Below, one piece after another: positions 1-64,000 of a stretch of 64,000 nucleotides of DNA. The position numbers were made by a program, and so were the translations under genes. Numbering within the stretch: the first letter of the stretch is position 1; each line of letters opens with the position of its first letter. Source of the DNA: Spirochaetia bacterium (GTDB lineage Bacteria > Spirochaetota > Spirochaetia > WTKD01 > G963693115); NCBI GenBank assembly GCA_965226055.1, contig CBDDCA010000006.1, forward strand, positions 512,001-576,000, read 5' to 3'. The notes beneath the pieces were generated by a model. The model did not search any database and was not told where the DNA came from. It worked only from the letters and a program-made list of their open reading frames with translations.

Positions 1-1842
1 CTCGCTCGATTAGGACACAAAACAGCTCTTATTACACAAAACCTTGATACAATAGGAAAGCTCTCCTGTAACCCAGCTATTGGAGGATTAGCAAAAGGAA
101 ATATGGTACGTGAAATTGATGCACTTGGAGGAGAAATGGGAAATCTTATTGATGCAACCATGATACAATTTCGTATTCTCAACCAAAGCAAAGGCCCGTC
201 AGTACAAGCTCCTCGTGCTCAAGCTGATAAATTAGCATATCAGATTGCAGCAAAAGCCACCCTCGAAAAAGAACCTAATCTGTATTTATTACAAAACACA
301 GTAATAGATTTACTTATAGAGAACAACCATACACACAAAAGAACAGTAACAGGAGTAATAACCGAACGGAATACCCATATAACAGCAAAAACAGTAGTGC
401 TTACCACTGGTACATTCTTAAATGGCACAATATTTATGGGAGAATATATTGCAAGTGGTGGTCGTTTATCTGAACCATCATCAACTGGACTAGAAAAAAC
501 ATTATTAAGCATTGGTATACGTATGGGACGTCTAAAAACAGGAACTCCTGCACGTGTACATAGACGTTCCCTTAACTTTGATACACTTGAAGCCCAGTTT
601 GGAGACGAGCATATTATACCATTTTCATTTTCACAAAAAGAGCTAAAAAAAGAACAAGTAGCATGCTATAGCACCTACACTACTACGGCTACCCATCGTT
701 GCATTGAAGAAAATATGTCGCGTTCTCCCCTTTATTCGGGAAAAATTATCGGATCAGGGCCTCGTTATTGTCCTTCTATTGAAGATAAAGTACAAAAATT
801 TCCTGATAGAGAACAACATCAGGTGATGATTGAACCAGAAGGATTACAAACAGATGAAATGTATCTTAATGGTCTTTCTACTTCGCTTCCTGAAGATGTA
901 CAAGAACAGTTTATTCGTACTATTCCCGGATTAGAAAATGCCGAACTGTTACGCCCTGGATATGCAGTAGAATACGATTATTGCGATCCATCACAATTAC
1001 ACGAGAGTTTAGAAAGCAAACAACTCAAAGGGCTTTTCCTTGCAGGACAAATAAATGGAACATCTGGCTACGAAGAAGCTGCAGCACAAGGACTTATAGC
1101 AGGCATAAACGCTTCCTCTTATGTGCATAATACACAGCCTATTATACTCAGCAGAAGTGAAGCATATATTGGAGTGCTTATCAATGATTTAGTTACCCTT
1201 GGCACAAAAGAGCCATATCGTATGTTTACTTCTCGTGCAGAACATAGAATGAACCTACGCCATGATTCAAGCGATGATAGGCTCATGCACATCGGGCATA
1301 GCATAGGGCTAATACATAACAGCACAATGAACACCCTTATGCAAAAACAAGCCGAAATTACTGCAATAAAGCAAATACTTTCTCAACGGTATGTAAAAAA
1401 AGAAGATACTCTGAAACACCCAGTATTACAAAAATTTCTAGGTCATAATTTTTTACATTTATTGCGACAACCGCAACTTCACATTATAGATATAATGAAC
1501 TTTGATACCACCTTACTCACAGATCAATACAGTCATATCGCCCTCCATCAAAGTGAAATAGACATAAAATATGAAGGATATGTGCATCGTCAAGAAAAAG
1601 AAATTCTAAAATTAAAAAAATTAGAAAAAACGCTAATCTCTTCGGACTTTAATTACGATAATATAAAAGGAATATCTAACGAAAGTAGAGAAAAGCTAAA
1701 AAATGTTCAGCCAAGAACATTACAACAAGCTTCAAAAATTTCGGGGATACGTCAGTCAGATCTGGCTATTCTCATGATGATATTGCAAAAAGGACAAAAT
1801 AAAAAGAAAAGGAGTGCAAAAGCCTATGAAACGCATACATAA
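1..1842 (+). CDS. mnmG: tRNA uridine-5-carboxymethylaminomethyl modification enzyme MnmG (GidA), 5' end outside window
   Basis: Frame is open from base 1 ([13 protein letters not shown]...[24 protein letters not shown]); motifs [39 protein letters not shown]. Confidence 0.97.
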
Positions 1843-2644
1843 TCATGTGTTTATTTTTTTGTTATTACTCATATTGACTCATTACGGTTTTACCCAATCC
1901 ACAAGTACCAATGAACCTATAAATTGGTATACTAACTTAGATTTTGCAAAAGCAACAGCCCAAGAATATAAAAAACCACTATTTCTTTTTTTTATTGGAA
2001 CGCAACCTTCCGCATTATCCAACAGTGTGTACAACAGTACCCTCTCAAATGAAATTATCGTAAATAAAATCAACAACCAGTTTATTCCCGTAAAGATACA
2101 AGGAGACAATATTTTACAACGTGAATACAATGTAAATCGTTTTCCTACATTGCTGATACTAAATTACACAGATAACTCCGAGTTAAGTAGACTCAGCGGT
2201 ATTATCTCATCTGATAATGTATTTGCTTTGTTAGATAGTACCATAAGCACTATTGCAAATGATGGAGTAGTAACTACTTCAGACAATATGAGCAATGCTA
2301 ACTCCACTAATACAATACAATCAGTGACTATCTACAAATACGATGCTGGAGCATTCCTCTCTTTAGGAGATGAAAAATGGATACACAGCACTCCATTATA
2401 CCCAAGGATAGATTTTTCTCAGTTTAATAGCGATGACAAATACATCATGCTCGCAAACAGAGAGCTTAATGTTTATTTTGCTATCCCTATCAAAGGAAAA
2501 GGCACTTTTTGGACACTTAAAAAAGCAGAAAATGAAGATGATAATGCATGGGTTGTAGCAGGAAAAATTACTATGGCTCAAAACGGGACAGTATTTGACT
2601 ATATCAAAGATAATAGTCTTATCGGACAAGAAAACGAGGAATAA
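1826..2644 (+). CDS. Exported thioredoxin-like fold protein lacking CxxC
   Basis: Signal-peptide-like N-terminus; [25 protein letters not shown] and [12 protein letters not shown] resemble thioredoxin-like domains; ATG 1826 follows AGGAG. Confidence 0.55.
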
Positions 2645-2661
2645 CAATACTACTTTCTTAG

Positions 2662-3768
2662 ATGTACTGCTATGTCCTAGAGAACAGCACTGATATTTAT
2701 ACAGGTTTAGCGTTAGAGCAGTTTTTTTTTAATAGCTACATTGCCCAACAACATTCCTCGTCTCAACACAAAAGCGTTCCTAGCAATAAAAGTATACTTG
2801 GGGAATGTATTGTTTTATTCTGGCAAAGTCAGACCTGCGTTGTAATTGGCCGAAACCAAAACCCTTTGTATGAATGTAATCTTTCCTATATGAAAAAGCA
2901 TAATGTACTCCTCGCACGAAGAGACAGTGGAGGAGGTGCTGTGTACCATGATGCACAAAATATAAATATATGTATTATCTCTGCTGCTCACGAACAACAA
3001 ATAGAAAAAAATTTACTCTGTTTTAAGACATTGCTTGCTTCATTGGGAGTAGACGCTACCATAACAAAACGCAATGATTTAATGATACAAAACAAAAAAA
3101 TCTCAGGAAGTGCAATGCGTTACAGTAAACAAACTCTCATGCATCACTTTACCTTATTATTATCACCAAATGCTACAAATATCACCACTGCATTACAAGC
3201 AAAACATAAACAGAGTATTGCTTCTTTTAGTACATCATCGTTTCATTCTGACATTACAGGTACATATCTCAGCTACAAGCAAATAACAGAGGCATTTGTT
3301 CATAATAGCGATCAACTTGCCTCTATCCTATATATTCATAATGAATTTGGAATAAATACTCCTGCTCCTACTCACATAACATATATAAAGGATATACACT
3401 CTTTTACTGAACAATATGCACAAAATATACAAAACAAGTCTACAATACCTTTGCTTGATACCGAAAGAAAACGACTTGCAAGCACAGAATGGATATACAA
3501 AAAGAGTCCCCCATTCACTATCACCGTACGCTTTGAACAAGAAGAATTAGCTCCATTTGACATTCACTCAGACAGTACGGTTTTCCGTATAACATGTAAG
3601 CATGGGTGCATACAATCGATACAAGATGATACACACAAGATCCTCTATACATCTGACACCACAGATCCTATTATTGTTTCATATACATCGTTGTTGCAAG
3701 CAAGTAAAGTATCAAAATATGCTATAATAAGGGTAGTAGTAAAAAAACTTCTTTCGTTGTTTTTTTAA
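2662..3768 (+). CDS. lplA: Lipoate-protein ligase A family protein
   Basis: [24 protein letters not shown]...KKISGSA, HHFTLL motifs. Confidence 0.88.
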
Positions 3769-3794
3769 TTTTATGTATTGTAAGGGAGAATAAC

Positions 3795-4493
3795 ATGAGT
3801 ATTCATATAAATGCACCAGAAGGTAGTGTTGCAGACAGTGTTTTATTGCCTGGAGATCCAAAAAGAGCAAAGTTTATTGCTGACACTTTCTTAGAAGGGG
3901 CAATATGCTATAACGAAGTACGTGCAGCCTATGGGTTTACTGGTACATATAAAGGAAAGCGGGTATCAGTGCAGGCAACAGGTATGGGTCAACCATCCGC
4001 TGCTATTTATATAAATGAACTTATCTCATCATACAAAGTAAAAAAACTTATCCGTGTAGGCTCTTGTGGTTCTATACAAAAAGATCTGCAATTAAGAGAC
4101 ATCATTGTTGCGCTATCAGCTTCCACTGATTCTAATATGAACGCATTACGCTTTAGAGGATTGCAATATGCAGCTACCGCTCATGAAGAGCTATTGTTTC
4201 AGTGTTATGAATATTGTAAAAACAAGCATCCTTCGGTACAGTATGGCTCGGTATTTTCTTCTGATACATTTTATCACGATGATACAGAAATGTGGAAAAT
4301 GTGGGCAGATCATGGAGTAAAAGCAATAGAAATGGAAACAGCTCAGCTCTATACACTTGCAGCAAAACATTCAGTACAAGCACTCAGCATACTTACGGTA
4401 AGTGATAGCATTATTACATCCGAAGAAACGAGTGCAGATGAACGAGAAAGAACATTTACTGATATGATGGATATTGCATTACATATTGCATAA
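3795..4493 (+). CDS. deoD: Purine nucleoside phosphorylase DeoD
   Basis: [36 protein letters not shown] motifs; RBS AAGGGAG. Confidence 0.96.
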
Positions 4494-4522
4494 TGTTGTG
4501 CCTATAAGTATCTCCTTGTATT

Positions 4523-5062
4523 GTGTGTTTATATTATATAGCCCTTGTTCCGCCTCATACACTAAGGCAGAACATACGCACGATACAAGAAAGTCTTAAA
4601 GCACGCTATAAGGTTGCACATGCACTAAAATCTCCTCCACACATTACACTACAAAAGCCATTTAAGAGAAATGATATACAAGAGAACAGACTGGTATCTA
4701 CCCTTGATGCTTTTGCCACTCAACAAAGCCCTTTTATGATTACATTACAATCATTTTCCCATTTCAATCAAAGAGTGCTTTACATTGCTATTAAAGATTC
4801 TAGTATCATTATTTCACTGGCAAACAAATTACAAAAAGAGCTTAGAGAAACTGTACAATTAAGCACCCATGAGCATACCCATATTACTCATCCTCATATC
4901 ACTATTGCTGCTCGTGATATGGATGCAACAGTATTTTCAAACATATGGAAAGAGCTACAAATAAAGCATTTTTCACACACATGGATCATCAATAGTATGT
5001 GCCTGTTAAAACATAATGGAACTGCATGGGATATACTGCATCACAGTCATTTTGCACAATAG
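4523..5062 (+). CDS. 2H phosphoesterase (2'-5' RNA ligase superfamily) protein
   Basis: Two HxT motifs (PPHITL, HPHITIA) about 85 aa apart; start codon uncertain. Confidence 0.8.
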   Translation: MCLYYIALVPPHTLRQNIRTIQESLKARYKVAHALKSPPHITLQKPFKRNDIQENRLVSTLDAFATQQSPFMITLQSFSHFNQRVLYIAIKDSSIIISLANKLQKELRETVQLSTHEHTHITHPHITIAARDMDATVFSNIWKELQIKHFSHTWIINSMCLLKHNGTAWDILHHSHFAQ

Positions 5063-5118
5063 CTTTTCAGTACCCCTCAAGTCAAATAGAAGAAACATAT
5101 TTTCTCATACAGCTCATA

Positions 5119-7035
5119 TTACGATAGCATAATTTTCTTTACTGCTTTTGTAGAAAGACGTATTCCTTTACTTCCCATCCCTTTCGGAGCATAACTGTCA
5201 ATAGCAAACTCTTCTTGTAGCTTTTTAATACGAGGTGCAGGGGTATACTCCAAGCGTAACACAACATTTGTTTTATTAGTAAAACGCAACAGTGTACAGT
5301 CATCAGGAATATATGAGTACACTTTATTGATAAGAAATTTTTCTACCTTAAACCGTTTGATATATGTATGTTTCTCGTTCTTCTTTTCTCCTTTTTTACT
5401 ATATACTGCAGTAAAAATAAGTTTCTCAAGTTTCTCTTTCTCTACAACTCCTATTGAAAGTACATCTTTTCCAATAAATTGTTTCTTATTTGCATTTAGT
5501 ACCATCCATGTACCATCTTTCTTAAACAGAATAATTTTATCCAATGGAGATATATCCGCTATTTTTTTTCCTTTACTCAAAGTATATCCCATATATCCAC
5601 TACTACTATCATACAGAAAACTAAGATTACGCTGTAGCACATCTTTCTCTTTTACTTGTTCAAAAGAAATAATTTCTGTTTTACGTAGAAACATATCTTT
5701 ATACGCATTAAGTATTCTCGTAAGATACTCAATAGTATATGGCAATATATGTCGTATATTATAGGTAACCGTTTTTAGCTGAACAAGTAACTCTTTTAGC
5801 TCTTTTTTATGCTTATGTATATCATATGCCGAAATTCTTCGTATAGGAATCTTCAATAAATGCTCAGTATCCTCATCTGTATACAAACGATAAAACTCCT
5901 TTTTAAATTTCATCATTTCTTGTTTTGTTATGTCTCGCACGGACTCTGCTGTTTTACACGTTTCAATTTGCTTATACACTTTTTCTTCAATAAAAATTCG
6001 TTCAAGGGTACGAACATGTATTTTATCTTCTATCTTTTGTTTGTCTACTTGTAACTCTTGTTGTAATATAGCAGGAGTTCTTTTTTTATAATATTCAATG
6101 ATATAAGTACTTGTCATTTGTATAGGCTGATTATCACAAATAACAACAGGGTTCAACGAAATAGAAGTTTCACAGTCAGTAAAAGCATAGAGAGAATCTA
6201 CAATATCTTTTGCATACACTCCACGTGGCAATGTAAGTACAATTTCAATTTTATCAGAAGTATAATCACTTATTCCTGCTATATTGATTTTGCCACTTTT
6301 TGCTGCATTTTCTACAGAATGAATACATTTTTCTGTAGTAACTCCATAGGGTAATTCGGTAATCACTATTTGTTTTGGATTACTTGTATCGAGCTTGGCT
6401 CTCATACGAATTTTTCCCATGCCATCATTGTATTCTGATACATCTACAAAAGCAGCACTGGGAAAATCAGGATACACAACAAAAGGCTTATCTTGCAAAG
6501 AATGTATAAGCGCTTGGATAACTTCACAAAAATTATGTGGTACCATAGTAGTAGCCATGACTACCGCAATTCCTTCTGCTCCTGTTATAAGGATAAGTGG
6601 TATTTTTGCAGGAAAGGTTACAGGCTCTTTGTTTCTCCCATCATACGAATCAACATACTCAGTAATTTCAGGAGAATACAGCAATTCTTTCGCAAGCACA
6701 TTGATGCGACATTCAATGTACCTTGCTGCAGAGGCAGGATCTCCTGTAGAAGGATTACCAAAATTCCCTTGTTTATCAATAAAAATATCTTTATTCGCAA
6801 GATGTACCAGAGCTTCGTAAATAGGCGTATCACCATGAGGATGATATTTTGTACAGTCCCCCACAACATTTGCTACCTTATGAAAACGTCCATCATCAAC
6901 AGAAAGCAGTGTATGTAATATTCTTCTTTGTACAGGTTTACACCCATCATCTACATGAGGAATTGAGCGCTCCTTAATTACATAAGAAGCATACTCAACA
7001 AAATTTTTTTTCATAATCTGTTCTACATATGGCAT
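5119..7035 (-). CDS. parC: DNA topoisomerase IV subunit A
   Basis: DGCKPVQRRIL, YHPHGD, AARYIECR (catalytic Tyr); short C-terminal domain without GyrA box; adjacent to parE. Confidence 0.9.
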   Translation of the reverse strand: MPYVEQIMKKNFVEYASYVIKERSIPHVDDGCKPVQRRILHTLLSVDDGRFHKVANVVGDCTKYHPHGDTPIYEALVHLANKDIFIDKQGNFGNPSTGDPASAARYIECRINVLAKELLYSPEITEYVDSYDGRNKEPVTFPAKIPLILITGAEGIAVVMATTMVPHNFCEVIQALIHSLQDKPFVVYPDFPSAAFVDVSEYNDGMGKIRMRAKLDTSNPKQIVITELPYGVTTEKCIHSVENAAKSGKINIAGISDYTSDKIEIVLTLPRGVYAKDIVDSLYAFTDCETSISLNPVVICDNQPIQMTSTYIIEYYKKRTPAILQQELQVDKQKIEDKIHVRTLERIFIEEKVYKQIETCKTAESVRDITKQEMMKFKKEFYRLYTDEDTEHLLKIPIRRISAYDIHKHKKELKELLVQLKTVTYNIRHILPYTIEYLTRILNAYKDMFLRKTEIISFEQVKEKDVLQRNLSFLYDSSSGYMGYTLSKGKKIADISPLDKIILFKKDGTWMVLNANKKQFIGKDVLSIGVVEKEKLEKLIFTAVYSKKGEKKNEKHTYIKRFKVEKFLINKVYSYIPDDCTLLRFTNKTNVVLRLEYTPAPRIKKLQEEFAIDSYAPKGMGSKGIRLSTKAVKKIMLS

Positions 7036-7075
7036 AGGACTTCCTCTTTATAATACATAGTGGTATGGCTGCTAT

Positions 7076-8908
7076 TTATACAAGATGTTCTTTGATAAAC
7101 TCTTTTCTTGTTTCGGTATTTTTTCCCATATAAAATTGCAATATTTCAGGTATTTCACGTATTTTTTTTATGGTAACAGGTTCTAGTTTAATATTTTCTC
7201 CAATAAACTGTCCAAACTCATGAGGAGATATTTCCCCCAATCCCTTAAAGCGCGTTACTTCAGGCTTAGACATTGCATGTATTGCTTTATCACGTTCAGC
7301 AACAGTATAACAATATCGTAGTTCCTGCTTATTCCTTACCCTAAACAGAGGGGTTTCAAGAATATATACATGATTATGCAATACAATAGTTTCAAAAAAT
7401 GTAAGAAAAAAAGTCATAATAAGATTACGAATATGAAACCCATCAAAATCAGCATCTGTTGCTATTACAATCTTCTCAAAACGTAAATTATCTTCATTTG
7501 TATCTATTCCTAACGCAACCATTAAGTGATACAGCTCAGAATCTTTATATATCTTTGTTCGTTTTCCATCTACGACATTTGCCAATTTTCCTCGCAAAGA
7601 AAAAATGGCCTGTGTGTATACATTTCGCGACGGAACAATAGAACCTGTAGCCGAATGTCCTTCAGTGATGAAAATCATAGTGTCTTGCCCTTTTTCTTTG
7701 TGATCACGATGTAATTTACAATCACGAAAATTTGGGACTTTAAGGGATACTTTTTTTGCAGCATCGCGTGCTTCTTTTCTGACAGAAAGAAGCTCATTTC
7801 TCAGCTTTCTATTTTGCTCTAATTTTTCCAACAATACAGTAGCAAATTGTTTGTTCTTATACAACATATCTACTATTGCATCACGTGTTTGTTGCACGAT
7901 AGATGTTCTAATTTCTGTATTTCCTAATTTATTTTTTGTTTGACTTTCAAACACTGGATTTTCTAATTTAATAGATACTGCTGATACCAGCCCTTCTCGT
8001 ACATCTCCCGAAGTATAACTTTTGTTATAAAATTCATTTACTCCTCTTAAAAATCCTTCTAAGAATGCACTTAAATGCGTTCCTCCATCTACCGTATATT
8101 GCCCATTTACAAAAGAAAAATATAATGGATTGTCATTATGCATATGAGTAAACGCAAACTCTAACTTTTCCTGTTGCAGTCGAATAATCGTATAGATAGC
8201 TTTTTCTGCAACCTCATTTTCTAATAGATCGGCAAGACCATTATGTGATATAAAACTGCTATTATTAAAAACAATTTCTAATTTTGGATGTAAGTATGCA
8301 TAGTTCCAGAGGCGTCTTGTTATAATCTCTTCATCAAATACATAATCCTTAAATATTTCTGCATCAGGAATAAATTCAAACAAAGCTCCGTCAGGTTCTT
8401 TGCTGTTTCCTTGACTTTCCTCTACTAACTTGCCTTGCTTAAAAATTGCTTTTTTATATTTCTTATCTCTATAGGAACATACCATAAAATACGAGGATAA
8501 CGCATTTACTGCTTTTGTTCCTACACCATTTAATCCTACACTAAATTGAAATACATCGCTGTTATACTTTGCTCCTGTATTTATTACCGATACACATTCT
8601 ATCACTTTCCCAAGCGGTATCCCTCTTCCATAATCTCGTACCGATACTTTTTTCTCTTTCTCTGCATATTGCACCTGTATTTTCTTTCCATGTCCCATGA
8701 TATATTCATCTATACTATTATCTATAACTTCCTTCAAAAGTACATAGATACCATCATCCTGATTAGAACCATCTCCAATCCTTCCTATATACATGCCTGA
8801 ACGAAGACGAATATGCTCCAGAGAACCAAGTGTTTTTATTTTACTTTCATCATATATTTTTGATGAAGATACTCCATTTTGTTTTTCTTTCTGAGATTTT
8901 TTTGGCAT
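7076..8908 (-). CDS. parE: DNA topoisomerase IV subunit B
   Basis: EVIDNSIDE, DYGRGIP, GLNGVGTKAVNALS, ATDADFDG, RFKGLGE. Start placed at ATG 8908 (RBS GAGGGG); the extension to 8998 runs into IS sequence. Confidence 0.92.
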   Translation of the reverse strand: MPKKSQKEKQNGVSSSKIYDESKIKTLGSLEHIRLRSGMYIGRIGDGSNQDDGIYVLLKEVIDNSIDEYIMGHGKKIQVQYAEKEKKVSVRDYGRGIPLGKVIECVSVINTGAKYNSDVFQFSVGLNGVGTKAVNALSSYFMVCSYRDKKYKKAIFKQGKLVEESQGNSKEPDGALFEFIPDAEIFKDYVFDEEIITRRLWNYAYLHPKLEIVFNNSSFISHNGLADLLENEVAEKAIYTIIRLQQEKLEFAFTHMHNDNPLYFSFVNGQYTVDGGTHLSAFLEGFLRGVNEFYNKSYTSGDVREGLVSAVSIKLENPVFESQTKNKLGNTEIRTSIVQQTRDAIVDMLYKNKQFATVLLEKLEQNRKLRNELLSVRKEARDAAKKVSLKVPNFRDCKLHRDHKEKGQDTMIFITEGHSATGSIVPSRNVYTQAIFSLRGKLANVVDGKRTKIYKDSELYHLMVALGIDTNEDNLRFEKIVIATDADFDGFHIRNLIMTFFLTFFETIVLHNHVYILETPLFRVRNKQELRYCYTVAERDKAIHAMSKPEVTRFKGLGEISPHEFGQFIGENIKLEPVTIKKIREIPEILQFYMGKNTETRKEFIKEHLV

Positions 8909-8924
8909 AGCCCCTCTTATGTAG

Positions 8925-8953
8925 AGTATAGAGCATTTTTTAATTGTATACAA
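8925..8953 (-). promoter_or_regulatory. Predicted sigma70 promoter of parE-parC (TTGTAT-N17-TATACT)
   Basis: Minus strand ttgtat acaattaaaaaatgctc tatact, 16 nt upstream of the parE start. Confidence 0.55.
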
Positions 8954-8971
8954 GAAAACAACAAGAGAGGT

Positions 8972-10052
8972 CACGAGTTCAAGGATTAAATGCGACAAAG
9001 GAGCAAAAAAAGTAAGAAAAAATAAAAAAAGGAGACACTCTATAATTGTATAAACGAAACAAATTAGGAGGTCTCCTTTATGAGTATACCAAAAAACTCA
9101 TTTCGTCATCTGACAGACAAAGATCGTACTATTATCGCTACGCTCCGTCATGCAAAGTACAGTATCAATGCTATAGCCAAACGCCTCAGTGTCCATCGCA
9201 GCACTGTCTATCGTGAAATACAACGCAATGGAGGCAAACATGTCTATAATGAAGTCATTGCTCACAGACAGGCAAGAAAACGATGGGATAAGAGCCATAA
9301 AAAACTCTCTATTCCTTCTCATACTATTCGTACCTATATCGTTTTTCACCTTATATTCGATGGCTGGTCGCCTGAACAAATAGCAGGAAGGCTCAGTATT
9401 GATATGCCTCAGTATACTATCAGTCATGAGACAATATATCACTTTATTTATCGTTTTGCTCCTCATTTGACACAGTATCTGCGAAAACAGCACCAAACAC
9501 GCAAAAAAAGAAGAGTATCTCGTTCTTTTTCTGTTTCTCGTATCCCTCATCGTGTCTCAGTACACGAACGAGGCGATGTTTCTAATGAATATGGCCACTG
9601 GGAAGTAGATCTTGTTGGCTCTTCTTCAAAAGCTACTGTGCTTGCTTTAGTGGAAAAACATACCCGTTATGTTCTTTTTCATAAGATACCTGACAAAACT
9701 GCTCATACCGTACAGTATGGCATGCTCTTTGCTCTAAGGAACATACCACGCCATTTATGTAACAGTTTCACTTATGATAATGGGAGTGAATTTATGCTCC
9801 ATACTGAAATAAATACACGCTTGAATGCTCGTTCTTATTTTTGTACTCCTTACTGTGCTTGGGAAAAAGGATTAGTCGAACATTCTATTGGATTATTACG
9901 TCAGTACTTTCCTAAGAAGACTTTGTTTCATAGAATCAAGCAAAGTGATATACTACAAGTACAAACGCTTATCAATCATAGACCACGAAAATGTCTTCAT
10001 TTTTTGACCCCTGCTGAAGCCTTTTCTGTCGCATTTAGTCCTTGAATCCGCA
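8972..10052 (+). mobile_element. IS30-family insertion sequence (about 1081 bp) with 26-bp imperfect terminal IRs and 3-bp target duplication GGT
   Basis: IRL cacgagttcaaggattaaatgcgaca (8972-8997) vs reverse complement of IRR tgcggattcaaggactaaatgcgaca (10027-10052); ggt at 8969-8971 and 10053-10055. Confidence 0.9.
9080..10045 (+). CDS. IS30-family DDE transposase
   Basis: HTH (IAKRLSVHRSTVYREIQRN), WSPEQIAG, ISHETIY, GHWEVD, TYDNGSEF, WEKGLVEHSIGLLRQYFPK; stop codon inside IRR. Confidence 0.95.
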   Translation: MSIPKNSFRHLTDKDRTIIATLRHAKYSINAIAKRLSVHRSTVYREIQRNGGKHVYNEVIAHRQARKRWDKSHKKLSIPSHTIRTYIVFHLIFDGWSPEQIAGRLSIDMPQYTISHETIYHFIYRFAPHLTQYLRKQHQTRKKRRVSRSFSVSRIPHRVSVHERGDVSNEYGHWEVDLVGSSSKATVLALVEKHTRYVLFHKIPDKTAHTVQYGMLFALRNIPRHLCNSFTYDNGSEFMLHTEINTRLNARSYFCTPYCAWEKGLVEHSIGLLRQYFPKKTLFHRIKQSDILQVQTLINHRPRKCLHFLTPAEAFSVAFSP

Positions 10053-10388
10053 GGTTGTACTTTTACCATCTCGTATGATCCTCAAAATCCATGATAGCAA
10101 CTTGCGATTGCTTGAACACTCAATATAATATAAATAGTATATAATAAACAAAGTAGTAGAACAGAGATGAACGTTCTGAATTACTTCGTAATAAAAGACA
10201 CTATATCAACACAAAAAAAATAATTTTATCAGAAGAAAGAGAGTGGATATATAGGTCTATACCTGAATTAAGAAAGGAGTATACTTTACTCTATATGTAT
10301 TCTCCTATTTTATGTGATAGTCTAAATCTTCGTAGAGTGTAAATTAACATATCTTATATATGCCTTCCTAAGACTTTGCATAGTGCCT

Positions 10389-10422
10389 TATAGCAAGAAA
10401 GGAGCTATCCTTTCTTGCTATA
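10389..10422 (-). terminator. Hairpin downstream of the large lipoprotein gene (probable terminator)
   Basis: Perfect 15-bp stem tatagcaagaaagga / tcctttcttgctata with 4-nt loop, 20 bp after the stop. Confidence 0.7.
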
Positions 10423-10442
10423 GGTTGTATTTCTATACTATA

Positions 10443-13400
10443 TTACGATGAAGGACATGCTACTTTATCAGTGCTGTCTTTTGGATATTGTGCTGTTTTA
10501 CTCACCATAGCCGAACGTTGAAAATCACCTCTATTTATGGTAGTTTTACACAATCTCCATGATGATAAATTTTGATTAAATGCGGTTGCACTAACAAACA
10601 TAAAATCAACATCAGTAACATTACTCACATTCCATTTTCCTATATCTTGATTAAATGCAGTTGCTTGAAAAAACATATAGGACATATCCTCTACATTCCC
10701 CATATTCCACTGTGTTATATCTCCATTAAAAGTACTACTATTAAATAACAAACTCATTTCAGTAATAGCACTGGTATCTATCATGTTGAGGTTAGGGCTA
10801 GGGTTGTTGTTTCCTCCTGAACCTTGCCTTGTTTTTTCTTCACTGATAATAGTTTGAAGCTGTGCCTTTGTTGTTGGTCTGTAATAGGTAGCTGCTTTTC
10901 CTGATGGTGCTGTTCTTATATCTGTCCGTATAACGATAGTCGCTGGCACTTTTTTCTTTGAAGCAGTAAGAGTACACTGTGCTACATCATAGCTATACTC
11001 AGTAATAGCAGTGTCTCGTATATTGGACTTATTTGCTATGCCTGTTATGGTAACTGTTTTGCTACTCTGATCAAACGATACTGCTAGCCCTGTCTCTTTT
11101 TTGATTTTCTCTGCGTCTGCCTCCAGTATGTTTGCATCACAGGTAAAGGCATTGCCACTGGGTGTGCTTGCTAGTACTCTTGTAGTATTTGATGCTAGTG
11201 CTGTGCCTACTTCTGCTGATACTATGCTAGTGTTTCCTATAGCTATTCCTCTTGCTTCAAATTCGTGGCGTTGTCCTGTTGATGCTTTTGTGTCATCGGT
11301 GCTGTTTACTGCTTGTACGACTATTTCGTAGGTCGTTCCGTTTGTCAATCCTGTCAGGGTAGTGTTTGTTGTTCCTGCTGCTACTGTTGTAGGACTTGAG
11401 TCTGCTTGTTTTATTGCTGCTACATTTCTTGCACTGCCACCTTTGGCTACTTTGTATACTTTGTACGATACTTGTGCTACTGTTAGAGTGTCCCCTGTAT
11501 TTGCTTTGTGGCTTGCACTGAGGCTGGGAGCTGTCCACGATACTCTCATGCCTGTCTGGGCTACTCTTGTCTGTATAGTTGATACTTCTGCTGGGGCTGT
11601 CGCTTGTGATGCGGTTGTTACACTTGCCACTGTCGATACTGCTTTTTTACTTGTGTCTGTTTTTACTGCTACCTCTACCACAAAGTAGTACTTTGTCGCT
11701 CCTTTTATTGCTACTACTGGTGCTGTATCTGAAGATAAGCCTAAACTCGCAAGGGCTGGCACTGTGTACACTCCGCTACTTGCACTGCCTAGGTTTATCT
11801 TTCTGCCTGCAAGTACTTCTGCTACTGTAGGGTTAGTGTCTTTCTGTAAGCCATACACGGTGTATACTAGCTTGTCATTTGCTGTTATGCTTGTGCCATC
11901 GTAGTCTTTCGCTCCTGTAAATGTATTTAACTCGGTAAGTACCAGTTTTATTGTGCCTGTAGTATTTGTTGACTGTGATACTACCAGCTTTCCTGTGAGT
12001 AATGACTGATTTGGTGCTACTGCTTTGGAAGTATAGACTTCTTTTATTTCTGTTACATCGGTGTAAAAGCCTGCAGGAAAGAGCTTGTCGCTATTTGTTG
12101 CATCGTAATTGGGGGATGTTGTGTTTACTATCCTTACTCCTATGTAGTAGTCTTTTGCTGTTTCTATGGGTGTTGCTCCTGCATTGCTTCCACTGGTACT
12201 GTCCACTATTGGTATGGATATTGTGTCTTGAGTTGTTCCTGTTGCTTTTGTGTACTTTGCTACTTTTACACTACTTTTTTCCACTGCCCATAAAGCCGAT
12301 ACGCTGGCAGGCTTTCCTGTGCTATCTTCTTTCTTGAGGTAGAGCACATAGTAGGCAAGGTCTGTCGCTTCAAGGGCATTGCCATTTGCCTTACTCACTC
12401 CTGCTATAGATGAGGCATTTACTTGTACTGTTATGACTTTTTTCCCTCTATTGCCTCCTGTGGCAGGCACTGCAAATACTACTGCATTACTGTTAGTGTA
12501 GGTCGTTACTTTTGGTGTGCTTGGGGGAGCAGTAAGCGTTGCTTTCTTTATTGTTGCTGATGCTCCTATGCTATACGAGGGATTGAGACTGTTGATCGCT
12601 TCTACTCCTGCGGTATAGTCTGCTCCTTTCGTTCCTATAAATCTTACTTGTAAGGTACTGTCTCCTGCTATATTCTGTGTTTGTACTCCTGCAAGTCCTT
12701 TTATTGCCTCTAGTGTTTTTGTGCTGTGGTCTCCCTCTGCTATGTATACTTTGTACTGTATTTGTGCCTGTGTAAGTTTGCTTCCACTGGGTGCTTTGTT
12801 AGTATCAGTAATGTCTCCTGCACTAAATGTATAGACTGCTGTTGCTGTTATTTGGGTTACTGACTCTACAGAGAGCTTTGCATCTTTTGCAGCGGGCGGT
12901 GCTGTCGAGGTACTATCGTATACTGCCACAGTATCGGCAAGAGTAGTTACAGGACTTACTATGTTATTTGCTATTGTCAAAAAGGTAAAGCGATAATTCT
13001 TGGCATTTGCTTGTACTTTAGGCACTTCTAAGCCATCTGCTATCCCAAAAGTAATAGCTGTTACACTTGCTGTTATGCTTTTTTCTGCTACCAGTGTAGC
13101 TCCATCGTACATACGCAGAGTGTAGTAGCTTCCTATGCCTGGAGCTTGCTTAAATGTTGCTTTTATTTGTATTGCTCCCGTTGTGTCTAAGCTAGGCTTG
13201 TTTTGAAAAAGATCTTCTGACGGAGCTGTGGGTTGCGGAGTAGTTATGTCTTTTGTCGCTTGGCTACTTTTGTTTCCTGCATAGTCTATTGCTTGTATTG
13301 TTATGGTGTATGTTTTTCCTTGCACAAGTTCTTCGACAGAGAGTGCTGTCGTGGGATAGGGTATTTTTTTCTCATTTACTACTGTGGTGCTTGTGCCTTT

Positions 13401-15005
13401 TTCTGCTATGCTTATGCTGTACTCTTTTATGTCTTTGTTATTGGCCTTTGCTGCATCGGGTGCTGTCCATGTTATCTGTGTGCCTATCTTTGTGGGTGAT
13501 ACAAAAGGATAGCTCGCTTGTATGCTTGTCACTGCATCGGGGGCGGTGCCATCATCTACTGTGGTAGTAGTAGCTGTTATTTTTGCTCCTTTGTTGCCTG
13601 TGTAGTCTTGTGACTGTACTGCTATGCTGTATTCAGTGGTAGCTTTTAGTCCTGTTATCTGCGTGTTTCTTAGTGTTCTCTCTGTTATTGTTACTGTCTT
13701 TGCTGGGCTGTTCTTTTCTGTTACTGTTATAGTCACTCCTGCATAGTCTCTTACATCGGGGGCTTGCCAGCCTACTACTAGGCTTGTTGCTCCTCCTACG
13801 GCACTCACATTGCTTACAGGCTCTGTGCTTTTGTCTGTTGTTGCTTGTTCTTTTGATACTGCAGTGGAGTACTTTCCGTTTTGAGAGACATACACTTCTA
13901 CTTTGTAGGTAAGCGTGCCGTAGAGTTTTGTGAGGGCTATGCCGTCCTTTGCTACATACACAGTGGCGTACTCTTGGTTGTCTGCACTTGCAGAACTGAG
14001 TTTGGCTGTACTACTATTGCTCACTGTTTCGTATGCTATGAGAGTATTTGTTGCTGTTGCTATCACTCGTACTTGGAGATTTTTATCTGTAAAGGCAAAG
14101 TTTCCCCACTTGATAAGCAGGCTTTCATCGGCTGGGCTATTGCTTTTATCGTTTGCTGTTACTGTAAGGTCTGCCTCTGGCAGTGCTGCTACTGTTTGTG
14201 AGAGTGCTGATGGCACTATGCCTCTGAGCGCTTGCTTTGCCGTGCTTTCGTTGCCATTGCTATCTCTGTATACTACTGTTACATCATAGCTTATGCCGTC
14301 TATAGTAGGGACAGCAATAGTTACTTCTCCTTGTGTTACATCTTGTACTGTTACTTCTTTTTTTACATTAGTGGTGCTTTCTATCACCTGTACTATGGCT
14401 TCTGCTATGTCTGTTTTGCCTGACGAGAGCAGTGCTTTGTCCCATGTTAGCTTTATGCCATTTGTTGCTGATTCTACTGCTACCTTGTTGAAGGTATCTT
14501 GAGGTTTCGTTGTATCTGTCAATGTTGTCACAGAGCGGGTTGTTTTTGGTGATACTTCTGTATCTGAGCCTGAGTTTGACTTCTGGGCTTCTATTTCTAC
14601 AGTATAATCGGTAGTGGCATGCAAGCCTCTGAGCGTGTAGAGCCTGTTTTGTTGAAACAATGCACGATATTCTATTGCAGGAACACGCACCTGTATTGAT
14701 TGTACTGGTGTCGTTGATGTAGCTTTTACAACTACATGCGTGGCATCGCTTGGGGCTTCCCAGCGTAACGAGAGCGTCCCATCGTTGCTTGCTGCTTGTA
14801 TCTGCACATTGGACACTGATGCGAGTGTCGGTGTTACCTGTTTTCCCCCTCCGCCTGATGAGGAACTACTACTGCCCTCCGAACATCCTGCGAGTACGAG
14901 GATAGTCATTGCTAGCACTAAAATCAGTGCAACTAGAGTTATGCTATACTTACTTTGTAGCTTACTATTTATCTGATAGTTTAGTTTTTCATTACTTTTT
15001 TTCAT
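10443..15005 (-). CDS. 1520-aa surface lipoprotein with tandem FN3-like domains and C-terminal DUF285/BspA-like repeats
   Basis: Lipobox LAG-C then Ser/Gly linker; repeated W.AP...GL...T.Y.I.V FN3 signatures; C-terminal FNGDITQWNMGNVEDMSYMF / FNQDIGKWNVSNVTD repeats; RBS AAGGAG. Confidence 0.85.
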   Translation of the reverse strand: MKKSNEKLNYQINSKLQSKYSITLVALILVLAMTILVLAGCSEGSSSSSSGGGGKQVTPTLASVSNVQIQAASNDGTLSLRWEAPSDATHVVVKATSTTPVQSIQVRVPAIEYRALFQQNRLYTLRGLHATTDYTVEIEAQKSNSGSDTEVSPKTTRSVTTLTDTTKPQDTFNKVAVESATNGIKLTWDKALLSSGKTDIAEAIVQVIESTTNVKKEVTVQDVTQGEVTIAVPTIDGISYDVTVVYRDSNGNESTAKQALRGIVPSALSQTVAALPEADLTVTANDKSNSPADESLLIKWGNFAFTDKNLQVRVIATATNTLIAYETVSNSSTAKLSSASADNQEYATVYVAKDGIALTKLYGTLTYKVEVYVSQNGKYSTAVSKEQATTDKSTEPVSNVSAVGGATSLVVGWQAPDVRDYAGVTITVTEKNSPAKTVTITERTLRNTQITGLKATTEYSIAVQSQDYTGNKGAKITATTTTVDDGTAPDAVTSIQASYPFVSPTKIGTQITWTAPDAAKANNKDIKEYSISIAEKGTSTTVVNEKKIPYPTTALSVEELVQGKTYTITIQAIDYAGNKSSQATKDITTPQPTAPSEDLFQNKPSLDTTGAIQIKATFKQAPGIGSYYTLRMYDGATLVAEKSITASVTAITFGIADGLEVPKVQANAKNYRFTFLTIANNIVSPVTTLADTVAVYDSTSTAPPAAKDAKLSVESVTQITATAVYTFSAGDITDTNKAPSGSKLTQAQIQYKVYIAEGDHSTKTLEAIKGLAGVQTQNIAGDSTLQVRFIGTKGADYTAGVEAINSLNPSYSIGASATIKKATLTAPPSTPKVTTYTNSNAVVFAVPATGGNRGKKVITVQVNASSIAGVSKANGNALEATDLAYYVLYLKKEDSTGKPASVSALWAVEKSSVKVAKYTKATGTTQDTISIPIVDSTSGSNAGATPIETAKDYYIGVRIVNTTSPNYDATNSDKLFPAGFYTDVTEIKEVYTSKAVAPNQSLLTGKLVVSQSTNTTGTIKLVLTELNTFTGAKDYDGTSITANDKLVYTVYGLQKDTNPTVAEVLAGRKINLGSASSGVYTVPALASLGLSSDTAPVVAIKGATKYYFVVEVAVKTDTSKKAVSTVASVTTASQATAPAEVSTIQTRVAQTGMRVSWTAPSLSASHKANTGDTLTVAQVSYKVYKVAKGGSARNVAAIKQADSSPTTVAAGTTNTTLTGLTNGTTYEIVVQAVNSTDDTKASTGQRHEFEARGIAIGNTSIVSAEVGTALASNTTRVLASTPSGNAFTCDANILEADAEKIKKETGLAVSFDQSSKTVTITGIANKSNIRDTAITEYSYDVAQCTLTASKKKVPATIVIRTDIRTAPSGKAATYYRPTTKAQLQTIISEEKTRQGSGGNNNPSPNLNMIDTSAITEMSLLFNSSTFNGDITQWNMGNVEDMSYMFFQATAFNQDIGKWNVSNVTDVDFMFVSATAFNQNLSSWRLCKTTINRGDFQRSAMVSKTAQYPKDSTDKVACPSS

Positions 15006-15109
15006 AATGTTCTCCTTATAATTATCTATTTATTGTATAATTATACTATACATAATACACAAGTCTTATTATATCAAAAACACTATTTTTTGTGTTATGT
15101 CTGAAAATT

Positions 15110-15127
15110 AAAAAAAAAAAAAAAAAA
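15110..15127 (-). repeat. Homopolymer A18 (T18 on coding strand) upstream of the large lipoprotein gene
   Basis: 18 consecutive A; TGnTATAAT extended -10 on the minus strand at 15068-15076. Confidence 0.9.
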
Positions 15128-15182
15128 TACACTGGATTACACAAAAATGCATAACAATAAAGTGATAATAAAGCACTTTGTA

Positions 15183-16745
15183 TTATTGGTGTTTAATCAA
15201 CTTCAAACGCACTACTACCTCTACATGTGCTGTATGAGGAAACATATCCACAGGCTGACATACATCTACTCTATAATGAGACTGTAATAATTCTATATCA
15301 CGTACCATTGTAAAAGGATTACAGCTAACATATATAATAGTAGGGACCTTATATGTCTTAAGAAATTGTATTACCGATTGATGAAGGCCTGCTCGTGGAG
15401 GATCAACAATAACTACATCAGCTCTATCTAACTTTGCACTTTGATGAAGCAATTCTTCGGCAGGATAACAAAAAAAATCTATATTCTTTATACTATTTAA
15501 TTTTGCATTTTCACGTGCAGCCTGTATTGACTGAGGTACAATATCAATCCCCGTAACCTGCATAGCATCTTTTGCAAGAAATAGCCCTATGCTTCCTATT
15601 CCACAGTATACATCTAGTATCCTTTGAGGAGTATGCGTTTCTATAAGATCATTGATAACAGTATAAAGTGTTTCGGCCTGTCGCGAGTTAGTTTGGTAGA
15701 ATACTTTAGGATAAATACGCAAATAGATATGTCCACACTGTTCAATAATATACTGATTTCCAAAAAGATGTATCATATCTAAATCTAAAATATCATCATT
15801 TTTTTTAGAATTTACCACCACATAAAATGAATCAAAACGATCTATTTCTTTTTTTTCATAAGAAGATTCTGTATGCTGCGTGTCAGTATGTTGAGGTTGA
15901 GGACGAAACGACTCTACATATGTTCTTAATAAGTGCAATAGTTCATCATTGCATTGAGCAATACTAAGAATTCCCATACATTGGCGTATCATACTAGCAT
16001 CCCTCTGTGATGATATATCGTTCCCTTGCATAGTATGCAAAGCACAGGATGATCTATACAAAGAAGAGCGTACAGTCAATGTTCGTAGTATACCAGTATG
16101 ATGACGGCTATTATAATATGGAATAGCATTATTTCTTGCCCAAACATCAATGCTGTTTCGCACATTATTTGAAAGGTGCAGAAAACACTGTTGCAACTGA
16201 ACTACCCTATCATAAAATCCCTTTACATGAAATCCAAGAGCTCGTCTATCTAAGGCATTGTCTGTGTTATCATCAATCTCATTATCATACACCCAACGCA
16301 TAGTACTAAAACTATAGTCTATTTTATTTCGATAATAGGTATTACTCCTACATGGAATAATATCTCGCATATGATACTGATAGGGTAATGCAAGCTGTTT
16401 GAATATATCCTGTACCATTACTGATTTTAATTGCAACTGATCAGCATAAGAAAACTCCTGTCGACTACAGCCTCCACAATAGGTATAATGTGAACAAAAA
16501 GGATGAAAGCGTTTGTATGTACTGCGTATAATCTTTGTTGCTTTTAATTGTTTTTTTCTTGTCTTTCGTTTCGTATTTTTCTGCATCACCGTAATAACAT
16601 CACCCGGTACTGTATTTGGCACTGAATAGATTGTATTATCAATAGACACTAATCCCTGTCCCTTATGATCTACGCTAGACACAGTCAAAAAACTATTAGG
16701 TGAGACACAAGATATTGTATTACTAAGACGCTTTTGTTTACTCAT
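15183..16745 (-). CDS. rlmD: 23S rRNA (uracil-5-)-methyltransferase RlmD/RumA family
   Basis: CSHYTYCGGC Fe-S motif, YRNK, FYQTN, DVYCGIG, DPPRAG, YVSCNP, DMFPHTAHVE. Confidence 0.88.
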   Translation of the reverse strand: MSKQKRLSNTISCVSPNSFLTVSSVDHKGQGLVSIDNTIYSVPNTVPGDVITVMQKNTKRKTRKKQLKATKIIRSTYKRFHPFCSHYTYCGGCSRQEFSYADQLQLKSVMVQDIFKQLALPYQYHMRDIIPCRSNTYYRNKIDYSFSTMRWVYDNEIDDNTDNALDRRALGFHVKGFYDRVVQLQQCFLHLSNNVRNSIDVWARNNAIPYYNSRHHTGILRTLTVRSSLYRSSCALHTMQGNDISSQRDASMIRQCMGILSIAQCNDELLHLLRTYVESFRPQPQHTDTQHTESSYEKKEIDRFDSFYVVVNSKKNDDILDLDMIHLFGNQYIIEQCGHIYLRIYPKVFYQTNSRQAETLYTVINDLIETHTPQRILDVYCGIGSIGLFLAKDAMQVTGIDIVPQSIQAARENAKLNSIKNIDFFCYPAEELLHQSAKLDRADVVIVDPPRAGLHQSVIQFLKTYKVPTIIYVSCNPFTMVRDIELLQSHYRVDVCQPVDMFPHTAHVEVVVRLKLIKHQ

Positions 16746-16840
16746 GTAGTATCCTCATTATAGGTACAAATAGTCAAAGATATTGTTATACCTAAAAATA
16801 TTATATAAATATATCAATATATGTTATTATAGTATATAGT

Positions 16841-17506
16841 ATGGAAAGCCTCTCTGTTGAAAAAAAAATACAAATATTAGAAAGCTATTTGACCCCTGAA
16901 CGAAAACAAAGAATACACCGTGTACTTTCCCATCGCACTCGTTTTCTCAATGTCATATTAGAAAATATCTATCAACCTCATAATGCAAGTGCAGTACTTC
17001 GTTCTTGCGAAGCCTTTGGCGTACAAGATATACATATTATTGAACAAACAAACAGCTTTGCTCCTATAGACACAGTGGCTATGGGAAGCTCAAAATGGCT
17101 TTCAATTCATCATTACAAAGATACTGTGAAGACAGTATACGATACGCTCCGTACACAAGGATATACTATTTATGCAACCTGTCCTCACGAAAACGCTCGA
17201 AGCATAGATACATTAGAACTACACAATAATAAAAAAATATCCATTGCTTTTGGTAACGAATTAAATGGCTTATCGCAAGAAGCCATTGATTACGCTGATG
17301 AGATACTCTATTTACCTATGTATGGTTTTGTAGAAAGTTTCAACATTTCTGTGTCAGTTGCAATTACTCTGTCTAATCTCATACGCAGAATGAAACAAGA
17401 AAATATTGATACAAACCTCAGCCAAGAAGAAAAACACAATATATTACTTGAATGGCTTTTGGTTGATGTACATAAAGCAGACGAGATATTAAAAAAACAC
17501 CAATAG
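16841..17506 (+). CDS. trmH: SPOUT RNA methyltransferase, TrmH family
   Basis: HNASAVLRSCEAFG, FGNELNGLS, LPMYGFVESFNISVS. Confidence 0.85.
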   Translation: MESLSVEKKIQILESYLTPERKQRIHRVLSHRTRFLNVILENIYQPHNASAVLRSCEAFGVQDIHIIEQTNSFAPIDTVAMGSSKWLSIHHYKDTVKTVYDTLRTQGYTIYATCPHENARSIDTLELHNNKKISIAFGNELNGLSQEAIDYADEILYLPMYGFVESFNISVSVAITLSNLIRRMKQENIDTNLSQEEKHNILLEWLLVDVHKADEILKKHQ

Positions 17507-17569
17507 CACTAAAATAAAAAACCACAGCTTATTCTTCAATCAAGTTATATATACATTTGTATTTTATAA

Positions 17570-19327
17570 ATGAATTACACCGATGAATATAATGTTGAAT
17601 CTATAAAAAAAATAGCAAAAGAAAATTTCAATGTAGAACATCTTTTTCCCATTCAGCTGTTTATCATTTATAATCTATTACACAAAAAACCCTCTCCTGC
17701 TCATACCCTAGCAACAAAGCACAATACTGAAAACACATCCCTTCCAGAAGACATAGACGATGCATTGTATTACAAAAAATATCAAATTATTATTTTACCA
17801 ACTGGTATGGGAAAGACCTTGTGTTTTCAAATACCAGCACTGTTATCAAAAAAACCAACATTAGTCATTTACCCACTACTTAGTCTTATTCACGATCAAT
17901 TTCATCGATTTCATAACGCTATCCCTACCAAAGTTCTCGTTGGAGGCATGCCGTACGCACAAACAGAAGAGATACTTGAACAAACACAGAAAGGCACTAT
18001 TAAATGTATACTCAGCAATCCAGAAACTATACTCGCCTATAAAAAGAAATTACAAAACATTCAATTTAGTAGTATCATACTAGACGAGGCACACTGCATT
18101 AGCAAATGGGGACTTAGCTTTCGCCCTAGCTATGCAAACATAGGCAACATGCTCTCTCACATGAACTTTGAATATATTGCTGCATTTACTGCAACTGCAT
18201 CCCATACTGTCATAGAAGATATTACCAGACTTGCCTTTCATAATGAAAGACCCTATATTGTAAATGAAGATGCAAACAGAAAAAATATAAGCTACAGTGC
18301 TCTCCATTGCATCCATAAAGACAGGGCATTACTATCTCTTTTAAGTACTCCAAAACACAAAAAGAATAGTACAGAAAAAGACAATACTCACACATATAGT
18401 GATTCTTCACACTCCACATCACAAGCACAGGAAGTTCCTGCATATCTTCCTTGCCAAAGCAATTTTAGTACAATAGAGCGTCCTGCTATTATTTTTTGTA
18501 ATAACAGAAAAGAATGCCGTAGGCTTGCGTTACTTTTACATGATACATTACAGGATAACGAAATATACTTTTATCACGCAGGCTTAAGTAAAGAAGAGAA
18601 AAAAAATATTGAACAATGGTTTTTTACAAGCGAAAATGGAGTACTTGTATCCACTTGTGCATATGGGATGGGGGTAGATAAATCAAACATACGAACAGTC
18701 ATTCATGTGGATAATTTTACAGACATAGAATCATACTTACAAGAAAGCGGACGAGCAGGAAGAGACCGAAACCCTGCAAAAGCCATTCAGCTTTGTACTG
18801 TAAACGATATAAGTTACACAATACTCAACACTAGCATGACAGCTCGTTCCAACAAGGATATAGCAACAACGCTACAAAAAAAGACACACAGCTTATTTGA
18901 ACAGTATCTTCTTGCCACTGCCTGTCGGAGAACATTTCTTATAGAAGCATTACAATCGGAATGTTCATTTTGCGAAGGCTGCGATAGCTGCAAAGGAAAT
19001 AATTGTACTGTATCTCCAGAACTGCTATTATTACTGCAATGTATTGAAACATACGCAGGTATGTATAGTGCTCATTATTTTACACACAACAATCTTAACC
19101 ATATATTTTCTGAACCCCAACATACATCAAATACATTATTATCCCTTGTTATGCATATGTTCTCCACATGGACTACCCCACAGATACAAACATGTATAAG
19201 CAACTTACAAACGCTAAACATTATAAAAAAAGGAAAATTTCTATGGAAAGATCGTCTTTTTCTTACTAAAAAAGGAAAACAGTTTCTTCGTTTACTAAAA
19301 GCATACAATGAGAAAAAAAATTACTAA
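17570..19327 (+). CDS. recQ: RecQ-family ATP-dependent DNA helicase
   Basis: LPTGMGKTLCFQIP, DEAHCISKWGLSFRPSY, TATA, YHAGL, GMGVDK, QESGRAGRD, CRR...CEGCDSC Zn motif. Confidence 0.88.
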   Translation: MNYTDEYNVESIKKIAKENFNVEHLFPIQLFIIYNLLHKKPSPAHTLATKHNTENTSLPEDIDDALYYKKYQIIILPTGMGKTLCFQIPALLSKKPTLVIYPLLSLIHDQFHRFHNAIPTKVLVGGMPYAQTEEILEQTQKGTIKCILSNPETILAYKKKLQNIQFSSIILDEAHCISKWGLSFRPSYANIGNMLSHMNFEYIAAFTATASHTVIEDITRLAFHNERPYIVNEDANRKNISYSALHCIHKDRALLSLLSTPKHKKNSTEKDNTHTYSDSSHSTSQAQEVPAYLPCQSNFSTIERPAIIFCNNRKECRRLALLLHDTLQDNEIYFYHAGLSKEEKKNIEQWFFTSENGVLVSTCAYGMGVDKSNIRTVIHVDNFTDIESYLQESGRAGRDRNPAKAIQLCTVNDISYTILNTSMTARSNKDIATTLQKKTHSLFEQYLLATACRRTFLIEALQSECSFCEGCDSCKGNNCTVSPELLLLLQCIETYAGMYSAHYFTHNNLNHIFSEPQHTSNTLLSLVMHMFSTWTTPQIQTCISNLQTLNIIKKGKFLWKDRLFLTKKGKQFLRLLKAYNEKKNY

Positions 19328-19371
19328 CATACAATATTCCTATAAAACAACAAAACTACTATACTAATAGC

Positions 19372-19956
19372 ATGGAAGTTTCAAGAGAAAAAGCACTTAC
19401 ATTATTACAACAGTACATTACTACACAAAATCTATTACAACATTGCTTTGCAGTAGAAGCAATTATGCGACACTTTGCTCAATACGCTCAAAAAATTGCA
19501 CATATAGATGAAACATTTGACATAGAATACTGGGGACTCGTTGGTTTACTTCATGACTTAGATTGGGAAAAATATCCCGAAGAACATTGTGATAAAACAG
19601 CAGCCATCCTCAAAGAAGCTGGATACTCTGATACATTTATCTATTCAATTAGAAGTCATGGCTGGACTATTTGCACTCATGATGAACCAAAACATTTTAT
19701 GGAAAAAGTACTGTTTGCCTGTGATGAATTAAGCGGGCTTATAGTAGCAACAGCTCTTGTACGTCCATCAAAATCGCTATCAGATCTTACCGTAAAATCA
19801 GTGATGAAAAAATGGAAAACTCCTACCTTTGCTGCAGGAGCAGACCGTGCCATTATTCAGAAAGGAGCTAATATGTTAGGATTGGAATTACAAGTACTTA
19901 TAGAAGAATGTATTACTGCTATGAAAACTGTTGCTCCCACTATTGGATTACAATAA
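19372..19956 (+). CDS. HD-superfamily (HDIG-like) hydrolase
   Basis: HCFAVE...GLLHDLD...H...SH...ACDELSG, FAAGADR. Confidence 0.85.
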   Translation: MEVSREKALTLLQQYITTQNLLQHCFAVEAIMRHFAQYAQKIAHIDETFDIEYWGLVGLLHDLDWEKYPEEHCDKTAAILKEAGYSDTFIYSIRSHGWTICTHDEPKHFMEKVLFACDELSGLIVATALVRPSKSLSDLTVKSVMKKWKTPTFAAGADRAIIQKGANMLGLELQVLIEECITAMKTVAPTIGLQ

Positions 19957-20007
19957 ATATATGATGAACATTACAATAAATTGAAAAAAATTTCTGCAAT
20001 TAGGCGT

Positions 20008-20589
20008 CTACATACAGAAGAACAGTATTGTAGATCCTCCAAACACTTTTTTATCAATACATTGTAATATAAGATAAGTATCTACATACGATAATATTTC
20101 TTCTGTTTCATGAGAAGGGATATGCAATATCACTACACTTTTAGGATGACATATTCTACTATGGCATACCTTATACAACAGATCTTTTTTGTACCTATAT
20201 ACAAATGGAGGATCAAGATACAGTACATCAAAACATACATTGTGCCTTACAATAAATAATTCTGCACTCATACGTTTAAGAGCAAACGATGTTGGTCTTA
20301 TCTTGAAGTTCTGGGTAATAATATGCCATTTTTTAGAATCTTTTTCCACTGCAGTAGCGTACAAAAATCCTCGTGATACAGCTTCTATCGACATCAATCC
20401 AGACCCTGAAAAGAGATCTAAAAAAGTAAGCTCCATAGAAAAAGAAAGACTATTGGCATGAATATAATTAAATATCTTTTGAAAAACAGAATTACGTACC
20501 TTTGCCATAACAGGACGAATAGTCTGTTGTGGACAATAAATACGTCTTTGTTTGAATTCGCCACCAGCTATACTTAATGTTTTTTGCAT
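20008..20589 (-). CDS. rsmD: 16S rRNA m2G966 methyltransferase RsmD family
   Basis: IAGGEFK, IRP, LDLFSGSG...EAVSRG, LDPPF; follows recG. Confidence 0.8.
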   Translation of the reverse strand: MQKTLSIAGGEFKQRRIYCPQQTIRPVMAKVRNSVFQKIFNYIHANSLSFSMELTFLDLFSGSGLMSIEAVSRGFLYATAVEKDSKKWHIITQNFKIRPTSFALKRMSAELFIVRHNVCFDVLYLDPPFVYRYKKDLLYKVCHSRICHPKSVVILHIPSHETEEILSYVDTYLILQCIDKKVFGGSTILFFCM

Positions 20590-20610
20590 ATAATATATTT
20601 TCTACTACAA

Positions 20611-22719
20611 TTACACAGTCTTATTATACTGTTGCATCATTTTCTTTAATTGTGCATGTTCTTGTTTCTCAAGAGTCGGATCTTCTTCTGCTATTTTCTT
20701 TGCAAGAGACTGAGAACGATATAATATATCAGTATCTCCCTGAGTATCTAAAAACTGAAAAAAGAGAGAGCCTGATTGTCGTAACCCTAGCTGATCTATA
20801 TCTCCAGGACCTCGAAGCTCTAAATCTTTTTCTGCTATCTCAAAACCATCATTACTTTCATATATTATTTTGAGACGTTCTTTTGCAATATCATTGAGGG
20901 GAGCATTATATACTAATAATACTGTTCCAGGTAATGTTCCTCTTCCTACTCTCCCTCGTAACTGATGTAATGTAGCAAGCCCAAATCGTTCAGCATTAAA
21001 AATACACATAAGTGTTGCATTATGAACATCAATGCCTACTTCAATAATAGTGGTACATAACAATGCTGCAATTTCCTTTTTTTCAAAACGTATCATAATT
21101 TCTTTCTGTTCCTTTGCATCTATCTTTGAATGCAATACTTCTACCGAAAAAGGATGTAACTGCGATTGAATTTCTTGTTGCATTGCTATTACCGAACTCA
21201 TCTCCACAGCACTTTTTGTTTGCTCATCATCTTCAAGCCCAATTTGCGGAAACACAAAGAATGCTTGCTCACCTTTTTGTAATACACTACGAATAAATGC
21301 ATACATACGATGACGATTATTAAAATCTATCATTCTACATTCTGGCGTAGTACTAATACCAGGCTTTTCGTTCAATGTACTAATATCCAAATGAGAATAC
21401 AATGTAAGAGCAAGTGTACGCGGTATAGGAGTAGCTGACATAAGAAGCATATCCGCATCGTTCCCTTTTTCAAGAAGTGCTTGCCTTTGTTCTATCCCAA
21501 AGCGATGTTGTTCATCAAACACTATAAAGCCGAGATTATTGTACACAACATTCTCAGAGTAAAGAGCATGAGTACCAATAATAAAATGAACAGCGTTCTG
21601 AGAAATTCCCTGCATTACCAAACTACGATCTTTTGTCATCATAGAACCAGTTAATACACAACAGCGCACTGCCTCTCTTGACGATAGGGATGCATTAAGA
21701 GTACTGAGCAAATCAGAGATTCTGCGATAATGTTGATGAGCCAATGTTTCTGATGGAGCTACTAACACTACTTGCTGTTTATTTTCAATAGCAATAAGTG
21801 CACAAATAAGAGCTACTAAAGTTTTACCAGAACCTACATCACCTTGAAGAAGACGTCTCATAGGATAGTCACTTAGCATATCCTTTTCTATTTCATGCAC
21901 TATTTGTATTTGTCCACGTGTTAAAGAAAAAGGTAAGGATTTTATGAATAATGCTACTAACATATCCGATTGATGACGTTTATTTTCTCGAATATGTTTT
22001 TTATCAAGACTTGATAATTCTAGCGATAATTGAAATAAAAGCGCTTCATCAAAAGCAAGGTTTTTTCGTGCTTTTATAATAGCTTCCTTACTTTCAGGAA
22101 AGTGTACAGAACGAATACTCATATCTCTATTCATAGTATGTGTTGGATAATAGTTTTCGTAGGGATGCAATGAAGGAAACGCAGAAGCTCGCTGTAAACA
22201 GCTTTTCATGAGCTTAAAAAAAGCTACCTGAGAAAAAGATGCTGGCGTCTTATAATGAGGAATAATCCCTTGCATTCTTTGTGTATCAGTTATAATCTCA
22301 AATTGACTTGAAATAAACTGGTTACCTCTTATTTTTCTTTTTGAAGTATCAGCAAATTTAGCCCATAGTATCGCTTTCATACGTATAGGCAAGAGATTTT
22401 TTATAAAATCTCTTCCATAACAATGTAACTCACCCACTGTATGTTCCTCATCTTCAAATATTATTTTCAGTAGCCTTCCTCTGTTTCTCAGCTGCACATA
22501 GGTATGTGATAACACAGTAATGGAAATAAGAGCGTACGCACTTGTATCAGTAATAGCATGCAATGTTTTCAACTCATCTCTCCATTCATAGTCGACTGGA
22601 ATATGCGCTAAAATATCGCCTATGGTAACAATATCTAATTGCTCTAATTTATTGATATAATGTTTTGTAATGATAGGAAAATTTTTTAAGGAAATATCTA
22701 TATCAGAAAATAATATCAT
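20611..22719 (-). CDS. recG: ATP-dependent DNA helicase RecG
   Basis: LLQGDVGSGKT, DEQHRFG, MSATPIPRTL, NAERFGLATLHQLRGRVGRG, DLELRGPG. Confidence 0.95.
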   Translation of the reverse strand: MILFSDIDISLKNFPIITKHYINKLEQLDIVTIGDILAHIPVDYEWRDELKTLHAITDTSAYALISITVLSHTYVQLRNRGRLLKIIFEDEEHTVGELHCYGRDFIKNLLPIRMKAILWAKFADTSKRKIRGNQFISSQFEIITDTQRMQGIIPHYKTPASFSQVAFFKLMKSCLQRASAFPSLHPYENYYPTHTMNRDMSIRSVHFPESKEAIIKARKNLAFDEALLFQLSLELSSLDKKHIRENKRHQSDMLVALFIKSLPFSLTRGQIQIVHEIEKDMLSDYPMRRLLQGDVGSGKTLVALICALIAIENKQQVVLVAPSETLAHQHYRRISDLLSTLNASLSSREAVRCCVLTGSMMTKDRSLVMQGISQNAVHFIIGTHALYSENVVYNNLGFIVFDEQHRFGIEQRQALLEKGNDADMLLMSATPIPRTLALTLYSHLDISTLNEKPGISTTPECRMIDFNNRHRMYAFIRSVLQKGEQAFFVFPQIGLEDDEQTKSAVEMSSVIAMQQEIQSQLHPFSVEVLHSKIDAKEQKEIMIRFEKKEIAALLCTTIIEVGIDVHNATLMCIFNAERFGLATLHQLRGRVGRGTLPGTVLLVYNAPLNDIAKERLKIIYESNDGFEIAEKDLELRGPGDIDQLGLRQSGSLFFQFLDTQGDTDILYRSQSLAKKIAEEDPTLEKQEHAQLKKMMQQYNKTV

Positions 22720-25700
22720 CGAAATACTTCTACTTTTACTATATCTTTATGGTTTTGTAAAAAGGTCATCAATGATACATCATTTGCATTCACAGTAAAC
22801 CCAACAGGAAACGCTATTGTAGAGATAATGGCATCATTTTCTTGAATGTGTAACTTAACACTTGCGTTCCCAAAATGTTCTACCATCTTCCCTTTTATCT
22901 CTTGTAATACCTGTGAATCAATAGTACTTTTTACGGCAAACTCTAGCCGAGAATATTGACCATCATGCAATGGCGCAACAGATTCTTTATCTTCTTTTCT
23001 TTGCATAACTAAATCAGGAATACTCATGATCTTTTCTACCTTAAAATTGTACGCCCCTTTATACAGCGATAATTTTCCATAAAATCCATATGCAGTACGC
23101 TCAGGTATTACTATATCTTCTGTAATATCAGTAAAATAAGAAAATGGAATTGATCCCAGATAATCATGTAATACCCCTATATACACTTTTGTTTTTGGTT
23201 GTCTGGAAAATACATCATTATTTTCATTTTGTGTTCCCATATGTTCTTGAGAAAATTTTTTCTTATCATGATATTCAGCATTCTGTTCCTCAAGAGTAAT
23301 ACCATCTATAGTACCATTATGATTGTCTTGTTGCGATGAGTTTTGAGCATTCGATTTTCTTCTATTATTCTTGCGAGGAAGAATAATACGAGTATATACC
23401 GTATCAGTATATGCAATAAGATAATATGATTGCATTCTTTTATCCCACGAATGACTTTCCTTAAAAGAACTAAGATTTAAGGTAGAATTTTCAAGCCATT
23501 GAATTTTGTATTCATCCAATGGATTATAACGTAAATAAGTACTTGCATACTCCCGTTCTTTCTCAAGCACTTCCCGTTCACTCACAGGATCATTGATAAG
23601 CACACTCTGTACATCTTTGACTACATCATCCTGAATAAACAATAATAATTGCTGTGATTTTTTTGCATCAATTCTCTTTTTTGCTTCATCTAAAATATTG
23701 TCTGTATTTGCTATTAGCTGATCACGTCTATCATAAAATGTATCAAATACCCCCGTAAAAATCCCAGCGTCAATCAAGGTCTTTAACCCTGACTTATCGG
23801 GCAATCGTTCAAAAACATCAAAAAAAGAAGAGTATTTCCCATTCTTTTTTCGTTCTATAGGAATATGTTTTTTTACTTCATCACTGATACTACGTATTGC
23901 AGATAATCCAAACCGTATTTTTCCATCTTCAATAGTAAATCCATATTCACTTTTATTAATATCTGGCGGTAATATTTCTATCCCTAAACTTCTACATAAC
24001 TGAAATGTTTTTGACAGATTATCACCCTTATTATGATCTGCATCCAACAGATTTACCATATAATACAAAGGATAATGTCTTTTTAAGTACGCTGTTCGAT
24101 ACGCTAGCTCTGCATACGCAGCGGCATGCGATTTATTAAAACCATATTCAGAAAAAGGAATAAGCAACTCATAAATAGCACGAGCAAGATCTTTTGTATA
24201 GCCATTCTGTATTACTCCTTGTATAAACTCACTCTCCATTTCTTTCATGACTTTCCATTTCTTTTTTCCCATAGCACTGCGTAATACATCAGCTCTTCCA
24301 AGTGAAAAGTTAGCAAATTTTTGTGCAATATGCATTACTTGTTCCTGATATACAATAACTCCATATGTTTCCCGCAAAATAGGTTCCATATCAGGATGTA
24401 AATACTGTATTTTTTCCCTTCCATTTTTTACATTTGCATATTTTTCAATAAACTTAATGGGACCAGGACGATATAACGCATTCAATGCAATAAGCTCTTC
24501 AATACGATTAGGACAAACAGACCGTAAAGCCTGTTGCATCCCTTCACTTTCAAATTGAAATACAGCCTCACTTTTTCCTTCGCTTAACATTTCATATACT
24601 TCCCTATCATCAAAAGGAATTGATTCTAAAGAAAACTGAGGATCATCTTTTTGTATGAGCTTTTCAGTATTATCTACAACAGTGATATTTGTCAGCCCTA
24701 GTATATCCATTTTTACTAGCCCAACTTTCTCAAGATAATTCATAGAATACTGTGTTGCTACTCCATCAGTTTTATTATCCTTATACAAAGGAGTATATTG
24801 AATAAGTTTCTCTTTTCCTATTACTACTCCTGCAGCATGAATAGACGCATGACGCTTTACTCCTAACAGTGAATCTGTAATCTGAAACAACTGGGGATAC
24901 AACCCATAATACTCACGGAGCTTTGGTTCTGCAACTAAAAAATCTTCTACAGTTTTAGAACCTCTTTCAGCATCATCTGTATCATCTTTTCTCAGATCTT
25001 CATTAAACAATTTTGCAATAGTATCAACCTCTAATAAAGGAATTCCTAAAGATCGCCCTACATCACGAATTGCTCCCTTTGATTTTAATGATGAAAAAGT
25101 AACAATCTGTCCACAATTCTCTTCTCCATATTTATTTCGTATATAATTGATAACCTCCTGTCGTCTATTTACACAAAAATCTGTATCAATATCAGGCATA
25201 CTCACACGTTCAGGATTGAGAAACCGTTCAAAAAGCAAACCATATTTTATTGGATCTACATTTGTAATACCTAATACATATGCAACAATGGATCCTGCCA
25301 CAGAACCCCTTCCTGGCCCTACAGGAATATCCTTCTTTTTACAAAAATGAATAATATCTAAAATAATAAGAAAATATCCACTGAATCCCATATTGATAAT
25401 ACAATCAAGCTCATACATAATACGTTTATGTATAAACTCATTTTTTTGTTGATAACGCGTAGGTATTCCCTCCAACGTTAAATGACGTAAATAATCATCT
25501 TGATTCTTAAACTGAGAAGGAATCGTAAAATGGGGTAACTCTAGCTCAGTTTTTTCTGGAAGTATATACTTACATTGCTGTGCAATCTCAACAGTTCTAT
25601 CTAAAGCATCAGTATATTGTGTAAAATTACGCTCCATCTCTTCACGACTTTTAATATAAAACTGATCGTTCGGAAGAATAATTTTATTATTCTTCTCATT

Positions 25701-26354
25701 TTCTACATAGATACTATGTGCTTTTGCATCTTTTTGTTCAGTATAATAACATGCATTCCCTGCAACTATCAATAAAGATAACTGTGAAGCAATTTTCTGT
25801 ACTAACTCATTTATTTGACTCTCTAGCACAAGACCATGATTTTGTATTTCTAAAAATAATGAGTCGTCAAATATATCTTTATACATCCCTGCAATACGAA
25901 GTGCATTATCAATCTGACCACGCTCTAAAAAAGAACCCATCCTGTGCCCTTTTTGAGGAAGAATACATATCAATCCTTGTTTATTCTCTTCAAGTTCTTG
26001 AAAATTAATTCGAGGATAATAATAAAAATGTTCAACGTATCCTACAGTACTAAGCTGTTTAAGATTTTCAAATCCCTCACTATCTTTTGCAAAAACAAGC
26101 ACCTTCTCACTATCTCTTTGTGAAGTACTATTTTCTGTAAAGTTTATCTGCAACTCACATCCTATAATAGGACGAACATTCTTTTCTTTACACTTCTGTG
26201 TAAACTCAACAGCTGCAAAAAGATTTCCTTCATCAGTCAAAGCTATAGTATCTTGACCAATATGCTCTAATCTATTGAGCATCTTATCAATAGTAGAGAT
26301 ACTATGCCGTAAACTATAATCAGAATGATTATGAAGATGAACAAAATTACGCAT
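22716..26354 (-). CDS. dnaE: DNA polymerase III subunit alpha
   Basis: FVHLHNHSDYS PHP domain, GPGRGSVAGS, FERFLNPERVSMPDIDTDF, KMDILGL, YGFNKSHAAAY. Confidence 0.97.
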   Translation of the reverse strand: MRNFVHLHNHSDYSLRHSISTIDKMLNRLEHIGQDTIALTDEGNLFAAVEFTQKCKEKNVRPIIGCELQINFTENSTSQRDSEKVLVFAKDSEGFENLKQLSTVGYVEHFYYYPRINFQELEENKQGLICILPQKGHRMGSFLERGQIDNALRIAGMYKDIFDDSLFLEIQNHGLVLESQINELVQKIASQLSLLIVAGNACYYTEQKDAKAHSIYVENEKNNKIILPNDQFYIKSREEMERNFTQYTDALDRTVEIAQQCKYILPEKTELELPHFTIPSQFKNQDDYLRHLTLEGIPTRYQQKNEFIHKRIMYELDCIINMGFSGYFLIILDIIHFCKKKDIPVGPGRGSVAGSIVAYVLGITNVDPIKYGLLFERFLNPERVSMPDIDTDFCVNRRQEVINYIRNKYGEENCGQIVTFSSLKSKGAIRDVGRSLGIPLLEVDTIAKLFNEDLRKDDTDDAERGSKTVEDFLVAEPKLREYYGLYPQLFQITDSLLGVKRHASIHAAGVVIGKEKLIQYTPLYKDNKTDGVATQYSMNYLEKVGLVKMDILGLTNITVVDNTEKLIQKDDPQFSLESIPFDDREVYEMLSEGKSEAVFQFESEGMQQALRSVCPNRIEELIALNALYRPGPIKFIEKYANVKNGREKIQYLHPDMEPILRETYGVIVYQEQVMHIAQKFANFSLGRADVLRSAMGKKKWKVMKEMESEFIQGVIQNGYTKDLARAIYELLIPFSEYGFNKSHAAAYAELAYRTAYLKRHYPLYYMVNLLDADHNKGDNLSKTFQLCRSLGIEILPPDINKSEYGFTIEDGKIRFGLSAIRSISDEVKKHIPIERKKNGKYSSFFDVFERLPDKSGLKTLIDAGIFTGVFDTFYDRRDQLIANTDNILDEAKKRIDAKKSQQLLLFIQDDVVKDVQSVLINDPVSEREVLEKEREYASTYLRYNPLDEYKIQWLENSTLNLSSFKESHSWDKRMQSYYLIAYTDTVYTRIILPRKNNRRKSNAQNSSQQDNHNGTIDGITLEEQNAEYHDKKKFSQEHMGTQNENNDVFSRQPKTKVYIGVLHDYLGSIPFSYFTDITEDIVIPERTAYGFYGKLSLYKGAYNFKVEKIMSIPDLVMQRKEDKESVAPLHDGQYSRLEFAVKSTIDSQVLQEIKGKMVEHFGNASVKLHIQENDAIISTIAFPVGFTVNANDVSLMTFLQNHKDIVKVEVFR

Positions 26355-26368
26355 GTATGTTATAGTAA

Positions 26369-27694
26369 TTATCCTTCAATTTCTTCAATAATAGGATAGC
26401 TTGCAAAACTTCCTTGTACTACTACAAGCTGAAGTAGCTCTTTCTTTGCTTTTTCTATATTACTCCACTGTGTACGATGAGTGATAATGATGAGCGTTGC
26501 AAGTCCTGCTCTATCTACATATTCACTATGAGGAAAATCTTCTTGTAATACCCTTGCAATACTTATATCATTTTTTGCCAATATAGTAGCAACCTTTGAT
26601 AAAATCCCAATCTCATCTTTTATAAACAGCCTAATATAAATGGGACAAACAAAAGCATTCATATCGCTTTGTAATGAAGCTGAGTTTTTATCAGGCCATA
26701 AAGTATTACTATTAAAAATTATTTTACTCGTTCCGTTAGCAATACTCACCAAATCAGCAATAACTGCACTTGCAGTAGCATCACCACCAGCTCCTTTTCC
26801 TACATACATAGTATGACCTACTTTATTTCCTAATACACTAATAGCATTAAACGATCCTTCAATAGAAGACATAGGATGCGTATCTGGAAGAAAGGCTGGA
26901 TGCACCCAAATACTGATACTATCATGTAAGTCTATCCCTGCAGCAATTAACTTTGTAGTGTAGCCCAACTTTTTAGCAAATTGAATATCACTATTTTTTA
27001 TATCCGATATTCCTCTCTTAAAAAGCGATACAAAATCTACCTTAACATTATATACAAGTCCACTTATAATTGCAATCTTATGAGCTGCATCTATTCCTTC
27101 TGTATCTAAACTAGGATCCGCCTCAACATACCCATGTATTTTTGCGTCTTCAAGTGCTTCCGAAAAACTTTTATGTTTTTTATCCATTTCAGATAAAATG
27201 TAGTTACAACTTCCGTTTAACACTCCATATACTGCAGTTATCTTGTTAGCAATAAGCCCATCAGTTATTGCTCTAATAATAGGAATTCCACCGCCACAAC
27301 TTGCCTCAAAAGCAATACAGACATTATTTTTTCGAGCAATATCCCACAGCTCTCTCCCATGTTCAGCCAATACGGCCTTATTTGCTGTAACAACATCTTT
27401 TCCTGCTTTCAAGGCCTCAATAATATATTGTTTTGCAACATCAGTACCGCCCATAAGCTCAACAATACAGTTTATTTTTTCATCTCTTATAATACTTTGC
27501 CATGAATCAGCAATCAAAGAATCATGAATAGCACTATTTTCCTTTATCTTATGCGGGCTTCGAGTAAAAATTTTTTCCAACACTACCTCACATTGTGTCC
27601 GACCTATAAGAGTCTCTTGTTCTTGTGTAAGATAAAGCGCCAATCTTTCTCCAACAGAACCAAATCCAACTAAACCAATATGTAACTTACGCAT
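26369..27694 (-). CDS. hom: Homoserine dehydrogenase with C-terminal ACT domain
   Basis: GFGSVG, VVTANKA, FEASCGGGIP, NGSCNYIL, GYVEADP, GAGGDATASAV. Confidence 0.93.
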   Translation of the reverse strand: MRKLHIGLVGFGSVGERLALYLTQEQETLIGRTQCEVVLEKIFTRSPHKIKENSAIHDSLIADSWQSIIRDEKINCIVELMGGTDVAKQYIIEALKAGKDVVTANKAVLAEHGRELWDIARKNNVCIAFEASCGGGIPIIRAITDGLIANKITAVYGVLNGSCNYILSEMDKKHKSFSEALEDAKIHGYVEADPSLDTEGIDAAHKIAIISGLVYNVKVDFVSLFKRGISDIKNSDIQFAKKLGYTTKLIAAGIDLHDSISIWVHPAFLPDTHPMSSIEGSFNAISVLGNKVGHTMYVGKGAGGDATASAVIADLVSIANGTSKIIFNSNTLWPDKNSASLQSDMNAFVCPIYIRLFIKDEIGILSKVATILAKNDISIARVLQEDFPHSEYVDRAGLATLIIITHRTQWSNIEKAKKELLQLVVVQGSFASYPIIEEIEG

Positions 27695-27718
27695 ACTAAT
27701 TATATTATAATGGAGTTA
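27695..27718. promoter_or_regulatory. Overlapping divergent -10 elements (palindromic ATTATAAT) between hom and the ArsR/methyltransferase gene
   Basis: TATAAT on + at 27706-27711 and on - at 27704-27709; only 15-24 bp separate the two start codons. Confidence 0.5.
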
Positions 27719-28645
27719 ATGAGTACTGTACACACTAACATATTCAAAGTACTGAGTGAACCACGACGAAGACGTATACTATCTGTATTAGAAGGAAACG
27801 AATTTTCAGTACAAGAACTACAACGTATTCTCAATTTAGGACAATCAATTATATCTGCCCATCTCGCACACCTCAAACATAACAATCTCGTACATACACG
27901 TCGAAACGGAAAATATATTCTGTACCGACTAAACTCAAAGGAAAGTTTCTATGCCAATATATTACAAGTTACGCTTTCTATTACAAAAAATGAAGAGTGG
28001 TATCAACGAGATATACAACAAGCACAAAAGATTTTACAAATTAAAAAGGAAGCCTCCCTATCTTTTTACGAAGGCTTAGAATCTCAAAACAAACGTTCTC
28101 CAGGACAAACCGATCATTCACTTGCCATTGCCTTTATGCGCAGTATACACAATAAACGTATTGTTGATATTGGGTGCGGAAGTGGAAAACTTGCAAAAGA
28201 ATTTTCTTTACGTAACACAGTACTAGGAATAGACATAAACGATAAACAAATAAAAATGGCAAAAAAACTGTACAGTACAGAAATACACAATAAACACCTT
28301 GATTTCAAGACTGGATCAGCAGAAAAACTAGAGCTCCCAGACAACAGTCAGGATATCATTATTTTTTCTCATTCTTTGCATCATATCGAAAAACCAAGCA
28401 TTGCTTTAAATGAATGTTATAGAGTATTATCTAGTAAAGGACTTCTACTCATCTTAGATCTTCATAAACATAATGAAATATGGCTAAAAGATAGTCTAGG
28501 AGATATACACCTTGGGTTTAACCGTGACACTATTGAACGATGGTTACATGAGGCATATTTTACCCATATTTCAATAGACATCGATGTAAGTGATGTTGAA
28601 TATCCCGATTTTGAAACTTTAATCATATGTGCAGAAAAGGAGTAA
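27719..28645 (+). CDS. ArsR-family HTH regulator fused to a SAM-binding methyltransferase-like domain (SahR/SamR-like)
   Basis: N-terminal FKVLSEPRRRRIL...QSIISAHLAHLK winged helix; C-terminal VDIGCGSG, SLHHI, HLGF; directly upstream of metE; start 27710 or 27719. Confidence 0.85.
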   Translation: MSTVHTNIFKVLSEPRRRRILSVLEGNEFSVQELQRILNLGQSIISAHLAHLKHNNLVHTRRNGKYILYRLNSKESFYANILQVTLSITKNEEWYQRDIQQAQKILQIKKEASLSFYEGLESQNKRSPGQTDHSLAIAFMRSIHNKRIVDIGCGSGKLAKEFSLRNTVLGIDINDKQIKMAKKLYSTEIHNKHLDFKTGSAEKLELPDNSQDIIIFSHSLHHIEKPSIALNECYRVLSSKGLLLILDLHKHNEIWLKDSLGDIHLGFNRDTIERWLHEAYFTHISIDIDVSDVEYPDFETLIICAEKE

Positions 28646-28646
28646 T

Positions 28647-30980
28647 ATGAGCAACAAACAAACTACTATCAAAGGAACAATACTTGGTTTTCCTCGTATG
28701 GGAAAACAAAGAGAACTAAAAAAAATACTTGAATCCTATTGGAAAGGTGAGATACATGCAGATGAAATGATAGCACAAAGCACTGCTTTGCGAAAACAGC
28801 ATTTACAGTTATTGGTAAATTTGGGATTAGACGAAATACCAATAAACGATTTCTCACTCTATGATCATGTACTTGACACTGCTATCGGCTTTGGAGTTAT
28901 CCCTAAACGATATACTACACTCTCAAAAGATTTCTTACGCATGTATTTTGCAATGGCACGAGGAGAAAAAGGAGCTAATCATAATATTACTGCAATGGAA
29001 ATGAGTAAATGGTTTGACACTAACTACCACTATATTATTCCAGAGTTTGAAAAAAATACTGTATTTAATGCAGATACAATAATAGAAAAACTACGGCATA
29101 CCATAGAAGAAGCAAAATCAGTCATCGGAAACGCATCCACTACCATTCGTCCTGTATTACTTGGTCCTATAAGTTTCTTATTGTTAGGCAAGATGGTAGA
29201 AACAGACCATACTGTTCAAAAAAATGAAGCACTTACATTACTCCCTTCTTTGTTAGAATCTTATACAGCAGTACTACAATCACTAGAATCATTACAAGTA
29301 CAAACAATACAGCTTGATGAACCATTTCTTGTATTCAACATAGACAAAGAAGTACAAGATGCATATATACAAGCGTACACATACTTTCAACAATCTGGGT
29401 GTAAGACAAAAATATTTTTAGCAAGCTATTTTGATGATATTACCAGCAATATAGATCTTATATCACAGCTTCCAGTAGATACTGTACATGTTGATCTTGT
29501 AAGAGGAAATACTGACTCGTTACTACCGCTTGCAAAAACACACACATCACTGTCTCTCGGAATTATAGATGGCAGAAACATATGGAAAGCAGATATGAAT
29601 ACACTCTATGAGACTGTATCTCAATTTCTTGCACAACAAGAATCTCAGCAATTACATAATTGCTATATCAGTTCTTCCTGCTCTTTACTACACAGCCCCT
29701 TTGATCTCTCTACTGAAAATACACTTGATACAGAAATAAAGACATGGCTCTCCTTTGCTATACAAAAAGTGCAAGAAATTACTACTCTCAAAACTGCATT
29801 TACTACAAACAAAGAAGCTGTCCTATCTCAGTTTACCGACAATCAAAAAGCAATACAAAGTAGACAACAGAGTACTAAAGTACACAATGAAGCAGTCAAA
29901 AACCGAATAGCAACAATATCAGATGCAATGATACATCGTAACAAAGCATATGCTCAAAGAAGTAGCATTCAAAAACAAGCATTACAGCTTCCACTGTTTC
30001 CTACTACCACTATCGGAAGCTATCCACAAACAAAAGAAATACGGAGTACTCGTGCTGCATACAAAAAAGGAAACATTTCTTACCAAGAATATCAAACATT
30101 CATGAAAAATGAAATACAGAAAGTCGTTGCATTTCAAGAAGAAGTAGGATTAGATGTACTCGTGCATGGCGAACCAGAAAGAAATGATATGGTAGAGTAT
30201 TTTGGTGAAAATTTTGATGGATTTGTTTCTACCTCTCACGGATGGGTACAAAGCTATGGAAGTCGTTGTGTAAAACCTCCTATTATCTACGGGGATCTCA
30301 CTCGAAAAAATGCTATTACTGTTGACTGGATTAGTTATGCACAATCACTTACAAAAAAACCAATGAAAGGCATGCTAACAGGACCGGTAACTATACTACA
30401 ATGGTCTTTCGTGCGTGATGATCAACCACGTTACACCACTGCATATCAAATAGCCTTTCTCATTCGCGACGAAATAAAAGATTTAGAAGATGCAGATATT
30501 AAAATAATACAAGTTGATGAACCTGCGCTTCGTGAAGGACTGCCTCTTCAGACAAGCAAACACAAAGAATATCTTGATTGGGCAGTAAAAAGTTTTAGGG
30601 TAGCTACCTGCGGAGCAAAAGATGAAACGCAAATACATACCCATATGTGCTATTCTGAGTTTAATGAAATTATTGACTCTATAGCTCAACTAGATGCAGA
30701 TGTTATCTCTATAGAAGCATCTCGTAGCAAAATGGAATTACTTGAAGCATTTAAGACATATCAATATCCAAACGAAATTGGTCCAGGAGTATATGACATA
30801 CATTCTCCTCGTATTCCGTCCGTGCAAGAAATGGTAGATTTACTACAACTTGCATTACAATGTATTCCTAAAGAACATATATGGGTAAATCCTGATTGCG
30901 GACTAAAAACACGTAACTGGGCTGAAGTAAAAGAAACGCTTGCAAACATGGTACAAGCAGCAAAACAATTTCGTTCTTAA
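28647..30980 (+). CDS. metE: Cobalamin-independent methionine synthase
   Basis: GFPRMGKQRELK, KWFDTNYHY, PTTTIGSYPQT, HGEPERNDMV, HTHMCYSEF, GPGVYDIHSPR, WVNPDCGLKTR; ATG 28647 after AAGGAG. Confidence 0.97.
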   Translation: MSNKQTTIKGTILGFPRMGKQRELKKILESYWKGEIHADEMIAQSTALRKQHLQLLVNLGLDEIPINDFSLYDHVLDTAIGFGVIPKRYTTLSKDFLRMYFAMARGEKGANHNITAMEMSKWFDTNYHYIIPEFEKNTVFNADTIIEKLRHTIEEAKSVIGNASTTIRPVLLGPISFLLLGKMVETDHTVQKNEALTLLPSLLESYTAVLQSLESLQVQTIQLDEPFLVFNIDKEVQDAYIQAYTYFQQSGCKTKIFLASYFDDITSNIDLISQLPVDTVHVDLVRGNTDSLLPLAKTHTSLSLGIIDGRNIWKADMNTLYETVSQFLAQQESQQLHNCYISSSCSLLHSPFDLSTENTLDTEIKTWLSFAIQKVQEITTLKTAFTTNKEAVLSQFTDNQKAIQSRQQSTKVHNEAVKNRIATISDAMIHRNKAYAQRSSIQKQALQLPLFPTTTIGSYPQTKEIRSTRAAYKKGNISYQEYQTFMKNEIQKVVAFQEEVGLDVLVHGEPERNDMVEYFGENFDGFVSTSHGWVQSYGSRCVKPPIIYGDLTRKNAITVDWISYAQSLTKKPMKGMLTGPVTILQWSFVRDDQPRYTTAYQIAFLIRDEIKDLEDADIKIIQVDEPALREGLPLQTSKHKEYLDWAVKSFRVATCGAKDETQIHTHMCYSEFNEIIDSIAQLDADVISIEASRSKMELLEAFKTYQYPNEIGPGVYDIHSPRIPSVQEMVDLLQLALQCIPKEHIWVNPDCGLKTRNWAEVKETLANMVQAAKQFRS

Positions 30981-31007
30981 ACTTGCGATACAATCATCAC
31001 TATATAC

Positions 31008-31038
31008 AGCCTGTATAGTAGCTATTACTATACAGGCT
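31008..31038. terminator. Hairpin between convergent metE and dehydrogenase genes
   Basis: Perfect 13-bp stem agcctgtatagta / tactatacaggct with 5-nt loop. Confidence 0.7.
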
Positions 31039-31056
31039 TATTGTAGCCACACACTA

Positions 31057-32142
31057 TTACTTAAATGTATCAAAAATAACCTTAATGGAATTTTGTGATG
31101 GATCCTGTGTTGTATCAAACGCTTTTTTCCAATCATCTAGTGCAAACCTATGGGTGACCACCCCTTTTGTTGGTAAGTCCCCTGAACGTATCCATTCAAT
31201 AACTGGCTCATAACAAAAAGGACTCAGGTGTACCCCATAGAGATTTAATTCTTTTCTATCACTGATAATACTCCAATCAACTGTTGTCGCATCCTTAAAT
31301 ACACTAAACTCAACAAAAGTTCCCATTTTCCTTATAGCATGTAAGCCTTGTACGACACTATCTGGATGCCCTGTTGCTTCTATATAGACATCACAGCCAT
31401 ATCCTCCTGTCATGTCTGTAATTGTTTTTACTACATCATCCTTTTTAGGGTTTAATACAATATCTGCACCAAACTCTTTTGCCATTGCTAATCTATCATC
31501 ACGCAAATCAATAACAACAAATTTTTTAGGATTTTTAAGTTTTATGCATCCTACCATCCCCAAACCAAGCGGGCCAGCACCAGAAAGCACTACAACATCT
31601 TCATTTGTCATAAGCGATCTATCAACACAATGTTTAGAACACGCATACGGTTCTATTAAGATAGCATCCTCTATTGGAATATCATCTGGCACATGAAACA
31701 CAATAGCTTCTTTTGTAAATTTCATGTATTCTGCCATTCCACCATTTACGTTATTTTGAAAGCCATATAAATCATGCTTCTGACACATCCAATGTCTCCC
31801 TGTTCGACAAAACATACATTCCCAACATGGCACTATTTGCTCAGAAATAACCCTATCACCAATCTTAAAATCTCCTTTTACGCCTTCCCCTAACTCAACT
31901 ATATGTCCGACAAACTCATGTCCTGGAATAACAGGCTCTTTCATATACTTTGGCTGTCCTCCAGTACCCCAAAAGCTAGGAGCTCCTTTATATGCCTTGA
32001 TGTCCCCTGCACAAATACCACAAGCCTCTAGTTTAATCACTATTTCTTCTCTTCCTGCTCGTGGAACATCCACTACTTCCAAACGATAATCTTCTGGTGC
32101 ATATGCAACCAGAGCTTTCATTTTTGATGGTAAATCACTCAT
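31057..32142 (-). CDS. Zn-dependent polyol dehydrogenase (erythritol/L-threitol dehydrogenase-like, MDR family)
   Basis: CGICAGD, PGHEFVG, CWECMFCRTGRHWMC, GAGPLG; last gene of a sugar ABC operon. Confidence 0.8.
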   Translation of the reverse strand: MSDLPSKMKALVAYAPEDYRLEVVDVPRAGREEIVIKLEACGICAGDIKAYKGAPSFWGTGGQPKYMKEPVIPGHEFVGHIVELGEGVKGDFKIGDRVISEQIVPCWECMFCRTGRHWMCQKHDLYGFQNNVNGGMAEYMKFTKEAIVFHVPDDIPIEDAILIEPYACSKHCVDRSLMTNEDVVVLSGAGPLGLGMVGCIKLKNPKKFVVIDLRDDRLAMAKEFGADIVLNPKKDDVVKTITDMTGGYGCDVYIEATGHPDSVVQGLHAIRKMGTFVEFSVFKDATTVDWSIISDRKELNLYGVHLSPFCYEPVIEWIRSGDLPTKGVVTHRFALDDWKKAFDTTQDPSQNSIKVIFDTFK

Positions 32143-32153
32143 ACTACCTCCTA

Positions 32154-33215
32154 TTATTTTTTATTAAATATATGTACTTTACCGTCATTAAAAGTGATAC
32201 GTATTGTATCATTCGCTGTATACCGAACATTATCATAGAGTGATATCATAAAATACATATCCTCTGTAAGATGTATACTTATGCGCTTTTCTTCCCCTAA
32301 ATTTTCAAATACTGTTATTTTTATAGGATCTCCTTGTTTTGATATAGTAATATCATCAGGACGAATACCAAATCTCACTGTTTGTCCTTGCTTTACTTGA
32401 TCTTCACAGCTCTTTGGTACTTGTATTTTGTTTCCATAAAATGAAAAAAATTTCTTGCTCCCAATCTGTTCTATATCAGCATCTAAAATATTCATCGGAG
32501 GATCACCAATAAACTCTGCTACAAACTCATTCTCAGGACTATTAAAAATAGTGGCAGGGCTATCAAACTGCTGCAAGACTCCAAGATTCATAATTACCAT
32601 TTTGTCCGCTAAAGACATTGCTTCTAACTGATCATGAGTTACTAAAATAGTAGTACACCCAATTTCTTTATGAAGTTTTCGTATTTCTTGACGTAATACC
32701 TGACGTAGCTTTCCATCAAGATGAGACATAGGTTCATCTAACAGTAATATGCGAGGACTTCTTATAATAGCTCTTGCTATGTTCACTCTTTGTTTTTGTC
32801 CACCACTGAGTTCTCGTGGCAATTTGTACAAAATATCAGTAACATGAAGCAACTCAGCAATGGTATGGACCTGCTTTTTTACTTCACTTTCAGGCATTTT
32901 TTTTGCTCGTAAATTAAATGCCATATTATCAAATACATTCAGAGGAGGATACAGAGCATAATCTTCAAAAGCTAAACCAATCCCTCTATCCTTTGGAGCT
33001 AAATCATTGATGATAGTGCCATTAATATGTATTTCTCCTTTTGTAATAGTTTCTAGGCCTGCAATCATACGTAATGTAGTTGTTTTTCCACATCCAGAAG
33101 GCCCTAATATTGCTACAAAATCTCCACTTTCACAACAAAAACTAAGATCATTCACTGCATACTCCGATGAGGTATCATATTGTTTGTATAAATTGTGAAT
33201 GAATAACTGCGCCAA
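32154..33215 (-). CDS. Carbohydrate ABC transporter ATP-binding protein
   Basis: GPSGCGKTT, LSGGQKQR, LLLDEP. Confidence 0.93.
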   Translation of the reverse strand: MAQLFIHNLYKQYDTSSEYAVNDLSFCCESGDFVAILGPSGCGKTTTLRMIAGLETITKGEIHINGTIINDLAPKDRGIGLAFEDYALYPPLNVFDNMAFNLRAKKMPESEVKKQVHTIAELLHVTDILYKLPRELSGGQKQRVNIARAIIRSPRILLLDEPMSHLDGKLRQVLRQEIRKLHKEIGCTTILVTHDQLEAMSLADKMVIMNLGVLQQFDSPATIFNSPENEFVAEFIGDPPMNILDADIEQIGSKKFFSFYGNKIQVPKSCEDQVKQGQTVRFGIRPDDITISKQGDPIKITVFENLGEEKRISIHLTEDMYFMISLYDNVRYTANDTIRITFNDGKVHIFNKK

Positions 33216-34322
33216 CTACATACCCCCAGTTCTTGTGATAAAGCGTTCGTCTTTACTATCAAAAAATAACAAGGCCTGTGTATCAATGCTACAATATATT
33301 ACATCATCAACATGTAACACAACATTTCCCGGAACAAGCGTATCAAAATATATTCCTAAACACTTAACCTTTACTACATATCTATTTCCTATTGAATAAA
33401 AATTTTCAATAGTACCTTTATGAAACCCTTTTTTTTGTTCAAATGATACTTTTATATCTATACCACGTATCCCCACAATAACAGTATCACTAGAACATTG
33501 CTTTGAAAGTTCCTTGTACACTCCCTTATCAATATCCCATACGATACTAGAATCTATAGGTATAATCTTGTTGTCACTCAATGTACAGGTATAGACATTT
33601 ATCTCTGGTTCTCCTACCAACTTTGCAACAAAAAGATTTACTGGTCTATAATATACATCGTCAGGGCTTGCTACTTGTACTATCTTTCCTTCGTTAATGA
33701 CCACAATTTTATCTGCTAAACTCAGAGCTTCAAGATAATCGTGAGTAACATATATTGTTGTTGTGTCTAATTGCTGTTGAATAGCTTTCAGTTCTGTTCT
33801 CATAGCATTCTTTAGCTTTGCGTCAAGGTGTGCAAGTGGTTCATCCATTAAAAATACATTAGGCGTTCGCACTAAGGCTCTTCCTAACGCTACACGTTGT
33901 CGTTGCCCGTTACTTAATTGTGAAGGGTATCTATGAAGAAGGTGATTGATATTCATTTTTTTTGTAATGCTATCAATTACCTCTTTTATTTTTTTTTCAT
34001 CTGTTTTGTATTCAGGACTCCGCAACGGAAACGCTATATTATCATACACGGTAAAATGAGGGTATAAAGCATAGTTTTCAAATACCATCGCTACATTTCT
34101 TTTATCGGGAACAACATTATCCATAGGAACATCGTCAAACAATATACTTCCTTCTTCATATGATTGAATTCCAGAAATTACTGAAAGCAATGTAGTTTTT
34201 CCTGCTCCTGCAGGACCAAAGAGTACAACAAACTCCCTCTCCTTTACCTCAAATGAGACACGAGACAGTGCTTCTACATGCTCATATTTTTTTGTAACAG
34301 TATCTATTGTTATTTTTGCCAT
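33216..34322 (-). CDS. Carbohydrate ABC transporter ATP-binding protein (second ATPase)
   Basis: GPAGAGKTT, LSNGQRQR, FLMDEP. Confidence 0.92.
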   Translation of the reverse strand: MAKITIDTVTKKYEHVEALSRVSFEVKEREFVVLFGPAGAGKTTLLSVISGIQSYEEGSILFDDVPMDNVVPDKRNVAMVFENYALYPHFTVYDNIAFPLRSPEYKTDEKKIKEVIDSITKKMNINHLLHRYPSQLSNGQRQRVALGRALVRTPNVFLMDEPLAHLDAKLKNAMRTELKAIQQQLDTTTIYVTHDYLEALSLADKIVVINEGKIVQVASPDDVYYRPVNLFVAKLVGEPEINVYTCTLSDNKIIPIDSSIVWDIDKGVYKELSKQCSSDTVIVGIRGIDIKVSFEQKKGFHKGTIENFYSIGNRYVVKVKCLGIYFDTLVPGNVVLHVDDVIYCSIDTQALLFFDSKDERFITRTGGM

Positions 34323-34323
34323 A

Positions 34324-35166
34324 CTATCCTTTCACTGCACCAAAACTTAACCCTCTTACAAGATGCTTTTGTATCATAATTGCAAGTATAACTTCTGGTA
34401 ACACTGCTATAAGAGACGCAGCTGCCATCTGTCCATAATGTACCGTATCAGAAGCAAGATACTTTATTGATGACACAGTAATAGTTTCTACCGAATATCC
34501 ACTTAAAAGAAGCCCAAAAGTAAAACTGTTCCATGCAAAAATAAACGCAAGCAAACATGATGCCACTAAACCAGGACGTATAAGAGGCAATAATATCTTA
34601 AAAAAGATATGGTATCTCTTATACCCATCAATACGTGCAGCATGTTCTATATCTACCGAAATATCTTCAAAATATCCTCTGAGTACCCATATCAACAGCG
34701 GAAGTGTAATAAGCTGATATACCCATATAAGTCCAAAATAGGTATCGTACAGCCCTATTTTTTGATAAATAAGAAACAATGGTAATATGACCAATATTTC
34801 TGGAGCAAACCTAAACGATAGTATAGTAAAAGCAAAATTCTCTTTTCCTTTAAATGTATATCTTGCTAAGGCATATGCTGCTGGGGTACCTACTACTACA
34901 GAAAATAACACTGCTCCTACACTGACTATCATATTATCAAGAAACGCACTAATATAATCTGTCCCTATCAACACTTTAGAATAATTTTCTAAGGTAGGCT
35001 TGAATATAAATGTTGTTCGATAAATGTCAGCATCACTCTTAAAAGAAATAAGGAGCATCCATACTATAGGAAACAAGGAAAAAATAACCCACACTCCAAG
35101 CAACGATAACAAAAGTATATTCACTAATTTTGTTTTCACAGTACGTGTTAGCATTTTCTTCATCAT
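34324..35166 (-). CDS. Carbohydrate ABC transporter permease
   Basis: Six hydrophobic segments, EHAARIDG EAA motif, FIFAWN. Confidence 0.92.
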   Translation of the reverse strand: MMKKMLTRTVKTKLVNILLLSLLGVWVIFSLFPIVWMLLISFKSDADIYRTTFIFKPTLENYSKVLIGTDYISAFLDNMIVSVGAVLFSVVVGTPAAYALARYTFKGKENFAFTILSFRFAPEILVILPLFLIYQKIGLYDTYFGLIWVYQLITLPLLIWVLRGYFEDISVDIEHAARIDGYKRYHIFFKILLPLIRPGLVASCLLAFIFAWNSFTFGLLLSGYSVETITVSSIKYLASDTVHYGQMAAASLIAVLPEVILAIMIQKHLVRGLSFGAVKG

Positions 35167-35169
35167 ATG

Positions 35170-36054
35170 TTACCCATTCACCCTTTTTAAGGACACAAGC
35201 ATTCTTTTTACAAGGATACTACTGATAAAATATATAATTGCCCATAACACTAACAAATAAGGAATTGCACTAGCAAGTCGTGAAAAAGCAAAGCCTATGG
35301 TATATCCTCGAAGAGACAAGGTCATCGTAGCATCTCCAGGACCTCCTTTTGTAAGAGCAAAAATGATTGCAAACTCCTGAAACGCTGCCATTAACCTAAA
35401 TATTATTGCTATATATAAAAACGGTTTTAGTAAAGGAAGCAATAATTTTCTAAACACAAATAGTGGGCTTCCTCCGTCTATTTGAGCTGATTCAAACGGA
35501 GATTTTGGAAGTGTATTAAGCCCTGCCAACACAAGCAACATAACAAAGGGAGTGTACACCCAGACATCAATAAGTGCTACTGTAAGAAGTGCTGTTTTAG
35601 GATCTGCTGCCCAAGGAAAATTATAGATATTGAATACATTGAGAAATTTTTCAATAATACCCACCGAAGTATTCAACATAAGCTGCCATACTAACGTTGC
35701 AATAACAGGGGCAACCATAAGAGGTATGATTAAAGCAACCTTTAAGATGTTAATCCATACCCCTGAAAACCGATATAAAAGCAATGCAATACAAAGCCCT
35801 AACACAAGTTCTAGTGCAGTAGTCAGAAAAGCATATGATATAGTAGTGCCAAGCGATCGCCAAAATGCCGAATCGCTTAGCATAGCAATCCAGTTTTTTC
35901 CTCCTATAAATTTCATTACAGGAGCCCTAAAAGAATAGCTAGTAAAAGAAAGTATAATAGAATAAATAAACGGAATTATGATACCAACAGTCGTAATAAG
36001 TGCGGGTAAAAATACGACATACGGTTCCCAATTTCTCTTACTACTCACATTCAT
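35170..36054 (-). CDS. Carbohydrate ABC transporter permease
   Basis: DVWVYTPFVMLLVLAGL, ESAQIDG, LTKGGPG. Confidence 0.92.
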   Translation of the reverse strand: MNVSSKRNWEPYVVFLPALITTVGIIIPFIYSIILSFTSYSFRAPVMKFIGGKNWIAMLSDSAFWRSLGTTISYAFLTTALELVLGLCIALLLYRFSGVWINILKVALIIPLMVAPVIATLVWQLMLNTSVGIIEKFLNVFNIYNFPWAADPKTALLTVALIDVWVYTPFVMLLVLAGLNTLPKSPFESAQIDGGSPLFVFRKLLLPLLKPFLYIAIIFRLMAAFQEFAIIFALTKGGPGDATMTLSLRGYTIGFAFSRLASAIPYLLVLWAIIYFISSILVKRMLVSLKRVNG

Positions 36055-36105
36055 ATGTTATAGTTCCTCTTACATATACAACTAACATGCTTACTTACAA
36101 TATAG

Positions 36106-37515
36106 CTATTCTATATTTGCAAGTACCGTATCCATTTTTACCTTTAAGGCATTCATACCATCCTCAACTGTTGCATATCGTCCCGATACAATATCTTGAA
36201 TCGTTGCTGCCCATTCGGTAGTAAGTTCAAAAAAATGTGGTTGAGGAGTAAAGAGAATGGATGTTCCTCCTATCGTTTTTGCAAATGTTTCAAGATAGCC
36301 TTCTGCTTGCCCTACTATTTCTTGAAATTCAGGATGATTAAATACAGAACTGCGTGGTGGATCAACCGCTTTATCCTTTGTCACTGACCATAGTTGATAT
36401 TCTTTATTTGTGAAATACTGTAAAAACAACCATGCTGCTCCTTTATTTTTTGAAGATGAATTCATTGCCATAGACCATACCCATAAATTAGACTTTCTGT
36501 CACTATCTACTTTTCCTTCTGGAAGAGGAGCAGGTACCCATGCTATATTTCCAGATTCTTGAGAAGCTCCAGCAAAATTTTGAAAATACAATGTATTATC
36601 TGCTGCAAAGCCCATAGCTGCTTTTTTTGCTCCAACATCGGTACTTACTTGATACCATGTGTATGTAGACCATGTGGGAGCTCCACCTTTTTTTATCAAT
36701 TCTACCCAATCTTTTGTCATTTGAATAGCTTCGGGTGAGTTGACTGCTGAAACCAATTTTCCATTTTGCTTAACAATATCTTTTGCACCATAGTTTGCAT
36801 ATGTAGTAATATATTCTGGATGGATAGTAGCCCAGTTTCGTGTTCCTCGAAGGGCAACACCATAGGTGCCTGGACCATCAAATTCATTTAGCTTTTCTGA
36901 TACATCAATTAACTCACGTATCGTTTTAGGAGGACTAAGCCCTTTTTCTCTCAATACATCTTTATTATACCCAAGTGAGTACAGTTCAAATCCCATAGGG
37001 AGCGCCCAAAGCTCTCCTGTACCTACTGCATCACCAGGCACTAAATTCCAACGTAAGGATCCCAGCACTCCTTCAAAAAAATCATCAACATCATAATCAC
37101 TTGCAGTAAGGCTAGTGTTTTTTATGTATTCATCAAGTGGTTCTACATATCCCGCTGTTGCATAATCCCATATCTGATATGCACCAGTCATAAAAATATC
37201 AGGAACCCCCGAACGGCTAGTGAGAGTAGTACTCACTTTATCAAAATAGTTTTCTTCTGGAGTATCACTAAATTCTAGCGTAATGCCTGTAGCTTCTTCA
37301 AACTCTTTTACTTTCTTAGAAATAGCATCGGCATACGGGTGCTTATTAAATAAAATGGTGAGCTTGGTCCCTTCATACCGTCTCCAATCAAAAGCTCCTG
37401 TCGCTTCTAGTGGATTACCACTTTCTTTACTTGCTTTTTTAGAACAAGAAACAGCAAATAGAGAAACTACTATGATTATTAAAAACAAGACTGTTTTTAA
37501 GCCTACTTTTTTCAT
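36106..37515 (-). CDS. Carbohydrate ABC transporter substrate-binding lipoprotein
   Basis: Start ATG 37515 after AAGGAGG; MKK...FAVS-C lipobox; FEEATGI, KNKGAAWLFLQY; the extension to 37653 is an artefact of the IS-end copy. Confidence 0.9.
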   Translation of the reverse strand: MKKVGLKTVLFLIIIVVSLFAVSCSKKASKESGNPLEATGAFDWRRYEGTKLTILFNKHPYADAISKKVKEFEEATGITLEFSDTPEENYFDKVSTTLTSRSGVPDIFMTGAYQIWDYATAGYVEPLDEYIKNTSLTASDYDVDDFFEGVLGSLRWNLVPGDAVGTGELWALPMGFELYSLGYNKDVLREKGLSPPKTIRELIDVSEKLNEFDGPGTYGVALRGTRNWATIHPEYITTYANYGAKDIVKQNGKLVSAVNSPEAIQMTKDWVELIKKGGAPTWSTYTWYQVSTDVGAKKAAMGFAADNTLYFQNFAGASQESGNIAWVPAPLPEGKVDSDRKSNLWVWSMAMNSSSKNKGAAWLFLQYFTNKEYQLWSVTKDKAVDPPRSSVFNHPEFQEIVGQAEGYLETFAKTIGGTSILFTPQPHFFELTTEWAATIQDIVSGRYATVEDGMNALKVKMDTVLANIE

Positions 37516-37579
37516 ACAAACCCTCCTTGTATATACACACTTTGTTATTTTTTTAATATAAAAATAACTTACCAAATTA

Positions 37580-37608
37580 AATATACAATATTTATAATAA
37601 AAAGTCAA
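37580..37608 (-). promoter_or_regulatory. Predicted sigma70 promoter of the sugar ABC operon (TTGACT-N17-TATATT)
   Basis: Minus strand ttgact ttttattataaatattg tatatt. Confidence 0.6.
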
Positions 37609-37626
37609 GCAGCTTGTAATGAAAAA

Positions 37627-37667
37627 CACGAGTTCAAGGATTAAATGCGACAAAGGAGCAAAAAAAG
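37627..37667 (+). mobile_element. Orphan left end of the IS30-family element (41 bp)
   Basis: Identical to 8972-9012 (cacgagttcaaggattaaatgcgacaaaggagcaaaaaaag); no transposase or IRR follows. Confidence 0.88.
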
Positions 37668-37764
37668 AGCAAGCAAAAAAACAATATTTATGCTATCATA
37701 TTATAATAGATATTGTTATATATAATTCTATTTTTCCATATTCATCATATAAAGGTATAAAAAT

Positions 37765-38487
37765 ATGAAAGAAAAAAAACAAACGATTGAAAAAACAAGT
37801 AAAAGCAAAAATACAAAATCTACTACTACAAATGCTACAAAAAAAAGCAAAGTAAGTACAGTAGAAAAAAAAACAAAAGCAAAGAGTACTCCTACAAGCA
37901 TAAAATCTGCTACTGCTAAACAACAGGCATCAAGGACACTAAAAAAAATAATAACAGAATTACCATTTCAAATTGATAGCTTTGTATTTTACCCAAACGA
38001 AGGAGTAGGGCAAATTATTGATATTGAAGAACGCACATTTGATAACGAGACAATTCCATACTATGTTATAAAGTTTGTGAGTCAAAAAATGATATCACGT
38101 ATTCCAACAAAAAATATCAAAATATTGCGTATTCGAAAAGTCATTTCAAAAAATTATGTCCAAAAAATATGGAAAACATTAGAAGAAGTAAACAGTATAT
38201 CCGAATTACCCTGGAAAGATCGATTACTAAAACACCAAGAAGTACTAAAAAAAGGAAATGCCCTTGAGACAGCCGAAATGCTTACTTCTTTATACATACG
38301 GGGACTAGAAAGACAATTATCATTTCAAGAAAGACAGTACTATGATTTTGCTTTTGATTCTTTACGTGATGAATTATCCATTGTACTCAACTTAGATAGC
38401 ATACAAACATCACAATCTATCAAAAAAAGCCTTAAAAAAAGTCAAGAAAAACTTCCATCTCGTGCCAACGCGTCCCCCTCTGAATAA
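37765..38487 (+). CDS. carD: CarD/CdnL-family RNA polymerase-binding regulator with Lys-rich N-terminal extension
   Basis: FQIDSFVFYPNEGVGQIIDIEER, YYVIK, RIP, LRIRKVIS, W..R, LSFQERQYY, DELSIVL. Confidence 0.85.
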   Translation: MKEKKQTIEKTSKSKNTKSTTTNATKKSKVSTVEKKTKAKSTPTSIKSATAKQQASRTLKKIITELPFQIDSFVFYPNEGVGQIIDIEERTFDNETIPYYVIKFVSQKMISRIPTKNIKILRIRKVISKNYVQKIWKTLEEVNSISELPWKDRLLKHQEVLKKGNALETAEMLTSLYIRGLERQLSFQERQYYDFAFDSLRDELSIVLNLDSIQTSQSIKKSLKKSQEKLPSRANASPSE

Positions 38488-38490
38488 CAT

Positions 38491-40272
38491 ATGCAATGTA
38501 AACACTACAACACCAGTATTTTTGCCTTTTTTCATAGATACATATTTGTTCACATATGGATTTTTATTGTATTACTACTACTCATTCCGTCATTACAGAG
38601 CCACGCACAATTATCTGCAGATCCCAACAATGAAATTTATAAACATATTGATAAATGGGTAGGGCGTGGCTATGTCACCCAACTGCCTGCATTTCGTCCA
38701 CTTCCTCTCACTGTACTACAAGACATTCTTGAAACAGTCATAAAAGTCGGGAGCTTTCGTGATCGTATCATTGCACAACAATTCTTAGCAAGAGTCGACA
38801 CTACAATAGTGGAAAACAATACCTATGGCATCTTTAATACCGCTCCCAATAACGATAATAACACAGGGTATGGAGCGTTACTCAAAGGAGGCTCTTTATT
38901 TTCTGCGTCATCATTTCTTACTCCTCTCATTAGCATATCTGCCTCATTTGGACTAAACGCAACATACACTTCGAAATTTTCACAAAAAGACAGAGTGTTA
39001 TTTTCAAAACCTTTCATTCACCCATATGTGAGTATACTTGATGATTCTCCTGATGATGGAATAAAATTTCAAAATGTATTGGGAGGTGCTACCATAGCAG
39101 CAGCATGGGCATCTCGCTCCAGCTTTACTGTTGGAAAAAAAGATCTGTTTGTCCAAACAGGCATTATGCAAAGAAGCATAGGACTTTCTCATGATGATGG
39201 GCTTATTGTAAGTCCCGTTGCAAAGTATAGTCCCAATGCGATAGTATTCTGGAGACTCAAGCATGTATCATTCACATGGGCATTTTTTGCATTATCCGCA
39301 AGACAGCAATTTCAGGAATTTTCGGTGGACGAACGAGGCTTTATCAATTATTCAAGAAGCACCTCAGATAGACTTGGAAAGTATTTCTTTTATAATGCAG
39401 TAAACTGGTATGTAAATCCAAATATAGAGTTATTTGTATTCGAATCTGTCATGTTTGGCACTTTCAATTTTAGCTATCTGCTGCCATTTAAGTATATGTA
39501 TGCAGTAGATTCTCTTGGAGATTTTGCAGAAGGAAATCTCATGATAGGCGGAGGCATAAAACTTCGACTCAATAATACACTCACTTTTCCTACTACGATT
39601 GTTGTTGATGATTTTGATCCTATTGCATTTATGCAAGGGAGCTTAAATAGTGCAAAAAAAATAGCATTAGAAACAGGAGTAAACTGGTATCCTATCAGCT
39701 TGTTCTTAAAGAATATTTCATTTAAGTATCAAATTATTGGCTCCTATACTTTTAGTCATGGTGCAGTAGGAGATGCATATACTGGTCATGCAGTAGGATT
39801 TAATTATACAAACCATACCCATTATTCACGACACTTTGGAAGCACTATGCCTCCCAGTTCCCATAGATTTACCGTAAACACCACAATCACTCCCATTAGC
39901 TTTTTAGAACTAACATTTTTCATGCGGTTTATGCAGCACAATAATCCGTCAGTAGGATTTCTCAATGGACCTCTCAATGATGGATCTATTTATGATGACG
40001 GACAATACTCTGCATTTGATAGCCCTACCGATAATATTAATGCATATAAAAAAAGAGGCTCCCTTGATTTCCTTACTGGAACCATAGAAAATACATTCTA
40101 TGTGGGATCCATCATTGATATTCTTGATATTCAGCTTACAAAATACTTAGCTTTATATGGCAACCTACACTACGAATTTCGTTATACTATCAATAAAAAC
40201 TTAATTGACAACAATAACGAGCAACGACATGAAGTAAGCGGATTACTAGGACTTCGTATAAAGCTCTATTAA
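38491..40272 (+). CDS. Probable outer-membrane beta-barrel protein (Wzi-like/spirochaete hypothetical)
   Basis: Signal peptide (SHA-Q), N-terminal helical YKHIDKW...GY...LP..RP segment, amphipathic strands, C-terminal GLRIKLY. Confidence 0.5.
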   Translation: MQCKHYNTSIFAFFHRYIFVHIWIFIVLLLLIPSLQSHAQLSADPNNEIYKHIDKWVGRGYVTQLPAFRPLPLTVLQDILETVIKVGSFRDRIIAQQFLARVDTTIVENNTYGIFNTAPNNDNNTGYGALLKGGSLFSASSFLTPLISISASFGLNATYTSKFSQKDRVLFSKPFIHPYVSILDDSPDDGIKFQNVLGGATIAAAWASRSSFTVGKKDLFVQTGIMQRSIGLSHDDGLIVSPVAKYSPNAIVFWRLKHVSFTWAFFALSARQQFQEFSVDERGFINYSRSTSDRLGKYFFYNAVNWYVNPNIELFVFESVMFGTFNFSYLLPFKYMYAVDSLGDFAEGNLMIGGGIKLRLNNTLTFPTTIVVDDFDPIAFMQGSLNSAKKIALETGVNWYPISLFLKNISFKYQIIGSYTFSHGAVGDAYTGHAVGFNYTNHTHYSRHFGSTMPPSSHRFTVNTTITPISFLELTFFMRFMQHNNPSVGFLNGPLNDGSIYDDGQYSAFDSPTDNINAYKKRGSLDFLTGTIENTFYVGSIIDILDIQLTKYLALYGNLHYEFRYTINKNLIDNNNEQRHEVSGLLGLRIKLY

Positions 40273-40325
40273 CTATAATGCTGGCTGATAGCTTTAATAG
40301 AGCTTTCATAGCTGGAAGAATATGA

Positions 40326-42434
40326 TTACTTTCTTCCAGCTTCTCGTTCTTTAATAAATTTTGTACGCAACTCTTCTTGTATTGATTGAGGAACTTTCCC
40401 ATATTTCAAAAATTCCATTGAATACTCAGCTTTCCCTTGTGTTGTCGAACGAAGTTCAGTAGAGAAGCCAAACATTTCACTCAACGGAACTTCAGCTTCA
40501 ATTACGGACATAACTCCTTCATCGGTACTTGAAGTAATCATACCACGTCTTTGATTAAATAATGCCATAACATTCCCTTGAAATTCAGTGGGAGTCTCAG
40601 ATACTACTTTCATAACTGGCTCAAGTGCTACTGGGGTTGCTTTATCATATGCCTGACGAAACGCTCCAATAGCTGCCGCTTGGAACGCTGCATCTGATGA
40701 ATCAACAGGATGCGAAGCACCATCATCTATGATAACACGCACTCTCACTATAGGATAGCCTACGAGCGTTCCTTTTACCATAGAGATCTTAAAACCCTTA
40801 TCACAAGAAGAAATAAATTCATTAGGAATTACTGCCCCTTTAATCTTATTTACAAACTCATAATTAGGAGTATGCCCTTCTTCTAGCTCACGAATTGGCT
40901 CTATATATCCTGCTACACGTCCAAATTGACCCGAACCACCTGTTTGTTTTTTATGAAGATAATCAAATTCAGCTTTTTGTGTAATTGCTTCTCGATACGC
41001 AACCTGTGGTTTTCCAGTTTCTACCTCTGCTTTATATTCTCTTCTCATACGTTCAATATATACATCAAGATGTAATTCTCCCATCCCTTGTATAATTGTC
41101 TCATTTGATTCTAAGTCAACATAGGTACGAAAGGTTGGATCTTCTTTTGTAAAACGTGACAAAGCCTTTGACATCTGATCTGATGATTTCTTATCCACTG
41201 GGGTTACTGCAAGCGAAATAACTGGATCAGGCACATACATTGAAGTCATTGAGTAATTATTAGGAGGTTGACAAAAAGTATCCCCTGATGCACAGTCTAT
41301 ACCAAACAACGCTACAATATCTCCTGCTCCTGCTTCGTTTATATCAGTCATTGAGTTTGAATGCATGCGAATAAGTCGTCCAACTTTGAATTTACGCTTT
41401 GTACGCGAATTTATCAGCTCCATACCTTTTTTCACTGTCCCTTGGTAGATACGTGTGTATGTCAACTGCCCATACTGTCCATCATCAAGCTTAAATGCAA
41501 GAGCAACTGTTGGTTTACTATTATCAGAGTATAATGGAACTTCTTGCTCATCATTATCTAAATCAAGGGAAACATTGTCTATTTGATCGGGAGAAGGCAA
41601 ATACTTCACTACTCCGTCCAATAATGTTTGCACTCCTTTATTTTTATACGCAGAACCAACAAATACAGGACAAAATTTATTGCCAATTACCCCTGTTCGT
41701 ATCGCTCGATAAATAAGCTCTTCTGGAGCTTTTTCATCAAGAAGATGTTCCATAAGCTCCTCATCAAATAGCGAAAGTGATTCTAATAATTCATGTCTTT
41801 TTATATCAGACTCTTCTTTAAGGTGTTCAGGAATTTCTTCTATACGAAGATCATTTCCTTGTTCTCCATCAAAATAAATAGCTTTCATCGTTACAAGATC
41901 GACAACCCCTTCAAGTGCATCTTCTAACCCTATAGGCACCTGTACAAAATGAGCTTCAAGTCCTAATTTTTCTCGGAGCTGTTGTACTACCCTATCAGGA
42001 TTTGCTCCAGTCCTATCACATTTATTGATAAAAGCAAGTCGTGGTACTTTATAACGCTTTAGCTGTCTATCTACTGTTATCGACTGAGATTGTACCCCTG
42101 CCACTGCACATAACACTAGTACCGCACCATCAAGCACACGAAGAGAACGTTCAACTTCTATAGTAAAGTCGACATGCCCAGGAGTATCAATAATGTTAAT
42201 AGGATAGTCTTTCCATGTAACATTTGTAGACGCACTGGTAATGGTAATACCACGTTCACGTTCAAGCTCCATGTGATCCATAGTAGCCCCAACTCCATCT
42301 TTTCCTCGTACTTCATGTATAGCATGAATCTTCTCACAATAGAATAAAATACGTTCAGTGAGTGTTGTTTTTCCACTATCAATATGTGCACTAATTCCTA
42401 TATTTCTTAATTTCTTTATATCATACATTTCCAT
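40326..42434 (-). CDS. fusA: Elongation factor G
   Basis: [50 protein letters not shown]. Confidence 0.97.
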
Positions 42435-42557
42435 GATAATAATTCTCCATTCAATATATTTTTAATTTTGAGTATAGTATAAGTTATACAATTATATATC
42501 ATTATATTTTATACTACAATTCTATTCAAGGGTATCCCGCAAAATTGTGCCTTACAC

Positions 42558-42586
42558 TTGACAAAAAAAAAAAAAAACCATAAAAT
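42558..42586 (+). promoter_or_regulatory. Near-consensus sigma70 promoter TTGACA-N17-TAAAAT whose spacer is a poly(A) tract
   Basis: ttgaca (42558-42563), 14 further A plus cca, taaaat (42581-42586); A15 run 42563-42577. Confidence 0.85.
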
Positions 42587-42677
42587 TATTAAGTACAAGA
42601 AAATAAGATGTTTTAATTTTGGACTAATGAACATTCTGTTTGTTGTATAAACATTATATTTTATAAGGAGAGATTAT

Positions 42678-43583
42678 ATGAAAAACGCTAAGTTTTCAAA
42701 TAATTTAATCAAATTGTCATTGTTTATGATAATTGTAACAAGTTTGTTTGCAACTATAAGTTGTGAAAATAATGGTGTAGGGAGTAGTAGTAGTGCAGAA
42801 AGTAATTCAAAACTACCAGATATTTCCGATGTAGGAAGAAGTATTTCTTTGAGTGGTTCTAACAATGATTTAGTAATAAAATGGTATCCACCGAAATTTA
42901 CTAACAGCGATATAGCAGCAGATAATACACAACTAACTGCAGCAGATGTATCTTACGAGTTATATTATATAAAACAAGCTTCTGGTACTCCTAAAACTAC
43001 TGCTAAAGCGATAATAGATGCAGGTGCACAAAAACTTACTACAGTTTCAAGTACAGATTTTGGTGGTATCACTTTAGGTTCTAATCCTGACTATATCGCT
43101 ACAGCAACGATAAAAGCAAAAAAATCAGACAATACTACTGTCAACCTTGCAGCAGGTGAGACTTATGAAATAGCAATAATTGTGGTAAATGGCACAAAAA
43201 GATCAGTGGGAGTACGATTTGAAGTAAAATATCTAGCAACTACAAAACCAACACATGCGACAACACCACCTTCAGGCGTTCGATTTTTCACAGCTGTAGG
43301 TAAATCCAATGCGATTACAATTACCTTTACAGAACAACCTAGTGCTACCAATGAATATTGGATATATCCTAAAACGAAACCAGACAGTGGAAGTTTAGAT
43401 ATCGCAAGTGTAATTGCCGGCACACAACGAATAAAGACGGTAAGTTCTGATTATTCCAAAAACACCAAAGATATAACTGTCACACCAGGAACTTATTTAA
43501 TCGTAGTACGACAAGTTATTATTAAAAACAATACATATACATCAATTACAAGTGGTATAGTAGAGGCCACAGCAACAAACTAA
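42678..43583 (+). CDS. Surface lipoprotein with FN3-like domains, related to the 1520-aa protein
   Basis: FATIS-C lipobox, Ser linker; LVIKW.PP...LTAADVSYELY...TYEIAI matches the variant repeat of 10443-15005; RBS AAGGAG. Confidence 0.75.
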   Translation: MKNAKFSNNLIKLSLFMIIVTSLFATISCENNGVGSSSSAESNSKLPDISDVGRSISLSGSNNDLVIKWYPPKFTNSDIAADNTQLTAADVSYELYYIKQASGTPKTTAKAIIDAGAQKLTTVSSTDFGGITLGSNPDYIATATIKAKKSDNTTVNLAAGETYEIAIIVVNGTKRSVGVRFEVKYLATTKPTHATTPPSGVRFFTAVGKSNAITITFTEQPSATNEYWIYPKTKPDSGSLDIASVIAGTQRIKTVSSDYSKNTKDITVTPGTYLIVVRQVIIKNNTYTSITSGIVEATATN

Positions 43584-43769
43584 CATTTACTAGGATAGAT
43601 GTGTTTACACACAGCAGGTTTTAAGAATACCCCTATAAAATGGGAGAAGTATGTAGTTTTTAAAAAAGTTGTTATTGATAGAATTTTTATGAGTCCAGTA
43701 AAATTTTATTAGTAATGACTTTTTTTTACTATGTATAATATAATAATATATATATACTAGGAGGAAAAA

Positions 43770-44816
43770 ATGAGTAGAAATTATTGGTTACATAGGATTA
43801 ATGTAGAATTAGAGATATCTAGTTCTATACTACCAAAGAATAATATTTTATCCATTGGATTTTCTGATTTATCTACAAAAGAATTTATTGATAATAGAGA
43901 TAAATTTGATGAATATATTAAAGAGGAATGGGAAGGGCGGTTACCTCGTAACAGATATAATCTATGGAGATTTTTATTTGAAATGAAAAAAGGAGACTAT
44001 GTTGTTGTTCCTTTCTGGCATGAATTTTCAATTTATGAAATTGCAGATGATACTTGTAGAGCAATTGAGCAAATAGACAAAAAAGAATTAGAGAGCTGGA
44101 AAAATTGGGATGGCACACAACAAGTTATCCTAAGGGATGATGGATACTTAGGTTTAAAAGAAAACCCATCTAGGTGGTTAGATTTAGGCTTCTTTCGTAA
44201 AGTAATACCAGTCATTGAATGGGCATTAAGAGAAGATTTTGCAGATAGTGCTTTGACACAACGAATGAAAATACGACGAACAAATACAGATATTACTGAT
44301 ATAAAAGAAAGTGTTACAAAAGCCATTGATCTTTATACAAAAGAAAAACCAATTAATCTTGAGAAAATTATTATGGGTGATATCCCTAATAATGTTTTAT
44401 CAATAATAACAAAAGAGCTAAATCCAAATAAATTGGAAAATTTAGTTAAAAAGTACCTAGAGAAAAGTGGAGCAACAGAAGTTCAAAAGCCTGCTAAAAA
44501 TGAAAAAAACAAAGCAGGTGACGCAGATGTCGTTGCCACTTTTGAACCAATCAAAACTATAATCTATGTTCAAGTCAAATTTCATGAAGGAGAGACAGAT
44601 GAATGGGCATTGGAGCAAATTACAAACTATAGAGATTATAAAAAAGAAAACGAAGACGATGGGTATTCAAAGTTAGCATGGGTCATAACAACCGCTGAGA
44701 AATTTACAGACGAATGTTATAAAAAAGCAGAAGAAGAGAATGTACAGTTAATCAATGGAGAGGAATTTACTCAAATGATCTTGGAAGTAGGACTTTCCAA
44801 TTTAGGGAGTATATAA
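43770..44816 (+). CDS. Mrr-like restriction endonuclease (type IV candidate)
   Basis: C-terminal ADVV...YVQVK (D...QxK), VITTAEKFT, QLINGEEF; N-terminal FLFEMKKGDYVVVP segment; RBS AGGAGG. Confidence 0.8.
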   Translation: MSRNYWLHRINVELEISSSILPKNNILSIGFSDLSTKEFIDNRDKFDEYIKEEWEGRLPRNRYNLWRFLFEMKKGDYVVVPFWHEFSIYEIADDTCRAIEQIDKKELESWKNWDGTQQVILRDDGYLGLKENPSRWLDLGFFRKVIPVIEWALREDFADSALTQRMKIRRTNTDITDIKESVTKAIDLYTKEKPINLEKIIMGDIPNNVLSIITKELNPNKLENLVKKYLEKSGATEVQKPAKNEKNKAGDADVVATFEPIKTIIYVQVKFHEGETDEWALEQITNYRDYKKENEDDGYSKLAWVITTAEKFTDECYKKAEEENVQLINGEEFTQMILEVGLSNLGSI

Positions 44817-44838
44817 ACACACCATAACTTTACTTCAA

Positions 44839-44860
44839 TGGCAGTATACCAGTACTGCCA
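44839..44860 (+). terminator. Hairpin after the Mrr-like gene
   Basis: 8-bp stem tggcagta / tactgcca, 6-nt loop; no clear U tract. Confidence 0.4.
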
Positions 44861-44905
44861 CTCCTCCCTACACACATGGGTAACAATATATAGTATACTA
44901 ATGGC

Positions 44906-45259
44906 ATGAAAAACAATGTACGACTCACGATATTACGATATGCCTCCTATGGTGCGAGTATGGTATGGATAGCAACAGGGCTAATTATAATTGGAAGTAT
45001 TTACCTATCAAGTAGTGGGTTTTTTATAAATCTCATTATAGGAGTGCTATTTATACTATTAGGGATATTCTTTTATTCAAAAGAAAAAACATTACTGCAG
45101 ATACTCTCACAAAATCATGAAGACATACAAAATACATTGTACAAAAAAAGTATTAACGGAGAAATTATCCTAGCCATGCTTACGCTTTTTTTGGGGCTTA
45201 TGCTATTGAGTGCAGCTTCATCACGAGTATTTGTAGAAGGCTATCCTGTGTTTGGATAA
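44906..45259 (+). CDS. Small membrane protein (about 3 TM), unknown function
   Basis: Three hydrophobic segments in 117 aa. Confidence 0.65.
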   Translation: MKNNVRLTILRYASYGASMVWIATGLIIIGSIYLSSSGFFINLIIGVLFILLGIFFYSKEKTLLQILSQNHEDIQNTLYKKSINGEIILAMLTLFLGLMLLSAASSRVFVEGYPVFG

Positions 45260-45354
45260 GGACACATATACTCATAGCTCTATTTTCAAACAATAGCATT
45301 ATTTGATTTTTTCATCACTATGGAATATACTGTTTGTAAGCATGAGGATATACA

Positions 45355-46425
45355 ATGAAACTTGGCTTTAGATGGTATGGAAAAAATAATGACTCTATCT
45401 CATTAAAAGACATTCGGCAGATTCCTGGCACAACAGGAATAGTGTGGTCATTACATGATGTAGCAGCGGGGGAACTGTGGGATGAATTAAGAATACAACA
45501 AGAAACAGAGTATATAAAAGAAGCAGGGTTTTCCCCCGAAGTAGTAGAAAGCGTAAATGTACATGAAGATATAAAGTTAGGACTCCCCAGTAGAGATAGA
45601 TACATAGAAAATTATCAAGAAACTATACGCAGATTACAAAAGGTGGGAGTGACTACTATTTGCTATAACTTTATGCCTGTATTTGATTGGACAAGGACAG
45701 ATGTATATAAACAGACTCCCGATGGATCTACTGCGTTGTTTTATGAAAAATCAGTCATTGATACTATCAATCCTCAAGAACTCATTGCTTCCATTGCAGA
45801 AGGAAGTGGATCTTTCACTATGCCTGGCTGGGAACCAGAGCGTCTCAGTAATATAGAGACATCATTAAAAGCATACACACATGTCAATGAAGAAATACTA
45901 TGGAAAAACTTACGCTATTTTTTAGAAGCTATTATTCCTGTTGCAGAACAATGTAACATACATATGGCTATTCATCCTGATGATCCTCCATGGAACATAT
46001 TTGGACTACCACGTATCATCAACTGTCGAGACAACATAGCACGGTTTTTACAGCTAGTAGATAATCCTTATAATGGACTTACCTTATGTAGCGGCTCGCT
46101 GGGAGCTTCTAAAAAAAATGATATTCCTGCACTTATCACAGAATTTGGCAACAGAATCTATTTTGGACATATTAGAAACGTGAAGGTATTTGATAATGGA
46201 GATTTCATAGAAACTTCACATCGATCATGTGATGGATCTGTCGATATATGCAAAGTGGTACAAGCATACCATGATATTCACTTTAAGGGATATGTACGAC
46301 CTGATCATGGACGACATTTATGGAACGAAGATGCTCATTGTAGACCAGGATACGGACTGTATGACAGAGCATTAGGGGCCATGTATATTTGGGGAATCTG
46401 GGACACTTTACAGAAAATAAAATAA
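45355..46425 (+). CDS. uxuA: Mannonate dehydratase
   Basis: MKLGFRWYG, VVESVNVHEDIK, CYNFMPVFDWTRT, AIHPDDPP, RPDHGR, PGYGLYDRALG. Confidence 0.96.
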   Translation: MKLGFRWYGKNNDSISLKDIRQIPGTTGIVWSLHDVAAGELWDELRIQQETEYIKEAGFSPEVVESVNVHEDIKLGLPSRDRYIENYQETIRRLQKVGVTTICYNFMPVFDWTRTDVYKQTPDGSTALFYEKSVIDTINPQELIASIAEGSGSFTMPGWEPERLSNIETSLKAYTHVNEEILWKNLRYFLEAIIPVAEQCNIHMAIHPDDPPWNIFGLPRIINCRDNIARFLQLVDNPYNGLTLCSGSLGASKKNDIPALITEFGNRIYFGHIRNVKVFDNGDFIETSHRSCDGSVDICKVVQAYHDIHFKGYVRPDHGRHLWNEDAHCRPGYGLYDRALGAMYIWGIWDTLQKIK

Positions 46426-46439
46426 TATACGGAGATACT

Positions 46440-47276
46440 ATGAAAGTAAACTTACAAGGAAAAATAGCAGTTATTACAGGAGGCAGTGGATACCTCTGCT
46501 CAGAAATGGGCATGGCGCTTTCTCGTAATGGTGCGAGCGTTATTGTTCTTGGGCGTAAACAAGAAAAAATTGATCAAGCAGTGGAGGCTATCACACAGGC
46601 AGGAACACAGGCAAGAGGACTATCTGTAGATGTAACACAAAAAGAAGCACTGCAAGAAGCGTATAATACTATTGTACAGCAATGGGGAACATGTGATATT
46701 CTCATCAATGGTGCTGGAGGAAACAGTCCAAAGGTAAGCAGTCCCGAAGAATTTTGTAGCAAAGAAACACTTGAAAAAACAGATAGTAATACTTTTTTCA
46801 ATTTTGATATACAAGATATAGAAGAAAATGTACGGCTTAATTTTATTAGTGCTTTGCAATGTACTCAATTATTTGCAAAAGATATGGTAAAAAAAGGAGA
46901 GGGTTCTGTTATCAATATATCTTCTATGGCAACAATAAATGCTATTACCCGTGTAGCAAGCTACAGTGCCTCTAAAGCTGCCTTAGATAATCTTACCCAT
47001 TGGCTAGCTGTGTACTTTAGCAAAGTAGGTATTCGAGTAAATGCAATTTCACCAGGATTTTTTATTGGAGAACAAAATAAAAGACTTCTTCTTGAAGAGG
47101 ATGGTACATATACAGAGAGAGGGAATAAAATTATTCGTAATACTCCTATGGAACGGTTTGGGGTTGCTGAAGAATTAACCAGTACATTGTTGTATTTGGT
47201 ATCAGATGAATCAAAATTTGTAACGGGACAAATTATAAAAGTAGACGGTGGGTTTAGTATATACTCAGGAGTATAG
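46440..47276 (+). CDS. uxuB: SDR oxidoreductase, probable D-mannonate oxidoreductase (fructuronate reductase)
   Basis: TGGSGYL, INGAGGN, YSASK, RVNAISPGFF...QN; directly follows uxuA; ATG 46440 after GGAG. Confidence 0.78.
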   Translation: MKVNLQGKIAVITGGSGYLCSEMGMALSRNGASVIVLGRKQEKIDQAVEAITQAGTQARGLSVDVTQKEALQEAYNTIVQQWGTCDILINGAGGNSPKVSSPEEFCSKETLEKTDSNTFFNFDIQDIEENVRLNFISALQCTQLFAKDMVKKGEGSVINISSMATINAITRVASYSASKAALDNLTHWLAVYFSKVGIRVNAISPGFFIGEQNKRLLLEEDGTYTERGNKIIRNTPMERFGVAEELTSTLLYLVSDESKFVTGQIIKVDGGFSIYSGV

Positions 47277-47311
47277 ATTTTTCTCTTATTATTCTCCCCA
47301 TACAAAATATA

Positions 47312-48397
47312 CTATAACACATCAAACAGAGCAATAGCATAGGTGTTTGCTATAGACGCAAGAGAGTTGTATGTAGATTCAGAAAGAACAATGCCTGTCT
47401 GCTTTTGTTCTTGCATATATTCTGCTTCTTTTTGTCCGTGAAATACTACCTGTTTGTGTGGCACTGATGGAGTTTCTATGAACGCTTCAAGCATAGCATC
47501 CATATCCCTCTTAAAATCACTCACAGTACGAAAATGCTCTATGTTGATAACAATAAAGGTGTGTGCTGATTTACCAGCTGCTTTTTCTGTATCTTTTATT
47601 TGATAGCTTGCTTGATACCCCGATAATATACCCGTAAGTATATCTACCATAACAGATAACCCGTACCCTTTATGGCCACCAAAAAGCGTATCAAAGCCTC
47701 CTAATGGCACTAGTCCTCCACTATCATTATTGAGTGCCTGTATAACTTCACTTGCATCTGTCATATACTCCCCTCTATTATTGACAGCCCAACCTTCAGG
47801 GATAGCAGTATGTTCATCTGCACATCTTTTTACTACTCCACGTGGAACAACCGTAGTTGACATATCTAATACAAAGTGTGGATGCTTTTCACTTGGGGCG
47901 GCAAAAGAAATTGGATTAGTGCCTAGTTTTGCTTTTGTCCCTAAAGTAGGTACTGCAATAGAAGCGGTGTTACTTACTACAAGCCCTATCATGTTCTCGT
48001 TTGCTGCTTGTAATGCATAGTACCCTCCAAAGCCAAAGTGGTTGGCATTCTTTACGGTGGTAATTGCTATTCCTTGTTTCTTTGCTTTATCAATAGCTTC
48101 ATTCATTGCGAGAGTGCTTGATATCATCCCCATAGTACCACATGCATCTATAGACACTATACAAGGAGTCGCAAAAAGCACCTTAGGAGATGATTGTACC
48201 TCTATCGTTCCCTCTTCTATTCCTGCTACATATCTTATTAATGCGTCTGTGCCATGGGAGGAAATTTTTCTTAAATCTGCAGCTACTAATACATCACTAC
48301 ACTGCTTTGCATGTTCATTGTCCATACCAAAATGACAAAGCACTTGTTCACAAAATAAATGTAAATTATGTTCTGATACTCGATACATCATACTCAT
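47312..48397 (-). CDS. Ldh_2-family (malate/L-lactate/ureidoglycolate dehydrogenase type) oxidoreductase
   Basis: ADLRKISSHG, NHFG, LGTNPISFAAP, VLDMSTT, GGHKGYGL. Confidence 0.85.
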   Translation of the reverse strand: MSMMYRVSEHNLHLFCEQVLCHFGMDNEHAKQCSDVLVAADLRKISSHGTDALIRYVAGIEEGTIEVQSSPKVLFATPCIVSIDACGTMGMISSTLAMNEAIDKAKKQGIAITTVKNANHFGFGGYYALQAANENMIGLVVSNTASIAVPTLGTKAKLGTNPISFAAPSEKHPHFVLDMSTTVVPRGVVKRCADEHTAIPEGWAVNNRGEYMTDASEVIQALNNDSGGLVPLGGFDTLFGGHKGYGLSVMVDILTGILSGYQASYQIKDTEKAAGKSAHTFIVINIEHFRTVSDFKRDMDAMLEAFIETPSVPHKQVVFHGQKEAEYMQEQKQTGIVLSESTYNSLASIANTYAIALFDVL

Positions 48398-48414
48398 ACC
48401 TCATATTATATATA

Positions 48415-49440
48415 TTACCCATCAAATACTACTTGTACTTTTAATGTATGTATATTGGGCTGTAGTAATAATTGAAACCCTGTACCTATATTTTCTAAGG
48501 TAACAGTATGAGTAATAATATTTGCAAGCGATATTTTCTTAGAAAGTAATAGATCCAACGCTTCCTTACATACATGTGTATATCGAAATACTCCTTTTAT
48601 CGTAAGCTCCTTTGACATAACTGCATTTACAGGCAGAGCAACTTGTTCAGCAATAGTACCAACTTGTACAATCAGAGCATGAACAGCAGCATGAGTATAA
48701 CATTGCAATAATGCATTAGGATGCCCTGCCGCTTCAATACATACATCAAATAGCATATCACATGCACCTGGCTCGTATGTGGCATCAACCCCTAACTGTT
48801 TAGCAAAATTCCTTGAAGTTTCTCGTGGATCAATAAGAGTACATGATTTTACCCCAAATACTCGTAAGACTGCAACAATAAGCAGCCCAATAGTACCTCC
48901 TCCAAATACAGCTACATGCTTAAAGGGGAGTGCATCAATTTTTGATACTGCTGAAATAGCTACCATTAACGGTTCTACTAAACATGCCTCATTCCAAGAT
49001 ATACTGTTTTTATCAAAGCGGAGGCAATTTTGTACAGGAACAACAACATACTCTTCAAAACCACCATCAATATGAGGATCACAACTCGCTGAGCCAAACA
49101 TTTTCATATTAGTACAAAAATTATAGTTGCCTTTTGTACAGTACGAACATGCAGTACAGGGCATTGTAGGATCTACTACTACTACATCACCTATTGCAAG
49201 TGTGTTTACCTTACTTCCTACAGAAACAACTTCTCCTACAAACTCATGACCAAGCACCAACGGTCGTTTTGGAACAAATGCTCCACAATACCCATGCTTG
49301 TAATACTCCATATCTGATCCACAAATACCAGCAACTTTTATTTTCAGAAGTACTTCTTGTGAACCAAGAGTATGAGGAGTTTCTTTCTCTATTATTTTTA
49401 GTGTTTGTTTTTGCACTAGCTGTTGTGCTTTATACAACAT
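48415..49440 (-). CDS. Zn-dependent sugar-acid dehydrogenase, L-idonate 5-dehydrogenase-like
   Basis: GICGSD, LGHEFVG, CTACSYC...C, MFGSASCDPHIDGGF, KELTIKGVFRY. Confidence 0.8.
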   Translation of the reverse strand: MLYKAQQLVQKQTLKIIEKETPHTLGSQEVLLKIKVAGICGSDMEYYKHGYCGAFVPKRPLVLGHEFVGEVVSVGSKVNTLAIGDVVVVDPTMPCTACSYCTKGNYNFCTNMKMFGSASCDPHIDGGFEEYVVVPVQNCLRFDKNSISWNEACLVEPLMVAISAVSKIDALPFKHVAVFGGGTIGLLIVAVLRVFGVKSCTLIDPRETSRNFAKQLGVDATYEPGACDMLFDVCIEAAGHPNALLQCYTHAAVHALIVQVGTIAEQVALPVNAVMSKELTIKGVFRYTHVCKEALDLLLSKKISLANIITHTVTLENIGTGFQLLLQPNIHTLKVQVVFDG

Positions 49441-49451
49441 ATACTTATCTC

Positions 49452-50726
49452 CTAATAGTTATACAATAAAGAAGGTAGCCATAACGAAATTGCAGGAAAA
49501 AAAGTAACTAATAGCAGTACTCCTATACTCACAAGAAAAAAAGGAAACACTCCTTTTGTAGCTTCCCATAGAGAAATTTTTCCTATACTAGCACCTACAA
49601 ACAGACATACTCCTACGGGGGGAGTAGTAAGACCTATCATTAAATTTAATACCATGATGATTGCAAAATGTATGGGATCTACTCCTACGGCTACCGCTAA
49701 TTGTAACAAAGAAGGAAAGAATACAAGAAGAGCTGCTATTGTTTCCATAAAAGCCCCAATAAACAAAAGAAACACATTGATAAGCAGTAATAAAATATAT
49801 TTGTTTTCAGTAATTCCTAAAAAGAAATGAGTAATGACTGTTGGTATCTGCTCTATGGTGAGTATCCATGCAAACAAATTTGCAAACCCTACTAACAGTA
49901 AGATAGCAGTCGAAGTATACGCTGTTTCAAGTATCGATGCAATAATATTTTGTAATGACAGCTGCTTATATATTACTACCCCTACTACCAATGCATATAA
50001 CGCAGCAATAACAGACGCTTCACTGGGAGTAAATACTCCTCCTACAATACCAAATAAAATAATGAAGGTCATTAACAAAGACCAAAACGCATAGAAAAAT
50101 TCTCGCCCTACTTTCTTAAAACCAACCCATGCATGTTTAGGATGGGACTGTCGTACTGATATACTATACGATAGTATGAGCAATCCAACACCTAATAAAA
50201 TACCCGGTACTGCTCCTGCAATAAATAGCTTTCCTACTGACAATCCTGAAAGGGTACCAACAATTATCATAGGTAAGCTGGGAGGAATAATAGGCCCTAT
50301 AGTTGATGATGAAGCAGTAACTCCTACTGAAAACTTTGCACTGTAGCCCTCTTTTTTCATACCAGGAATCAATACATTACCTAAACTTGACACATCAGCA
50401 ATGGCAGTTCCAGAAATTCCCGCAAATATCATAGAAGCAACAATATTAGCAAGACCTAAGCCTCCCCGTACATGTCCAACAACAGCATTACTAAATGCAA
50501 TAATTCTATCGGTCATAGATCCTTTGCTCATTAAGTTTCCTGCTAGTAAAAACCCCGGTATAGAGAGCAGTACAAACACATCAATGCCACTATAAATCTT
50601 TTGAGTAGCAATAACTAAGGGAATATCATGAGCAATTAAATATATAATGGAAGAAAATCCTAGTGCAAATACAACAGGAACACCTATAAACAAACAAATA
50701 ATAAAAATTGAAAATAACAGTACCAT
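49452..50726 (-). CDS. dctM: TRAP transporter large permease
   Basis: FAGISGTAIAD, IIPPS, GVFTPSEA, IGLTTPPVG. Confidence 0.93.
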   Translation of the reverse strand: MVLLFSIFIICLFIGVPVVFALGFSSIIYLIAHDIPLVIATQKIYSGIDVFVLLSIPGFLLAGNLMSKGSMTDRIIAFSNAVVGHVRGGLGLANIVASMIFAGISGTAIADVSSLGNVLIPGMKKEGYSAKFSVGVTASSSTIGPIIPPSLPMIIVGTLSGLSVGKLFIAGAVPGILLGVGLLILSYSISVRQSHPKHAWVGFKKVGREFFYAFWSLLMTFIILFGIVGGVFTPSEASVIAALYALVVGVVIYKQLSLQNIIASILETAYTSTAILLLVGFANLFAWILTIEQIPTVITHFFLGITENKYILLLLINVFLLFIGAFMETIAALLVFFPSLLQLAVAVGVDPIHFAIIMVLNLMIGLTTPPVGVCLFVGASIGKISLWEATKGVFPFFLVSIGVLLLVTFFPAISLWLPSLLYNY

Positions 50727-50729
50727 GCT

Positions 50730-51194
50730 TTATACTTTTTTTATTACATACTGATACAGTTGATATAATTGTGCTACGAGTATAGTAATAGGCAGTATCA
50801 TCATACTTGAGAAAATGATACTCATAGGAATAAACAGTACTGCAGAAGTTTGTTGTATTCCCACCGCAATCATAGGAAACGAGTATATGAGTAAGACAAT
50901 CATAGTGAAGGCAATAATACTATGCACAAGCATTTTTATGAGAACATAGTGCCATGCATTATTTTTTTTACTGTGCATTACTAGTATATCTACACTAATA
51001 AACATATCTTTATAGAACGCTACTCCAGCACCAAAAGACACAAGAAATAACAGAGAAAAGCGTGCTAATTCTTCTGTCCAGCTTGGTGCTTGTGGTAATA
51101 AGAATCGTGCAAATACTTGAAGAGACACGATTCCCATTATACTTACGAGAAGAACAATAAGTATTGTTTTTATAACATACTTACAATACCGCAT
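50730..51194 (-). CDS. dctQ: TRAP transporter small permease
   Basis: Four TM segments, QVFARF...WTEELAR; start 51194 or 51218. Confidence 0.9.
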   Translation of the reverse strand: MRYCKYVIKTILIVLLVSIMGIVSLQVFARFLLPQAPSWTEELARFSLLFLVSFGAGVAFYKDMFISVDILVMHSKKNNAWHYVLIKMLVHSIIAFTMIVLLIYSFPMIAVGIQQTSAVLFIPMSIIFSSMMILPITILVAQLYQLYQYVIKKV

Positions 51195-51235
51195 ATTCTC
51201 TCTTATGAAGATATGCACAGCATATACAAGGTATA

Positions 51236-52225
51236 TTACATACCTTCAATAATATCATATAACTGCTTTTGTTCAGAATCTAAACTTGGATAGAGTACCT
51301 CTTTTGCAATAGCTTGAAATGATGTTTTCTCTACAGGATTAAAAGTCATCCCTTTATCAATTAATGTTTGCTTTAATCTTTTCTGATCTTTTTGAAATAT
51401 ATCACTTTCATATCGTTGCATTTCTTGTCCTGCATCAATAACAATAGCTTGTAAATCTTGAGGAAGACTTTTTAGTTTTTTATCACTAATAACTACATAG
51501 ATCCAACTGATAACATGTTCAGTAAGATTTACATATTTCTGTACCTCAAAGAAATTTGCACTATATATCAATGAAAGTGGATTTTCCTGTCCTTCAATAG
51601 TACCTTGTTGTAAGCTAGTAAAAACTTCCGAAAATGCCATTGGAGTAGGCTTTGCACCAGCAGCTTGCCAATAACTCACAAAAAGAGGAACATTTGGCAC
51701 TCTCAATATCATGCCATTTAAGTCTTGTGGTGCATTTATAGGACGGTTTGAAGTAAGATTTCTTGCTCCTCTTTGAAAATAAGCAAGCGGATACAGTCCT
51801 AAATTATTTTGTATTTGCTCAGCAATTTTTTCCCCTGGCTCACCTTTAATTACTTTTGTTAAGTGTTCAGAGTCTCTTATAAGAAATGGCACTGCAAGCA
51901 TTGCCGTAAGCGGAGCATTAAAGTTTTGCATGGACTCTCCTGTAATAGTCATGTCTACTACCCCTGCTTGTATTCCATTTAATAACTCAACTTCTTTTCC
52001 TAGCTGTTCATTAGGATATACCTGTACTTCAATTCTCCCATTGCTTTTCTCTTCAACAACTTCCTTAAATTTTACAGCTGCAAGATGCCATGAATGCTGT
52101 TCATTTGCTAAATGACCAAACTTAAGAACAATGGGCTTCTCTGATTTTGCTTCATTTCCTCCACCAGAAAACACAAGCTGACTTACAACACACATGAGTA
52201 TGAGCACATATAATACTTTTTTCAT
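51236..52225 (-). CDS. dctP: TRAP transporter substrate-binding protein
   Basis: VYPNEQLG, LRVP, PTPMAFSEVFTSLQQGTIEGQENP; RBS GGAGG. Confidence 0.94.
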   Translation of the reverse strand: MKKVLYVLILMCVVSQLVFSGGGNEAKSEKPIVLKFGHLANEQHSWHLAAVKFKEVVEEKSNGRIEVQVYPNEQLGKEVELLNGIQAGVVDMTITGESMQNFNAPLTAMLAVPFLIRDSEHLTKVIKGEPGEKIAEQIQNNLGLYPLAYFQRGARNLTSNRPINAPQDLNGMILRVPNVPLFVSYWQAAGAKPTPMAFSEVFTSLQQGTIEGQENPLSLIYSANFFEVQKYVNLTEHVISWIYVVISDKKLKSLPQDLQAIVIDAGQEMQRYESDIFQKDQKRLKQTLIDKGMTFNPVEKTSFQAIAKEVLYPSLDSEQKQLYDIIEGM

Positions 52226-52320
52226 AGTAACCTCCGTATATAAAATAGTATATATACATTATATCATACGAGAGAAGGAATAATATAGGTGTTACATTGA
52301 AAATATACTATACTAGTATC

Positions 52321-54314
52321 ATGGCACTTAATTTTGACACATTAAAAGCAATTCTTTCTGAGAACAAGGCATATCTTAATCAAGATGGCACCATAAACAA
52401 TGTAGAGTTACATAAACTGGCACAAAAATCAGATAATACGCTTGTAGACATGCTTGTTGCTCATGATGAAACACGCCCTGAATTTTTTCTAAAGCGTGGA
52501 AGCTATCATGTATTTTTACAGGATAAATTTATTGATTACATATCACACAAAGACTTTCTGATGAATTCTTATACAAAATACAAAAATAAGATAGGATTGC
52601 ATGATGGCAAAGATTTTATCCAAAAGAACAGAGAGGTAGTGCTGAGTTTTCCCTTTAAGGATTGTGTGCTTGAAGGAGGACAAACAAAAGATGAAGAAAA
52701 GCGACAAGAAATTTACTATAACAAAGTGCTAGCATCCGAAGAGATAGATCGTCTTCTCGATCCAAAAGTGCTTACAAATGCAAAGCGATACAGCACAAAT
52801 CAAGACAAAGTGACAGTGAAAGAATGTGATACATTTCAAAGGGATGCTGAAATAAACAAGCAACGTGGTACCAGCGAAGACACCATAACCGATAATCTTA
52901 TTATAAAAGGCAATAATCTCATTGCCTTACACAGTATAAAACAACACTTTAGAGGAAAGGTAAAGCTAGTATATATAGATCCCCCGTATAATACAGATAG
53001 TGATGTTGATACTTTCAAGTACAATAATAGCTTTAAGCACAGTACTTGGCTTGTGTTTATGAAAAATAGACTAGAAGTAGCAAAAGAATTATTACGAAAT
53101 GACGGACTTATTATTATAGATATAGATCATTTTGAGCTGTTTTATTTAGGCACTTTATGTGATGAAATATTTGGGAGAGAAAATAGACTAGGAATACTTG
53201 CAGTACAGCATAACCCTGGAGGCAGAGATAATGAATTTTTTGCAAATAGCCATGAAAATAAATTAGTCTATGCAAAAAACAAAGAACTAGCACAGATTTA
53301 TAATTTTATTTCATCTGAAGAAGAACTAAACAAAAAATATAACAAAAAGGATGCACAAGGAAGATATAAAGAGCGAGGCTTACAAAGAGTAGGTGATGGC
53401 TCTAATAGAGAGGAAAGCCCTAAATTATTTTATCCTATTTTTTACAATCCTGAAAACAATACCATTGCTTTTGAACAACAAGAAGGATATGTTGAAATAC
53501 TGCCTATAGATAGTGATGGCCTTGAAAAAAGATGGCGCTGGAGTAAACAAAAGGTTATCACAGAGTGGGATAAACACAATGTTTTTGTGCGAAATGTAAA
53601 AGGAAAATATCAAATATATACTAAAAAGAGAATTGAAGAAGACACTGGAATAAAGCCAAAAACATTGTGGGTAAACTCTAAACATGCAGGAACAAATGGA
53701 ACAAAGGCATTAAAGGAACTATTTTCTAAAAAAGTTTTTTCTTATCCTAAGTCTCCGTTTATGGTAGCTGATACATTACAAGTTGCCACACAGCCCAACG
53801 ACATAGTCCTAGACTACCATCTTGGAAGTGGTACCACTGCAGCAGTGGCTCATAAAATGGGAAGGCAATACATCGGTATAGAACAGATGGATTACATTGA
53901 AGACATAGCAGTAACACGACTACAAAAAGTACTAGAAGGGGAGCAAAGTGGCATAAGCAAAGCCGTGCGCTGGCATGGGGGGGGGGGGGGGTAAGTAGCT
54001 TTGTCTACCTTGAACTAAAGCAACACAACCATAGATTTTTAGAACGCATCCATAACGCCACTACTTCAGAAGAACTCATAGCATTACAAAAAGATATTCT
54101 GCAACAAGCTCTCATTGATTATCGTCTTAATCTCAATGAAATTGCAACAAAGCAAGATGATTTCAAAGCACTCTCTCTTACAGATAAAAAACAAGTGCTT
54201 TTTGATTTTCTTGATTGTAATCAAATGTATGTCAATTACAGCGAACGAGATGATGAACACTATCACTGTAGCACACATGAAAAACATATTTCCGAAGATT
54301 TTTATCGCTCATAG
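52321..54314 (+). CDS. mod: Type III R-M adenine methyltransferase (Mod), frameshifted at a G15 tract (stops at 53994 as assembled)
   Basis: IKGNNLIAL, YIDPPYN, FSYPK, LGSGTT, YIGIEQMDY; the conserved C-terminus (SFVYLEL...LDCNQMYVNYSE...FY) continues in another frame from 53991 to TAG 54312-54314. Confidence 0.9.
53977..53991 (+). repeat. G15 homopolymer within mod
   Basis: tggcat followed by 15 G then taagtagc; G13 or G16 would restore the frame. Confidence 0.92.
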
Positions 54315-54340
54315 TGGCAAAGAGCAAATGGAGTATCCCC

Positions 54341-56911
54341 ATGAATAACAAAAAACAATATCTTTTTGAGCAATACAATTCGTTAGAAAGTGCATTAGTA
54401 ATGGAGCAAGCTCCTACCTATACAGGATTACCTACAATACCAACATGCATTACCGATAACATTGCACACACACTTCGTCCTTATCAAGAAAAAGCTATGA
54501 AGCGTTTTATTCATTATCATACACAATACAAGCACAGAAATGGCAATAATCATATACTCTTTGAAATGGCAACAGGTACAGGCAAAACATTGATAATGGC
54601 ATGTATAATGTTATATCTGTATACAAAAGGCTATCGTAATTTTCTGTTCTTTGTAAACTCTACCAATATTATAGAAAAAACAAAACAAAATTTTACTGCA
54701 CAAGGCACGAGCAAATATTTGTTCACTGACAAGATTGAAATTGACAATCAAACAGTAGAAGTACAGTCAATCAATAGCCTTACAGAAACAAATGATACAT
54801 GTATCAATATTTTATTTACCACCGTACAAGGCTTACACTCATCACTACAAAACCAAAAAGAAAACAGCTTTACCTTAGAAGATTTTAAGGAATATAGCAT
54901 TGTCCTCCTTGCCGATGAATCACATCACAACAACACCGCTACTAAAAAAGAAATAGAATTACTATATTCATGGGAAAAAAGTATCATAAATATTTGGCAA
55001 CAGCATCCAGACAATCATCTCCTTGAATTTACCGCAACAGCCGAATTGAACAAAAATGCCATACAAGAGAAATACTATAATAAAGCAATTATTCAATATG
55101 GATTAAAAGAATTTCGCAGTGATGGATATTCAAAAAATATCTTTTTAGCAAAGACAGACACAGACGAAATAAAAGAGCGGTTTCTCTTAGCAATACTGCT
55201 AAGTCAATATCGATTAGAAATTGCTTCTAAGTATAGACTAAACATAAAACCTGTTATTTTATTTAAATCAAAAACAATACATGAAAATGAAATGCACACA
55301 AAACAATTTAACGAAATAATAGAGAACATGGAAATAGAAGATATACAGGAATTATTTCTCATACTTAAAAAATACAGACATATTGATATATACAACAATG
55401 TATACAATTTTTTTATTGATGGAGCTTTCTCTCATACCTATGTATTAAAAAGAATAAGAATATCTTTTTCAAAAGAAAAAGTCATCAATGTTAACAAAGA
55501 TGAAGACGTAAAACATATGCAAATAACACTCAATACTTTAGAGGATACTCATAATAAATATCGTGTTATTTTTGCAGTAGACAAACTTAATGAGGGCTGG
55601 GATGTACTAAACTTATACGATATAGTAAAACTATACGAAACACCGAGCGTAGCAAAAAAGCCCCCAACAGCACGAGAAATTCAGCTTATTGGACGTGGTG
55701 CAAGATTATTTCCCTACCGTATAGACGATACTCAAGAACAGTATAAACGAAAATATGATAGTGATGGAGATAATGAATTAGCCGTATTAGAGCAGTTGCA
55801 TTTTCATACTTCTGATGGTTCAAAATATATTGAACAGCTCAACAAAGATTTAGAAGAAGCAGGGCTAGTTGATAGCACCCTTCAAGAAGAAAAGGTAACA
55901 TTAAAAGAAGACTTTCGTAACTCAGAAATATACAAAGAAAAACATGTATATGTAAACAAAAGAGTAAAGCGAGAAAAAAAACATAAGTTTCAGATGGACT
56001 TATTTGGTGGCATCAGCGATGTAAAAACAGATGAGCGTTTTAAGAGTCTTACAGGCAATTATAAAGTGAAAATCAATTTAGATACTTTTGAAATGTACGA
56101 AAACATGAAAATAAAGGAATTTCAGTACACAAAGGAATTATCTATAAAACTCAAAGATGTTCCCGATCATGTTTTTATAAAAGCCATTGCAAAGAATAAA
56201 TACTTTACATTTGACACTATAGCAACAGTATTAGATATTACAAGTATGATGAACTTAAAAGAAACATTCTCAGATAATTATTTACACATTTCATATCCAA
56301 AAGAATATCAGAAAAAGGATGTAAAACACCCTTATAATCTCATGAAAGCATGTAGCAATTTCTTACACAACCTTAAACAACTGCTTCATGATGTATACAC
56401 TGAATATGTAGGCACACAAACACTATACCCAAAACCTCTTATAGAAATATTTAAGGACAAAAAAATTATCATACATAAAAATAATATAATTGATGGAACC
56501 CAATATAAGTATTTTGCACAAAATATAGTAAGAGGCACAGAACAGGAAATTCAATTTATAAAAGATATATGTAATTTCTTTGAACAGAGAAATGAAAAGA
56601 TTGCATGGATTATACGCAATGAAAAAGATTTTCAAATATATAATTTTGAAGATGGAAAAGCTTTTGAGCCTGACTTTCTTTTGATGTTACAAAAAAATGA
56701 AACACAAATATACCAAATTTTTATGGAACCTAAAGGCGATCATTTACTAAAATATGATAGATGGAAAGAAACGCTTATGGAAAACATAGCAAAACTTTCT
56801 CACAGAGAACATGGAGATTTCAACTATACCATTATAGCAATGCCTTTTTACAATATTGATACGAGAGGCACATTTCGTACTATATTAGAAGAGAAACTAT
56901 ACCCGCAGTAG
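54341..56911 (+). CDS. res: Type III R-M restriction subunit (Res)
   Basis: EMATGTGKT, LADESHH, EFTAT, KLNEGWDVLN, QLIGRGAR, C-terminal FEPDF...EPKG nuclease motif; ATG 54341 after GGAG (alternative GTG 54314). Confidence 0.92.
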   Translation: MNNKKQYLFEQYNSLESALVMEQAPTYTGLPTIPTCITDNIAHTLRPYQEKAMKRFIHYHTQYKHRNGNNHILFEMATGTGKTLIMACIMLYLYTKGYRNFLFFVNSTNIIEKTKQNFTAQGTSKYLFTDKIEIDNQTVEVQSINSLTETNDTCINILFTTVQGLHSSLQNQKENSFTLEDFKEYSIVLLADESHHNNTATKKEIELLYSWEKSIINIWQQHPDNHLLEFTATAELNKNAIQEKYYNKAIIQYGLKEFRSDGYSKNIFLAKTDTDEIKERFLLAILLSQYRLEIASKYRLNIKPVILFKSKTIHENEMHTKQFNEIIENMEIEDIQELFLILKKYRHIDIYNNVYNFFIDGAFSHTYVLKRIRISFSKEKVINVNKDEDVKHMQITLNTLEDTHNKYRVIFAVDKLNEGWDVLNLYDIVKLYETPSVAKKPPTAREIQLIGRGARLFPYRIDDTQEQYKRKYDSDGDNELAVLEQLHFHTSDGSKYIEQLNKDLEEAGLVDSTLQEEKVTLKEDFRNSEIYKEKHVYVNKRVKREKKHKFQMDLFGGISDVKTDERFKSLTGNYKVKINLDTFEMYENMKIKEFQYTKELSIKLKDVPDHVFIKAIAKNKYFTFDTIATVLDITSMMNLKETFSDNYLHISYPKEYQKKDVKHPYNLMKACSNFLHNLKQLLHDVYTEYVGTQTLYPKPLIEIFKDKKIIIHKNNIIDGTQYKYFAQNIVRGTEQEIQFIKDICNFFEQRNEKIAWIIRNEKDFQIYNFEDGKAFEPDFLLMLQKNETQIYQIFMEPKGDHLLKYDRWKETLMENIAKLSHREHGDFNYTIIAMPFYNIDTRGTFRTILEEKLYPQ

Positions 56912-57091
56912 ATAAAAAGGAACTTTATACAATAGTAACCCAATCTTATTGAAAATATATTTTTAGAAGCTGATCTAAACAAGAGAAAAAAGTAGAAAAT
57001 CTCAATTAAGTATACATCAAACTAGTATTATGATTATACTATTGATAGTTTTTTATTGTATAAAACATTAAAATTAAGCTATAATAAAATA

Positions 57092-57916
57092 ATGAAGAAA
57101 GTAAAAATACAAGTGTTGAATTTTAAGCTATTTCCCAAAAAAAGAAAAGGTGCTAAAGTATATGGTGAGTTATTTCAAGATATTTTTAAGAAAAGAATTA
57201 TTGGCAATATTACAACAGATAGAAAAGGAATGATAAAAAAACTTATAAAACATAACGATCATGTATTCTATGGAACTATTTCAACATTTATACATATTTC
57301 AGAAAATGATGATTGGTTAAATACTGAAAAATTAGAAACTGAACATGAAAAATATATCCCTGATAATAGATATCCAAAAGAAAAAACAGTAGAATATTTT
57401 TTAGATACCCAATTACATAAACTATTCTTATTAGCAAAAAGTAAAACAGTCAATATCAATCAAGTAGAAAAATTATTAAAAAGTATCTTTAAAAAATATT
57501 TAGGTGATGATGAAACTATGAATATAGAAAAGATGGTGAAAAAAGAGATTATTGATCTAATATTAAATAACCCATTATATAAACTGTCTGTATCTATAAC
57601 CCCAACGAATGATGAATCATTAGAGGCATTCGAAGATTTTTTAGATAAAGATCTAAAACAATCAGGAACATCTAAATTTGACGCAGAGTTTAAAGCACCA
57701 TCAAATAAAAGTACGATGAAAGATAGTAAGTTTGCCTCAGCACTTGTTAAATTAGCACAAAATAATGGAAAAGCAAAAGCTGTTATAGAAAAAGATGGTA
57801 AAAAACAAACTATTAACACTGATGATCATGTACAAGATTTTTATTTAGAGTATGAAAAAGAATTTGAAGATGGCATTGAATATTTTATAAAAAATACATT
57901 TGAGAATGAAAAATAA
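57092..57916 (+). CDS. DUF4747-like protein
   Basis: By recall of the family pattern: LNFKLFP...Y.ELF, YGTISTF, WLN, IPDN..P, H.LF, ITPTN, LAQNNGKAK; very AT-rich. Confidence 0.65.
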   Translation: MKKVKIQVLNFKLFPKKRKGAKVYGELFQDIFKKRIIGNITTDRKGMIKKLIKHNDHVFYGTISTFIHISENDDWLNTEKLETEHEKYIPDNRYPKEKTVEYFLDTQLHKLFLLAKSKTVNINQVEKLLKSIFKKYLGDDETMNIEKMVKKEIIDLILNNPLYKLSVSITPTNDESLEAFEDFLDKDLKQSGTSKFDAEFKAPSNKSTMKDSKFASALVKLAQNNGKAKAVIEKDGKKQTINTDDHVQDFYLEYEKEFEDGIEYFIKNTFENEK

Positions 57917-58481
57917 GTACAATTTGTCATATACAGGAATATTTCTCGTTGCACTTCAAAGGAAAGCGTATAAAAAACTAAAATTTTTTAGTGCTATTAT
58001 AATAGCACTAGCTGCTGCACTTTTTATTGGATGGATAGATAGATCTTATGAAATTCTCAAAGAACTGCTCTCTATTGGGATACTCATTTTCCCAAGCCTT
58101 TTAGGGTTTAGCTTGGGAGGATTAGGACTCATTATAGGATTGAGCTCAAAAGAATTTGTAACAACTCTTTCAAAGCCTCGAAAAAATAAAGACTTTAGTC
58201 TTTACGAAGAATTAGTAGGAATATTTTCTTTCTCTGTACTGATGAATGGGATAACGCTCCTTCTTTATTTTTTTGGTAAAATAGGAATCAAATTATTTCA
58301 GTTTATTTCAATGCCTTTGTTTGATAACTATGTAGAGTGCATCAATACCATCTTTATATTTATATACATGTGTTCTACGCTTTATTCATTATTTCTTTCT
58401 ATTGATACCATAGCAACAACATTTTCTACTGCTAGAGCATATACTTTGCACCTTCAAAATAGACAAGATAATACTACATAA
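57906..58481 (+). CDS. Membrane protein (about 4 TM) coupled to the DUF4747-like gene
   Basis: Overlaps the upstream stop by 11 nt; hydrophobic segments including FPSLLGFSLGGLGLIIG. Confidence 0.75.
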   Translation: MKNKYNLSYTGIFLVALQRKAYKKLKFFSAIIIALAAALFIGWIDRSYEILKELLSIGILIFPSLLGFSLGGLGLIIGLSSKEFVTTLSKPRKNKDFSLYEELVGIFSFSVLMNGITLLLYFFGKIGIKLFQFISMPLFDNYVECINTIFIFIYMCSTLYSLFLSIDTIATTFSTARAYTLHLQNRQDNTT

Positions 58482-58528
58482 TTTTTAAAATTCATTAAAG
58501 TATATATAACCACTCCAAAAAAGTAATA

Positions 58529-58554
58529 TTTTTTAGTAATATATTACTAAAAAA
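58529..58554. repeat. Perfect 26-bp palindrome
   Basis: ttttttagtaatatattactaaaaaa is its own reverse complement. Confidence 0.85.
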
Positions 58555-58688
58555 CTCATCATTTAAAATTCTAAAATAAATAAAATTGTAGCAACATATT
58601 CCCCTTGCCTTGTCAATATCTCATACGATATACTAGAAATATAAACACTGTATAACAGTAAAAAATATAATGAAAGCGGTATTATAAT

Positions 58689-59336
58689 ATGTTACAAAAA
58701 CACAACATTATTTCTCGTATTATTGATGTAGGAGTAGTAGCAATAGTGCGTACTGATAAAGCAGAGCAAGCTACTAACATTGTACAGGCATGCTTAGACG
58801 GAGGGCTTACTTCCGTAGAAATAACATTTACAGTCGATAGTGCACATCGCATCATTGAACAAGTACACATGAAACACACCCATTGTATACTAGGAGCAGG
58901 CACAGTACTTGATGCTCATACCGCAAGAATAGCAATACTAGCAGGGGCATCATACATAGTCAGTCCATCTTTTGATACAGAAACAGCAAAGCTGTGCAAT
59001 CGCTATGCTATACCCTATATGGCAGGATGTTATACCCCTACCGAAGTAGCAAAAGCATTGGAGTATGGAGTAGAAATTATAAAACTATTTCCCAGTACCC
59101 TGCTCTCTCCTTCTGCAATCACAGCAATAAAAGCACCGTTTCCACAGGCTAACATTATGCCTACTGGGGGAGTCAGTTTGGACAATGTAGACACATGGAT
59201 CAAGGCAGGCGCTATAGCAATAGGCGTTGGAGGCGACCTTACGGCAGGAGCAAAGACAAACGATTATGCTCAAATACGACAGAAAGCAAGCGAGTATAAA
59301 CAAGCAGTAGAACATGCACGTAATAACCGTACATAG
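58689..59336 (+). CDS. eda: KDPG/KHG aldolase
   Basis: VAIVR, VEITF, GAGTVLD, YIVSP, TPTE, IKLFP, MPTGGV. Confidence 0.94.
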   Translation: MLQKHNIISRIIDVGVVAIVRTDKAEQATNIVQACLDGGLTSVEITFTVDSAHRIIEQVHMKHTHCILGAGTVLDAHTARIAILAGASYIVSPSFDTETAKLCNRYAIPYMAGCYTPTEVAKALEYGVEIIKLFPSTLLSPSAITAIKAPFPQANIMPTGGVSLDNVDTWIKAGAIAIGVGGDLTAGAKTNDYAQIRQKASEYKQAVEHARNNRT

Positions 59337-59359
59337 AAAGAACAAAAAAAGGAAAGCCT

Positions 59360-60394
59360 ATGAGTAATACACAAAAAAAAATTGTAACGTTTGGAGAAAT
59401 AATGCTTCGATTATCACCTCCTGCGTATCAGCGTATCGCTTTTACACGTAATTTTGAAGCATGTTATGCAGGCGGAGAGGCAAATGTAGCAGTATCACTT
59501 GCAAACTATGGAATGAATTCATACTTTGTATCAAAAGTACCAGAAAATGAAATAGGATCAGCGGCAACGCGTACACTAAAGGAAATGAATGTAAACACAG
59601 ACTATATCATCCATGGAGGAAAAAGGCTTGGAGTATATTACTTAGAACATGGAGCAAGCGTTCGTCCCTCAAAAGTAGTATACGATAGAAAACATTCTTC
59701 TCTCTCAGAAGCACAGGAAACAGAGTTTGATTTCGATACCATTTTTAACGAGGCTACGTGGTTTCATGTCTCAGGAATAAGCCCTGCTTTATCAGAATCG
59801 TGTGCAACAATTACTGCAAAAGCCCTACAATGTGCAAAAAAAGCAGGCCTCACTACCTCTTTTGATCTTAATTATCGCAAGAAGTTATGGACAGCACAAG
59901 AAGCACAAAAGATATGCATACCTCTTATGGAACATGTGGATGTATGTATTGGCAACGAAGAAGACGCAGAAAAAGTATTGGGGTTCACACCACAAGGGAG
60001 TAATATACCACAAGGCACTCTTGATATAGATGGATATAAGACAATGTTTGAAAAATTAAAAGCACGCTTTGGGTTTCAGCATGTTGCTACAACATTAAGA
60101 GAAAGTATCTCCGCATCTGATAACGGATGGTCTGCGTTATTGTATAATGGACAACAATTTTTCCAATCAAAAAAATATAATCTCCATATTGTAGATCGTG
60201 TAGGAGCAGGCGATTCCTTTAGTGCGGGACTGATATACTCACTTATAGTAAAAAAATATCCACAACAAGCCATTGATTTTGCTGTTGCTGCCTCTGCCTT
60301 AAAACATAGTATACACGGAGACTTTAACCAAGTGAGCGTAGAAGAAGTAGAAAAGCTTGCCACAGGCGATGCAAGTGGGAGAGTAGAACGCTAA
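59360..60394 (+). CDS. kdgK: 2-dehydro-3-deoxygluconokinase (PfkB family)
   Basis: FGEIMLRL, GGEANVA, DLNYRKKLW, DRVGAGDSF; follows eda. Confidence 0.92.
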   Translation: MSNTQKKIVTFGEIMLRLSPPAYQRIAFTRNFEACYAGGEANVAVSLANYGMNSYFVSKVPENEIGSAATRTLKEMNVNTDYIIHGGKRLGVYYLEHGASVRPSKVVYDRKHSSLSEAQETEFDFDTIFNEATWFHVSGISPALSESCATITAKALQCAKKAGLTTSFDLNYRKKLWTAQEAQKICIPLMEHVDVCIGNEEDAEKVLGFTPQGSNIPQGTLDIDGYKTMFEKLKARFGFQHVATTLRESISASDNGWSALLYNGQQFFQSKKYNLHIVDRVGAGDSFSAGLIYSLIVKKYPQQAIDFAVAASALKHSIHGDFNQVSVEEVEKLATGDASGRVER

Positions 60395-60487
60395 CTCTTC
60401 CATAGAAAATACCGCCTTTATTCTCACTTTTTCTGTGTCCTCATCTCTATTTTTTATGCTTGTATTTATATTCTTGCCTCTTTATTT

Positions 60488-61897
60488 CTAAAACTGAAAA
60501 AATTCTTTCGCATTATTATAGCATACCCCTTCTATAATTTGAGCAAGCATCGTTTCATCATGAGGATATTCTCCATTATCAACCCATGTACCAATAAGAT
60601 TACAAAATATTCTCCTAAAATATTCATGTCGTGGATATGACACAAAACTTCGTGAATCAGTAAGCATCCCTACAAATGTACCAAGTACCCCAAGATTGCC
60701 TAAATCTGTAAGATGCTGTACCATTCCATTTTTCTGATCATTAAACCACCACCCTGCACCAAACTGTAACTTACCAAAATTATATGTATCATGAGATTGA
60801 AATGCTCCTATCATAGTACCAATAATAAAGTTATCTGCTGGATGTAAGTTATACAAGATAGTCTTAGAAAGATGATTATTTTCTTCCATAGATCCCAATA
60901 ACTGTGCTAATGCTTCTGCATTCTTATGGTCTGTAATAACATCAAAACCTGTGTCAGCTCCTAGCCTCTTAAACATTTTAGGATTTACATTTCTTAATGC
61001 ACCTATATGAAATTGCATAGTCCAATTTCGTCTATAGTACTCTTGAGACAAAAACAGCAATAATTCACACTGATACGATTCTATTTCTTGTTTCGATATA
61101 TCCTGTTTCTGCATAGCTTTCAAAAATACTTCTGCTCCCCTGCTTTCCATATTTTTGTGTATCATAGGCACATACGACAGAGCATGATCACTTAATCGAC
61201 ACCCGTGCTCATGAAAAAACTGTATTCTTTTTTGCAATGCTTCCTTTAATAAATCAAAAGAAGATATTGCTATACCAGCTACCTCTGCAAGTGTCTGTAC
61301 ATATACAACAAAATTATCTGTATCCGAAACAGCAAGTACCTTATCTGGTCGAAAGGTAGGGTATACTTTTGTCTTAAAATGCGGATACTCCCGTATTTTT
61401 CTATGCCATTGTAATGTATCACAAGGATCATCAGTACTACAAATTACCTCCACATTACTCTTGCTAATCAAATTCTGTGCAGAAAAATCATCACCACGAA
61501 TAACATCATTACACAGATTCCACATTGTTTCAGCAGTATGCTCATTCAATACCATTGTGCTATTAAAGTATCGCTGCAACTCTAAATGTGTCCAATGGTA
61601 TAAAGGGTTTCCAATACACAAAGGAAGTATTTTTGCCCATGCATGAAACTTCTCTTTATCACTTGCATCCCCAGTAATAAAAGATTCATCAATGCCTGCT
61701 CCTCTCATAGCACGCCACTTATAATGATCTCCTCCTAACCATAATTCGGTGATAGAAGAAAATCGTTTATTTTCTGCTATTTCTTTTGGATCTAAATGAC
61801 AATGATAGTCAATAATCTTCTGATGTTTTGCATAGGTATAAAAAAGATTTTTTCCTGTTTTGCTTGTTAATAAAAAATTTTCATCTAAAAATGCCAT
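60488..61897 (-). CDS. uxaC: Uronate isomerase
   Basis: IIDYHCHL, WLGGDHYKWRAMR, GNPLYHW, PTFRPD, WWFND, GMLTDSRSFVSYPRHEYFRR; ATG 61897 after GAGG. Confidence 0.96.
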   Translation of the reverse strand: MAFLDENFLLTSKTGKNLFYTYAKHQKIIDYHCHLDPKEIAENKRFSSITELWLGGDHYKWRAMRGAGIDESFITGDASDKEKFHAWAKILPLCIGNPLYHWTHLELQRYFNSTMVLNEHTAETMWNLCNDVIRGDDFSAQNLISKSNVEVICSTDDPCDTLQWHRKIREYPHFKTKVYPTFRPDKVLAVSDTDNFVVYVQTLAEVAGIAISSFDLLKEALQKRIQFFHEHGCRLSDHALSYVPMIHKNMESRGAEVFLKAMQKQDISKQEIESYQCELLLFLSQEYYRRNWTMQFHIGALRNVNPKMFKRLGADTGFDVITDHKNAEALAQLLGSMEENNHLSKTILYNLHPADNFIIGTMIGAFQSHDTYNFGKLQFGAGWWFNDQKNGMVQHLTDLGNLGVLGTFVGMLTDSRSFVSYPRHEYFRRIFCNLIGTWVDNGEYPHDETMLAQIIEGVCYNNAKEFFQF

Positions 61898-62116
61898 ATA
61901 GATACCTCTTACATACTCTCTAGTAACACTATACAAAATTATTACCCACTACTTCAATATATCAAATACCGTATAATAATATATATATACATATTCTAGC
62001 GTATATACTGCAATAATATATATGAAAGTATATTTTCTCTAGGAAAATACACTACATAAAAATCCTCATTTACACTACTATATAAATAGGTATACTTACT
62101 GCCATTGGAGATTTAT

Positions 62117-62911
62117 ATGAATAAAACATTTTATTTTTTACTAGTAATGATTGCTTTCTTATGTACCAACGCTTTTTCTAACGAACTATACATCCCCTTC
62201 ATAAACAATAGAGAAGAGAAAAACTTATGCACCAATGCTTTTTCTAACGAACTACTACACATAGGCGATTTTGAATATCAAGAATACAGTATTATTTCAA
62301 ACAAAAGCACAACAAAAAAAGGGCAAGTATTTTTTAGAGAAAGCACCCTAAACAAGTATTTTTTTAAAAAAAGTACCTCTAAAAAAACTATCAAGACATA
62401 CAGCATTCATTTTTTTAATTGTGATAATGAATCATCTTTTCCTCCCTCACCTTATTCACAATACTTTGAGCTTCAAGCAAAAAACATTACACCATTCTCA
62501 GAAAATATACAAAAATATTTTAATTGGGAAACCACTGCCACACAAGACAATGAAGTCCTCACGAAAGAGATTGTGCATATTTCAGATGTAGCGTATTCTT
62601 TTGTTGATGTATATAATGATTGGTATACCACTATTTCTGATATAAGACTGCGATTTATCTCTCAAAAACCCAATCCCAATGATAACAGCTCTTCTGTCAA
62701 AACACGGTTAGCTTTTATTACCGATACATTGATCGCTCCCAGCGATAAATCAGTACTCTTTCCTTCTGCCACAACGATACCCGATTCTGATCGAGTACAA
62801 ACTATCATAGCAATACTAGATTCTGAACAAGCACAAGATCTTCTTGATTTATTTGATGAAAATAAAATAGAAGAAGCAAAAACAAAAGATATATCGTATA
62901 AATATCAATAA
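62117..62911 (+). CDS. Exported hypothetical protein with duplicated LCTNAFSNEL segment
   Basis: Signal peptide MNKTFYFLLVMIAFLCTNAFS; ATG 62117 after GGAG. Confidence 0.65.
   Translation: MNKTFYFLLVMIAFLCTNAFSNELYIPFINNREEKNLCTNAFSNELLHIGDFEYQEYSIISNKSTTKKGQVFFRESTLNKYFFKKSTSKKTIKTYSIHFFNCDNESSFPPSPYSQYFELQAKNITPFSENIQKYFNWETTATQDNEVLTKEIVHISDVAYSFVDVYNDWYTTISDIRLRFISQKPNPNDNSSSVKTRLAFITDTLIAPSDKSVLFPSATTIPDSDRVQTIIAILDSEQAQDLLDLFDENKIEEAKTKDISYKYQ
62158..62254 (+). repeat. 31-bp direct repeat, two copies 66 bp apart
   Basis: 62158-62188 vs 62224-62254, 29/31 identical. Confidence 0.85.
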
Positions 62912-62925
62912 TTCTTTGATACTAT

Positions 62926-63759
62926 ATGATACATGAACCTACAATTTTTTTATGTCCTCCCACCTATTTTCGAGTAGAAAGCACTATAAATATATGGATG
63001 AAAAAAACAAAAGATCCTGTAAATAGAGAAAAAGCACAGCAACAATGGAAATTTCTTAAAAATACACTTGAAACATATATTTCCGTAGAAACAATAGAGC
63101 CTCAAACAGAATTACCTGATATGGTATTTACTGCAAATGCAGGCTTCATTTATAAAAATAATGTAATACTCAGTACATTTCTCTATAAAGAAAGGAAAAA
63201 AGAAGCCCATTATTTTCAACAAAAATTTCTCTCACTTGACTACACAGTACATACTGTCCCTGATGCCTATACATTTGAAGGCTGTGGTGATGCACTATAC
63301 GATGAATATTATAACATAGTATGGGCAGGATATGGCTTTAGAAGCGATAAAGAAGTATATCCTTTCATAGAAGAACGTACTGGTATTCAGCCTATCTACA
63401 TGCAATTAATACAAGAATCTTTTTATCATCTTGACACTTGCCTATGTCCTCTTGCACATGGGTACATGCTATACTACCCTAAGGCTCTCTCGGATACTTC
63501 ACTTAAAACATTAGAGGATATAGTGCCAAAAGAAAAACGAATCCCTGTTTCTGATAAAGACGCCTTTTCTTTTGCTTGCAACGCCATCGCAATAAATAAC
63601 ACTATTATTCTTAACACAGTGTCTCAAGCACTTGTGAAAACATTACAAGAACAAGGCATGCATATACATCAAGTACCATTAGACGAGTTCTTAAAATCAG
63701 GAGGAACAGCAAAATGCCTTTCTCTTAGGCTTGACACCCCTTCTCTTCTTTCACCATAA
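62926..63759 (+). CDS. Amidinotransferase/DDAH-superfamily (pentein) hydrolase
   Basis: IN.WM, LPDMVFTANAG, FEGCGD, FYHLDTC, FACNA, EFLKSGGTAKCL. Confidence 0.88.
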   Translation: MIHEPTIFLCPPTYFRVESTINIWMKKTKDPVNREKAQQQWKFLKNTLETYISVETIEPQTELPDMVFTANAGFIYKNNVILSTFLYKERKKEAHYFQQKFLSLDYTVHTVPDAYTFEGCGDALYDEYYNIVWAGYGFRSDKEVYPFIEERTGIQPIYMQLIQESFYHLDTCLCPLAHGYMLYYPKALSDTSLKTLEDIVPKEKRIPVSDKDAFSFACNAIAINNTIILNTVSQALVKTLQEQGMHIHQVPLDEFLKSGGTAKCLSLRLDTPSLLSP

Positions 63760-63801
63760 TTTTTATTATAATCAAAAAAAGCAAAAAGCTGTTCTTAGTA
63801 A

Positions 63802-64000
63802 CTAAAACATACCATCATTATCTAAACGATGTTTTGCTATAGCTTGCAATGACTGTTTTCGTTTCTTTTGAATAAGCGGAAGAAAAAACAACCCTAATGC
63901 TTTTGTTTCCCATGGCCTCATAGTATACTTTGGTAACGGAGTAGCTTTCCAACTATCCTCTCCTGATACTCCTTGTTGTTGTAGATCAACATTGCATCGT
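63802..64000 (-). CDS. 3' end of a probable GH2 beta-galactosidase (continues beyond window)
   Basis: Minus-strand frame reads NVDLQQQGVSGEDSWKATPLPKY, resembling the LacZ C-terminal D...GVGGDDSW...Y motif; TAG at 63802-63804. Confidence 0.6.
   Translation of the reverse strand, partial: RCNVDLQQQGVSGEDSWKATPLPKYTMRPWETKALGLFFLPLIQKKRKQSLQAIAKHRLDNDGMF

Follow-up and report, generated by a model that had tools for sequence, protein, structure and literature searches.

Phase variation of type III methylases is a familiar phenomenon and, to our knowledge, the switches described for them lie early in the gene and turn off the whole enzyme. The type III mod gene examined here carries an uninterrupted run of 15 G residues (G15) at 84% of its open reading frame (ORF), 3′ of all Pfam-defined methyltransferase (MTase) parts, and this run cuts off only the final sixth of the gene. 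Such a C-terminal-only switch poses the question of whether restriction can be variable while protection persists. The features of the locus are collected in Table 1; it resides in a window of 64 kb, which is the whole stretch of DNA analysed, and G15 is the sole G/C run of at least 8 in this window.

Table 1. Features of the mod-res locus, in window coordinates.
Feature	Positions	Strand	Remarks
Promoter-like site upstream of mod, TTTTCA-16-TAAAAT	52219..52246	+	weak consensus match only
Type III mod as presently read, 557 aa	52321..53994	+	ATG 52321 to TAA 53992-53994
Variable target-recognition region of mod	53102..53797	+	
G15 homopolymer, proposed slippage site	53977..53991	+	
TAAGTAG, stops for both off-frames right 3′ of the tract	53992..53998	+	
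Out-of-frame 107-codon mod tail	53991..54314	+	stop TAG 54312-54314; conserved strand and predicted helical C-terminal domain
res, intact, 856 aa	54341..56911	+	GGAG 54330-54333 precedes ATG

The product of mod is the Mod subunit of a restriction-modification (R-M) system of type III and a beta-class N6-adenine methyltransferase, an assignment that follows from its domains, its profile match, its neighboring gene and its fold. First, the N6_N4_Mtase domain (PF01555, 2.3e-36, profile 1-219 of 221) is complete 5′ of the tract and has an inserted target-recognition region (TRD), giving the order YIDPPYNT (DPPY, motif IV), variable TRD and HLGSGTT (SAM motif, motif I). All three elements lie upstream of the tract, and thus the truncated form retains them, just as the preliminary description of this locus had proposed. 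Second, the protein carries the type III-specific N-terminal region (PF12564, 1.1e-14). Third, the short Mod matches the PADLOC model MTase_III (PDLC03635, 8e-139, profile 167-593 of 708). Fourth, a full-length res gene is adjacent. The Res protein contains the SF2 helicase core (ResIII, 2.2e-29), matches PADLOC REase_III (PDLC03651, 1.4e-119, profile 26-859 of 873) and spans 99-100% of homologues of 850-878 aa, the closest of which (P0122) is 75% identical over 100% cover, and so the earlier view that res is intact is upheld. Fifth, a whole-protein model, built for the 658-aa allele P0018 rather than for the window's own Mod, is predicted to resemble solved Mod subunits in fold, aligning to EcoP15I Mod (4zcf_A; Z 23.8, rmsd 5.5, 305 residues), 6k0w_D (Z 24.9, rmsd 3.7, 282 residues) and 7dsu_B (Z 21.9, rmsd 4.0, 281 residues), with an unreliable TRD (pLDDT under 50).

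The mod ORF opens upstream of the listed start codon, at TTG 52297. The upstream region holds 15 promoter-like sites, fewer than its shuffled versions (mean 26.1). A hairpin over the res ribosome-binding site was considered as a coupling device and rejected, as its fold is no better than those of shuffled sequences (z 0.21).

The consequences of tract length were derived by scripted frame arithmetic. The current frame reads ...AVRWHGGGGG and then meets a TAA that abuts the tract. G12, G15 and G18 all yield a Mod of 556-558 aa, whereas G13 and G16 yield proteins of 663 and 664 aa, respectively, with the shared ending ...HEKHISEDFYRS. The remaining frame (G14, 558 aa; G17, 559 aa) adds one K before it reaches a TAG. 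Both off-frames are therefore closed by the same TAAGTAG, whose TAA ends the first and whose TAG ends the second one codon on, and which the ON frame reads as V-S. Such an arrangement, in which a +0 stop is joined by a +1-frame stop within two codons, occurs at 465 of 200,000 random genome positions. The frame that begins at 53994 has 106 open codons before its TAG. These direct observations substantiate the earlier claims that the G15 frame ends at once, that G13 or G16 reads through a 107-codon tail, and that this tail has no internal stop. The run is also an in-ORF simple sequence repeat whose length fixes the frame, and with 15 residues it exceeds the length of 9 named as the cut-off for mononucleotides in phase-variable genes (PMC5909438).

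The open tail frame exceeds chance expectation, given that the longest open stretches in mod's own two off-frames are 35 and 38 codons. Its translation also shows homology to Mod C-termini. It aligns with residues 541-647 of a 650-aa homologue (P0002; 36% identity, E 2e-20), with positions 594-700 of the 708 in PDLC03635 (E 4.2e-22), which directly continue the match of the short form, and with P0018 (69 of 104 residues identical). The tail keeps every invariant column of a 41-row alignment, including the F and E of the F.Y.EL strand that follows the tract, in which Y and L are almost invariant. On these alignments, the tail is the genuine C-terminus of Mod.

This preservation bears on the possibility that the lineage's tendency to form G runs created the tract and simply knocked the gene out, with no adaptive role. 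Methylase genes do degrade in this genome, where several of 21 PF01555 matches have internal stops, and the OFF length is common to three samples of one study. Nevertheless, a decaying gene would not be expected to keep 106 stop-free codons with all invariant residues, a whole res, off-frames that both terminate directly behind the tract, and, as described below, the tract itself in a strain with a different TRD allele. We therefore judge gene decay to be unlikely.

Comparison with relatives indicates how the tract arose. The Mod family site is W-x-G-G-G-x-F-x-Y, with GGG in 70 and GG in 40 of the 120 homologues listed. Relatives write the Gly-Gly-Gly site in mixed GGN codons, and the longest G run is at most 5 at all 61 junction-bearing loci (among 79 genome_contigs loci) as well as at the 12 spirochaete-class loci, from 6 genomes, where the junction could be located. 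Because relatives use mixed glycine codons, the G15 run is the derived state. A strain from another study (X5) retains at least 15 G's in mod, in a contig that terminates inside the tract; its flanks are about 95-98% alike, and its TRD has been swapped (in place of 694 bases of the window it has 517 different ones). Likewise, the window's mod and P0018 are 15-35% identical in the TRD part and 62-85% identical in the flanks, and the conserved mod backbone thus carries several TRD alleles. This is one trait of phasevarions, regulons under a switching methylase in which the ON and OFF states would differ in genome methylation and in the expression of sets of genes, and the locus is at most a candidate for such a system. 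The DNA of P0018, which is the closest allele and has five glycines, is absent from the 401 class genomes and the 79 genome_contigs loci. A metagenome pattern scan with the left flank plus 11 G's returned a sole locus (L119), in which G11 sits within unrelated sequence that has no blastn match to the window.

The genome as a whole provides a second context. At 35% GC, it has 32 G/C runs of 9-20, with lengths of 9, 11, 12, 13 (three), 14 (13), 15 (10), 16, 18 and 20. Runs of 8 number four, there is one run of 9 and there are none of 10, so the length distribution is bimodal. The majority reside in giant lipoprotein genes, and 24 are located at the 5′ ends of ORFs of at least 250 codons, with a crude count of 12 ON and 12 OFF. 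Because four paralogous hsdS genes bear C14-C20, R-M genes also belong to this set. Taken together, the 32 long runs, their bimodal lengths, the hsdS tracts, the derived origin of the G run and its retention in a diverged strain establish that the mod tract is not a chance run but is part of a genome-wide set of tracts. Loss of mismatch repair was considered as a source of tract instability and is ruled out by the presence of MutS (MutS_I) and MutL (MutL_C).

Variation in tract length is the part of the case that did not materialize. The Logan contigs of all three samples from one study (X1, X2 and X3; depth 5-8) show G15 with no gap and no other length, although such contigs mask minority lengths and the window may itself derive from one of the three. 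The proposal that this is a hypermutable ON/OFF switch is therefore well supported by the tract set, the hsdS tracts, the derived run and its retention in X5, whereas length variation was not seen in these samples. The contigs also break near this site, at 54002-54024 beside the tract in X3 and at the tract in X5, a neutral pattern that heterogeneous tract lengths could produce, as could shallow coverage or poor sequencing of G homopolymers.

Perhaps G15 is a miscall of G16 or G13, in which case mod would simply be intact. Homopolymers of 15 bases are difficult on every sequencing platform, and the platform used for these runs is not on record. However, contigs assembled separately from three runs all give G15, subject to possible shared platform bias or source overlap, and many other tracts in this genome are likewise out of frame. 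A miscall of this kind seems to us quite improbable.

We tentatively favor the interpretation, to which we assign a probability of roughly 0.45, that the tract is a real, slippage-prone contingency switch that is now OFF, with restriction off. The G run would have grown from the Gly-Gly-Gly codons between the last methyltransferase helix and the conserved beta-strand. Gain or loss of G residues at replication, if slippage occurs in vivo as we presume, would toggle mod between the full-length protein made from G13 or G16 and a cleanly ended protein of 556-559 aa that lacks the strand and the predicted helical C-terminal domain of about 100 aa. The sequenced population would then sit in the short state. 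If the short Mod is unable to support Res, as the presumed loss of Res coupling implies, restriction is therefore off, and the short Mod would probably be impaired as a methylase as well. In addition to the uniform G15 in the three samples, several observations weigh against this reading: MutS and MutL are present, and thus no mismatch-repair defect boosts slippage; no solved structure clearly resembles the predicted tail fold; and the site of the tract might reflect mutational opportunity, offered by three glycine codons, rather than selection for this location.

A related interpretation is that the switch is domain-specific, such that the 557-aa Mod still dimerizes and methylates while uncoupled from Res, and restriction phase-varies in a genome that stays protected. 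What the short form keeps suggests this: the Pfam N6_N4_Mtase domain is complete, and DPPY, TRD and SAM motif are retained. When solved methylases are aligned to the P0018 model, in which the glycine run is residues 545-549 and a strand at 551-556 comes next, several enzymes that are active on their own stop short of the corresponding position, namely MboIIA (184-529), M1.HpyAVI (187-529/532), M.BceJIV (185-531) and the CcrM MTase domain (183-544). A whole res would also give safe switching a use, and a C19 run occurs in the same C-terminal domain of a Mod homologue in an unrelated metagenome-assembled genome (L051), about 64 codons before the end, and no other G/C run in that 1.8-Mb genome reaches 12.

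The cut lies behind the last MTase helix and removes a conserved strand along with the helical domain. The RsrI (186-556) and TTHA0409 (187-556/559) alignments extend through this strand, and because these enzymes match it, F.Y.EL may be part of the modeled MTase fold, in which case truncation could take part of the catalytic domain. The invariant F and E of the strand argue against a dispensable tail, and the high confidence of the C-terminal part in the whole-protein model (pLDDT 82-95) is more in keeping with a tightly packed part of the protein than with an independent module. Finally, C-terminal truncation often inactivates methylases, including one case of 10 residues (described in the text of PMC4450513). 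On balance, we regard continued methylation by an uncoupled short Mod as possible but doubtful.

The structure of EcoP15I Mod2Res1 (4ZCF; as described in PMC4490356) offers the nearest architectural parallel, with an N-terminal domain (NTD), MTase domain, inserted TRD and a roughly 100-aa C-terminal domain (CTD). According to the same account, the EcoP15I Mod dimerizes through its NTD and MTase domain, Mod2 methylates on its own, and the CTD (aa 539-644) touches Res over an extensive surface, all of which favor a Mod that could methylate without its tail. Unlike that globular alpha/beta CTD, the window's tail is predicted to be mostly helical (pLDDT 79.9 when modeled alone). Foldseek with this tail model found no match at E <= 0.001 (matches had E above 1), and the top Z from VIA-align against 48,161 chains was 4.5, reflecting common helical arrangements only, with no solved Mod chain among the rows listed. 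The whole-protein P0018 alignment reaches EcoP15I residue 578, and the sequence alignment of Mod to 4zcf ends at chain residue 467. Because the tail fold lacks a clear solved match, its putative equivalence to the EcoP15I CTD is one of position only. When Res (856 aa, 40-row alignment) and the 106-aa tail (41-row alignment) were modeled together as a complex, the score was 0.00 against a mark of 0.32, in a run without controls, and the outcome is neutral.

RNA polymerase slippage can arise on long homopolymers. If this or ribosomal frameshifting occurred here, both Mod forms could be made at once from G15 DNA, a conjecture that would suit the EcoP15I complex, in which Res is contacted by the CTD of one Mod but not by that of the other (PMC4490356). 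This reading is inference only, none of the five runs containing the stretch is on record as RNA, and we give it very little credence.

As a contingency switch, the mod tract is of a familiar type at an unusual gene position. A REBASE survey found simple sequence repeats in 662 of 3805 mod genes (PMC5909438), and the present gene resembles the phase-variable ones described there in its in-ORF mononucleotide run of at least 9 that sets the frame, its multiple TRD alleles on a conserved backbone, and the further switchable R-M genes in its genome. It differs in that the run lies so late, behind the MTase parts. The text of that survey, figures and supplements aside, makes no mention of C-terminal position or truncation, nor does it mention spirochaetes, Treponema or Brachyspira. 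In the literature searched, including PMC5909438 and PMC3874151, no account came up of a repeat whose effect on a type III Mod is confined to loss of the C-terminal domain, a search that covers text rather than figures or supplements and is not proof of absence.

Other systems share individual features, as far as their published texts describe them. In MmyCI mod of Mycoplasma mycoides (PMC3498834), whose res is functional, a TAA likewise abuts the repeat and conserved stops in both off-frames give a clean truncation, but its AG dinucleotide repeat starts at nucleotide 320, which leaves the off product with none of the enzyme. Mid-gene poly-G tracts also shorten R-M subunits in NgoAV hsdS (PMC6789123; bioRxiv 10.64898/2026.01.10.698759) and in the HpyUM032XIII S subunit (G12; PMC4450513). 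The short forms of both still work with changed properties, and these truncated yet functional subunits provide a working model for a switch that affects restriction only. Theirs are specificity subunits in which the target changes, whereas here a type III Mod is proposed to lose Res coupling. In Helicobacter canadensis (PMC2823697), C-terminal phase variation through poly-G runs of at least 10 is described for eight genes, and as in mod, the tract lies toward the 3′ end so that most of the protein is made in any frame. Unlike mod, these eight genes include no R-M gene, and most frames there alter few residues, whereas here about 107 residues and a whole domain are lost. Variation was also seen at the level of reads in that species, whereas the window's tract was read from contigs, all of them G15.

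The mod gene and the four hsdS genes are R-M additions to this organism's very large poly-G contingency set, and therefore its cell surface and its defense against incoming DNA could both be variable. If the short Mod is dead, the gene is simply one more example of an established class. It is also conceivable, though we consider it rather unlikely, that C-terminal homopolymers, present here and independently in L051, are a recurrent device in this Mod subfamily that unplugs Res from a still-methylating Mod. If so, the restriction barrier would be lost and regained at random while the chromosome is never unmethylated, and with protection persisting in this way, the risk of self-restriction upon re-activating an R-M system would be gone.

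The only G or C run of at least 8 within the 64-kb window is a stretch of 15 Gs at 53977-53991, near the end of the type III methylase gene mod. The open reading frame that enters this tract opens at TTG 52297, with a likely start at ATG 52321, and its product ends ...SGISKAVRWHGGGGG before a TAA codon at 53992-53994. Reading-frame outcomes were computed by script with the run set to 12-18 G, yielding proteins of 663 aa for G13 and 664 aa for G16 (the ON states) and of 556-559 aa for all other lengths. The preliminary description was right wherever it could be checked: the G15 run and its immediate TAA lie as described, the claimed read-through of G13 and G16 to TAG (54312-54314) is reproduced, the tail said to be free of stops is open for 106 codons from 53994, and res is intact. 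Behind the tract, one off-frame meets TAA immediately and the other encodes a single Lys before TAG. Both stops are held by the letters TAAGT, which in the ON frame encode (G)-V-S, two or three extra residues. Elsewhere, the longest open stretches in the two off-frames of mod are only 35 and 38 codons.

Domains, partner gene and hsdS genes with long C runs
Feature	Location	Content
mod, upstream part		PF12564, 1.1e-14; PF01555 complete, profile 1-219 of 221, 2.3e-36; PADLOC type III methylase profile PDLC03635, positions 167-593 of 708
mod, out-of-frame tail		PDLC03635 positions 594-700 of 708, E 4.2e-22
res	window 54341-56911	856 aa, whole; 99-100% cover of 850-878-aa homologues; REase_III profile 26-859 of 873
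hsdS L123	G000 C1:13372-13389	C18 run
hsdS L122	G000 C3:96327-96340	C14 run
hsdS L121	G000 C4:27722-27736	C15 run
hsdS L120	G000 C6:662400-662419	C20 run

The out-of-frame tail continues the methylase profile where the upstream part leaves off. It shares 36% identity (E 2e-20) with the last 107 residues of the full-length homologue P0002, 31% with the C-terminal end of P0004, and 69 of 104 residues with P0018, the closest allele; all five invariant columns of a 41-row alignment are retained. Homologues among the matches listed are mostly 630-660 aa, and the tail is accordingly the true end of the mod gene.

Long G/C runs recur across this 2.25-Mb genome (35% GC), which holds 32 of at least 9 with a mode of 14-15. 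Length 8 occurs four times, length 9 once and length 10 not at all. Twenty-four long runs lie at the 5' ends of ORFs of at least 250 codons in mixed frames, crudely 12 in and 12 out. In four hsdS paralogues of about 380-395 aa (N-terminal reading MSKQDKK..TPPPPPPIRFKQDDGSDFPDW), a run of C14-C20 falls within codons 11-17; by the crude frame test three of these genes are in frame and one is out, and PF01420 is present in the two of the four paralogues tested. These genes look like scattered orphan copies, one adjoining RadC and SocA-like genes and another a broken PF01555 methylase, and their runs place restriction-modification genes among the slippage-prone loci of the organism.

Whichever strand is coding, TA directly follows the Gs (5'-G(n)TA-3', G strand) in 31 of the 32 runs of at least 9, a form found in 18 of 128 runs of 6-8 and 70 of 828 runs of 5; the long runs are preceded by T (16) or C (16) and in no case by A. 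The mod tract (53977-53993) shares this form, and its longer reading G(n)TAAGTAGC recurs at two long runs (loci L006 and L010) of a different genome of the class. A/T runs also show a second mode of long lengths, with about 30 of 13-30 genome-wide and only 4 of length 10; the window holds A18 at 15110-15127 and A15 at 42563-42577. The N6_N4 methylase family has 21 matches in the genome, several with internal stops, making methylase genes and their remnants unusually numerous.

The family site at the tract is W-x-G-G-G-x-F-x-Y. Among the 120 homologues listed, 70 carry GGG there, 40 GG, one GGGG and one (P0018) GGGGG, encoded in relatives by mixed GGN codons. The junction was found by pattern in 61 of 79 genome_contigs loci, where the longest G run is 2 (43 loci), 3 (11), 4 (6) or 5 (1). 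A Mod homologue occurs in 14 of 401 sampled genomes of the class, and the 12 loci from six other genomes of the class in which the junction was found carry no G run longer than 5. By this comparison, the mod tract is derived and grew from three glycine codons. Mod homologues are clustered in some relatives, with two in G002 (L019 and L027) and three in G071 (L011, L025 and L033); a single Res homologue was found in each, at a distance of 7 kb in the former and about 630 kb in the latter.

Logan contigs from sequencing runs X1 and X2 span the entire mod-res stretch with zero differences, and the X3 contig passes through the tract without a gap. All three read G15, showing no length variation among three samples of one study, at contig depths of 5-8 where minority lengths are invisible; the window itself possibly derives from one of these samples. 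X5, from another study, differs at 2-5% of positions and is 95-98% alike in the flanks and res, and it lacks one base at 54336, between mod and res. It aligns across all 15 Gs, where its contig stops. In the centre of its mod (window 53102-53797), 517 other letters replace 694 bases, giving a different allele of the target-recognition region (TRD). P0018 (658 aa, from another assembly) represents a third allele, in frame, with 62-85% identity in the flanks and 15-35% in the centre; its res partner is 75% identical.

In EcoP15I (PMC4490356), Mod is built from an NTD, an MTase domain that reaches aa 516, an inserted TRD and, at aa 539-644, a CTD. Dimerisation involves the NTD and MTase domain, Mod2 is a stand-alone methylase, and the CTD of one protomer contacts Res extensively. 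A model of P0018 (mean pLDDT 66.6; 82-95 over residues 470-650; TRD unreliable) resembles the solved structures of Mod subunits (6k0w_D, Z 24.9; 4zcf_A, Z 23.8; 7dsu_B, Z 21.9). Its last MTase helix (522-531) is followed by a coil with five glycines (532-550), a strand (551-556) and helices onward to 652. Alignments of MboIIA, M1.HpyAVI, M.BceJIV and the CcrM MTase domain to this model end at 529-544, before the glycines, and these end points suggest that the 557-aa short form retains all that the smallest active relatives have. RsrI and TTHA0409 align to 555-559, through the strand. The short form loses this highly conserved strand, common to larger relatives, together with the helical domain. 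Modeled alone (pLDDT 79.9), the tail has no clear match among solved structures, and thus its suggested equivalence to the EcoP15I CTD is one of position rather than demonstrated fold.

We take the tract to be a real contingency switch that is now OFF. Plain ON/OFF switching of the whole system, to which we give a probability of roughly 0.45, is the reading given most weight. Another, which the retained methylase core would allow and which we consider less likely, is that short Mod still methylates and restriction alone varies. Decay, a miscall and slippage during expression share the remaining weight. By analogy with the EcoP15I contacts, the short form would lose its coupling to Res. A second contribution is possible, since in the short state translation would stop 347 bases ahead of the res start instead of 27. 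The + strand carries no promoter-like site from the tract to res, so polarity could reduce Res too. Directly behind res (window 57056-58481) lies a DUF4747 gene (286 aa, 9.5e-32) overlapped by a 193-aa ORF that lacks any family match. Neither has a PADLOC match; they sit where the AT content of the region is highest (24% GC at 57000-57999) and may be another defence-island gene pair.

Among the 79 loci, L051 offers a parallel case: in this unrelated genome, titled as a Bdellovibrionales MAG, C19 (5958-5976) lies in the C-terminal domain of a 722-aa Mod homologue (4001-6169). This run, the only G/C run of at least 12 in its 1.8-Mb genome, is in frame, encodes six prolines and lies about 64 codons from the end; a 349-aa ORF separates mod and res.

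Many type III mod genes are switched by repeats, 662 of 3805 in REBASE (PMC5909438). In the Mycoplasma MmyCI group, stops likewise occupy both off-frames behind the repeat, but that repeat begins at nucleotide 320 whereas the mod tract lies late in the gene (PMC3498834). In NgoAV (PMC6789123; bioRxiv 10.64898/2026.01.10.698759) and HpyUM032XIII (PMC4450513), poly-G tracts yield shorter, working specificity subunits, and 3'-proximal poly-G tracts in H. canadensis have been termed C-terminal phase variation (PMC2823697). In a literature search of limited scope, no tract was found described that cuts off just the C-terminal portion of a type III Mod. The several TRD alleles fit the phasevarion class, but a role in defence would suit the intact res no less.
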